A stretch of DNA of 64,000 bases, from positions 43,154,001 to 43,218,000 of the forward strand of contig NC_087436.1 of the NCBI RefSeq assembly GCF_036321535.1. The letters run 5' to 3'. Below, piece by piece: positions 1 through 64,000 of the stretch. The DNA is from Camelus dromedarius. Taxonomy: Eukaryota. How positions within the stretch are numbered: position 1 is the stretch's first letter; each line of letters opens with the position of its first letter. Both the position numbers and the translations under genes were made by a program. The notes under the pieces are model-generated. The model saw only the letters and a list, made by a program, of their open reading frames with translations. It did no database searches and was not told the origin of the DNA.

Positions 1-1512
1 ATTTGGAAAATAAAATGCTATTCCTCTAAGAAATAGATATTATTTTTGCTGTATGGTTAAAACAGTCAACGAGCAGTTTTGCAGAAAACGTATACACATA
101 CTGCACTAAACATTGACTTAAGACTGTACAGACAATAAAAAAACACATTAACATACTCAGTTTTAATTGTATATCTTACTCTCCAAATGAAATTCAGCAA
201 TCATGCAAAGTATAAATTCTTATTGAAGTTTTCTAAATTGTGAGATACAGTGTTATCACAATTTAAAAAGAATAAAAGCAAAAGCAATCCACCATTATTA
301 TGCAGATGACTTGCCTAGGAATTATGTAGTTGATTAGCTAAACAGTACATGCTTCAGAGGAGGCAGCAGAAAACAAAGATTCTGGTCTTTTGAGAACTAT
401 ATCCTCCACCCCAAAAGTTATGAATCCTTAGGTTTACTTTTAACTCATCCAGGACCATGGGGTGGGGACGAGGAGGAGATTGTAGCATTCGGAGTTAGTT
501 ATAGGGTAAAAATAGGAAAAAAAAAGTCATCAGGGTGCTTCAGTGATCCACATATACATAGCAAGAGGGTCTTAGATTAAATCTGATTTCTGGGGTCCTG
601 TGAGAAAATCGTGTCACAAGCTCTTTCTTCTCTGTAATTCTCTTAATTCCTTCCTGATCGTCCAAATTCTATGACTTGAAAAACTGATGGAAAATGGCTT
701 TGAAAAAAGTGACTCAAATTTGTTAAAATCACCAAAAAGTTATTTATCATTATATTTATGTATAGAAACATAATATTTAGAATGTATTTCAGAAAAAGTA
801 AAAGAACTTATATAAATTTTTCAAAATGTCTTATTTGTAGACAACCTGTAGTCTCATGATGGATGGCTGTATAATAAAAATAGTATAATCAGCAGGCTGA
901 TAAGAACCTTTAAAATAACTTTATTAAAATAACATAGAAAAATGGACATTTTTAGAACACTAACTGAAATAATTCTATTTCCAATTACAATTTGCAAAAT
1001 ATCAAAAGGGTGCATTTAAAGAAGTACTAGCAAGCAAATGCACTATTAATAAACTTTCTGCATTTGGTTCACCTAGAATATAGTTCAGAAAAACTCTGCT
1101 CAGTGACGCTTAAAATCATAACCTTTAATATGACTTGAAAATAGCTCAACCAATTTGCATAATTGCCAGGAATAACATTTTTCAGCTCTATGTAGCACTT
1201 TTTCTCACAAAAGAAGCTGAGATATGGAGATCCACGACCAACACAGCTTTCACATGAGGTCTACATTAATTTTGGCACAACCCTACCTAATTTCCAACAA
1301 AATAAACAATACCCACTTTCTCTTTACCATAGAGAAAGGGGAATTCAGCCATGGCCATGATCTGGAGAAGACAAATCTCTCCCTCGTGCCCTCTCTCTGG
1401 CTAGGTACTGTCACACTGAAGCATCCTGAGGCAGGGTATATGCAGAGGGAGATGGTGAAAAGGGGAGAGGAATAGGAGACATGTTCAGAGAAGGAATTAT
1501 GCAGAAGTTCAC

Positions 1513-1548
1513 CTGCTGCTGTCACGATCAAGACATGGAGAGGTGCGG
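1513..1548 (-). CDS. ANK2: ANK2 alternative 36-nt cassette exon, (G)RTSPCLDRDSS(S), just before the ZU5 domain
   Basis: Acceptor ttctgttgcAG, donor CAG|gtgaac, phase 2/2; resembles the RASPCLERDNSS insert I recall from ANK2 isoforms. Confidence 0.88.
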
Positions 1549-3704
1549 CTGCAACAGAATAGATACTTTAGCACAGAGAAGGAATGGATAAAGGGAAATA
1601 TAAAGAAAGAAATCAGAAGTGACTTTCAACTGAAATATATTATCTATATAACAATACAGTATTCTTTGAAAAAAGATGGAAATATAAATGAGATATAGCT
1701 CTATGCAAATGCTGAAGAAGAGTCAGGTATGGGAGCTTTGTGGCACCTCCCAGGTTAGGGAATTGGGATCTTACAAAATCTCTGGATATGGCTTTGTAGC
1801 CCTATTCAACACTGGCTTACATGGGCACTTAAAGTCTAAATGTCCAAGAAACTGAAAAACATCAAGGGGCATTATAATGAAAGTTACAGGGGCTTTGATT
1901 TGATGGTCATAGTTTTGACTCCAAAGCTTTTTGTTCGTGTTTTTAATACTTTCAAAATAATGGCAATGCCCTCTTGGGCTATTACAGAAGAAATGCAAAC
2001 AGAAAAGGCATGATTTTAAAAATAGCTCCAATGACAAACAGTAGCATAAACTATAAGGCAAAGTAAGTAGGTAACATTAATTACCTACTAGTAGGTAACA
2101 AAAAACTATGCAAACAAAGCCTTAGTGCTTTTTTTCAAGGCTTTCATTCCCTGTTTTGGGGATTGCTGTCTTCCTCACTGGTGGTATTGTTTAGTCCCAC
2201 TTTATAGTCCTGCCTATCACTGCTCTTCCACCCGAGTCTGCTCTTCCTCAAAACACTCTTTAAGTTTTCACAGAGTTCACTGGGGTTTTCAACACCTGAT
2301 GATATACAAATGGATATATGTATCTTTTGGACTGGAAATTCAACCTTATGAAATAGCTATTTAGCTATTTATAAAATAATTTTCTTCACCCAGAAGAATT
2401 TACTTTCATGTATCTTTAAAAAAAATTAGAGTATTTGAAATACACGAACAGCTAAATTAACTGTTATAGATACTTAGATAAATATTAATGTTGTCAGATG
2501 GAAAACAGCCTTAATTTCCTTGTATTTCAAATATCAACTTCTGCTATTTGAGCTAACAACTTTACATGTTTTTTAAAAATAGACTGTATTTTTAGAGTAG
2601 TTTTAGATTCATGGTGCAACAGTCTTCAACATGTTTTTATGAAAAACAAGTTCTTTAAAAGATTTCTTTCTTACAGACTTCTCATATCTTGTAGTATTAC
2701 ATCATAAATTGAGATTTAAGTGTTGGCACTTGGCTGTTATTAAAAACTATAAAAATAAAGATCTTTGAAATAATATTTAAAATGAGTCATGAAACTAGCT
2801 ATTCCTAGGAACTTGTGCCTTGTATCTGTTGATTCACTATGCACTTAGAAAATAGAGAATTGTAGTTCAAATTCTTATCCAAGCTTGTGTTGGGTATGAT
2901 CATGATTGTGATACTAGAAACAACTGTTGGTTAGATTGTGAATGAGTAATGCAACTTCTTCAAGAACAACAATAAAAATATTACTGTCAGCCTTTCTTTT
3001 CCCGGATAATTGGCTGTATCTATTGGGCAGAACATATTTTTTAATCACCGAAGCTTATTTTCCTGTAGCAATGAACATTAGTGTTTGGAAATAGCAGAGG
3101 TGAAAGAAAATCACAAACACTCCTTATTGGCAGAAGCTGTGTTTCATATTAATCTAAAATCCCTTTAATCTAATAGAACATTATATACCAAATTAGTAGC
3201 ATATGTATATAAAAGCTAACTTTATTATCCCCTCTATCAAAAATTTTTTTTCTTACATTTTGGGGAGATTTTAAAGTGGTTTAAGAATTCACCCAATTAG
3301 TTAAAGGGAAACTCAGTTCCTTGAACACTATATAAAAACTATTACTCAGGAACCTGGTGTAAGTGAATAAAATTACAAGAAATCATTGTTACATGATATG
3401 ATATTATGAATGTTATTTACATACATTAATATCATGGTAACTTTCAAATACCATCATACTCAGAATCCTTGAGTTTTCAGTGGGTACTGCTCATCTTACT
3501 AGAATCATCTGTTGCACTGTTTGTTCAAATACTGTAGTAGAGACATAACTAGATGATAGATTACCTGATAAAAATAAGTCAAATGCTGCCATTATGAATT
3601 GTACCACATTGGTATTGTCACATAAAGGACTCAGAATCCTTTCTGCATAACTGATTGGAATTTGTGAAAAATATGGAAGATGTGAATGGGGATTTTATAA
3701 ATAT

Positions 3705-3935
3705 TAATGGCTACAATCTATTGAGTACTTACTCTTTCTAGGCAGAATGCTAACTATTTAAGAAGCATCTAATCCTTAAAACTCCCCTATGGAATCCAGA
3801 AGATAACATTCATCTCATAGATACGTAAACTGAAACTCAAGATATTTTATACAACTTGCTCAGTGTCACATAGAGTGTCAGGGCCAGGATCTGAATTCTG
3901 ATTGGTCTGACTCCAAAGCACACTCAACCATCATG
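3705..3935 (-). mobile_element. MIR SINE
   Basis: Reverse MIR core: aaactgaaactca...acttgctcagtgtcaca...tctgactccaaagc. Confidence 0.7.
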
Positions 3936-4181
3936 TTATTTCTCTTCCACAGATTGTCTTCAAATTCAAATAACAACATATAGGTGTGTTTCCTAAAGGT
4001 AAGGGCTAGGTCTTACTTATCTATTTTTATTAGTGCCTGGTACAAGGTTTGGTATATTGTAAAATTCAACAGTGTACAAAGAATGAATCTTTAAGGAAAT
4101 GGAAGGGGTAAAAAACATTTGAGAGAACTAGTCATGTGTTAATTACCTAAGTCTCCCTTATAGTCAGAGTTTTATTAGGCA

Positions 4182-4365
4182 CAGTTGTTCCTTTCTAACA
4201 CTTTATATAAAACATATATATCTGGACTATTGGCGCTTGCAGAAAATACCAGGCCAAGGCCCCAACAACAGAGGCTGGGATGTAACTGGTTTGGGCTGGG
4301 GCCTGGGCATCAGTATTTTTTAAAGCTCCCAGGTGATTCCAGTGTGCAGCCAGAGTTGACGTTTA
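4182..4365. mobile_element. MER5-type hAT-Charlie element
   Basis: ggggcctgggcatcagtatttttt aaagctcccaggtgattccagtgtgcagccagagttga. Confidence 0.75.
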
Positions 4366-6074
4366 GAGTCGGTGATCACGTTCGAAGTTCACAGAAAAAC
4401 TGATTTATTACAGACCAAGATTTTAAAGATCCTTATTTTAATAAGTAATTAATCGTTAACCACTGGATACTCTTGGTTCATCGTAAATAATCAACTCTAC
4501 TTGAGCGTGTATCTTGTTTTATTCAGTTGGTATGTATACTGATGTACTTCAGCTAAGTATAACACCACCTTTCAGTAGTTAAGACTTCTTTAAGAAATTA
4601 GTTTTTTAAGGTAAATTATTCTGAAAATTAAAATTTTACCATAACATTTTGACTCTTTTGTAAATTCAGCTACTAATAGTTAATCACATTTTGCTTTAAA
4701 TAACCTTTCACTTTGTAGGCTGTGGGTATGGACCTCAAATACTTGATTATGGCTTCTAGATTTTGATCTATTATTTATCAACACTGTAGATCCAAGTTTC
4801 TTTTTTTTTCTTTTCATCATTGTTGAGAAATTTACTAGAATAATGCAGTGTTATGCTTTTTGAATAATTTATAGCTGTCAGATTTTAACTATCTCATTTT
4901 ATACTTAAAATATGTAGGTAAATTTGGATGCAGTTTAATTGGTTTTTATTCCTTTGAATAATGGTTGCATCAAGAACTAGCTCTTATATATTTAACAAAG
5001 AAGAATGTTATGATTATTTTCAGTATTTATATAACTAATTTTATATTCTACAAGCCTTTAGCAGAAGATCAGACTAAGAAATCCAAAAATTTAACCACAG
5101 TATCTTACAATGCTTTCCCAAAAGGAGAATGTTTTAGAATAATAAAAACAAGATAGGATCCACTACCCAAAATAGTTCTGGGGATTATGGATAAGGAGTT
5201 GGGGATGAAAATTGAAATCAAAATATTACGTTTAGTTAGATAAAAAAGTGGGGGCTTAAGAAGTGATTGAATAAAAACTATTTTAAAAGTGTATATATAG
5301 TCATGCAATTACTATACAACTTGAAACCACTAGCATGTAAGGAAGAAACCCAAGAATGAAGAGTGTATGAAAAATATAATTTAAAACTCCTTAAGGAATT
5401 TATGTTCTATATAATTGAATTCTTATAACTTAAGAACATCCTTAAGAATGTTTAAAATTATTAAAGTCCTAGTTTTTAATGAGTTAATATAAATAGGCAG
5501 CATTTCTTAACTAGTGGCATATAGATTATCCGAGTGATTTTTAAAAGATAACTGAGAACCTGTCTGGTTGCCTTCAAATTTCCCTTTTTTAGTATATCCC
5601 TACTTCAAATAACATGTGAGCTCCTGTGTATATTTGTGTGACTCAAACTGCTATAAATATTATTTTAAATGTACTAATATGTAAGGACAGGCATCTATTA
5701 AACTAGTCAGTTAATCTTAAGTAAATAGAATTTTCAAAAAAAAGCAAATGATCCTGCCCCTCTTTTTAAAACATCTTAAAGACAAAATGTGAATGGGAAG
5801 GAGATCATCGGTATATTCCTGTTAGTTAGCAAGCTGTTTGACGCAATTCTACTAGTTATTTTAAAACAACAGTCAGTTTTTCTATGCTGAATTCAACCCC
5901 TTTTGCCGGTTTGTTTGTGTGGATAGAGTCCATGTTGGATGAAGCACTGGCACGTTTTTAAAAAGGTCACTTCCCCTGTGAGCTGGCCATCAGCTAAAGC
6001 TGCTGGACAAAGCTGTTATTTTCACTCATCTCTTTTTACCTCTTAATCTGGATACATAATATTGATTTACTCAC

Positions 6075-6178
6075 CCTGAATGAATAGGGCTGGAAGAAAG
6101 AGCCACATTGTCTAAGTTCTCAGTGCCCCAGCTCAGACGATAAGAATTCCTTTCTGCCTCCTTGGCGAGAGTTGACAC
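6075..6178 (-). CDS. ANK2: ANK2 exon (~26), 104 nt, [34 protein letters not shown](G)
   Basis: Acceptor ctttgtgtttAG, donor AGG|gtgagt, phase 0/2. Confidence 0.96.
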
Positions 6179-6877
6179 CTAAACACAAAGAACACTGGAT
6201 TTAATAAAAATACTTTCCTTTGATTGAATTAAAACATAATGAACTCTAAAAGGTGGTATCCCAGGAAGGTGGTATTACTTGGAAAAACTTTCATTTAAAA
6301 CATATATAAGCCTGAGGCATTTAAAATGTATCTTTTATAATGGATTCCCATTTAAATGATATTATTGATCATATTTGTGTCATTGTCTTAGAAGAGTAGA
6401 CGTTCATCCATTTCCCTATATCCAACCAGCCAAAACTGATAAAATCATACCTCAGATTAACATATTCATAACAAACCCTACATCTTTTCTAATAGATAAC
6501 AATTTTAAATATTGAGAGACATATTCTAACCTGGACCATTCACCTTATACCTTAAATGCATCCTATCTTACTTTTTTCCTTTAATAGAGATTTAAGAAAG
6601 AAACTGAGTTTTACATATAATCTCCACAGAATAATTCAATATAGCTGAAGAAACAAAAAGTATATTATTTTAGAAAATCTCTACTCATTGAAAAATCCAG
6701 CAAACATTTTTTTATGTTTCAGAAAAACTCTCAAATCTTGGATACTAGCTTGTCAACTGACTTAGATAATTTTTTTTTTTTTTTTAGATTAAAAAACCTC
6801 CTCTGGACATTTCCAGCATCAGATAACGTTAAAAAGCTCTCCAGAAAGCAGAAACGTGAAGGCAAAAAGTCACATAC

Positions 6878-6980
6878 CTGGTGACTGGGGATCACAACTG
6901 TGTCGTCGATCATGGCACTGTCCCTCAGGTAAGAGGCATGGCTCAGGGTGTGAGACCTGTCGGAACTGAAGGATCGAAGG
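6878..6980 (-). CDS. ANK2: ANK2 exon (~25), 103 nt, (S)[34 protein letters not shown]
   Basis: Acceptor cctaccAG, donor CAG|gtatgt, phase 2/0. Confidence 0.96.
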
Positions 6981-7687
6981 CTGGTAGGTTGGCAGGAGGT
7001 CATGGTCACATACGCAGTGGTAGGGTTGGGAGGATGAAATGGTGAGCCGAGCAGGAGAATGAAAAAAGCGTGCTGTTAGCTAACAGTGCAACTTCCAGGG
7101 GGACATTAATTGCAACCGTAGAAGAAGGACACACAGATCTCTGTGTTCAGTACCTCTCTGTCCAACAACTAAACTAACACATCTTTTGTCTGGTTCCTAC
7201 CATTCAATGGCAAGGGCACCAGGGAATCCAGAAGATAAAATTTGATACTCCTAATCTGATTCATTTTCTTCCAAGAAATGTTTGAAACCAGCAACTGTAG
7301 CTTATTTCCAGCCAGTATAAGAAAACAGTTCCAGGATAGATGGCTTAAATCTGCGTTAAATGTTCATCTCCCTGCAGCTAAGAAAAATATTAGCGGGGGA
7401 AATAAGACAGCCCTCAGAAAGAACAAAATGAAAGCACAGGTTTCATTTTCACTTATTTTCCTTTCTCTCCATGCCTCTTCCTTTTCCTCTGCAACTGTGA
7501 ATGACTGAACGTTGGTACACACCCCTGGAAGGTACAGAGCGAGATGAACTATGGGTGGATGCATGCTTCCTGCGGAAGTGGGGTTCCTCTTGTTTGTCTC
7601 TGGTGTTTCCAACAATGCTATTTCAAAGGACAGCACTGTTCCCTGTGCACGTCCTGTGAGTGGTGAGTGAAGCACCAAAGAGAGCTG

Positions 7688-7701
7688 GTTGCTACGGCAA
7701 C
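7688..7701. promoter_or_regulatory. RFX X-box motif GTTGCTACGGCAAC
   Basis: Reverse strand GTTGCCGTAGCAAC fits GTNRCC-N(0-3)-RGYAAC. Confidence 0.5.
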
Positions 7702-8689
7702 GAGACGCAAGGGCACAAGAGACCACGTTTTTAAGACCAAGCCACAACACGTACACATCTGCCAGCATGGAAAACGAATTGCCAATGGACACTGAGCAAA
7801 AATGAGGTGTGGCTTCAAAATGGGATTTAGGCCTTGATAATCAATGCTTTACATTTTTGATAAGTCTGAATTTCAAAGTTCTGAATTATATGCTCAAATG
7901 CAATGAGTGAAGCTTGACATTTGCACAGATGCCATTTCATTCCTTTCTAGTTAATTTGTACAGTCAAATGACAAATAGATTGATATCTTAAATAAACTAT
8001 ATTTTATATATGTTAGTCCAAGAATTAAAGATCTGTATTCAAAATATTAGCCTAAAGCCCATAGAGGAAAATAAAGAGATACACAAACTTTCACAATATT
8101 TACAGACACAAGGCTTCATTTACTTTCAGCTAGTAGTTATTTGGCCAGTGAAGCACTATAGAATTATGGACTAAATGTCAAGTTAGCATATTTATTAGTA
8201 GAAACTATATCTACTTTTGTAAGTCATATACTGTCATCTTTATGAGGTGCCAATATAGCCAACTTCAATTATCTTTGAGGAATCATCACTTGGTAGATGA
8301 TTCAGAGTAATGCAGGGACTTCTCCCTCCTACTCTGCTATAGAATTTATGCTCCCAAAGTAGATGCCAAATATTACAGAGTAAACGACATGAATCAAAAA
8401 ACTTTCCTTGATTGCCTGATCCTACATTTTTACACCTACATAAATCTCGTGCTTACAATAAAAGGAAATCTAAACAGAATTTGGCAAGTCGTTATTTTAC
8501 GTTATATTGGTTCTTGGAGAAGATTGAGGATCCTGACATAGCCAAGGCAGGAGCAGCCTGGATGCCTAGTAAATCCACCCACAAAGGTTTTAGTCCAGGG
8601 AGTTGGAAGCAACTGATATTATAGCTGTTTTTACAGCTGTGCAGTTGGATTTCGACAGTGCAACTCATAAACAGGCTGCTGTGACTAAC

Positions 8690-8707
8690 CTTGGCCTGAC
8701 CTTGAAA
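8690..8707 (-). CDS. Candidate 18-nt ANK2 microexon TTTCAAGGTCAGGCCAAG, (S)FKVRP(S)
   Basis: Acceptor ttaatcctctttccatcctcAG, donor AAG|gttagt, phase 2/2, no stop; motif evidence only. Confidence 0.4.
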
Positions 8708-10320
8708 CTGAGGATGGAAAGAGGATTAAATTAACGGGGAAAGGGGTCTTTGATCTCAGCAAAAGCTCTTCTCAATCGGCGGACTGAACATTTTTTTTTC
8801 CTGCTTTAAACCACAAAGATAGCTAAGGTTCACTTCTATGTGTTTTATACCAGACAGCATTAGATCAACAGCTCCTAAATTCTAATATCCTTTATTTAGT
8901 GTTGAACTAAGCCAAGAGAAAACAGTAGAGGGGTCAACCTCTTGAAATAATATGGCTGTCTATGGGCTCAAACATTTTCCTCCATCAAGTTCTACTGGGC
9001 TCAGATTTGTTAATTACATAATCTCTATCCATGGCTTTAAACTTCAAAGATCCAGACTGTGAATTTACACATGCAAAATGTTAGATTTATATGAATGAAT
9101 GCACAAAAGCAGCAAGAGGCACTGGGATGCAGGATTAAAAATGCCTGCTCATAACAGCAAGAGAAGACTTAGTCACTAGGTAGATTTAGTTTACTGCCTT
9201 CTAAAATGCTAAATGTTATTTAATCAATTGCTCTTTTTTCTATGATGTCATAGAATCTACTTAAGTGAAATAAATGAAGTTAGACTATTCCAAGAGTAAA
9301 AAATGATTCTTTCTGAAGGAGTAATGACCAGCACAAAGGTCTAGAATAATTCAAGTCTCTGGATCAGAAACTGTCTAATTTTAAAACCCCAATTTAAACT
9401 GTCTAATTTAAAACCCTGATTTAAAACATTGCAAACAAGTTTAAATAGTTCACAATAGAGTTTCCATTTTTTTTCATTAAGTTAGAGGTGGTGCTGTTCA
9501 GTTAATAAATTTGCAATAACACGTATCCACAGAAGTGTAAAAATTTACTTGCTGTCCAGCTAAGGAATGTGCCAATACTTTGTTACCATCTTAAATTTAT
9601 ACTTTTTTTCACCGTATTACAACTGCTTTATGGACATACATTAGGTGGTATCAAAGTCTGTAGTTCTACTGTATTACCGCTAAGATGGTAATAATTACCA
9701 TTTTAGTAAGCTGCAATATTTATAAGACATTCAATTAATAGTCTTTCAAACTTACTGGACAAGTGAATATGCAAAACCTTCAATGTGTTTACTTTAACAC
9801 ATAGAAAAACTTCTGTGGTTCACTGTTAGGCTTTTGCGTTGAATTTGAATAGCATTTTTAATTTGTAAACAATAATAAAATAAAATGGACACAAAATCTA
9901 GCTAACCAGAACTTGGTTTTGTTTCTGCTCAATGTAATTAAAATTTAACTATTTTTATTCTTCTGTATCCATGTACATTTTAGGTATCAGAATCACCTGT
10001 CATCTCCAACTATACAGAGGCTTATTAGGTTCCTTTGAGGGAAGCCACGCTAATGTTTCATCAACCACAAGGTGGAGCTGTGACAGATAAAGCAAAGTCA
10101 GGCCTGGGACATACCACAGACTTTATTCTAGTAAAACATTTACCCTTCTAGCTCAAAAAGTTATTCAGTTTAATACATAAAAATCACAATTTAAGAATAA
10201 ATCCATAATTCTAGAACATAAGCACCCCCTGCCAACACACACACACACACACTGAGCAGTGAGCAGGGAAATGTGAATGTATCCAGGAAGGGTCATGTTT
10301 TCATGCCATGTAGTACCTAC

Positions 10321-10332
10321 CTGGGCATGGTA
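10321..10332 (-). CDS. ANK2: ANK2 12-nt microexon TACCATGCCCAG, (S)TMP(S)
   Basis: Pyrimidine tract, TGC, then tttcaatAG; strong donor CAG|gtaggt; symmetric phase 2/2. Confidence 0.85.
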
Positions 10333-10829
10333 CTATTGAAAGCACGCCAAATAAAGAAATAATGAGAAGGAAAAAAATGGTTACCAAAAAAAGATGACAT
10401 ACTGAATTGTCTCGGCAAAATTAAAAAATAAAACACTGCAACCATGAAAATGGGATGCTGCCTATAATTCCATCTTGGAGACCATGAACACATCTGGTGT
10501 TCTAGAAATGCAAGTGTGGACCTGGAGAACAGATCATATCTTCTTTGTTTCCTGACCCTGTCTCAGGTAAAATCATCAAACCATGGACGTCTGTTTCATA
10601 GAAAGTATTGTTCTGAATTCTTTCTCAGTACTAAGTGTTTTCAAAGACAGCAAAAGGATCAAACCAAGCACTTACTCTTAATAAAAGTGACCAAGCTGGG
10701 GAAAAAAAAAAAGACTTTTTGGATGACAGTAATGATTATTCATAGATTATTATGAATTTGTGCAAAGCCATAAACATTTCATTTTATTGAAATCTGAAGT
10801 CTTTTAAGAATCTCAGATTGTGAGGTCTA

Positions 10830-11565
10830 AATCTGTCAGTGTGTCAAAATTCAATATCCAGAACACTGATACGGCACAAGACCTCGCTACCCTCACCCTC
10901 CAAGTAGCTCCTCCTTCTGATCCCACAAACCACTCTCTGTCTAAGTCATTGAAGCCACAAAGTCAATCAAATCTTCTTCTTCTTCACCTACCCCATGAAA
11001 TCCATCACCAAATCTGACCAGTTTTATCTCATAGATAAATTCTCAAATTTTTCATTTCTAAAATGTTCCCCATGACTGCTACTACCAAAGTTCAAATCTT
11101 GTCTTAGTAACTTCCGCTAAAATTACTGCAATAGTTTCTCAGATGGTTGCTGCCGCCAGGTTTAACTCTTTGACAGTTTTCCTCTAAAATTCATCCTCTA
11201 CCTCACCATCACAGGGATGCCAAATGCGAATGTAACCTTCCCTCCTTATACTTACATTTCAGCGACACTGCACTATCTAGTTTCTCTCACACACCATGAG
11301 TCTTTGCTCATTTTATTAAGGCTTCAAATGCCCTCCTCACCTTTCCTCACCATCACTACTCATCATCCTGTCTTGGTTTGGACTCATCTCCTGCAGGAAG
11401 CCTGAGCCTCAGGGTTCCAGTTACACTCAGTGGGTACCACTAGCCTTGTCTCTCTGACCCTTCATGAGACTATGAATGTAGTGACTGTATCTTAATCATG
11501 TTTGCATCTCTAGCACCTACCACAAAGCCAGCCCAGAAAGGCACTTATTACATGCACATCAAATT
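10830..11565 (+). mobile_element. LINE-2 3' fragment(s)
   Basis: Pyrimidine-rich L2-like body ending tttgcatctctagcacctaccaca; boundaries approximate. Confidence 0.6.
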
Positions 11566-12503
11566 AAAAAAAAAAAAAAAAAAGATAGGAGGAGAGCATT
11601 AGTACTCATGGAAAAAAAAAACTAAGAAAAGTTTGTTTTTGCTAGCTATCCATTTAGAATTGACTACTCTTTACAGTATTTATTTGTTAGACCCCAACTA
11701 TGCTGGAAACAGCTTAAAATAGAGCGAAGATTAAAATGATAAACCTGGGATTATTGATTAGCAACAGACATTACACCATATGGACAACCTTAATCTTAAC
11801 CTAAGCTGACAGTCATGCTTATAATGAGTTACCATGGAATGTTCTTAATCAGTTTGTCTTAAAAAATCATAAACATCAATTGCATTAATTATCAATAACC
11901 AAAAAATAAAATTGATTGTATATTTCAGAATATTATATAAACCTCCTCAGGTTTGGCTATGAAACCTAGGCTCCTTCAGATTTTGCTCAGATCACTTTTG
12001 GTATCCAGGCTCTTGGGGGATTCTTTTCTGATTCTTTTTCATAAAAAGTCAGTTCCAGGCAAAGTTTCCTTCAGAATTTGTTACTTTTTAATCCTTCTTC
12101 ATAGCATACTTCTGTTCACAGAAACCAGGGCACATCCAAAAAAACCCAAGAGGACTGGAAGTATCTATAATTGCCATTTAGTAAGAGTGCCCATAAGGCA
12201 AAACTGTCCTTTTTATTTGCCTGGAGAAGAAAGTTGCAGATGATTAAAAACATCATATTTAATGGAAGTGGGCTCTTCATTGATCATGGCTCTGCTTCTT
12301 ATGATGTTTGACTTTTACTAAGCATTAGTCTCTCCAGGCTTCAGTTTCCTGTGCTTTAACATGGACACTTAGAGTTGTCAGTGAACTCCTGAGAGCAGTG
12401 AGATGCCCCTTAAGTGTCAATAATTGTGTCTTCTTTTTAAATTACCATCGTAAAAATGTGTTGCGCTCACTTCTGATATCAAATGAAAGCTTTACATGAA
12501 TAC

Positions 12504-12648
12504 CTGTCAGAGCGTCCGCCCTCCAAGCTGTAACGCAGGTAATTCATACCATCCAGGAACTGACTGCTGGGTAGAGAGTCATCACCCAGTTCTTTTAGAT
12601 CCTCGGGTCTAAGGTATTCTCCCCCATCACCTGTCATTGTGTCATCAC
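12504..12648 (-). CDS. ANK2: ANK2 exon (~24), 145 nt, (G)[47 protein letters not shown](S)
   Basis: Acceptor ttatttcaAG, donor CAG|gtattc, phase 1/2. Confidence 0.97.
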
Positions 12649-13954
12649 CTTGAAATAATCATAGGAAGACGGAGAAAGAATTACCTGTTGAATATACACC
12701 AACTACAAAACATGATTACAATTGTGAAAAACATCAGAATAGCCTGACATCACGGAAACACTGCACACTAGAAGAAAACAGAACACACGCAATTAAAAAG
12801 TGCTAAAACTCAGGGAAACAATGTTTGACCCATTTTCTTATTACTTATCAAGAAGAATAATTACCTGGATTGGAATTCTTTTAGTATCAGTTTACCCATT
12901 TCTTTATCATGATAGCTGATTGACAGCATATATTATTTAACTTAACAATTAGTACAATATGTAGACAACTTAATGTAGTTTCAATAATTTTATGCATAAT
13001 GTGCAGCATTAACAGTCTCTTCATATAATTGACAATAGGCTAAGAACTATCCACTGCTCTAAAATAAATATGAGATGATTAAATGGAGTAATGCAACTTG
13101 TAAGAGTCACAAAATATGCACATTTGGGAAAGAACACTAGGAGGAAGTGAGCAGATTGTGACATTTTAATAAACAACCTGGAATTTATTTTTAAAAAAAA
13201 AATACAGAGCATAAAAACAATGCTTTGTTGGAAACTAGATGGCTTCCCCAGGTGAAATACAGGGAAAAAAGTGAGTTAAGTAATTAAGCAGTGGCAGAAA
13301 GAGATGACTAAGTATTGTAGCTCTCATTCGGAAGCACAGATGGTAAGAGTACATTTCCTGCCCATGAACTGAAATAAAACACTTTCAAAAATACAAATTT
13401 CAGGGAATTCATTAAATAATACCTCATTCACGGAAATGCTCTCTGTACTGCTAATGTGCTAGGATGGAGAAATAATTTAGCTGAGATATAACTGTTCTTG
13501 ATGATTCTTTAAGGGCATTAATCACATACTTAAAGCCTGATAACCTATGTAAGGGAAAACTTGAAGGAACGTACGTCACACCTATAATTAAGCTAAATAT
13601 ACTTTTAATCTCATTTGTTTAAAATAATTGTTCTACATCAACACTAAGTTATTTACAAAGATACAGCATTAAAGAAATGTAAGATATGTCTTCAGCATTT
13701 CATTACTTATCTATATATTTATGATCCTAAGGGCCCATAACCAAAAGATGACTAGCTCTCTAAATTACTTAAGGCCAAAGATAGTTCCAACAAAAGACCT
13801 TCCAGTAAAAAGAGATGTAATTTATTCACCACTAGATTTTTGTCTCAAAAATCAATGCACTTGATATTTGAGTTACAAGTCTCATCATTAAAATGACTTT
13901 TGTTGTTCCTTCATTGAAATCATTAGATTTTTATTTAGCTTTAGCTGAGTGAGT

Positions 13955-14185
13955 TAGCCTATACAGAATAGAAATTGAGTCTGTAGAATCAGATAGACCT
14001 GGATTCATATTCTGGTTCTGCTACTTACTGGCCAGTTAATCTTCGTGAGCCTCAGTTTCTGCAAGTAGAAAATGGGAATGATACTAATAATCTACCTCAC
14101 ACAGTAGTTATATGAATTATATAACATATAAGAGTGTATAATACAGTGCTGGAATATAGTTATTGCTAGCCATTATTTTTATTAC
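13955..14185 (+). mobile_element. MIR SINE
   Basis: tctgctacttactggcc...gagcctcagtttc...aaaatggg. Confidence 0.75.
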
Positions 14186-14535
14186 TACAAAATGGTAAAA
14201 GTGTTGACACAGCAGTGAAGTATAAGTTAAAATCTTTTAGGCAAAATAATTTTTGAAAAATATAAAGAAAAATATAATTGTGCTCTGTTTAAATATTTCA
14301 TAAATCTGATAACGCTAATGAAAACACAAGTAAAATTTTAAAATTAACTTTGTTAATGTGGTTCCCCCCACCCTTGTATATATTCTCTTCTTCAAAATGT
14401 CCCCTCACAAAGCAAGATGGCAACAATAATAGCAACTTGTAGATAAATAACAATATGGTTGAACATGAAATGCATGATGTTGGTCAACTTTAAGGACCAA
14501 AAAGGTGAGAGGAAGGAGAGATTACTTTAGAATAG

Positions 14536-14921
14536 TGTAGTGGGTAGAGTTGTGTCTCTCAAATTTCATGTCCACTTGGAACCTCAGGATGTGGCCTTAT
14601 GTGGAGGTAGGATCTTTGCAGAAGGAGTTAAAAGTAGGATTTAGATGAGCTCATACAGGATAAATGCTATGAGAGTGTTTTTACAAGAGGCAGGGAAGGA
14701 CACACAGAAGAGAATGCCATGAAAAGGCAGAGGTTGGAGTGATGTATACAAGCCAAGGAACACCAAGGATTGTTGGCAGAAAAGACAAGAAAGAGATCTT
14801 TCCTAGATCTTTCCTAGGGTTAGCATGGTCCTCATAGACTTCTGGTCTCTGGACCTGTGAGAGAATAAATCTGATCCACCAACTTTGTGGTAATTTGCTA
14901 CAGTAGCCCTAGGAAATTTCA
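14536..14921 (+). mobile_element. MaLR solo LTR (MLT1B/C-like)
   Basis: tgtagtggg...ggaacctcaggatgtggccttat...caagccaaggaacaccaaggattg...gagaataaat...tgtggtaatttgctacagtagccctaggaaa. Confidence 0.85.
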
Positions 14922-17639
14922 GTGTACCTGGAGAAGGAATCACTGAAGGAGGATTTGGAGCTGGTCAATTGCTTGGGCACAATTTTGATGGACAGAGATG
15001 ATGGTATTTCAGGGGCAAGGCCAGTGTGTAAGGGGTCATGCAGGGCAGCAAAAACAGTACGGATAAAAAAGTAATATGCATTACTTATTTAGAGAATACT
15101 AAGTGGAGTAACTTAGCAATAGTCAATGTTCCTGTTAGTGAACAATGGCAAAAAGTCCAGAAAGAAGGCTGGTGTCTGATTATAGTGATGAGATCACGAA
15201 GCTTAGACATTTTATTATAGGACTTGCGGGACTGGTAAATCTTTCCATAGGAGTATTTTTATGAATCAAATAAGTTGGGATCCCCTTTGGTTTATTTCTG
15301 AGAAAAATAAAAGTTCTAAGATCAAGCCTAAGAGTTGGCTTACCAAAATATAGGCATTGTCTGGTTTGAATATAAACCTAAATTATTTTCAGAAAAAAAG
15401 ATGTTTTGTTAACATTTGTGAAGACTAAGTCTATTCTTACTTATGAAAAAGTGAAAGGACTGACTGAATGCAGGATATGTCATATAATACAAGTTGTACT
15501 TTATCTGTTGAGCAAGAGGTCTACGAAGCTTTTTAAAACTCAAAAGCCTGCTTGAATATACTCTCACTCTTTCTCTATCCTCTGCTCTACTACCTCCATC
15601 CCACCCCTATCCCCCAAGACTCTAAAATAGTTGAGCTTGGCTTTCTAGCATCAAATTTCTAATTCCATCCAGATTAGGGCATCCTCCTCATTCTCAGAGT
15701 CAATTTGCTTTTGCATTTCATCTTGTTTCTGCTACTTTGCCAGTTCCCACTACAGTCTCTTAGCAACCAAGATGGTTACAGGGAACAAAGACAACTCAAA
15801 ATAAGCTTCAATTTCTTGATTCTTAAAGTTACTCAAAACTCCTTAATTAAGTAGGGCCAGCATTTCAAGTTTTCTGTCTTATTCCTCCCATCTTCCCTCT
15901 TGTCATCCCTTGGTAGAAAGAAGGTTCATAAGAGTAAAGGAAAGAAAAGGGAAAGGAAGAAAGTCTAGCTGGATTGACTCCAAGTCTGGGGAAGCAAGGC
16001 CTGGCATCTGCAGTTTTGTCTTGCCAGAGATGCAAATGGACTGCATGAACTTATTAGCCTTCCCTCTCTTATGCATGTAAAAATCTCATTAGAAGACAGA
16101 ATGGAAGCAATTGCAAGAGTACATTTTAATCAAATAAATCAAATTTTGTGACTCTGGAGATGAGTCAAGGCACAATTTAAGAACCTGTGATTACACTGAG
16201 TTCATGAGATAGTGGACGTCCTTTACATTCTCCCTCACTTTCTGCGTTTTGGTGGTTTTATTACAATGCTGTCTGCCTTAGATAGCTGCTACATTAAAAA
16301 AAAAAAATACCCTCCTAGGTTCTGTGTTAACTAAATGTGAAGTTCAGGTGTTCAGGGACACCCCTGGAGGCCTTAGGTGTATAGCCTAATGTCTTGATTG
16401 TCTGAGAGAGAAATGGCCCAAAGATGCAAAGTCCCTAAATGCTGGTGTCAGTGGCCAGATGTTAAACCAAAGTGGCAATTACCTGGAAAGGTACCTGTTT
16501 GGGTACTAATCTTGCCAGTGTTATAATAAAATATCTTTTCCAGGATATGTGTGGATAAGGCATGCTATTAAATAGTACATATCTGCAGTATGGGATAGAA
16601 AGTAGAAATGCCTATAGAAATGAATAGAATGTGAAAAATTAGTTTGGGAAAAAATAAAATTGCCCTAGTTGGTCGACAACTAGGAAATTCTACATACTGC
16701 TCAAGGCTTTAAATGTTATCAATGTGTCTAAAAAATAAGAATCATATCTTTGCCTTGTATCTTGGTAAGTGAGGTGACTTCCGCAGTCCAAGGTGAGCCT
16801 ATCTTACCTTTAGATCCTCATCTTCTTTTATCTTCCTAGATACCCTGTCTGCTAGGCCTTCACCTTCAACTTCTGCTTCTCTGTCAGCCCTTTCCCCCCG
16901 GCCATAGAAACATCTATATTTCTGACACCTTTGAAATACAAAAATTTCTTCCTCCAACTCTTAGACCTTCTTTATTTCACACTTTTGAGTCCTCTTCCTT
17001 TCATAGCCAAACCTATTAAAAGAGGCTTGCTATTTTACAAATTAATCAGTGACCAAAAGATGACTTCCTCTTTGGAAAACCACCCTCCTTAATTTCTCTG
17101 ACATAAATCTCTGCTGGTCTTCCTCCTACCGCTCTGAGTCTGTCTTCCCAGTCTCCACTCTCCTTAAATGTTGGTACGTCGCATCTGACCTTTCTTCTTA
17201 TTTGATATGTTATCATTCTAATGTCAAGTGTCCACAGTGGAAGTGCATCAAAAGGAGAATATAGACGGTACCTCTGTATTTCATCCCAACACTCAGCCAT
17301 TCTAGTGTTCTCTTGATTATTATACACACCATCCCAGAGAACCAGTGGAGAACTCTGTACAAACCACCCACTCATGAATCTCTGTGTATGAGGGACATGT
17401 GGGTCACATTTTCACAGGTATTTTAGTTACACGGGTGTTATAACCCCTAAGCCCCACCACATAATTTACAGCTGAGGAGCTGAGTCAGCAAAGACAGGGA
17501 TCAGCTCATGATCCTATGAAGATGTAGAAGACTACATCTACAGCTTTGCTCTAGTCTGCACAGTAGAGTACTCATAGGCTGAGCTCCCATTTCTCTTCTT
17601 CCATTTCTCTGCCATCTGGCTCCATCACGACTTATTTAT

Positions 17640-17858
17640 ATCATACTGGGTTGAGATTCCACAACCACCACTTAATAGCTGTGTGCCATTGAACAAACTA
17701 CTTAACCTGTCTAAGTCTTAGTCCCCTCACTTTCAGGTGAGCTTTTTCTCACCTGGGAAACAGATGTGGGGAAATCCATAGCCTATCTTGTGTGGATGCT
17801 CTGGGGATTAAATGAGGCAATGCACCTAGCACTGTAGATGTTTAGTAAATGTTTTATC
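17640..17858 (+). mobile_element. MIR SINE
   Basis: ccacttaatagctgtgtg...acttaacct...gattaaatgag. Confidence 0.65.
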
Positions 17859-19702
17859 TTCCCTCAGATATCTGCTTCCTTCCAATTTCTTCCTAATACA
17901 CAATCTTTGTTTAGAAAAAAAAGAATTAATTGTTTCAATCATTAATTGAAATCTTTAATATACCCTAATTTCCTAGACTTTTCAGTTGAGAACTCAAACA
18001 CTCCCCGTGGAAGCCCGGTATGTTTTAATGCATCAGCCAAACTGAATGACTAGATTATTTTGCCACTCTGTGTCTCTCTCATTCTTTCCTATCTCAGGAC
18101 CTTCCCACACTGTTCCTTCTCTACTTCCTAAAAACCTGTGCCACCCTCCTATTACTCTGTCAGCTTCGGCAAGTCCGTGAGACTGTAGTAGGACTCTCCC
18201 TCTCCTGATCTTCCCAGGCAGATGCGAAATGCAGATGACATAGTGCCTTCAGTTATGCTTCATTAATTTATACGTTCTCTCTCCATATATGTTCATCTTT
18301 GATTCCCCCATGGTACCAGTCATAGAGCTTTATACACAATAACATCGCTGTCACTGTCTGTTTCGATTCATAAATGGATAATTTTGATTGCTCTACTATA
18401 GCAAGTTAGCCTGAAAGGACATATGTACTTGGCTTGGATACTCTTCTGAGTATTGATTACAAGACTATTACTAAAACAGCAGAGCTGTAAAGAAACCAGG
18501 GATTGGTTAACACTGTCCAAATACATGTAGCTGCACTTTGTCCATATGAATGATGGTAGGTTCCATGAAAACATTTTAAGTGCATAAAAAATTGAAGGGT
18601 TGGCAATGTCACCTAGTCAAATTCCTTCAGACTAATTCTTGGTATTAAAAGGTACTTCATAATACTCAAATATACCCTATACAAAAAAATTATTCAACCT
18701 GAATATCTTTCTGGGGAAAAAATGTTAAGGTTTTGGCCATATCTAACCATGGAAAGCTTCTTCTCTCAACATAAAAGATGTTCTTGATCATTAGCCAATA
18801 TCCCTGTCAAATCAAGAGTTTTTATCACTAGTAACTTTTAATATAGAATAGTTTTAATAAAAGTGTACAAGATATTACAGCTAGATCTTATGTAATGGGC
18901 AGGTCCAAGAGGATGTTTCATATAAATGGTATTTCTATAAACCCAGTAAATACTTTGAATGCATTAGCTGTTGGAATACATTAACAATTATTTTGGAAAA
19001 AAAGAACTATTTTTAAATTAAATAATCACTATCTAATTTATCTGATTTATAAGTTTAGATTTTCATGAATAGGTTTCCTTAAAGTGGTACCACATGTACT
19101 TTGGAAACTTCTTATTAAATAGAATATTTATCTTATTCATCTTTCCCTATATGCCAAAGTTCTCCCTAAATAATTTTTAAAGGTTAATTTATCTTTATTC
19201 CTAGCTAATTTTAAAAAACTACATTATAACTACTAACTTAAAATATATTTTTAACCACATCGAAACCATATCTTTATCCAATAATGCTATGACTGCATAC
19301 CAAGCAGTCTAACCTAGTTGTTGGCATGTTCATGTTAGTTCAATGTCAACTTATCAAAAAATTAATTTTTCTCTAAATTTGTATTCTAGGAAGAAATATT
19401 AGTTTTGGAAAAATATTATATAGTGTTCATTAGATAATTTAATTATATTAATAGGTCTCATTAATAGCTTCAAAATCTTACATTAGTATAAGCAATTCAT
19501 GGCATTAAGCTTCCAAGTTAATACAATCCACACACTCAAACACACACCTAAACAATTCCACTCATATTACACATGCTATTTCAAGAATAACAGATTAGTA
19601 GTAAGCACCCAGATTTACATAGTAAGCAAGTTGCTTCTAGCCAGTTAAGAAAAATTAAAAGCAAAGACAAGCTTTCACTCCAATAATGTCCTCTAGAGGT
19701 AC

Positions 19703-19756
19703 CTGAATCACTAAGCACTTCCCCATCAATAAAGTGGTCACCAAACTGTTTAAGAG
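19703..19756 (-). CDS. ANK2: ANK2 alternative cassette exon, 54 nt, (A)LKQFGDHFIDGEVLSDS(G)
   Basis: Long pyrimidine tract then gaacAG, donor CAG|gtacct, symmetric phase 1/1, open in the required frame; acidic linker-like peptide resembling an ANK2 isoform insert I recall. Confidence 0.85.
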
Positions 19757-20989
19757 CTGTTCAACATATAAGTGAAGATAAGAAAGATGAGCATACAAAA
19801 CAAAATATAATGTGCATATATGAATGCTGAAAATTGGCAAGTATTAGGATGGAACACTAAGTTATAATAAATACATGGAACCATTACTTTGGCAATATCT
19901 TTTAATTTACTCAAAGACACTGAAGCAACATTTGTTCATTCTTGTCATAAGTTCTTATAAAAGTTGACAAAATGTCTGTCACTGATAGGTGAATTAACAA
20001 TGGGTTCCAAATAAGGGCATCTCAATATAAAATTTTACCTTATGATTGTATCTTGAAGAACCTAAAGAAATAGTTTTACTATTTCTCCATAAAAGCAATT
20101 AGTATTGGGCCTCATTCCATCCTTTATGGCAATAAGTTTTCAAACATATACATTTGCCATGAACATAAATATGTACATATATATTTTTCAAACATGCAAC
20201 TTGCCCAATAGTTGTACTGTTGAAACTTGGTTGCACACTTTACGTGCTGCATTCGTAATCTTTTTAGCAGATTTTGTTGTTATTCAAGAAAAGTTAACTC
20301 TTCCAGTTAAAGCAGAGCTGGAAAACCAGGAACCCTGCTGGCAGGACCTGTAGCACGATGTCCCCATAACCACCCAGACAGTCCCTAGTGCTCCTTTTAA
20401 AGTCTCTTTGAAATCCACTGGCTTTGATAACATTTAGCTTTAAACTATAGGGGGCATATTTTCTGACTTAAAGAATAAAATTCTTATGTTGAATTTGTAT
20501 GACTTACTGCTGTTCTATTTCTAATCCTCTCTAAGACTCTTTCCTCTGGATTTTAAACATGTTCTGTATGTTTGAACCAATGAAAGCAGATATTTCTCAA
20601 TATACCATTGATAGAGTATACTGTAAGTTCTTTTACTTTAAGGAGTTTTAATTAAAAATCTACTTTAGCATAATTAAATGTATTAACAATAACTGTATTA
20701 TCAGGTAGATATTTTAACATATAGCTAATTGCCAGTTTCTTCCCCTTTTCCCAGTCCTGTTATTTAGTAAGTCATTAAAGATAATACCAGTTGAAAATAT
20801 ATAAACAGAATCCTCCTTCCCCCAAATTGAAAAAGTGAACGTATTGAAATAAAGGTTCAAAAGTGACTTTAGGTGCCAAGATGCTGTCATCCACACCCAC
20901 TGTAACACCTTGGTAGCTGAAAAAAAAAGAATGGTTTCCTTCATGTAAGACAATGATAGATGTCAAAGAAGACTGAATAAAAGTCTTAC

Positions 20990-21062
20990 CCTCTTCATCA
21001 GAAACATCAAGAACCTCAGTCATGGTCTCAGGAACATTTAGCTTGTGTTTTTCAGTGATGGT
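20990..21062 (-). CDS. ANK2: ANK2 exon (~23), 73 nt, [24 protein letters not shown](G)
   Basis: Acceptor tgtctttccAG, donor GG|gtaaga, phase 0/1; the acceptor is tandemly duplicated (see findings). Confidence 0.96.
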
Positions 21063-21124
21063 CTGGAAAGACAAAAATCATTAATGCTCGTGATAGTCTG
21101 GAAAGATAAAAATCATTAATGCTC
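21055..21124. repeat. 35-bp tandem duplication (2 copies, 2 mismatches) spanning the exon ~23 acceptor
   Basis: gtgatggtctggaaagacaaaaatcattaatgctc / gtgatagtctggaaagataaaaatcattaatgctc. Confidence 0.97.
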
Positions 21125-21684
21125 AACTTAAAAACAAAAGTCAAACAAAAGATCAAAAGAATCAGCAAAGAGGTCATAGTCAATATGAGCACTCCATCTT
21201 CTACACATGTACATCTTGGAAGCTTAGTCTCTTATTCTCCTTTATGGAAACACATTTGTTCTTTCTGAAGATAAATGATCATTTACTCCAGTGAAGTCAT
21301 ACAAGAGAGAATTCATTAGTTTGAGTTCCCATTTGAAAAATAAATTATTTAGCAATGGCATTAATAGTCATGTTGAGAAAGCAAATTAATATCAGGGCTT
21401 CCTTAAACTGAACCAAGTAATATCTCCAGGAAAGCTTTAATAAGAATCAGTGAACATATGCAATTTATTAAAAACAAAGCTATTGGAAGGAGGTTGTAAA
21501 CAATGTGAAAGACAAACTATTTGGGCAGAAAATGTGATGCATCTCTTCTGGGATTAGAGGATCAACAGTGCAGAATCAATCATCCTTACAGTCTTTCACT
21601 GGGCTACAGTTCTAGCTTGTTGCTTATTTGCCTTTCACAATAGGACTCCAGAGTTGTCAAATCCCCTGCCTTCCATTCTGATGT

Positions 21685-21965
21685 ATGATGGAAAGTTAAG
21701 AGACCAGTCTCTGGAGTCCAGCTGTCTGCGTTCAAATTCTGACTTCATCATTTAATAGCTATGAGGCCTTAGCAAACCCCTTAATTTCTCTGTGCTTCGA
21801 TTTCCTCATCTGTACAATGTAGAAAATAATATTACTTCATAAAATTATTATGAAGTGAAATAATACATATAATACATAATACACAATAATAATACATATA
21901 AGAGCTCTAAGAACAGTGCTATATAATATGTTAGTATTCAAAAAAATATTAGCTAGCATAACTTA
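21685..21965 (+). mobile_element. MIR SINE
   Basis: tctggagtccagctgtctgcgttcaaattctg...tttcctcatctgtacaatg. Confidence 0.78.
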
Positions 21966-22049
21966 CTATCTTTACTATAACTCAATATTAAATTAATCTT
22001 AAAAACTCTGAACTTTTTGGTCCTTCAGCATCAAGAAACATTGTGACTT

Positions 22050-22716
22050 GCACATACATCCAGAGGAAACTCTAATTTGAAAAGATACATGCACCCCAAT
22101 GTTCATAGCAGCACTATATACACACAATAGCCAAGACATGGAAGCAACCTAAATGTCCACTGACAGGTGATTGGATAAAGAAGTAGCATATACATTTACA
22201 CAACGGAATTACTACTCAGCCATAAAAAAGAATGAAATAATGCCATTTGCAGCAACATGGATAGATGTAGAGATTGTCATACTAAGTGAAGTAAATCAGA
22301 AAAAGAAAGAAAAACACCACATGCTATCACTTATATGTGGAATCTAAAAAAAAAAAGATACAAATGAAGTTATTTACAAAACAGAAACAGACTCACAGAC
22401 ATAGAACACAAACCTAAGGTTACCAGGGGGGAAGGAAGGGGAAGAGAGAAACTGGGAGTTCAGGATATGCAGATACTAACTACTATATATAAAACAGATA
22501 AACAACAAGGTCCTACTGTGTGTACAGGGAACTATATTTAATATCTCATAATAACCTATAATCAAATGGAATATGAAAAAGAATATATATATTTACACAT
22601 ATGCATAACTGAATCACTGTGCTGGGCTGTATACCAGAAACTAATACAACATTGTAAATCAATTGTACTTCAATTAAAAAAAAAGATGCAAGTTACGGTT
22701 CAAAAGGAAAAAAAAT
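22050..22716 (+). mobile_element. 5'-truncated LINE-1 3' end inserted in an L2 fragment
   Basis: gatacatgcaccccaatgttcatagcagcact...; probable TSD gaaacatt(g/c)tga at 22035-22046 and 22717-22728. Confidence 0.9.
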
Positions 22717-23234
22717 GAAACATTCTGAGTGCCTATTGCATGCCAGGCACCGTTGTTCTAAACATCAGAGATACTATGGTGACTAAAAAAAAAGAAAAAA
22801 AGATAAAAATCCAAATCTCATGACTTTAAATATTTCCTAAAGATAGTTGAGTCTCAAATTCATATCTCTAGTTTCTTCACTGAAATTGTATTGAGTATAC
22901 CAATTTGGTATTGTTATGAGAACTTTAAAAATCTAATCTCTCGAAATGAGCGTAAAATCTTCAACTACAGCCACCAAAATAAAGTAAGTAGGTTTTCTTG
23001 GTTTTGCTACATAGATATTAATGACTTACTTGGCTACAATGCCCCTACTGCCAACTCCTTTCCAAAAGCAGTAGAGAACTCCAAATATATTTTCAGGGAA
23101 GTTCAACTAATTAATTTGAAAATACATTTACATATACATGTATAATTTCTGTGTGTTGAGAGACTGATTAAATCATAATGTGATACTGCGTAGCCTTTCA
23201 GTGGCTCCCCATTTTCTTCAGAAAAAACTTAATA

Positions 23235-23421
23235 CAATTGACTCTTGAACAATGTAGGTTTGAACCATGTGGGTCCACTTACACACAGATACATTTCAAT
23301 GGTAAATATAATGGCACTACAGGATCCAAAGGTGATTGAATTCATGTGTGCAGAACCATGGCGATGGGTGGCTGACTCTAGTTAGATTCGGTTGAACCCC
23401 CCATGTTGTTCAAGGGTCAGG
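23235..23421 (+). mobile_element. Tigger2-derived MITE nested in L2
   Basis: TA|caattgactcttgaacaa...ttgttcaagggtcagg|TA; same family as the 49165 copy. Confidence 0.78.
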
Positions 23422-24189
23422 TAAAACTGGCTCAGAAGACCTGTGGTGATGTAGTAAGGAGAGGTGGGGAAGCTTCTTTTCTCCCTGCATGCTACAAAGA
23501 TGTTGGCAGACTGTGTTCTCTTATGCCTCTGTTTTTTCCATATAGTCTTTTCTTTGCCAGCAATATTCTTTTTTCTTTTTTTTTTTTTTGGCTCATATGA
23601 GATGTAACTTCCTTGCAGAAACATTCCCTGAGCCTCCCCAATGAATGTATTTGTTTAACCGTGTTTACCTGCTGCTACTCACTCCTACAGCATCACAGAC
23701 ACATCACACACAACTGTACGTGCCTTATCCGCCTCCCACGTGAGAGTGTGAGTCATTACAAAGATTGTTTCCACAGAACCTGAAACACAGTAGCTGCTTC
23801 TCAAATACATAGCAAATAAATTGATGATATAAAATGATGTAAAATATACTTAAAATTCACATAATGACTAAACAGATTTTCTTTTTGGTAGCTACCACAG
23901 TTAAAGAAAAGGAAGAAATGGAGACAGTAGAGAAAGTCTTATGTTATCCAGATGAAGACACAGTTGAAGACTAGTTAATTCAGCTTTCTAGCATTTTGCT
24001 TATGATGTTTAAATAATTCCAAATGGAAAGACAAAAGCATCTACCTAAAGTTCTGGAGAGTAACAGGTGGTCAATAAATATTTGATGAAAGAACAAACTT
24101 AAAAAGACTATTATAACATACCATTTAATTCTAATTATAATATTGATTTATAAATTTAATACAGATAGATGATAACCTATGTTTCTTAT

Positions 24190-24366
24190 CAGTAGTTCTC
24201 AACTCTAGCAACATATTATAATTATTAGACAAATTTAAAACGTACTGTTACTTGGGACCCAAAACAGGCCAATTAAATCAGCATCCCTGAAGACAGGGCC
24301 CAGCTAAAGATATTTTAAAAAGTTCCTCAGGTGGGTCTATTGTGCAGCTCAATTTGCAACCCACGC
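24190..24366. mobile_element. MER5-type hAT-Charlie element
   Basis: cagtagttctcaact...aattaaatcagcatccctga...aagttcctcaggtg. Confidence 0.7.
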
Positions 24367-27300
24367 TCCTGTATCATGACAGTACAGAGATTGCAGAAAA
24401 ATAACTTACTTTAAAAATACAGGATAGAGACAATGACAGCCTATTAAACTATGACTCTGGGGGGAACTTATAAAATAAATATGTAAGCATGAATAAAATG
24501 ATTAAAAATGTTAAGGGATATCTACTGTATTAGGCTACACCAGAAAGTCCTTTTTTGCAGAAATGTTTTAGAGTATTTGCCCTTCATAGGAAACATTTCC
24601 ACAAGAGGATGCTTCTCTATTTGAAAATAATTGATGGAAATACTCTTTAAATGATTAAGTTATACTGCCTGACATTCTCAGTTTCTATTTGCAGATGCTT
24701 ATAATAGGACTACATTTCCTCTGAACTTGTGAGAGTGGAAATAACTTTGCTTTAGTTTGGTCACTGAATGGTACCAAAGTTATCAGCAAATATATGTGGC
24801 AACAGAAAAAGTAACACACTGATCATATTGGTCATGGATTTTTGGGGTAAAGATAATAAAAATGATTTCTATATACAATGTAGTAAATATAGTATTCATT
24901 TGTATGTGACGTAGTGCTTGATCTTTAAAAGCTCAACAACAAATATTTGTTGAATAGATAATAAATAAGTCTTCCTATTACTCATGACTAATGTTGTAAG
25001 AAATGAATACATACTGTCCCTTTAAATAAAGTGTCCTTTGAAAACCTGATTAGCAAAACATAAATATGGCTTTATGCAACTGCCTCTGAATAGCCCATAG
25101 GAAACAAGGATATAACTAAATGATCATGGGCATCTCCTTCTGTGTATAATCTCAGAGTCTATGGTCAAGATAAAACTGCTTTAAAAGTTAAAATGAGTAG
25201 TGCACGATGCATAAGTTTAATAGTATGTAATTAAATCATATAATGTAGCAAAAAAAAAAACAAATAGAATATGATAGATGGTAGACTATAATTTGTTTTT
25301 ACATCTTTCATGATGTAGCAAATAAAACATGAGTCCTTAACATGTTGTTTAATAAGTAGGGGATAATATCCACTTTCTTTTGTGCAAAAGAAGAAGTGCG
25401 CTTTACTGCCCTTCATTTTACTCTTCCCCCGATCAACCATGAACCACATCCTCAGCAAGTCCCCGCATGACAAGTGCCCCTGGCTGGGATGCCACCTTCC
25501 AATGCCCACACACACTGGCTCCTATCACAGCCACACGTAAAACCTGGTTTTGTTCCCACATCTGTTATACCAATTGTACACATTAACATAATTTTTGTAT
25601 ATCAGTTCAGTATTATGTAAATAATATTTTTCTATCAGAACTAAAGTAAGTGGCCTGAAAAGTCTCAACAAAGGTGAGTCACCAAAAAATGACTGCTACT
25701 CAGGTGTAGTGGAGATAATTATAGCAGATTGGGAAAAAAAGACGTCAAAAGTTTAAAAGGTTCTGCACTCAGTCTATTGTCTCTTAAAGACAATACACAG
25801 GATAAATATTAGATAGATACAGATATTATAGGATACATACACATACAATATAGGATGTATTATTATGTTCTTTGCACAAGAATGACAGCTTAGTCTGCTA
25901 GTCAACAGATCTCTATTCAAAGAAAACATCTCACCTCAAAAGGTGTACACTTTACGTGTATCTACTGCATTGCCATTTTTATGACTCCCATTTTAACTGA
26001 CATGGCAGAAGATAAGATTTATGACCAAAGTATACATAATAATGTAAATATAATGTCACTTTAATTTTAGCAGCTTACCCGGTAATTAATGTTCTACATC
26101 TCAACGATTATATGCAACATATAACACAATCACTTTAAATCTCTGCAAATAATGGATGACAGCAGGTCAATAAGTAGATGGATGAGTCCTATCTCACAGT
26201 TCTTCCAAACTACATTAGGACATGGAGCTTGTTGGCTCCTGTTGCCAGTAATGTGTCCCTCCCACCCTAATGTCCATTCTGGCAAACAGACAATGACTAT
26301 AATCTCTGGAGAATGCTCAACTGTCTCATAGCCCCTGCTGGGTCTTACAAAGTAAAGTTGGAAAAGCAAAGGTTAAGGAAACAAACCATGATTCCAAAAT
26401 GTCTCAGAAATTTCTGAAGCAGTGGCTTTTCCTTTACCAACTGCTGCCTTACTCTCCTCCCCACACAATGACTTTATTCATACTCTGGAAGGAGGGAGAG
26501 CAAAGGAAACTTTCTTTGATGGCTGAGAACTCACACAGCTGCTCAAAGGGCACATCGTAGGAAGCCAATGATGTGAGATTCGTCTGTTAGATGTGTGGCT
26601 GTAGTTCAACCATTACTTTTAAATGGAAGTAACAGTAAATTTAATTTTATTAATTTACATAATTATCAAATTGCCTCATGCTCTTCGCTTCCCACCAGGG
26701 AGTAGTTCCAAATTATTTTTAGTGAAGCTGTAGACTTTAGAAAATGATGTTGAATCTGATGCTCCCATGAAAATCAATAAAGGACACGTCTTAAGTGAGT
26801 TTTTTGAAGTTGAAAGTTAGGTGAAAACATCTCTTTCACAAAATTCCTGTTAAGCTACTTTTAACAAAGCCAAGATCAGTTATGGCAGAGTGGTTAAGAA
26901 CATGGACTTTGGACTCTGACAACCTAAATTTGAATCCTAGATCTCCCCTCAAAGTCTGGCATATTTGTAATGACTACATATTAATTATACTTTTAATATC
27001 ATCAGTATGTGGGAAAAGAATGATGAAAATCTCTTCTGAAAGAGAGGCTGTGCAAAGTAAGAAGCCTCACATCCCAGACAGGAGTAAGTTCAGATATCCA
27101 GTCCTTAACCCCAAATTTCACTTCACAAAACAATAAAACTCACAATTCTAAGAGAAGCAGAAAGTAAAGACTGGGCAGCATCAAAACATGTAACCAATAA
27201 ATCTACCCATTTCAATAAAGGGGGAACTTGTTTAGTTAAGATGGGCCATGATTTCTTATTATCCCAACTGAAAACAGACACGCTATTATGTTTTCTATTT

Positions 27301-27865
27301 GTCTGTTGGCTTTTCACCTAGAAACTTGATTTCTGAGTACAGTGGGTTTTGGTGGAGCACTGCTTAGCTCGACAGTGTAGAGAATAATAGTTACCAGAAA
27401 AGAAAAAATTTCCCGTGGGAGTTCTATGAGGAGTTTTCATATCCCCCTTGAGCTAGATGTGTGGAGATAGGGCTGTATGTCTGATTTCTGACACCATATT
27501 TGAGGTCTTATTTAGTTACAGTATTTAGAAAGCTAATTGCTCCTCTTTTTAAATATATATATCTGTATAGTGAAAGTCATTCACTCTAAGTAATATTTAT
27601 GAGCCTGAAATCTCTTTGAAATTGGACATGTATGTTCTATACCTTTGTTGCTATTAAAGAATTTATTTTCTTACAAAACTTGTCTCATTCTCCACTCCCA
27701 CCACACTGTAAGTTGCTGGAGGGGTGGAGTAATGTTTTCACCACCGATGACTCTTTAGCACTGAGCACAGATCCAGCACATATTTTATATCCAATAAATA
27801 CTAAGGGAGTGAGTTAATGAAATGAATGGAAGTCAAGCAGTTCAAGACAGCAAAAAAAATACAAG

Positions 27866-27883
27866 TTTGCCATCTAGTGGTCA
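27866..27883 (-). promoter_or_regulatory. Candidate CTCF site
   Basis: Minus strand TGACCACTAGATGGCAAA fits the CCASYAGRKGGC core. Confidence 0.5.
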
Positions 27884-28884
27884 TTTGATAAAAATGTACA
27901 TTCAGGATTCCCAGAACATGGAAGAGGTAATAAAGTTGAGAAAAACCATGATTTCTAAGAACAGATGTGTTCAGCCAATCTTGCTATTACAAGTTTCACT
28001 CATCTGAGATGTACACATTGTTTCAAAGATGCCAAATAAAGACACATATGCACAGGTCCTTAACACGAAGATTTTCCAGGTATAAGAAATCATACAGTAA
28101 GGAAAAGCCATTACAACTCAGCCATATATAATGCCTCAGAGTATAATGCTAGCTTGTGACGAGATTTGTTTCTTTCTTATATAATTTATTGAAGCTGTAC
28201 TTTAAATCTTTAAAAATATTGTGACACACTGGCCAAAGGTTTTAAGATTCGACTTGAGAAAACAAACAGTGCCACTCTCCCATCTAAATTCAGTCTGTGT
28301 CCTGCAGCTCATTAATAAATCATATGCTACTCTATTTAAAACCTCACATCAAACCCACTGTATTCCATCTACCTCAATGCCTGTCGACAGGGACCTGCTC
28401 TCAGCCTGAAGAATAAAATTCCTCTCCTTTCCCCCACATCTAGCAAAAGAACCAAGTGTTCTAAAACTCTAGATGCATCATTCCTAGCTTGGAGCGTTTC
28501 CTAGAACCTCATTCACAATTTTTGTATTTGTCAATTCTTGATCTTATTGTCTCTTGGGAACCTCTAATGTTGTACCATTGCTCTACTTATCTACTTTACA
28601 AAGAGAAATTAAAGAGCTGTTGTTCTTAGAATTCATGCTTAAGGAGAAAAGTTAATAAATAAATGCAAAGAGAGGAGCACTTCTGCTTTCAGCTATGAGT
28701 CTCCCTCTCAGGAGGCCTCCTTTAATCTTTGCTCCAGCTAAATAGCACAAGAGCATTAGGACCCATTACTATCACGTCTTCCTCTTCTAGATTTGCACTG
28801 GCAAAGGTCAATGATGATCACTGTTCTCTCCTAAAGAATCAGCAGTCATATTTAAAGCAGTAAAAATTAAAAATGTTAAGCGCA

Positions 28885-29010
28885 GGGGGTTGGGATAGAG
28901 GTATAGCACAGTGATAGGGTGTGTGCCCAGCATGCATGAGGCCCAAGGTCTGGGGTTCAATCCCCAGTACCTCCACCACCAACAACAGCAAAAAAGAAAC
29001 TAGCAACAAA
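28885..29010 (+). mobile_element. tRNA-derived SINE (Vic-1-like), diverged
   Basis: ggtatagcacagtg...gcatgcatgagg...ggttcaatccccagtacctcca then A-rich tail. Confidence 0.8.
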
Positions 29011-29565
29011 TTATTATTTTTTAAAATGTTGAATATATGCTCTGCCAAGATACAGACACCGTTTTCCTCTTAAGCAAATTCAATTTTCTTTTTGAATACA
29101 GCAATAATAATCAGAAATAGAAAGAAAATGAGGATGGACTGCCCTCACTGGGAATGCATCTGGCCCAATTGTGAGCATAGTAGGTAGGCATCAAGGTCTT
29201 CCCAAAGGCTGGCGTAACCTTGGGGCTAAGATAAGAAGTTCGCCGTGGACTGTCCTATGACTTTGCCAGCAGTAGGTGTCACACCCAACTACAGCAAAAG
29301 GGCAGAGGGGTGGGAAAAAAAAGTCAGTAACAGAAAAAGAAACTAAGTATTATTAAAATGACATGCATGCATGTTAGATGGATTTATGTTGATAAAGGAA
29401 GCTGGAATCCCTGTATTAGTTGTGTAAATGCATTTACATCTGCCGACTTCAGTGGATATTCTACAACATGCTCACCAAAAGAAGTTAATTCAACACGGAA
29501 AGATCAAAACATTTTATAAGTGAAAAAGTACGTGGCGCCGAAGCCAGTGGGTTCCTTTTACTTAC

Positions 29566-29664
29566 CGTGGTGGTGGTGGTGACCTCCTCGGTTACAACCT
29601 TCAGGGTGTCCACCACGGAGATGTAGCCCAGACGCTTAGCAATCGCCAAGGCAGTGTTGCCATT
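29566..29664 (-). CDS. ANK2: ANK2 exon (~22), 99 nt, [33 protein letters not shown] (last ANK repeat)
   Basis: Acceptor ctctcccttcAG, donor ACG|gtaagt. Confidence 0.97.
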
Positions 29665-29847
29665 CTGAAGGGAGAGTGAAAGAGAGTGAGAGCCGGGAGG
29701 GAGGACGGCAATGTGAGCCAATGAGCTCACCCGCGGCTCCACATGAGCCAGCATTTCCTTCCAAAACAAGGCACAGCTTAGGAAAATCACTTGTTTTTAC
29801 CATTACATCTGAATCTGTCTTTGTAACTTCTTGAGACTATAGCCCAG

Positions 29848-29861
29848 GTCACCATGGTAAC
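29848..29861. promoter_or_regulatory. RFX X-box motif GTCACCATGGTAAC
   Basis: Fits GTNRCCATGGYAAC exactly. Confidence 0.5.
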
Positions 29862-30094
29862 ACAACAAGCTGCATCTGCCCGCTCTTTCTAATAAGAAGC
29901 ACTTGACTGCTTTAACCCTAAGGTTGTCAAACGGCTCTGCGAATTCTGTATTGTGCTTAGGAAAGTAACTCGTGAATAGAAGATGAGGCCTCCAAAAACT
30001 ATTCAAGCACCAAGTACACTCACTCCTCACTGAGGTCAGGCCATCTGCTGCAGGTAAGATGTCACCACGGGGAACACAGTAACAGATTTAGCTA

Positions 30095-30680
30095 CAGCTG
30101 TGCGGAAGCTGGGGCTGCAGCAGAATAACACAAGCCAGCAATTCAGGCCCCGGCCCAGACCACTGGGGATCCCGGTTTGTTTAATTGCACCGCTTAGTTT
30201 ACATTTCAATGGCTACGCATCCCCCAAAGAGCTTAGTCTGAGCCAGCGGTCTCGGAAACTGTGCTCCCTTAAGAAGGCGGGGCGGGAGGGGACTCGCTCA
30301 CAGCTCAGAGCCAGCTGGCCGCGGGGCAGCCCCGAGCGCAGGGCCCCCTCTCCCCGGAGACTGGACCGAGTCAAGCCGCTGCGCTCCCTTCCCGTACCCG
30401 CACTCCCGGCGAAGTCGTGCTGATTTCTGGAAATCCTGGGCTTTCCAGAGTAGAGTGCCGGGGGCTTATTTAAAGAGGATGCTGGGGTGGGAAAGGAGGA
30501 AGGAGTGGCGTGGGAGGGGCGGCGGGCGCCCGCCTTACCGCGGTGGTGGCGTTGGGCTTGGCCCCCTGCTGCAGCAGGACGTTGATGATGTGCGTGTGGC
30601 CCTGCTGGGCAGCCTGGTGCAAGGGCGTGTAGCCGTTCTGTGGACCACGGGGGCGGGCGACCGAGCAGCGATGTGCCAAA
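30095..30680. promoter_or_regulatory. Intragenic CpG-rich island over exon ~21 and its downstream intron
   Basis: Sharp rise in GC and CpG density (ccgcgg, gcgc, gggcggg) against an AT-rich background; not computed. Confidence 0.7.
30539..30637 (-). CDS. ANK2: ANK2 exon (~21), 99 nt, [33 protein letters not shown]
   Basis: Acceptor gtccacAG with a GC-rich, weak tract; donor GCG|gtaagg. Confidence 0.96.
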
Positions 30681-32477
30681 GGAAAAGGAAAACTAGGTTA
30701 GCCTTCATTTTTAATTTCTTAGCCTTATTTACAATCAAATAATCAGGGATGCCTGTTTATTAGGCGAGCAGCATAGCAGCAACCCATTTCTCGGCAGCAA
30801 ACACGCCCTCACACCTTATGGTCCGCTAATCAAAGAGAAGAGGCTGGCTGATGAAATAGCAAGATAAACAGACTCCAAATTATAACCATTTTTTTCTTTT
30901 CACCAAGTAGCATTTTCATGAGCATTAGAAAGGGGTTTGCTGGAGAAGATTTATAATGAGAAAGTGCATTATCACAGTGATTTCTTCACTAGGGAAAAAG
31001 GTACAAACCACTACTTTTTCATCGTGACTTCCCTTCTCATTAAACTTTGGGCTAGCTTTAAGAATTCTAAGTCAATGAAAGTAAATCTAAATCTCATATT
31101 GCTTTCAGAGAACAGCTTCAGTCAAAGATGAGCACACTTAATAGGAGGTTTCATTGGAAGCTGGGTGGCCCACTTTCAATGTCTTTTAAAAGTAGGTTCT
31201 TTTTAACATTCTGGTCTAAACGTTCACTCAGATGAAAGTTCTGTAATCCATGATTTGTGAGGAACTGCAGTTAAGATTAGTGGAAAGCCAGTCTGGCTCA
31301 GAACTCTAGTGGGTGGTGGGTTTGGTACAGGTTAATTGCAAATAAACATTAATTAAATAAATTGCACTAGACTCCTTGGAGACACAACAAAACATTAATA
31401 GTGATCATGTATTAAGCATAATTTTATGCCAGATATTGGACCTTGTATTTATTGTCTCTTTTAATCTTTACTACCATTCTGCAAATAAGTGTATTTGGTA
31501 CATAGTAGGTGTTTTATAGGTAATGGGTGACTAAATGAGTCCACAAAAAAACTGATTGAATAAATGAAGGATTTTCTCATTTCAGAGATGATGACTCTGA
31601 AAATAGCAGGGTTAAGTAATTTCTTCACTATCATTCTAGGTTCAGATCCTATGGAGAAGATAATGATAGACAATGACCATGAGACTACTTTTTTATTATC
31701 AACCTGCCTCACTACCAATAAAATTTCATCTATATATTTCAGACCCAAGTGTCCTGGGCTCTAAGTTCTGGGTAGCCCATTCACACCTTAAACTTGTAAG
31801 AGTATCTTTCCCTTACATCTAGTGTCACTGCCTCCTCATGACCAATATGTTAAATTACATGGGAAGCATTGTCAAGTAAGAAATAATAGAAAGCCTTCTT
31901 TATGTTGTGTTTATATAAGTATATGGTATAAGTATTTCATAAATTCTATGAAATTCCTAGAAGTTTGATATGTCCTGGTATAACTGTATCAGTCATAATT
32001 CCAGTTCTTATCTTAAACGTTGTGTGTCCAAATGTCCTTGTCAATTCCAAGATCTTTAATAATGGGCATTTTAAAGTCTTTTTTGTCATTTGCAAAGAGT
32101 TAGTGTTTTACTCTGATGCTTTGTAGAAGTCTTCCAGCAAAAGTGGTTCATCTTCAGAATAAATCAAGAAAAGAATTTTTTGACAAGTGTGGGGTTTTGA
32201 TAACTTTTAAGATCATAAAACTGAATTGGTGAGAACAAAGACTGCCTTTGAATCTCCTTGGAAGGGACTATACCAGATCTTACTATTCAGATGGCAGCTA
32301 AACTTCAACAGTTTGAGCCTTGGGTACACATTTATAAGTTAAAGAAGACTCCACCTGACATCTGGTCCCATCCGAATGCCAGAGACCTCCAAATCAAACT
32401 GACTAAGAGAAGTAGCTGACATTAAGGGAGACTGCTTCTTCCCAAGATGCCAGATCATGACTTCACTTTAACTAAAC

Positions 32478-33400
32478 ATGAAAACCTCTCTTCTCCTTTT
32501 TTTTCCTTTACTCTTGCCTTGGCCAGGAAAGATAATGCTACCATTCATATCTCCCAGGCCACTGCTAAGAGGAGTAAGCTTGCAGACTGCTGGATTTATC
32601 ATCAAAAACTCTGATCTGTCCTTGATGCTAGAAACCCCCAGACTTTTTCCCTGTCTCTGGTTAACACCCCAAACTTGGGGTGCCCAGGTTCTATGTAAAG
32701 AAAGGGATACAAGATGAGAATAACCAGAATACAACTGCCTGTGTGGCCCACAGACCCTTAATACCAACAGGCAATCATGACTCAAAATTAACTCCCTTTG
32801 ACAGAACCCTGCTTCCCTGGTTAGGGGTCAGTGCTAACGAGGAATCTTTCCTTAACTCTTGAATATACTGCAGATTCTATTGCTAAGATAATAGCTGCCC
32901 AACAAGATCTTTAGACATTCTGGCCAAAGTTGTTCTTGATAATAGGATAGCCCTTGATTTTCTTTTAGCTGTGCAAGACCAGGTACTGGGGTCAACACCA
33001 TCTGCTCTACCTGGATTAACACTTCTGGGGAAGTTGAAACAATTGCATAAGATCACTGGGCAAGCCACTTGGACTCCTTCGATGAGGTCTTTGACTTGGT
33101 TGATTTTGATTGGTTTGAGTCTTGGGCATCATGCCTCTGAAATGCACTCCAGAAATGAAGAATTATCCTACTTATAATAATCATAATAATCTCCTTGGTG
33201 CATTGTATTCTCTCAAAAGCTTTATTTATTTTTGTTATTTTCTTATTTTTTATGGAGGCACTAGAGATTGAACCCAGGACCTTGTATATGCTAAGCACAC
33301 ACTCTTCCCCTGACCTATACCCCCACATTATGCCCCCCCCGAAAGCTTTAAATATGTGTTCATAGCCACTTGCCACAAAGCAGATGATCTCCCTAAGAAT
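32478..33400 (+). pseudogene. Degenerate retroviral env (signal peptide, mostly deleted SU, TM with immunosuppressive-domain motif)
   Basis: MKTSLLLFFPLLLPW at 32478; LAKVVLDNRIALDFLLAVQ at 32920; frameshifted NTICSTWINTSGEVET/QLHKITGQATW; hydrophobic IIIISLVHCILSKA; several frameshifts and a SINE insertion. Confidence 0.8.
33225..33341 (-). mobile_element. tRNA-derived SINE (camelid Vic-1-like) nested in env
   Basis: Reverse-strand tRNA-like head (ggttcaatc B box), T-rich tail, TSD aaagcttta at 33216-33224 and 33342-33350. Confidence 0.85.
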
Positions 33401-33619
33401 GGAACATTAGAAAAGGAACAAAGAGAATGACCAGCTTAAAGACTGTAAACCTGAGGCTGTGATCTGTGACTATCACATGGGCAGAAGAAACATCACAACT
33501 TATGGATACCAAAGGGATGACAAAAACCATGAAAACTTCAGAGAAGTGGGGGGGGGGGTGATGGCTTAAATATTGATCACATCTCAGTTAAGCTGAGAGT
33601 CTGATCAAAAGGAGGAACT

Positions 33620-34034
33620 TGTTAAACATAAAACCACAGGCCCAAAATGGAGTCGCTTATGCTAGGCCACACCACCAAGCTGGGGCTTAATACCTAAGCT
33701 AGCTGAAGCTTTCCCCAGAAATGCAGTCTTAACGGGTCAGTCTGGCATTTTCTGGTCGGCACCAGGGAGGTAATCTGTCACACGGGCCCCCTCCATTCCC
33801 CGAAAGGTGAGTTACTCTGCCACACAGTCCACTTTCACCCCCAAGAGGTAGGCTGCCTAAGCCTTACTCTTTTTTGTTTAGGACTTTCTTGTCCTGCCTT
33901 TAAAAACCTTTCCCTTTCTGTAGTCCTTTGGAGCTCCCCTCTGTTCGCTTGACAAATGCTGCCCAATTCATGAATCTTTCAATAAAGCCAATTAGATTTT
34001 AAAAATTTACCTGGTTGAATTTTTTTTTTTAACA
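33620..34034 (+). mobile_element. 3' LTR of the ERV1-type element (415 bp)
   Basis: Inverted termini TGTTAAA...TTTAACA, upstream PPT, AATAAA at 33981. Confidence 0.85.
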
Positions 34035-35999
34035 ATGCTCAGGTTGCCGTATGATTCCCTCTAAGCTGTCACTATGGCCTTTCCATCTATGGGGATGTAC
34101 CACGTGTGTGACTAACTATCTGTCTGACTGTCCCTCAGGCTGGAATAGCATCAGCTCTGCCATGTCTGATACACATCCCTGCAATGGAATGACCTCAGGA
34201 AACCTGGAGCTATAAATCCCCTACAGGGACTCTGAGATATGTATCACTCCTACATGGACTCTGCTCTCAAATCGGGTAATCCATGGATATTTGAGGAGCA
34301 TCAAGTATGAGATATTTCTTTTCCTGAAAAACTCTCCCTTTCCATTGTGTTTATAAATATTATACTGAAGTTTTATAAACTTTTCCAAATTTTCATACCA
34401 AGTGATGGATGTTTAAGGAGTAAAGGAAATACATATGTTTATATTTTCATAGCAACAAAACAATTTTTAGTAACTATGGTTACATATGAGAGGCGAGGAA
34501 GAAAACATAATTCCTTCTCCAAAAATGTCATTCTACATAAAATTATGAAGTGTTTATTAAATGAAATCCTTTGGGTATCTATCTATCCACTTCCCTGCAG
34601 ATACATAAAAAGATGTATTTGTTTCCAAAAGCAAGTAAAATCTAAAAAGTTCACTTTTTAAAAAATCTGAAAGTTAAAATGAGATTTTTCTCTCAACCAA
34701 ATGTCTACTTGAATGCAGATCAAACTCCAGGGAGGCAAATGATGTTATCCAGACAATATGTTTGGCTTCTAAATGTTATAGCCAGTTCAACAAACACTTA
34801 ACAAAACAAATATGATAAAGGTTTTCAAGTTCTGCCCAAATCTCATTGCATTGTTGCATTTATGCCTTTCAGGAGAATACCTGGATTCCAACGAGAAAGT
34901 CTTTCCTGTAGTGCTTATATGTGAACTGACCCAACAGAAATCCTATTACATGTGAATGCCTGAGAATTCATATTTGGAGCTTTTCAATAAGTCTCAAAGT
35001 ACAATTGCACAAGAACTCAAGAATTAGTCAGCAACTTGGCAATATCTATCGTGTTAGAGTTGGATTAGAAGTTTTGATTCTGAAATATTAATAGTGTTAT
35101 TTATCACTTTAAAATAATTTTATTTTTAATTCACCTACAAATACACTTATGTACAGACGTGCTTTTGTCTCTGCTTTGAAGTGGATATAAAAAGACTGAC
35201 CTTCAAAACTTCTTCTGCTTCTAATGAGTAGCATCTTTAATGATGACTTCGAAAACTCCTGAATGTGCTCACACTAGTTTACTTGAGCCTACTCACATAG
35301 CTGCAATTAGAGATTTCTGATATATAAACTTTAAAAACTGCAATTACATATTTTTTGGACCAAGAAAATTGGAGCTGCAAAAGTTATACTATGCCTAGTA
35401 GCAGCCGTTATTTCACACATTTGTCTTCCTCTTGAAATAATTTGAATGTACTGAAGTGTGATGTTATGTTCCCATCTTGCTTTGCTGAAGGGACCCTTCA
35501 GATACCACTGGGAAAAACACTTGGGATTAAGTCAGCTCTGCATTATCCTTGAAAACTTCCAACCCAGGCCTTACATATTATTGCCTCACTGAGCATGACC
35601 ATGTGATATTCCAAATACGACAGGGTTTATTAAAACTGAAAGGCACACTGCCTGTACTGAGGATTGGGCAATGGGGGCCAAGGCCTGGAAACAATGTAAA
35701 GGAAATCGGGCAGAACATCAAGATGTTCTAACTAGGCAACTATCATACCCTGCAGTAAACTGTTAAATCCATGTCAGCTACTGGAACTTTACCACAGAAG
35801 TCGTTCTGAAGCTAACCTACATGGCTGTCAAAAGTCATTAGGATGAAAAGTCCAAACAACTGCAACAATACATCACTTACTCAAAATCACTTTAGAAGAA
35901 CTAAAAGGAAAATACATTTGTAGCTATGGTGAGCTGGTGAAGCGTCATATGGCTGAACCATTTGCATATAGAAAATAAAAATGAGTACAACTATTTTAC

Positions 36000-36098
36000 C
36001 TTGGTTTTTGCATTGACATTTGCTCCCTGCTTCAGAAGAAAGTTGACCATTTTCACATTTCCATAGTGACAGGCCACGATTAAAGGAGTGTAACCAAG
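36000..36098 (-). CDS. ANK2: ANK2 exon (~20), 99 nt, [33 protein letters not shown]
   Basis: Acceptor ttattatttatAG, donor AAG|gtaaaa. Confidence 0.97.
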
Positions 36099-36149
36099 CT
36101 ATAAATAATAATAATAAACAAATAAATAACTACTGTAGTGGTAAATACT

Positions 36150-36690
36150 CAAGGGATGGGGGATTAGGGAGAGCTTCGGTTATGGTAGATTGTGTAGAAA
36201 TTCTGTTTGATGGTACAAATATTACTTGGCAAATGATACATGCGTTCTGTGGATATAAATATGAATAGGGACAGATCCCTGAACACAGGAACTTAACACA
36301 GCAAGGGAGACGTGTGTCCACTTAATCTGACAAAGAGCTAAGAGAAAGAGATGGATAATAGGATCTGAAAACAGGGGAGAGAGACTGAGTCTGATAGGAG
36401 GACCCAGAGGAGATGCATGAATAAATGTAGCCACTGTGAGCTCATAGAACTTCACGGCATTGCATTTCACAACCAAGGGCATGGAGGAGGCAAGCACAGG
36501 ATGAGAACAGCAAGTCATCCCCACTAGCTGAAGTGATAAGGGAGAGAGGGTGGACTTAAGTCTGCAAAACTGGCGTCTTTTTGTAAAGAGTCCTATTATT
36601 GCTATCCATTTGGACTTAATTCTAGCAAAAATGGAGAAGCATTATAGATTTGTGAGCAGGAGAGAGTCATAAATAATTCAGAATGGGATT
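36150..36690 (-). mobile_element. LINE-2 fragment filling most of the short intron between exons ~19 and ~20
   Basis: Purine-rich antisense L2 motifs (tttggacttaattct...aatggagaagcatt...gagcaggagagagtcata). Confidence 0.55.
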
Positions 36691-36792
36691 TCGAGGGGGG
36701 GATGGAGCTTAGACTAGGGGTGACCTAAATGGGGGCTACTGGGAATCATCCGAGTCAGAACTTGTCACAATACTGACAGTGACTTGCCCTAC

Positions 36793-36891
36793 CTTTGTGT
36801 GAGCATCCTGGTCAGCCCCATGCTTGGTGAGAATATCAGCAACATTCACTTTATCTTCCTGGGCGGCAAGGTGTAAGGATGTGAGTCCACT
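36793..36891 (-). CDS. ANK2: ANK2 exon (~19), 99 nt, [33 protein letters not shown]
   Basis: Acceptor ttctctctacAG, donor AAG|gtaggg. Confidence 0.97.
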
Positions 36892-39800
36892 CTGTAGAGA
36901 GAAGGGAAGCAAACGGGTACAGTTGAAGAAGATACACTGCATCATCTGTAATGTCACGTCTTGAAAAACTCCTGGAAAATTCATAGCCTCTCCCCAGGAA
37001 CTGCATCTTTTGATATATAAGACAAACCCTCCAAGTTAATATGACTTCCTATCCAAGACATACTCTCGAAGTTAATCAACACTTTCTGCAAATTACATTT
37101 TCTATATTGGGTACTCATGATGTAAGACTTTAAAATAACTCAGCTAATAAGCTTGCAAATAACAGTCATTTCAAACCCATCTGTGCCTCCTGCTGAATCT
37201 ATTTATTTACTCAAATAGTTGATCAGCCAATTACTACCTCTACTTGATAACCATGGCAACAATCCATATTTTCATCAATAAAATATCGTATCAATATAAA
37301 AAAGTCCAGAGTTACAGGAAATGAGTTCAGAATAATTTTCTCCAGCACCCAAAGATAGTATACTATGTTGGGGGTTCCTCTCTGTGCTAAATAAAAAGTA
37401 ACCCCATCATTTATATAGAGCATCATAAATTGACCAGTGTTATGTAAATTTCCTGCCACATATCCATCAAGTAATTATTTTGATTAATTGAATATGCAAA
37501 TAAAGTATAGTCAAGAATTAATAAAAGATAAAAACATGAGAAAGGAGGGGGAAAGTGGTTTATTTGGTCAGTGCCACAATCTGGCAGCCTCACTACATGC
37601 GTAAGTATCTTCCATCAAGCAAAACTGAAATTTAAAGAGTAGCTTTAAAACCTAAATCATTTGTATGTGTAGCAGGTGTTTCTTGAGTACCTTTCATATG
37701 CCAGGAAGTATTCTGGGCACTTGACTGTATCAGTGAACAAAAGCTTCTGCCTTCAAAGAGCTTATATTCTAACTAACAGACTATCCATAACATGTGTTTC
37801 TCTCTTGCTACTGTTGTTCAAATACCTCGTATATTTGCCCTCTTCCTGTACATCCTGCAGCTCTATACTGAGGAACCTTACTTGTGCTCTGAGTCAGCAC
37901 CCCCACTCCACCAATTTATATCCAACTAAAACGGACCAGACCTCTTGACCACGGCTTTGCAGGCCTGCTCTCCTGCATCAGGCTAGGTTGAGAAAGCTAA
38001 ACCACATTCTTCAAAATTCATCATCTCTAGCCATGGTGTTACTTCTAGAGACTGACAAGTTCTCCGACCTTTAAAAAAATCTAAGTGATATCTACGGAGA
38101 AAAAAAAACATCTCCAACTAGAGAAAAGGCTTTATACTTAAGAGCCTGAGGCTTTTTAATCCACATAGTTCTGGCTGAGTTCAGCTTTGCGTTTCATAAA
38201 CCATGAGGATGAGATGGAAGATATACCCTTTTGCATTAAAATGTCATAACTTCTAAACAAATAGTATACAGTCCCAAAGTATAAACAGTATGAATATTAG
38301 GACAAAACAGAAGATTATTCTTCATCTTGATTTTCTCCATATTAAAATAGAGAACACAAAAATACTTCTCCTCAGAGATTCTGATCTTTTAAAAGTGTTA
38401 CTGAAGTGATCATTAAATTAAGTGATCATCAAATATCTCAAAGGCATCTTTAATGGCATTTCAAATATATGTGCCGTTTTCTACTCTATTTGCAGAATGG
38501 ATTTTCTACAAAAAAAGATTGCAAACTAACAACCAGTATGAAAATCCTCTACAGTTTATTATGGTAAACATGCATACCTGAATCAAGCTACGTAAACCTT
38601 CCTAATAATTCAAAACAAATAGAAGATGTTGAAGGAGTTCTTTTCAAAACAAGTAATTTATTTCCTAAGATGTGCTGGTGGACTCTACAACTGGTTCTAT
38701 TTTATTATTACATGGTGGTTAGATAAGGATTGTAACATCATTTCTATATTATAGTTCTTACTGAGAAATAACCATTTGGAGAATATGAAATTAATGATTT
38801 CAGTTAGTCTTAAATAGAAAAAGAATGTATGTACTTTACAAATGCAATGGGAAAATTTATTATCGATTTGCTTATTACCAGAGATACTTCCACAGTTGCA
38901 TTATCTTATAAGTATAATTATAAATTTATTTATTTTATATATAATTTATTTATTTGTTATCATAATTTATAATTATAAATACCAACCAAATTCAAGCTGG
39001 TATTTTTACATATTATATTGTAATTTAGGTATAACTTAACATATTTACTAAAGTTTTACTCTAGTGACAAATACATCATGCCTTTATTCTTAGGACACCA
39101 TCCAATGGTGAAATCATTTTTATAAAGATAATATAAACTCTTGTGGTCCAAACTGATTATTTTTTTCTATTGCTGAGTGTGCAATTCAAAAATACTCATT
39201 AAGTATTTGCTGACTGACTGCTAAAACTCTCTCAAAGGAAGTAATATGTTTAGAAAAATACCATTGGGGAGAACATGGTGAACTGATTCCAGATACGTAC
39301 GTACCATTTTAATGAATTAAAAATTATACAATCAGAAGCATTGCGTGATCAGTTCATGAACTGTCAAGAATTTCCATTCTACTCAAAGTCTTGCTTGATT
39401 TGTTTATGGATTTCTTGTGTTTATTTCGAAGGAAGATTTGTTTTTAATGGACAGTAAACACTTACACGACTCATCTGTATACTGATGTTAAATAAAATAT
39501 TCTATTGTTGATTTCATGGTAAGAAGACTCCCAACAGGGTAAAAGACCACCTGAATGGCATGACTTTAATGACCACAAGGAAATCCATGCCCCAGACTTG
39601 AATGACTGTCTGTCTGACATACTGAACGTTGCCATAAGGCTTCATCATGTTCATTCTTGTTAAAATGCAAATATCTTTTGGAGGGCTAAGCCTATAATCA
39701 ATCTCATCATACTTTAAAAAAGGATCTGTGAGGACTTCTGATAGAGAAGAGAGAAGTGCTTCAGGGCACGGGATGAACTGGAACACTTCTGAGTGACAGA

Positions 39801-40144
39801 GCCGCAGAACAGGACCCCAGAGGCATTCAAGACAGCCTGTCTTCCTCACAGCTTTCCTAAAGGACATATACTACATAACCTATTTACAAGTGTTACTAAG
39901 ACTAATTTACAATCGAGTCCCCAAAAGTACTAATTAACTCGACAGGAGATGTGGAAAACATCTTATTTGTGTATTTGCAGAAAATCCTAAGAAACTTAAT
40001 TTTCACTAAACCCATGCCATGTGCTACAAAAAAGCATTAAGTGATGTAAATGATGAACTGACTTATAAATACATGCTCCAGTTTTTTGTTTCCCAGCAGC
40101 TGGCTCCAGTGGAGTATATAGAAGTGTAAGATAAATATAAACCA

Positions 40145-40212
40145 GATGGATGGATGGATGGATAGATAGACAGATAGATAGATGATAGACAGATAAGGCT
40201 ATAGATATATAT
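40145..40212. repeat. Compound (GATG)n(GATA)n microsatellite
   Basis: gatggatggatggatggatagatagacagatagatagatgatagacagata. Confidence 0.9.
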
Positions 40213-40439
40213 GGAGAGAGACTGACACATACTTGTAAAAATCTAAATATTTTCATATTTGAATAATATCTTTTTTTGGTATATCCCTATTATTCTATTA
40301 TGGTTAATATTCTTACCCACAAAGGCTATTCTCTTGAGCAAGGCTTAAATGAAAGAGGTGCTTTATTAAAAACACTGATTCTCTGACCACCACCACCATC
40401 ACCCAGGCTAGGCTGAGGCTGGCTCAGAAATCTATGTTT

Positions 40440-40943
40440 ACTGCCCCCCGCCCCAGTGCCCAGCTGAAAAATGACTTGGGTCATGGGCACAGACCAGCAG
40501 CTCAGAAGCACTCGTTTGAGCTGGACCCCAGATGAGGCTGCCACATCTCTTCCTCTCTGGAATTTGGAATTAGGACCAGCAGGTACTACAGCAATCTGGC
40601 CTGACTGCTTGAACTGCAGTGATGTGAACTCTTGGGAGCCATGGGGCAGCCTCTTTGTTCACATACCCAGAGAAGCAGAGGAAGCAGATCCACAGAGGGA
40701 GGTAAATGTAACTGACTTGCAGGGAAAAGTCAAGATGCAAACATGTAGCCCTATGGCTGGGCCTGTGAACCTCACTTCTTGTTTCCTTGTGGTTTTCCAG
40801 TCCCTCATGGGGCTTGACTCCTTTGCTACCCTTGAATTCTAGAGGATATCTCTGTTTCTTTTCAATACACACCGCCTTTTTGTTCCAAGTTATCTTTGAT
40901 TGGTTTCTATTTACATTCATCCAGAAGACTCTTCACTAAAGCA
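40440..40943 (+). mobile_element. Old MaLR LTR (MLT1 J/K/L-like), ending ~20 nt from the exon ~18 donor
   Basis: MLT1-like 3' end ttgattggtttctatttacattcatccagaagactcttcactaaagca; subfamily uncertain. Confidence 0.55.
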
Positions 40944-40962
40944 AGAGTCAAAACCAGAATAC

Positions 40963-41160
40963 CTTGGTTGACATGTGGATATTGGCTCCCTTGTCCAGAA
41001 GCAAGGTGACCATATCTGTGTGCCCCTCTTGTGAGGCCAGATGCAGTGGAGTGACTCCTTGTTTTGTCACAATGTTCGTCTCTGCGCCATAGTTCAGGAG
41101 TGTGGAAGCTATCTGCATTTGATTCTTCTTGGCAGCAATATGTAAAGGAGTATAGCCATT
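40963..41160 (-). CDS. ANK2: ANK2 exon (~18), 198 nt, [66 protein letters not shown]
   Basis: Acceptor ttttttAG, donor AAG|gtattc; read by hand, absent from the ORF track. Confidence 0.97.
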
Positions 41161-41469
41161 CTAAAAAATAATAATAATATCAAATTCATATATTGGAAGT
41201 TTAACAATTGCCCTGATAAATGTCTGAAGGAAATAAGAGTCTCTAATCAATAGGAACATTCAAAGTGAGTTTACGGTAAATTCAAATTCTTGCCCATCAT
41301 AAGTTTCTGTCCAACAACACCCAAATCCTTGCAACCCATGTCACAAGGCATCCCATGCTACTTCCCTGGAAGACAGACACAGACACCAATGCCCCAAAGC
41401 TTAAAATCTCCCCCTCATAATGCTGCTCCTGAGAAGCAATAAGCCAGATTCCTCTTCTACAACTGTCCT

Positions 41470-41920
41470 TTAAATACCTGGAGATGGTTTTCATAGATCC
41501 CTTTAGTCTTCCCTTTTCCAGGCTAAATTTCCCATTCTTTCAACTATTCCTGACAGAAGCTCTATTTCTGGACCTCTCTCCATTAAGGACGACCTGTTCT
41601 GGACTGATTCTAGTTTGTCAATATAGCTCTTGAATTGTGCTGCCTAGAACTGAATGCTCTACTTCAGATATGGTTTTAGTTGCACAGAATAAAATGGAAT
41701 TATTTATATGATCTTGGTTTTTTTTTAATTAATTAATTTATTTATTTTTGTTTGGTTTTTCATGTGGGAGGCAATTAGGTTGTTTTTTTTTTTAACGGAG
41801 GTACTGAGGATTGAACCCAGGACCTTGTGCATGCTAAGCACACACCCTACCACTGAGCTATACCCTCCCTCCTCTATGATCTTGTTATAACACTCCTACT
41901 AATATGCTTCTGGTTGGATT
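41470..41920 (-). mobile_element. CR1/L3 fragment interrupted by a SINE
   Basis: cttttccaggctaaa...ctagtttgtcaat...tgtgctgcctagaactgaatgctctacttcagatatggt resembles antisense L3 RT-region sequence. Confidence 0.6.
41717..41874 (-). mobile_element. tRNA-derived SINE (Vic-1-like) inserted in a CR1/L3 fragment
   Basis: Reverse complement of gggtatagctcagtggtag...gggttcaatcc; TSD tatgatcttg at 41707-41716 and 41875-41884. Confidence 0.9.
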
Positions 41921-44254
41921 GTACTTTTTACTCATTCAACCACTATTTAGTAAGTACCAAGCATACGCATGCTAGGTGGGGATACCAAGGTGGACAAGAC
42001 CTGATCTCTGTCTTTAAGGGGTTGCGTCCTAGTGAAAAAGAAATGAAACAACAAAATTAGCTTATATGAATTCTGTGGTCAATTAAAACCCTGCATCTCC
42101 CCTTTGTCTCTACAAACTGCTGGCTCAAAAGCGGAAATCTGAAGCTAATGGCTTTACGTGGAAGTTTGTGGAGAGGACGAGAGGAACTCATATTTTGCTT
42201 ACAAGACCCAAACTTTAAACCCCATACTTAGGACCCAAAAAAAGCAAACAAACAAAATTCTGAACAAGTGTTAAGTCTAACCTATATTGTTTCCTTTCCT
42301 TTTCTTTATCGTCTGGTAGACTTTTCTATGAAAAATGTGTGAAAGAAATTGAAAACAGTAGCTTTGCCATTCACTGTGACGTACTGAGGGGAAAGACAGC
42401 AAGCATATTGATCAAGTGCTTCTCGTGAGACCCTAAGGAGAATTTTAGGTCCTGTTATTTCCTGAAGTCTAACTGCAAAGTGTACCAAAAATAAAAAGCA
42501 GTTTTGAGACTGTAAATGTCCTTATGTGTTGTCATGAAATCTTGATCCTCAAATGTCCCATTATCTATCCATTCTGTCTTCATCTCTCTAAGTCAAAGTC
42601 AGCATCTTTCAGTTCAGATGAATGATATTTCTCTTTAGGCTGCTCAGAAAACTTGACAGCAGCTCTTAGAAGTCTTTTCAGTGTCTGATCATAGGTCCTT
42701 GATGCTCCATGTGCTCTAGAACATCACACTGGGACCACAGATTCTACCAAATAAAAGGGCACATAGATTTTTGTAGACCCTAGAAGTTTAAACATTTTTT
42801 CTGCTAAAGTGAGTTTTCTGCAGCCCTAACTCGCCTCATTCCTGCAGCACAGGCTTTACCAAGGTTAAGCAAAGTATCAGTAAACTTACCGAGGTTAGGT
42901 AAAGTCAGAGACATATACAGAGGAGAACAGGGGAGTTTTAACAAAACAACATAAAAGGTCATCAAAGAGAGTGTAGAATTTTAGCAAGATAAGAGGTCTA
43001 ACTGTCCAGCATGTACTTGACCTGCAAGTCTGAAAAACCATCTTACTCCACGTAGAGTAAAAGGTTTTGGAACCAAATAACAACAACAACATCAAACTCA
43101 ATGAAGACTAAGAAAAGATTCTGGACTCTGGCAGAAAGAAGCAAAGAGGTTCTGGGGTCCAAGGGACTGTATGTGTTGGGAGTGGGGTGGGAAACTGTAG
43201 TGAAGAGAGTCAAAAGTGTAGGTAAGGGTGAGGTCCCACCAAATGGAAGCTTCCTGGAGTGGCCCCAGAGCTAAAGGACTCATGCTTACTGACAGCCTGG
43301 GGCAGATGCGTGGAAGACACTGGAGGAGCCTCCTGACCCCACCCCGCTGTGGACTGTGGGGTGGAGGGTACTTTACCTAGCCATCTGGACTCTGTTCATC
43401 TGCATTGAAGAGTAAGGACCATACTCTATAGAGGCCAGAGATCAAGGCTACATCTGTCTCTTTAGAAAAACCATACACATTATTTTGTAATTTAGGTCTT
43501 CTCTTCCTGGTAGATTGAGAGTCCCTCGTGGGAGAGAACATGCATTTTAATTTTACTACAATCCTTTCATTATACATAATAAGAGCTCAAATAAACTGTT
43601 GTGTTGGGTATTGATGAAGCCTTTCATCTCTTTGTTCAACATACGCAGCCTGGAAAGTTAATGAAAGAAATCCTGGCATATTCAATGAGCAGATTTTTCA
43701 TTCTGTTGAAATAGTTGCTCAGTCTTCATTCTTTTATTCAGATGTATTGAGAACCCACATAAAATTGTACGAGACACCTCCAAGATATGCAAATGAAAAT
43801 GACATGATTACTGTCCTCAAATAGTTCATAATATAGTACGAAAAAAGACATAAAACAAATGCAGAATTGATGTGATTATAGAGAAAGGGTTATAAAGGAA
43901 TAAAAATGATATGTGTGATTATAAAATTTGTCCTCCTCTTTTGACAGTGTAATTATTTTATTGTAAGCTGTATATTTGTACCAACAAAATACCTATCTAT
44001 GTATCTATTTATGTAGATAAAGATATATAAGTGTATCTATAGTTATGGGTACAAAGTTCTATATATAAATAGTTTGTTATATATAACTTATTTATATACA
44101 CAACACTTGGTATATGCAGAATTCACTTTTACATAGACCATTTCATTTTATTATATATGTAGAGTGTGTATAATTTAAATAGACATGTGAATATATATGT
44201 AAATATTTATACAGTAGAAGTAAAAATAATTCTCTCTCTACTGCTTTGGAACAC

Positions 44255-44470
44255 CGTAGACCTAATGTTCAGAGTGCTGGCTCTAAAGTCAGATTGTCTG
44301 AGGTCAATCCAAGCTCTATCAATTATTAGTCATGTGACTTTGGACTTACAAATTAACCTATTTAAATCTCATTTTTGTATCTGTAAAAATTATGAGATTA
44401 AGTGAGATATGCTTATACTACAGCACTAGGTGCAGTTTTTGGCATATAATTGGTAATAGTTGTTTTATTA
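44255..44470 (+). mobile_element. MIR SINE
   Basis: ggctctaaagtcagattgtctg...catgtgactttggac...atctgtaaaa. Confidence 0.7.
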
Positions 44471-45100
44471 TGTCATCTAATACAGCATGAATATTTTCCC
44501 ATCACAAAAAATATTTTTTTTCTTTTTAAATAAACTCTGACATGTTCTCAATATGTTTGTTGAATGAATAAACGAAAGATGTAACAATCACTTTATATGT
44601 TATATGACATTCATGTATATTTTCAGCATAAAAAAGGGGCAACTCAAATGGTGGGAAACACCCTGTCCAAGGGTTTATGTCTCAGTTGGAGCTGTTTTAT
44701 GAGTTGGTGCTACATATAACCCCAAAATACATCCCTAGCCTAGGAACTTAAAAAGATGTAGGCTATAGCCCACACAAATGAAACATTTAAAAAACAAAGA
44801 AACAGAGTCTTTCAAACAGCACAATGAAAAATCTGAGGTCTGAAGGAAGGAATGAATAAAAAGGTAAGTGTATCATAACATTCTTTTTATACAGGAGGAG
44901 AAAAACCTGAACTGCCTTTCTTATGTTTCTCTTCTCAAAATTCATACTGCTGTCTCTAAAGCAGAGTGTTGGCAATCAAAATCTGAAGCGTCATCTTTAC
45001 TGGCTCCTGGATACATCCCTGTAATATTGGCTGACTTAAAAAATCTTACAGGCTTTGCGGAAGAAACAGGGAGAAATGACAAAAAACAAAAAACAAAAAA

Positions 45101-46440
45101 AAGCTAGAACACTCCCTTACACCATATACAAAAATCAACTCAAAATGGATCAAAGACTTAAACATAAGACAAGATACAATAAACCTCCTAGAGGAAAACA
45201 TAGGCAAAACATTATCTGACATACATTTCAAAAATTTTCTCCTAGAAGAAATAAAAGCAAGAATAAACAAATGGGACCTAATGAAACTTACAAGCTTCTG
45301 CACAGCAAAGGAAACCAGAAGTAAAACAAGAAGACAACCTAGGGAATGGGAGAAAATTTTTGCAAATGAAACCAACAAAAGCTTGATCTCCAGAATATAT
45401 AAGCAGCTCATATGACTCAATAAGAAAAAAATAAACAACCCAATCCAAAAATGGGCAGAAGACCTAAACAAGCAATTCTCCAAGGAAGACATACAAATGA
45501 TCAAAAGGCACATGAAAAAATGCTCAATATAACTAATTATCAGAGAAATGCAAATCAAAACTACAATGAGGTATCACCTCACACCAGTCAGAATGGCCGT
45601 CATTCAAAAATCCACAAATGGCAAATGCTGGAGAGGCTGTGGAGAAAGGGGAACCCTCCTACACTGCTGGTGGGAATGCAGTTTGGTGCAGCCACTATGG
45701 AAAACAGTGTGGAGATTCCTCAAAAGACTAGGAATAGACTTACCATATGACCCAGGAATCCCACTCCTGGGCTTGTATCCAGAAGGAACCCTACTTTAGG
45801 ATGACACCTGCACCCCAATGTTCATAGCAGCACTATTTACAATAGCCAAAACATGGAAACAGCCTAAATGTCCATCAACAGGTGACTGGATAAAGAAGAG
45901 GTGGTATATTTAAACAATGGAATACTACTCAGCCATAAAAACTGACAACATAATGCCATTTGCAGCAACATGGATGCTCCTGGAGAATGTCATTTTAAGT
46001 GAAGTAAGCCAGAAAGAGAAAGAAAAATACCATATGAGATCGCTCATATGTGGAATCTAAAAAACAAAAACAAAAACAAACAAACAAACAAAAACAAAGC
46101 GTAAATACAGGACAGAAATAGACTCATAGACAGAGAATACAGACTTGTGGTTGCCAGGGTGGTGGAGGGTGGGAAGGGATAGACTGGGATTTCAAAACTG
46201 TAGAATAGATAAACAAGATTACACTGTATAGCACAGGGAAATATACACAAAATGTTACGATAACTCAGAGAAAAAAATGTGACAATGAGTGTGTATATGT
46301 CCATGAATGACTGAAAAAATGTGCTGAACACTGGAATTTGACACAACATTGTAAAGTGATTATAAGTCAATAAAAAATGTTAAAAAAAATAAATAAAAAC
46401 AAAAAAACAAACAAAAACAAAAAAACAAACAAAAAAAACC
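45101..46440 (+). mobile_element. 5'-truncated, relatively young LINE-1 (ORF2 C-terminus, 3'UTR, A-rich tail)
   Basis: [23 protein letters not shown]...[17 protein letters not shown]...[19 protein letters not shown] (ORF2 Cys-rich domain), in-frame stops, AATAAA and A/C tail. Confidence 0.95.
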
Positions 46441-46577
46441 ACCAAAAGCTACTCTTACCAGGACTAGTTAGTTGCAGGTATATCAATACCAAGTGTTTAA
46501 AAAAAAAACAAAACACAATTCCCACATGCTGTCAGAGTAGTCACACTCTGTCTATAAATTCTCTCTATGGTCCTCAC

Positions 46578-46676
46578 CTTGGCAGTGGCATGAGGGGACG
46601 CACCCTTCTCCAGTAATAGCAGCGCCACCTTCTGGTTGTCATAATGAGCAGCAACATGGAGCGGGGTAAGGCCATT
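46578..46676 (-). CDS. ANK2: ANK2 exon (~17), 99 nt, [33 protein letters not shown]
   Basis: Acceptor cctttacAG, donor AAG|gtgagg. Confidence 0.97.
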
Positions 46677-47204
46677 CTGTAAAGGGTGTGTTTTAAGTTT
46701 CAGCATTAATCAATTAGCATTAGTTGCCCTGAAGCTGCCAGGATACTTGGAAACTGATATTGATTAAGTCCGTGTTAATTAATTAATGTAGTCAATAGGA
46801 AAAAATCAAAATAGATACCTAATGAATTTCATATTAGAAACGTTAACTAAAACTGCAAATGATCCGATGAGCATACAATCAGCACAGGGCATCTTGATTC
46901 CACCATAAATAAAAGTCTAAATGCTATGTAACAATTACTACAGTAACACTGGAGGGATTCTTCATACAGAGAAGTTCCGGGCCCTGCTGTGACAAGAACA
47001 CACGTTTGAGGCGCAGCTTTAAACCCCTTCTGAATCAGTGAGTACGTGGACAGGTTACGGACAGACACCTCCATTATCTCAAAGCCGTTTCATCAGTTAT
47101 ATTCAAATTCCTTTCACAAGAGTGAGAAAAATATCTTGAAACAGATCTCCCAAGCTCCCAACTTGACCAAGTTATACAACAAACATATTACTGAAAACTT
47201 TTAC

Positions 47205-47303
47205 CTTCCCTGCAGAATCTGCGGCAGCACGGCGTTGCAAGAGAAGTTTTGCTACATCCAGGCTTCCGTACTTGGCTGCTACGTGCAGAGGGGTAAAACC
47301 CTT
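47205..47303 (-). CDS. ANK2: ANK2 exon (~16), 99 nt, [33 protein letters not shown]
   Basis: Acceptor gtttgcAG, donor AAG|gtaaaa. Confidence 0.97.
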
Positions 47304-48401
47304 CTGCAAACGTGAAGAACAAAAGTAAAACGCAGTATTTATCCTTGTGACTCCAAACAAAATCTTTTTTATTTGTTCACATATTAAGCAAACTATGTTG
47401 ATTCCCATTTGGGAAAAATGCTAGAAGCATTAAATCTGTTATCCATAAAAAAGGAGTAGGATAAAGAATAAAATGTAACATGCAAGAGTTTGGCTTGATC
47501 GACTGAGCAAAAGAAGTTTTATTTTGAGGGCTTTGGAGACTGAAATTTGACTTCATAGGTTTGTGGAATTTATAACAGCCACTAGTGTGAGTAAAATGGC
47601 TCTGATTTGTGAGTTAAAAAAAAACCTTTTTCTTGCCTCTAAAAATAATAGGATTGTGACAATATCTGACTTCTGTCCAATTCTTCTTTTTTCTATTTTT
47701 TTATTTTTAATAATACTTGAATTCCAAATTTCTTTAAGGTTTAGAGAATTTCAGCATCCATGAGAAGAAAAATCAATTCTTTGTAATTAAGCTGATCTGC
47801 ATTTTCTACAGAAATTGCAAGATAAATGGTCAGCAGAACAAAAAGTGTTCATCATTAACAAGCAGACTCATCTTGACTGTTACCACTTTTCCCAGAAGAT
47901 CCACACTGTATATAAGACCATTCCTCTTGGAAAATACATTCTAGTTCTGACATGACGTTGAGCTGATTAACACCAGACTATTTTAAAGACACAGCTTTAA
48001 AGCTTTTTTAAAGACTGATCTCCTACACAAGTTTATACGTACAGATTCAGTGTGTTGTGTGCCTAACTAATGTCACTGTTATGAGCAGTGTGTTACGTAT
48101 ACAGCCAAGTCTCTGGACTCAGATCTCAAGGATGGCACGGTTCCTACACCATGATCTCAAATCCATCCTCTTGGCCAGACAGTCTAACCACATGCCTTTC
48201 TGGCCCTACAGTTGGGGTGGGAGTCTCAAGCTGATCAGGGTCTGCAAAACACACACAGCAAATATGCCTGGGTTAAGTAGTCTAAGATACACTTATATTC
48301 CAGACAATTGAATCCCTCATCAGAATCCAGAATAGCCCTCAAGAAGCAATATTGCTTCTTCACAGTGTCACTACACAAAATTATTTTTAGCTAAGATGTT
48401 T

Positions 48402-48484
48402 TCCTTTTTTTTCTTCCTTCCTTCCTTCCTCCCTCCCTCCCTCTTTCCCTCTCTCCCTCCCTCTCTCTCTCTCTCTTTCTTTCT
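48402..48484. repeat. Polypyrimidine (TTCC)/(TCCC)/(TC) low-complexity tract
   Basis: Direct read. Confidence 0.9.
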
Positions 48485-49164
48485 TACTTAACATTAGGTA
48501 CTAATAAGACCTTGGAGGGGAGTAAATCTGCTTTTCCCAAGTGTCTAACAAGTACTGGAAGTCCATTTAAGCCAACATTTGTTGTTAATGCTCTCCTCCC
48601 TCCAATCAATGCACATAATGACTGGGGTGACACCTAGGATGAGGTAGAGTTCTTTGAGACAAACCACATGGTAAGGAAGAAAAAATAAACTCCTTACCCT
48701 TAACGTCCTGCTGGAATAGTGATCGAGCCCCTTTGTAAATTTAGAAACTATTATTAGATGAAACTACAGACTCTTTACTGTAGAATCACAAAATAGAGGT
48801 TGGAAAGCATCGCTTGAGTCACATCTTCCTTCCTTGCCTATGTTAATCTCATCAGGATTTCATTTACCCTCTGATATTTATAAACTCTTTAACAGCTTTA
48901 ACGATGATGAGTCAACTTCTCTTCAGAACCCCAGTCTGTTCCACTGTTGAGCTGTTTTAATAGTTTCTTCCATTTCTCTGTCCTAATTTACTATTGCTTT
49001 AGATATAGTTTAAATTCTAAAAATCTCTAGAAGACCAGGGACTATGTTTTATTCTATTTCTGTATTTGACTTATCTGAATTTCATTTATCACCTTCATCT
49101 GATGAGACAATCACTCGGTCTCTCTTCGGTAATTATTACTATTATTATTGGTATTGCTATTATA

Positions 49165-49411
49165 CAGCTGACCCTGGAACAAACCGGGTTCGAACTGTGG
49201 AGGTTCACTTATATGTGGATTTTTGTTTCCACTATAAATACTACAGTACTTCACAGTCTGTAAGTGGTTGAATCCAAGGATGTGGAGCCACGGAAATGGA
49301 GGAACCCAAGGAAGTGTGGCTATGAGGGCCGACTGTAAGTTATATGAGAATTTTCAACTGCGTGAAGGGTTGGAGCCCCTAACACCCTCGTTGTTGTTTA
49401 AGGATCACCTA
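49165..49411 (+). mobile_element. Tigger2-derived MITE (MER8-like)
   Basis: TA|cagctgaccctggaacaa...ttgtttaaggatcaccta|TA. Confidence 0.8.
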
Positions 49412-50550
49412 TATTTTTGTTGTTCAGTTTCTGATATTTTTTTTAAGAGAGACTTAAAAAAATCCTTTCAGCCCTTCAGATTTCAGCATTTGAATAATTA
49501 CCAATTTCTTACACCAAATATATTTTACAGCCATAGGCAACTAGGTAAGTCATAACGGTTAGCAGACTGCTCCCACCACTAGGACAGATGTCATTGCCAT
49601 CCTTCAGTTTACACCTGCAAACTTCCTTCTCCCTCAGATGCTGTATTTATGCCTATTTATTATGAGAAAATTAAAAGTGTATCTTTAATCATCTGAATCA
49701 CTGCTGTATTTGTGGGAATTATTTTGTCCTGAGAACAATTCGCTTGCTGTCGGCTGTAATGGGTCTCACCCTCCTGCTCTTCTGCACCAGCCCAATTTCT
49801 TATGCTCTAAGTAGATGTGCTCATGTTTTATTCTAAGTCATATCCAAATAGTGGATCACAAATAGGATGTGTCAAGTGGAGGGGAAATTACTCTGCCCTC
49901 ACATGAAACTTTGAAAATAAGTAAAGTTCTTCGTTAGATGTATGTTCTTCGTATATTTTTTATTAGATGACAAAACAACTAATAAAGTGTGGTTCTCCAG
50001 CCCAGTAGTTTAGATGCTGTGTAGCTGGTAAAGTTTAGAGAGCAGAAAGGGTGTGATCGCTGATACCAGGGTTGGGAAAACCAAAGATTAAGTAAAGTGA
50101 ACTTCTAGGTGGTACTAAAACTCTTAAAACAAATACAGTCTTGCCAATCTAATGCAATTTTCTCTTCCTCATTAGTAATACCAGCTCAATGTATTGGGGG
50201 ACCTTACTTTTCCCTCTTGGGAATATATTGCAGATTTTCTAATGGAAAGTCAAGAGAAAGTAGCCCTTGCTTTGTGGAAATCACCTTAGTTAAAATACTA
50301 GATAGTTGCCCTAGAAACAACACTGGCATTAGTTAGAAGAATAGAACCCAGCACTCATTACTGAAGATGTTGTATGTAATCTCACAATCCCCTTTGTCAT
50401 TTAGAAAATGAATCTAAAAAATTCAAAAAGAAGGAAGTAAGTCAGAGGCTTCAAGGGGCTCTACCCTTCTTGATCTCTGTGTAATAGAGAAGGAGGACCC
50501 TGACCTAGGATTCCTCCTGGTCCATGTCAGCGTGAAGCCATTCCCCTTAC

Positions 50551-50748
50551 CTTCGTAGCTAAGGAGTGGGCTGCTCCTGCTTCCAGGAGGACGGATGCTA
50601 CGTCCACCTGGCCCTCCCTGGCGGAGATGTGCAGTGGCGTGTACCCATTTGTAGTGGCCGCATCTGGATGAGCCATATGCTGTAGAAGCAGCTGAACGAT
50701 TTCTGTCTTACCCAGGCGGGAGGCGATATGCAAAGGCGTCTGTTCCTC
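50551..50748 (-). CDS. ANK2: ANK2 exon (~15), 198 nt, two ANK repeats [14 protein letters not shown]...GAAHSLATK
   Basis: Acceptor gttgtAG, donor AAG|gtaagg; overlaps ORF 50527..50733(-). Confidence 0.97.
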
Positions 50749-52390
50749 CTACAACTCAAGTCAAGTGAGAAGTTAGTGCCAGGACAGACCAAACTTCACT
50801 GGTAAGACATCTCACTCAGACATTTCACCATGTCTTCTTAGAATCTCTGGGAAACCCTACCCAAAAGGAAATCATTGCTGCTCCAAACACAATTAATTTT
50901 ATCTCTTCTTGTAGAATGACCTGCTTGGTCACAAAATCTTCCTTAGATTTTTTAAGAGTATGCACTTCCATGAACTTGCTCATTGTTTCCTAGGCATACC
51001 AAAATGTCTCTCAGCTCATTAAGGCTTCAGTTCTCACTTATGTTTAAATATAAACTAGCCCATGGTGCTGAATAAGAAAGAAGTCTAGTCCAGAAGTCCT
51101 AAGACCTAGATTCTCATCCAGAAGCTTTCACTAAGAGACAGTATTTACTCTGGGAACTGTATCAAGAGAAGAAGAATCAAGGATGCTGGGAAGACTTCGT
51201 TCTTACTGCACTCAGCTATCCAGTGGTGGAAATTGCTAGTATTTCCTGCAGGGACAGACTGTGGATAAAGAAGATATTGTAATTTGATTTAAAAAGATGT
51301 TATTCCAGGAAATGTTGCAGACAAGTCTGGGACTTGCATCCAGGACTTCAAAGATGAAATGGGAGTCCAGCAAGAAGCAAACAGTGTGGAGTCTTTGCCA
51401 AATTCTTTTCATTTAAAAACAGGGGGAGGAGACAGCTGGTATAAGGGGCAGGGAGGACATGCTTGAGGAGGCTTGAGAAATCACCCAACCCTAGTGTGTG
51501 GTCAGGAAAATGTTTTCAGTGTTAAGAAAACCAGGCCAAACCATCCTCTTGTAAACAGAAAATTGTCTGTAACCTTAGTGATGAAAAGAGGTATATCTTT
51601 ATAATCTGCCCAGGGGGATGTCATAACAAAGGTGAGGAAGGAAAAGCTAGGCCAGTGTCCAGGGCTAAGAATGAATGGAGAAGACAGAACAGTGTAAGGA
51701 AGAGCTGTTCAAATAAATCCAGCATCTTAAAATTATAAGGAAAAGAGTCTTAAGACGGAGCTACAGGAAGAGATGAAACAGCACTGTATGCATTTCAGGG
51801 AGGTAAGAACTAGATAATAATAGTAATAATATAGTAACAATATAATTATTTTAGTAACAGAACTGGAATTTTAGAAACATTTGCACTTTATAAACTTCCT
51901 TATAACAGAACCTATCCTTATAATGGACCTGAAAGGAAGATATAAAATATATTATTCAACCATTTTTTTAGAGAAAGGAAATTAAGAGGAATTAAATGAG
52001 TTCTCCAGGATTGTCCAAAGTCACTCAGGTATTCAAACAGGACTTGAATTCAGGCATTGGATTCTAAAGACACATCTTTGTCTATACATCCAATATATTA
52101 GTGACAAAACTAACAGGACAAGGGTACTCTCAATAGGCAAGGAGACTGATGACACTTTATAAGATACAACTTTCTCTGAAATATACAGGAGAAAAGAGAG
52201 GAATGGAGAGAATTAACAGTTACAAAAATAAATGGATAGTAAAACAAACAATAACCATCAAAAGACCAAAGAACTTGAGAATAGCTATCATGAACATCTG
52301 TTGTTTTAGGGTTTCCCTTCTTGGACTTCTGCCCAGCTGAATTTGATTGAGGTTGGTATTGCAACTGACACACTCTAAGATGTGTTTTCA

Positions 52391-52971
52391 ACTCTAATTT
52401 GAAAAGATACATGCATCCCAATGTTCACAGCAGCACTATTTACAATAGCCAAGACATGGAAGTAACCTAAGTGCCCATAGACAGATGACTAGATAAAGAA
52501 GTTCTGGTATATATACAAGGGAATACTAATCAGCCATAAAAAAGAATTAAACAATGCCGTTTGCAGCAACATTGATGGATCTAGAAATTAACACTAAGTG
52601 TTAATTACTAAGTTACTAAGTGTTAAGTAAGCCACACAGTGAAAGGCAAATATCATGTCCCTTATATGTGGAATCTAAAAAATGATTCAAATGAACTTAT
52701 TTACAAAACAGAAACAGACTCACAGACATAGAAAACAAATTTATGGTTACCAAAAGGGAAAGAGGGGAGAAGGGATAAATTAGGAGTTTGGGGTTAGCAG
52801 ATACTGTATAGCACAGGGAACTACATTCAGTATCTTGTAATAACCTACAATGAAAAAGAATATGGAAAAGAAAATATGTATGTATAACTGAATCACTATG
52901 CTGTACACCAGAAACTAACACAACATTGTAAATCAACTATACTTCAATAAAAAATAAATAAAAAAAATAAA
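52391..52971 (+). mobile_element. 5'-truncated LINE-1 3' end, same subfamily as the 22050 copy
   Basis: Alignable by eye to 22070-22680; TSD atgtgttttca at 52380-52390 and 52972-52982. Confidence 0.92.
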
Positions 52972-54915
52972 ATGTGTTTTCAGTGAGCAAGAGGGAGAGT
53001 TGGGGCATTGGTGACCCTTTAACCCATAGCTGAGAAGTGGTAATCCTTGACTGGTGATGGCCAAGTAACTGGTTAAATTATCAACTAGTGTCTCTTGGTT
53101 CTTAGACCACAGAGCATTAAGGTACTTATTTTGAAAAACAAAAGTTAAAAAATAAGCTGTCTTGCCCATTTTCTTCAACTTTTGGTTCAGTCCTATTTGA
53201 AAGTGTAAAAGGGAAGAACATACACATTTGGTAAGTCTTTCCACCTGTAATCAGAGATTATGAGATCTTTGAAGATTTCGGTACTTGTTTCCCTGTTGAA
53301 TTGGAAAAGTTGAATTTGCAGCCCCAAGCTAAACCTAATTCAATCCAAGGCAAAGAACTGGGAAAGCACAGAAGATAATATTCATGGGAAGAGCTAAAGA
53401 AAATGTGTGCAGCTCGAACCCCTACGTCTCTTCCAAATATAAGGGGCAATAATTCCCTCATCATGCAGCATCACTGACTGGGACACATCCTTGTCCAGGG
53501 AGAGATGTGCACTGTCCTACCACCACTACTAGTTTTCAAAATTAGGGAGACTTGCTGAGCCTCAACTCCTCTTACCAAAAGACAGAAATAGCAACGGCTG
53601 GAACAAGATTCAAATGCTTGATAAGATTTCTGCTATTAGTTACTAGCTAACAGGATTCCCAGGAACCAGATCTACTGGCAGCTAATGAAAGTTTTAGGTG
53701 AGTTAAGTTTTAAGTAAGTTTAAGCCTGGGGGCCTTGTGATTGCTCCATCCCTAAAGCAAATGCCAGAGCCCCGTATTGTGCCAACAGAACATGGGTACC
53801 TAAAGCAAGAGAGCTCCCAGAAGGGCAGGCCCCAGTGGCCCTCTCGGTTATGTCCATGGAGGACCTGGATGCGAAAGGCCCTTCCTGAGAGCAGGGCCTG
53901 GAGGACAAGCGCGCTGGCCGACCCGCGGACTCAGGCCACGCCAGCCCCTGCTCTCCAGTCTGTCCAGCAAATATATCCTATGCCCTTGACTGGCGAATAG
54001 AGAATGTCACCTGCACTTTTAAAAAAAGAGACATTACTGTGATGATATGACTTTTCTTTCATTATACATTGGTAGTGGGCAAAAATATGACTCAGCCCCA
54101 TGATTATATAACCAGGAGGTATTATTCCTAAGCCCGATAGAGAAGAATACAGACTCCTCAGAGATCTTGACCTTGGAGATCAGTGTAGTAACTGGGTATA
54201 ATTTTTACTATCTCCCCTTTGGGAGAGAGGGAATTGTAGAGCAATAGTATTAGGTTAAGAGAGGGAGTTTTCAAAAAGGCACGCAGGTAGGTATGTATGC
54301 TGGAAACCACGAGGTCAAACAGAGCAGACAGGTGTTTCTTTTTCTGCCCAATACTCCCGTCACCCTTTTTCTGGGAACAAGGGGAAGGGGAAGTGGACAT
54401 CCCACACTCTATGTGGCTCTAGAGAAGCTGCCAATCATCTCACCACCACCCCCGCCCCCGCCATGAATGGGCAACACAATGGCTATGAAGCCTGGGCCTG
54501 AGAGTATATTTTGGCCATAGTGGTCAGCTCAGGTAGGGAAGGTGACCAGCTAGCATCCAGTTCCAATACTCGGTTTGGATGGGAGGGAGAAGAGCTCTCT
54601 TTATATCTGCAATGGGCGATACTGACATCAGCAGAGAAGAGCTAGAAGATACAGAACTAGAGGAGGAACTCTCTTTCTCAGCCTTTCAAACTCTGTGACC
54701 TCAGACAGGCCAGCAAAATCCATAATGTTAGGACCCTGAGCCACCCTACAATATAGGGCTGTTCTCTGTGTTAAATAAGATGATTTGTGCTAAAATGCTT
54801 AGTAAATTATAAACCACCGTAGAAATGTTAACTTCAAGGAATTCCAGGGAAACATTAAAGGGCTAAATGACAATGAAAACTCATGGTAAAAGTATAACTT
54901 AAAATAGAACATGTA

Positions 54916-55055
54916 GGGGGGAGGGTATAGCTCAGTGGTAAAGTACATGCTTAGCACGAACGAGGTCCCAGGTTCAATCCCCAGTACCTCCATTAAATAA
55001 ACAAACCTAATTACCTCCTCCTACTAAAGTAAAAAAAAAAAAAAAAAAAAAAAAA
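54916..55055 (+). mobile_element. tRNA-derived SINE (Vic-1-like)
   Basis: ggggggagggtatagctcagtggt...ggttcaatccccagtacctcc...aacctaattacc followed by an unbroken poly(A). Confidence 0.9.
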
Positions 55056-55074
55056 GTGAAAAGTAAAAACCTTA

Positions 55075-55235
55075 ATTCCTTGATGCTCAAAGCATAATCC
55101 CAGAATCAGAAGCACTGGCATCTCCTGTGAGTTTGTTAGAAATGCCCCACCCTAGACCTACTGAGTTATAATCTGCATTTCAAGAGGATCCCCAGGTGAT
55201 TTTTATGCATAATAAACCTTTGGGTCGCACCACTC
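55075..55235. mobile_element. MER5A-like element
   Basis: gcatctcctgtgagtttgttagaaatgc...ctagacctactgag...tctgcatttcaagaggatccccaggtgatt. Confidence 0.75.
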
Positions 55236-55774
55236 TATAAAGCTATGTAGCATTTCCTGTCCACACAGAAGGATGCTATAGGGAAGGGATTTCAGTTGCA
55301 TCCTATAGGTGGTAGAGCTCTAAAAACAAACAAAAAAGGATGACCCAAAATTTGATATTTAAATAAGGAGGAATAAAATTTTAAGATGTTTATTTATATA
55401 CGTAGACCATGAGACTAAATTTGTTGCAAAAGAGAAATAAAACAGTAGAATTGATGGAATTTCTATGTAGAAAAAATAAATACATAAATGTTATAACTTT
55501 TCAAGGGAAAGAGTCGGTAGCCAGCAGTTTTTGAGATTTCAGATGGTATCTAAAAGGTGTAAGGCGATAACAATAAGTTAAATTGATAACATTAAAAAAT
55601 GGCAGAGATGCATGAAAATGAGTACATTTCCATTAAAAATAGAGTAATTTGATACAGAAAAAGTTAAGCTGTTTCCATTTATATTAAGAGAGATAAATGA
55701 GAAATCCTTTTATTATTAAGTATGCATTACAAAATATTTCTCAGGAACATTACACAAGTAAAGTTGAAAGGAAA

Positions 55775-56105
55775 TGAGAGTAGGCAGAGCACAGAGGGTT
55801 TTTAGGGCAGTGAAACTACTCTGTATGATGATGGGATAAGGATGCACACATGTCATTACACATTTGTCCAAACACATAGAAGGTACAACATCCAGAGTGA
55901 GCCCTAACGTAAGCCACGGGCTTGAGGGATGGCGATGTATCGATGCAGCAGGTTAGTCAGTCCTAACTGTGGACCACTCTGGTTGGGGTGGGGGGTGCTG
56001 ATAACGGGGGAGGCCCTGGGGTTGGAGGCATACAGGAAATCTCTGTACTTTTCTCTCCATTTTGCTGTGAAATTAAGACAGCTTTTTTTAAAAAAATAGT
56101 CTTTA
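55775..56105 (+). mobile_element. Old L1 3' end (L1MC-like)
   Basis: gcacagagggtttttagggcagtgaaactactctgtatgat...catttgtccaaac...ggaaatctctgtactt resembles an L1MC 3'UTR. Confidence 0.75.
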
Positions 56106-57359
56106 AGGGGGGAAAAACAGGGAAACCAGAAAAATGCCAAGACAGGGAGGAATACAGTTTGAATAACAAAAGCACTTAGCATATAAGAGCCTAAAATACG
56201 AATGATGATTACCAAAGAACATAAATTATACTACTTGTACAATGGATAGAAAGGCAGATAAAATCTAAAAACAAGAATAACATCAAGGCTGCCTGTGCAT
56301 CACTGGATTCTGTATGGAGGTCTGTGAGAAAAATGCCACAAAACTCCTAGTCAGAGACTGTTATGAAAGTCTGGAAAGGAGTTTCAAGGTATCTAAGTCC
56401 AGCCTTCTGTTTTAATGATAAAGACCTGGAAGCGAAATGACTTGCCAAAAATGACAATTTGTATGACTCCAGCCAGATGCTTTTATTTCAATATAATACT
56501 ATTTCTAAAATGGACCCACAACAGTTAGATTCAAGCTGAAGTGAGTTCCAGCTTAGGTGTATCAAATATTGAAGAAGGAGAGAAAGTATTGAAATATTCC
56601 ATGAGAATCCCAAAGATTCTAGTACAAAAGAACAGCACAGAAAAGGAAGTAGAAGATACAGATAAAATATCTAAAGTAAACAAAGAAGGTGAAAAAAGCA
56701 ACTGGCAAATTCTTTAAAAGAAGAAAAAAATGAACTTGTGGGAGAATTAGAAACAGGATAATCCAATCACGCAATCTCTAGGGTCAACATTCTTATGTTT
56801 TGGAATGGTGGAAGGGCAGAATGTCTAAATATGGAAATCAGAATAAGAAAAAAAGTAGAATTCATCATAAAAAAGGAGGAAAGTCAAACAAATGAAGGAA
56901 AAACATTAAAACTTTGAATATGATTTGTTTTTATGTAACTAGCAAGGAACGTCTATGGAAATTTGATTGGCTTTGGTGGTAAGAAATGAATTAATATGTA
57001 TGGTATCTATAAAATAGAGGTAAAATGTTAAAATTCAGGCAAATGAATATATACATGGAAGTGCTTTCATAAGTAAAAAAAAAAATTAAAATGTTAGTCA
57101 ATTCCAAATTTCTTAGATGCAAAATTCTACATTTTTTCAAATGTTAATGTTTCTGTGATTAAAGTGCATTTTCCATTGTGTATATTTACTGCACCATTTA
57201 TTTTTTGCCTAAAAAATTGTTACTGAATCAGTGCTTTCACATGTCCTTGGCATTTCACAGTCCTTGGCATTTCCACATAAAGAGAGGAAGAACAGCACCA
57301 TCCCCGGAAGATGGAACTCATGCACACAAGAGAAGAGAACCCCGCACACCAGCACCTAC

Positions 57360-57458
57360 CCTGGCTCTGGCATCGACAAGGGCACCATTTCTCAGGAGGC
57401 ATCGGACCACTTCCACCTGCCCTGCCCGGGCTGCCATGTGCAGTGCAGTCTCCCCACG
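57360..57458 (-). CDS. ANK2: ANK2 exon (~14), 99 nt, [33 protein letters not shown]
   Basis: Acceptor tttcccggcAG, donor AGG|gtaggt. Confidence 0.97.
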
Positions 57459-60282
57459 CTGCCGGGAAACAAACATTGTTGAATCATAAGTGAACCCACT
57501 GCTTTGGATGGCATAGAATAAAAATGTGTCTTTTTGTGAAAGACACCAATATAGCCAAAGGTTTTAGCAATCTATGAAAAATCATAATTATTTATAATTG
57601 GTTAGCCTGGAAAAAACAGTTTTGTATCTTCTCCATCTTCAGAAGGATAAAAAAAATGTTTATTTGTTTTATTTTTTCACACTCCATGACAAACCAGAGA
57701 ACTTACCAAAACATTCAGGATACCCTGAGGTTTAATTTCACAATCAGTATGGCATAACCTAAATTACTTTTGGTAATATAAAGCTACCTTTCATCCTTCA
57801 AACCTAAAATCTTGACTATGTGATTACAACTTGATCTCGTTTTCATGAGAAACTCTAGGTACTGAAGAGCAAGTCAACACAGTGCAAAAAAAAAAAAAAT
57901 CACATCATTTGTACCACACATAAGCCATTCTTTTTCAGAATTCAAAATTTGCTCTGGAAACAAACTATTACTTTACATTGGATTTGTCTTTGTGTTATGA
58001 GACTAGATAAAGGCTGTCCATATGAGAAATCCGATTTGCCCCGGAGGTCCCCTACTTATTACTGATGAGCATATTTAATTACAGACAGTTATTTGAGAGA
58101 TGAGTGAAGCAAGTTAACAGTGCCATCTGTTGAGATGGGCAGCAATGAGCATCAGGTCCTTCCTCAAGTGTGTTTGTGCTGCATCAAGGAAGACACTCTT
58201 ATCAGGGAAAGGTAGCTTAATCTGCAGCATGAAGGATGATGGTTAGACGTAAGAGAACTTTCTCCCTGGGAAGCCTGTTAATAACTGCCTCTAAGAGAGA
58301 GAATTTTTTTTTAATCAACACATTTTAAAACTACATATAATTCTGCAGAAGTCAGGGGTTCATTTTTTCAAACAATTTTACAGTTACCAAAGAATAAGAC
58401 ACTGGAATAAAAGTTAGTTTAGTCACCACTATGCTAGAAAGTAAGTTTGATTTCAACCAGGAAAAGCAAACTACTCCAAATAAACTCAGTTGATCTCAGT
58501 GTTGGGTGTGGTAATTGGATAACATGTGACAAATTTCAAGTGAGTAATTCCTTCTGATTCCTTGCACAATAAACCCTTAAACCTAAAAGATTTAAGACAA
58601 ACTTCAGTTTGGTGCCTGGCTCACAGTTCACTTTTTGCTAGTATTCAAAGATCCATTTCTTATGAAATTATGAGAAATTCATTCCCAATGATCTGACATG
58701 GAAAGCACTAAGCTGGACATCTATTCTCCTTTTCTCCTTTTCGTTGATGATTCAGTTATTCTCTAGTGGCCTTATTTTCTGACGATGTCTTTTGACTTTT
58801 GTAAAGTAAACGTATTTGGAGTATGTTACTACATAAAATAACATCGGAACAGCAGTATCTGTTTTCAGACTTTGGATGGATGGCAAAATTTTTCCTCTTC
58901 AGACAACCATGATCTCTAACTTTTCTGTATCACTTAAAACCTGTCTCTAAATAGATGAAGCCCAATCTTCTATTAAAAAACAAAAACAAAAACTCTCAAA
59001 TTTTTATTCCATTTCTAAGCCATAACAGTACAGCAATTTTACTAATTTTGGTAGAAATGAAGACAAAAATGTTTCCTTATAAGACGTTAAAGTCAGAGGT
59101 CTCAGGAGTACCTACTCAATGACGAATTTATATGTTTACTTTACAAGCCAAGCTTTATTAATAAGAGGTTTCAAAATGTAAAATAATTTCCAATACCAGT
59201 CTTAATATTTCCCATACTCTTAACTTACACTTAAGTTATTTTTATGGTGTTTACACATTTGAAATTTATGAGTTGGATATAAAACCTAAAGTACTAAACG
59301 TAATATTCAAAGAAAAGTTATACATATATACATGCAAATGGTCTCTCCATTTTAAAACAACAGTCTTGTTCAATTCTTATTTAATGACTTTTGTGTAATT
59401 GACTTTTATTGTAAATCGCCCTCACCCTTTTAAAGTTATATTACCCACATTTATACATAAGTATAAATAAGAAAATGAAAGAGGGTGTGTATTATTTTAA
59501 TCAATTACTTTCATTTCTTGGTTATTGGGCACCTCATCTTATTCAATACCCGTGTTTTCCTTATCTGAAGCTAATTAACTTTAAGGATTAGGGGAAATTC
59601 TTAAACATAACATGTAGTGTGAACTGAGCCATGAATCCACTGATTTGCTGTAAGAAGAGAAAAATGTGGTAGTCCCCCACACTGCACTCTGAACAGCCCC
59701 AAAAGTGCTTGGTTAGCTACTCCCATGGTTGTCAGTGAATACTTTGGATTATGGATGTATTACAACTGGCAGTTCAGCTTTCTAGGTTTTAAAGTGCATT
59801 TGTGAGCTTTCTGGAAAGGGCACTTTGTGGTAATAATAACTGCACATGACTGAGGTACTGGTACGCTTCATACCTGGAGTGAGTTTTGAGACAAAAACAA
59901 GACTGGCAAGAGAATGGGTATGCTCACGTCCAAAGCAGGTACTAAATTTCATGCCACTCTTCCCAGTTGTTAAAACCAACTCTGCCCACAGCTACAGTGA
60001 CTTCCACTTTGGCTGCATCAGTTGGAAAGCATCAAAGCACAACAGATAGCATTGCATTCAAAAATGCAACATGGTTTCAGGCAACACGCAAAGGCTCCAA
60101 GGGTTGGGGACTTCGGGATCAGGAAATGACCAACTCTGACACAGCAAGCAGGCAGTCAGCATTCACACGGCTCCTTAATCAACCTGCAAAGAGTTTTGGA
60201 TCCAATAGCTGTATCCTCACATTCTGAGAATACACCAATCACAGGCATCCCGCTGCTAAAGAAAGTTAAATTCCTCTAAATT

Positions 60283-60478
60283 TAGGGTTGCCAGATTTAA
60301 CAAATAAAAATACAGGATGGCCAGTTAAATTTGAATTGCAGAGAAACAAAGAATAATTATTTTACTATAAGTGTGTCTCAACTATTGCATGGGACATACT
60401 TATACTAAAAACAATTATTCATTGTTTATCTTAAATTCAGATTTAACTGGGAATCTTGCATTTTATCTGGCAACTCTA
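60283..60478. mobile_element. MER53-like palindromic hAT MITE
   Basis: TIRs tagggttgccagat...atctggcaactcta with extended internal inverted symmetry (ccagttaaatttgaatt / aattcagatttaactgg). Confidence 0.88.
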
Positions 60479-61147
60479 TACGGTATCTGCTCCCTGAAGG
60501 ACACATCATACAAAAATTAAAATGAACAAACAAAAACTAAGTAGGAAACACATTGAGGAGAGGTGCCTCTCAAGTAATTGTTTTGAGGGGGATGAAGTGA
60601 AGGAGTATGTAATGGACAAATGAGAAGATAAACAAAATGAAAAACTTTAAAATGACCAACAGGTGGAAGTTAAGGTTTAACACAGAAATTGCCAAATCTG
60701 GGAGTATTTAAGAACGTAAAGGATGTCAGCATTTTGATTGTTATTATTAATGTTTTGTTTATTTTTATTTGAAGATCTATATGTAACCTATATAGCTTTT
60801 TTTGTGAAGAAGAACATATCAATATGGAACAAATCCATCATCATCAGATAATCTGGAATTAGTCAGTTAAGAAGCAAAGTAAGAGTGCCACAGAATCACA
60901 CAAACATTTTATGTGCACTTTCTTTGATGATTTTGCAAAAATCTCCCCTCTGAAAGATTAACACAGGGGATTTCAATTGAGCATTGCATAGAATAGACTC
61001 GTCTATGTGATTATTATAACATGATAACACAATTAAACATAGTACCACCATTGCTTCTATGATTCTGTAGGCACTGGAATGCAAAGAAGCAAAATACAGT
61101 ACAGTGGGAAAGTATTCAGAGAACTTCCTTCAAAAGGTACTGGTTTA

Positions 61148-61300
61148 GGGGGAAGGTATAGCTCAGTGGTAGAGTGCTTGCCTAGCATGTACAAGGTCCT
61201 GGGTTCAATCCCCAGTACCTTCATTAAAATAAGTAAATAAATAAACCTAATTACCCCTGAAAATTTTTTTTTAAAAGTGTAGATCTCAATTTAAAAAAAG
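61148..61300 (+). mobile_element. tRNA-derived SINE (Vic-1-like)
   Basis: Same head with A and B boxes and the same aacctaattacc 3' motif as the other copies. Confidence 0.88.
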
Positions 61301-62568
61301 GGAACATCTCTGAACAGAAAAAGGATGCCACTGATTTCTTTTGAAGTTTGAAGAAGTGACTACAAGTTAAACTCAAACTGGAATGTTGTGAAATTCCTCT
61401 TATCCTTAATAGAGTAGTTAAAATTAGCACATAATATTATTACTTTAGGATCAATAAGCTGCAATTTGGGGAACACACATAGACTACACTTCAATTCTTT
61501 AATGGTGTTATACTCTGACTGTAAGTACTATGAAGAGAGAGTATTAAATCATATTTAAAATCAAATAATTTCACATGGATTTTTTTCCACGGATCAGAAA
61601 AGTCAGCACAGAAACTGTAAGATACAAGGAATGACAGAGTGAGAGGGAATACGAATCAAAAATGAAACTGAACATTCCGTTTCACAACTCAAATGGAATG
61701 GGATACCAAAAATTAGCAATACTAAATCAACTGCATTTGGAAATATGATTCATTTTAATGAGCACTAACATTTATTTAGGGAGAGTTATTTCTGCTAAAT
61801 AATTTTAAAAAATCTCAATCTTCCAGTGGGTCCTGGTGAGCTTCAAATACATGATTGCATCTTGTGCAGAGCAAATTCTCTTGCTCAGGAGAAAATCTGT
61901 GTTCAATTATCAAGATTTAAATGGGCACCCTCCAAGAAAATGAGAGAAATACAAAGAAACAAGAAGGAAAAAATCCTAATTTAGATTAAGTAGAAGAATT
62001 CTGGAATATCTAATATTTATTGGCAGTACAAAACTTGTCTGGAGACCAACATGGATTTCAGGATACATGAAAAAGTTGCAAGGCATAACCTTGTGGCAAA
62101 CAAAATCAAATCAAAAAGAAAAATCAAAGTAAAGTTAAAGTGTGGCAAATCCACGTAATTGAAGGAGAATTTGATATTAAGTTAAAAAAAAATCTCCTAA
62201 TTTTGATATATCTCTGGTTAATCATTTGATATCACTGACTTAATATTTTAACTAAAATTACCTGGAATACAATTCACTCAAGCAAGTAGAGTAAGCCCTG
62301 AAGATTTTATTCCAATCAATCATTTATTCAAGTTCAAGTACATTTGTAAAATGTATTTTTTTTAATAAGTGGATTTAAGATGCATGCAGATGTTCAATTC
62401 ATCTGTACCTTCAGGAAGCTGGAACAGTCTTACTCCACAACTTCCATTTTATTTTTTTAAAACATTTCTTACCCCAGGGAGGGTCTTTTCAGCGATGTCC
62501 TAGCAACTGTTTCAATAATATGTTATCATGGGGGCTCTTCTCAAAGCTTGGCTGCTGAGCTTTGGTCA

Positions 62569-62597
62569 GACACACACACACACACACACACACACAC
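62569..62597. repeat. (CA)n microsatellite, read as (UG)n in the pre-mRNA ~70 nt after the exon ~13 donor
   Basis: Direct read. Confidence 0.9.
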
Positions 62598-62667
62598 CCC
62601 TACACACACCCGCACGCTTCCTCTCGCTCTTCCTCCCTGTGGTTATTCTGACCCAAGCCATACTCAC

Positions 62668-62766
62668 AATGTTAGTGACATCTGGAGAGGCTCCGTTCTG
62701 CAGCAGAAGGAGGACAATGTTCAAGTGGCCCATGAAGGCAGCCACATGTATTGGTGTGAGGCCAGA
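62668..62766 (-). CDS. ANK2: ANK2 exon (~13), 99 nt, [33 protein letters not shown]
   Basis: Acceptor gtttcgcAG, donor ATT|gtgagt, phase 0/0. Confidence 0.97.
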
Positions 62767-62930
62767 CTGCGAAACAAAGCAACAGCGGTTTTACTCCCCT
62801 GCACCAGTGGGGCTCTGGGGCTTCTTCAGATAAACAACACTTGAGTGAAGAGGACAGAAGATGGGCGGAAGGAAAGGGGAGAAGGAGCAAGAGCAGGAAT
62901 GTTTCATGACAAGCTGAAACATTTTTCTAC

Positions 62931-63029
62931 CTCTGTTATAGCTTGGATTGAAGCCCCATATTTCACCAGCAGTTCCATGACTTTGATGCGGTTTTTCTTG
63001 CAGGCAATGTGCAGTGGAGTAAAACCATT
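62931..63029 (-). CDS. ANK2: ANK2 exon (~12), 99 nt, ANK repeat [33 protein letters not shown]
   Basis: Acceptor gactaac...ttttgcacAG, donor GAG|gtagaa, phase 0/0. Confidence 0.97.
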
Positions 63030-64000
63030 CTGTGCAAAAGACAATCAAGTTAGTCAAAAACATGCAGAAACGATTCTCACACAACTCCATGCTGGCACAT
63101 TGCAGGCAATAATGTTACATCATCACATAAGGTCACCGTTTCTTCAAACGTGGTCGGTGTTGGGTTTAGAAAGTGGTGGTGTCCTCCTGGAGGCTCTGAA
63201 CTTGGCTTATATGTGGTGGGCAGGTGTGTCATTGTTTGTGTGGTTACAGAGAAAACAAAAGGGAAGAAAAGTCCATGGGCCTACCCTTCCAAGAGAGAAA
63301 AGTGAGGCAATTATACTTTAGAAGTTCTAAAATGTTTTCAAGTAGACTGATGGGTCAGATTATAAAAGTTTGAAGATGCATCACAGATAAGCAAGTGGAT
63401 TTCTGATGATGGGCTATTTCTTAGAGCAGGAAATCATTACCTGTTTTACTTCAAAAATCTAAAGACATGACTGCCTCTATAATGAATGTTTCAGCTTAGC
63501 TAACGTTTTCCTTAGGGAAGAGGTGTTGTAAATTAATAGAAATCATTATTTATGTTGATAATTTTTTACACCCAGAAGTTATATTGTTTATATTAAAACA
63601 TTTTTAGAAGGAGTTGTTGGATATTGCTGGAAATCATTATTTATGTTGATAATATTTTATAGCCAAAAGTTATATTTCTTATATTAAAATGTATTTATGA
63701 CATACGCCAATCAGATACATTTTATTTTAAAAAGAAATGATTATTAAGTTCCTGAACAATTTTCAAGAAAAGTATGGAGGACTTCTGGAGTAACTGGAAG
63801 AAGATATCTCTTAGAAGCAAAGGAACGTGGAGAGTCTTTAAGGTACTTCCTAACTTTCTGTACTCAGCTAGCGTGCAGGAATTGGGGGAAATTACATAAA
63901 AATTTGTTAACTAACCCCATGCTTAATCCTTATGTGTTATATTTAAGCATTATATTTTTATTTGAATAATGATGTCTCTATATAGAATAGTTATGCCTAT

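Follow-up and report, generated by a model that had tools for sequence, protein, structure and literature searches.

A 35-bp tandem duplication of a complete 3' splice site at the AI-c exon of ANK2 in a camelid genome assembly

Duplicated 3' splice sites and their closest known counterparts

Tandem duplications that cross an intron–exon boundary are a known class. A clinical example is USH2A c.3812-3_3837dup, in which the acceptor AG and the start of the exon are copied and use of the first copy leads to a premature stop; the portion of PMC11311777 concerned with this variant puts exon skipping at 60.9% and use of the upstream site at 1.8%. The experimental counterparts are the substrates of Reed and Maniatis, in which a complete 3' splice site is followed in tandem by a second, near-identical one and which are described in parts of both PMC5389562 and PMC9225289. 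A further class, treated in the sections of PMC9225289 on "first-step" alternative 3' splice sites, consists of sites at least 20 nt apart, each with its own tract and branch point, that have been observed in transcripts. The SCN1A poison exon 20N, as outlined in the part of the literature drawn on here, shows how a splicing choice can lead to a premature stop in a dosage-sensitive neuronal gene. Finally, the false heterotype duplications covered in part of PMC9516828 place two copies with slight differences next to each other in a haploid assembly.

The locus considered here lies in a window of 64,000 nucleotides (the whole stretch of DNA that was analysed), in which the following features on the minus strand make up the duplicated region:

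21055 to 21124, minus strand: two head-to-tail copies of a 35-bp unit, 33/35 identical
21090 to 21124, minus strand: upstream copy, 27 nt of acceptor sequence followed by 8 exon-like nt, with its AG at 21098-99
21055 to 21089, minus strand: downstream copy, the same elements with the in-frame acceptor and the first 8 exon nt, with its AG at 21063-64
21125 to 21190, minus strand: U-rich tract of 66 nt, 55% T and 70% pyrimidine, in which further branch-point-like motifs occur

TRF describes the unit as having a period of 35 and 2.0 copies, with 94% matches, no indels and a score of 126. A branch-point-like A at -19, a pyrimidine tract, a CAG and 8 exon bases are all present in both copies, and the U-rich tract precedes the upstream copy only. 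The copies differ at two positions, both by transitions: the first is A/G (transcript strand) at 21107/21072, which is acceptor position -10, and the second is T/C at 21095/21060, which is exon position +3 and leaves a Thr codon in both. A scan for two-copy tandem repeats (period 20–200, at most 10% mismatch) gave two matches in the 64 kb, namely this unit and a simple CT-rich repeat, the unit being the only complex two-copy repeat within the window; when the window was shuffled, no two-copy tandem repeat of period 20–60 appeared in any of 10 shuffles. The repeat is no chance match, and the duplication is confirmed in the assembled sequence. The initial annotation had described a 35-bp duplication of the whole 3' splice site, and its sequence, coordinates and translation proved to be as given there, as did the anatomy of both acceptors (branch-point motif, tract, CAG and 8 exon nt).

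No exact microhomology was found at either breakpoint of the unit, and slippage at microhomology was dropped as its origin for this reason. The bases just outside the unit (window positions 21125 and 21054, minus strand) do form a near-microhomology, with TGA at both ends, one base out of register. A 36-bp slippage product minus one base would give such ends, and chance is an equally likely source; a 36-bp version of the unit would also introduce an in-frame stop. Among the other repeats in the window, a 27-bp AT-rich unit at 9368-9425 (about 2.1 copies, 90% matches, with an internal period of 13–14 bp) lies in the intron that separates the last two exons mapped. A short interspersed repeat is present in three copies (28899-28975, 41797-41864 and 61154-61223), and there are three related longer repeat fragments, 72–81% alike (22058-22684, 45777-46194 and 52390-52958); these copies and fragments are ordinary mobile-element remains, and the family of the three short copies is among the grounds for taking the genome as a camelid's.

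Judged from its sequence alone, the locus resembles the duplicated-3'-splice-site substrates and the clinical boundary duplications, and it is not filed as an alternative acceptor or poison event. Its head-to-tail copies, each with an AG and the start of an exon, place it among the boundary-spanning tandem duplications. The USH2A unit, as given in the cited portion of that study, comprises 3 intronic and 26 exonic nt, such that its second AG has no tract, whereas the ANK2 unit includes 27 intronic nt, both of its AGs have a branch-point motif and a tract, and its copies have diverged. The shortest Reed and Maniatis construct has an exon piece of 14 nt after the upstream site as against 8 nt in ANK2, and these substrates, in the same partial descriptions, had short introns and were spliced in vitro, whereas the ANK2 exon is a genomic one between introns of 8.5 and 8.3 kb. 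The spacing of 35 nt, the separate tracts and branch points and the long introns are shared with the first-step sites of PMC9225289, although the latter were seen in transcripts in the sections cited and the upstream ANK2 site is a predicted one. Likewise, SCN1A 20N is described as evolutionarily conserved and its inclusion has been observed, whereas the ANK2 site is a local duplicate, predicted from sequence and absent at two distant orthologous loci. In contrast to the 35-bp unit, which has no gap, the false heterotype duplications in the cited part of PMC9516828 are usually long and gap-separated.

The ANK2 gene and the products of the two acceptors

Fourteen exons, all with AG and GT ends, lie between 63029 and 6878 of the window on its minus strand. 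Joining them via the downstream AG (21063-64) yields an uninterrupted frame of 536 codons, and the gene is therefore intact. The features around the duplication are these:

29566 to 29664, minus strand: preceding exon, 99 nt, encoding the last ANK repeat and matching Ankyrin-2 at 33/33 residues; donor GTAAGT
20990 to 21062, minus strand: affected exon, 73 nt, about exon 23, donor GTAAGA, AnkB residues 826-850 (human numbering)
12504 to 12648, minus strand: following exon, 145 nt, 8.3 kb downstream of the affected exon
20990 to 21097, minus strand: hypothetical extended exon, 108 nt, computed for use of the upstream AG
21038 to 21040, minus strand: premature stop codon TAA of the extended exon; distance to the end of this exon 48 nt, to the following junction 193 nt

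The last-ANK-repeat exon (33/33) and the affected exon (24/24) are identical to Ankyrin-2 in PDB 5Y4F and 4RLV. Ankyrin-1 chains gave far lower scores than Ankyrin-2 for both exons, and Ankyrin-3 was absent among the matches for these two exons. These protein matches identify the gene as ANK2 (ankyrin-B), the identity already given in the initial annotation. A count that makes the affected exon number 23 needs one further exon, which we take to lie between it and the exon 27 region; with this exon added, the earlier label of exon ~23 fits the placing of c.3007 in ANK2 exon 27 in the relevant part of PMC11877552. The autoinhibitory segment AI-c was mapped to AnkB 828-852, with Asn834, Met839, Leu843 and Asp847 as anchors, in the sections of PMC5779224 on autoinhibition. 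Since N834, M839, L843 and D847 fit the affected exon at AnkB 826-850, this exon is read as encoding nearly all of AI-c. The gene is dosage-sensitive: the part of PMC11877552 that treats this subject has ANK2 as haploinsufficient in people, with loss of function under strong selection.

With the downstream AG, the exon has its normal 73 nt (21062-20990) and the frame stays open. Use of the upstream AG at 21098-99 adds 35 nt and shifts the frame; the 19 protein letters that result (not shown) run up to the TAA at 21040-21038, and in human numbering the change is p.Glu829Serfs*17. Both outcomes were computed as the initial annotation had claimed. Skipping of the 73-nt exon also shifts the frame, giving four new residues and then a stop. 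A separate observation is that the three linker exons (20990-21062, 12504-12648 and 6878-6980, minus strand) add up to 73 + 145 + 103 = 321 nt, such that the frame is kept only if all three are skipped jointly; such joint skipping, which is hypothetical, would delete AI-c and AI-b in frame.

Nonsense-mediated decay (NMD) follows a distance rule, by which the stop lies more than 50–55 nt upstream of a later junction. The premature stop falls short of this distance for the adjacent junction alone (48 nt) and exceeds it for the next one, at the 3' end of the 145-nt exon (193 nt). The message made with the upstream AG is therefore a predicted NMD target, and the two distances support the NMD outcome that had been proposed for it.

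If this message were to escape, the truncated product would be an ANK-repeat domain that is no longer inhibited, which raises the possibility of a stable ankyrin-B of 844 residues that has all the ANK repeats, that lacks AI-c, AI-b, the spectrin-binding module and the tail, and that competes for targets. The sections of PMC5779224 on these constructs lend this idea some appeal, as the no-linker MBD construct (28-827) stops almost exactly where the frameshift falls, at residue 829, and as AnkB goes to the membrane once the linker is deleted; moreover, no more than 48 nt separate the stop from the nearest junction. The further junction at 193 nt nevertheless makes NMD the expected fate. The earlier proposal of a protein ending just past the ANK repeats thus fared poorly, because its message is a predicted NMD target, and we regard it as extremely improbable.

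Assembly artefact, age and tolerance

An important question is whether the animal itself has the duplication. One possible explanation is an assembly artefact: a 35-bp overlap of contig ends or of haplotypes, left unmerged owing to the two differences, would have been written in tandem, and the animal would have one acceptor and two ordinary variants. The presence of exactly 2.0 copies without microhomology at either breakpoint is in keeping with this, mismatches could keep an overlap unmerged, and selection should remove a second, equally good acceptor from a haploinsufficient gene. Heterotype duplications are, moreover, the main class of false duplications in the cited part of PMC9516828, some of them joined by wrong gap filling. 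In that same part, false duplicates are most often gap-separated, and the window has 0 N in 64,000 bases, although a filled gap would leave none. The false duplications cited are also far longer than 35 bp, and there is no other such duplicate within the 64 kb, so such duplicates are not rife in the assembly. Two heterozygous sites per 35 bp are expected in 0.03–0.5% of cases (for an assumed heterozygosity of 0.0007–0.003). The artefact is the less likely reading because two heterozygous sites per 35 bp are rare and because there is no N gap; we consider it unlikely, and the duplication probably real. The initial annotation had taken the mismatches as an argument against an assembly slip. This argument survives in part: unmerged haplotypes would differ as well, but two heterozygous sites within 35 bp would be rare.

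In public sequencing runs, the region or part of it was found in 20/24, and at least half of the sampled words in 17/24. The best DNA runs had 0.96–0.97 of the sampled words and none had 1.0; such word shares are too coarse for a 35-bp copy, and the lack of a share of 1.0 is compatible with an artefact without discriminating between the readings. A 59-residue open frame across both copies gave no candidate in a protein search in either its one-copy or its two-copy form, a result that is uninformative. No published report of an ANK2 acceptor duplication in camelids was among the matches listed, although a supplementary variant table could hold one.

The ancestral state was addressed with a scan of metagenome contigs for the exon motif, which gave two loci (L001 and L002); these are ankyrin-2-like genes of distant vertebrates, their introns are short, and neither is camelid. 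A single acceptor is present at the same boundary in 2/2 of these loci, a sample from outside the mammals. As judged from these two distant vertebrate loci, the boundary is old and a single acceptor is the ancestral state. The two loci (L001:1467-1547 and L002:714-794) are probably two fish paralogues from host DNA.

Two changes per 35 bp correspond to about 11–29 My at assumed rates of 1–2.5e-9, with a very wide interval of 1.4–103 My, which suggests an age of the order of 10–30 My for the duplication, if it is real. Another possibility is a rare, recent and damaging allele, that is, a partial loss-of-function haplotype, in which the two differences would come from repair synthesis or from the other haplotype. 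Acceptors of equal strength do predict real damage, and human boundary duplications are disease alleles, as with USH2A c.3812-3_3837dup in the portion of PMC11311777 cited above. Two copy differences would, however, be unexpected in a young duplication, and the strong selection on ANK2 loss of function reported in the part of PMC11877552 already referred to is a further objection; such an allele appears very improbable. An old copy in a haploinsufficient gene would, in contrast, have to be a tolerated one, which in turn implies either that the downstream AG is dominant or that the loss is small.

Nevertheless, tolerance is not guaranteed. The equal strength of the acceptors, the poor splicing of duplicated sites in vitro and the exon skipping in USH2A make tolerance uncertain, and the artefact reading gains weight accordingly.

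Competition between the acceptors and its possible meaning

The two acceptors are alike in having a pyrimidine fraction of 0.69, an AG-free zone of 26 nt and a yUnAy-type branch-point motif at -19. They are 35 nt apart, each with its own tract and branch-point motif, which places them beyond the 20-nt spacing of the first-step class. A crude matrix based on the 13 other acceptors in the window scored the upstream site at 9.3 and the downstream site at 5.3, in a noisy scale on which true acceptors range from -1.8 to 12.3; the noise was too large, and this small matrix was discarded as a ranking of the two. RNA folding gave a predicted accessibility of 0.55–0.62 for the upstream site versus 0.31–0.40 for the downstream one, and the downstream copy with the exon folds worse than shuffles (z = +1.59, with 189/200 shuffles as good). 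The idea that RNA structure selects the downstream site was rejected on these two results. The sequence gives the downstream site no advantage; the results on the acceptor sequences run against the dominance of the downstream site or stay neutral.

Among the 538 AGs of the preceding intron, the same crude matrix gave the top score (15.7) to a decoy acceptor at 26453-26484 (minus strand), with a donor-like GTAAGG 32 nt on, making a candidate cryptic exon of 32 nt. Its inclusion would shift the frame into the same premature stop at 21040-21038.

Published work on competing acceptors points both ways. The exon lies between introns of 8.5 kb (before) and 8.3 kb (after) and is therefore expected to be exon-defined. 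According to the relevant sections of PMC9225289, exon definition favours the site that is closer across the exon and the bias for the upstream 3' splice site is significantly reduced, although an overall preference for the upstream site remains for acceptors at least 20 nt apart. In the part of PMC5389562 on duplicated sites, a duplicated beta-globin 3' splice site was spliced inefficiently in vitro and at the distal site only, and another duplicated, strong 3' splice site was spliced poorly in vitro through double occupancy.

The explanation that we favour, and to which we would give about an even chance, is that of a tolerated, boundary-spanning duplication, with a dominant downstream AG and a small, unregulated leak to NMD. 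In this explanation, a single event would have duplicated 35 bp in tandem across the intron–exon boundary without any regulatory role, each copy becoming a complete 3' splice site with its own branch point. Exon definition would give most of the splicing to the downstream AG, which lies nearer to the donor of the exon and has true exon sequence behind it; whenever the upstream AG was used or the 73-nt exon skipped, the message would be frameshifted and cleared by NMD at a small cost in ANK2 output. The grounds for this explanation are the lack of an N gap, the intact frame of 536 codons, the two transitions, the commonness of this type of indel (in the part of PMC3638132 on the subject, local tandem duplications are common among short indels), the bias that comes from exon definition, and the distal splicing of beta-globin.

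A regulated poison acceptor, the idea of the initial annotation, is a different possibility: with the duplication fixed in a camelid lineage, the upstream AG would be used at a meaningful, tissue-dependent rate and NMD would lower the dosage of ANK2. The upstream site does have every core element and a matrix score at least as good as that of its neighbour, the additional U-rich tract in front of it is a putative target for splicing regulators, and the premature stop satisfies the NMD distance rule by way of the next-but-one junction. Nevertheless, the second acceptor appears not to be deeply conserved, with one acceptor at the two distant ankyrin-2-like loci (from outside the mammals), and there is no reason why a newly arisen duplication should be regulated. 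Moreover, a random 35-bp unit would cover one of the 14 acceptors in the same way in about 0.3% of placements, so a genome-wide scan would meet such cases without selection for function. For these reasons a regulated acceptor seems quite improbable. So does the related proposal of a camelid-lineage splice switch before the AI-c exon, by which tissue-dependent splicing would give either a lower dosage via NMD or an ANK-repeat-only AnkB without the three autoinhibitory segments; we put it forward as a speculation with little chance of being right.

As an artefact, the duplication would amount to a minor assembly error, with a risk of misleading both annotation and variant calling in ANK2. If it is real and fixed, the locus would be a natural duplicated-3'-splice-site experiment in an exon-defined, dosage-sensitive gene, and the competition in vivo between two near-identical acceptors would bear on how clinical acceptor duplications are to be read. 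Were the upstream site regulated, the locus would record when a poison acceptor was born; and were the camelid splice switch true, it would have arisen in one step in a haploinsufficient gene of heart and brain.
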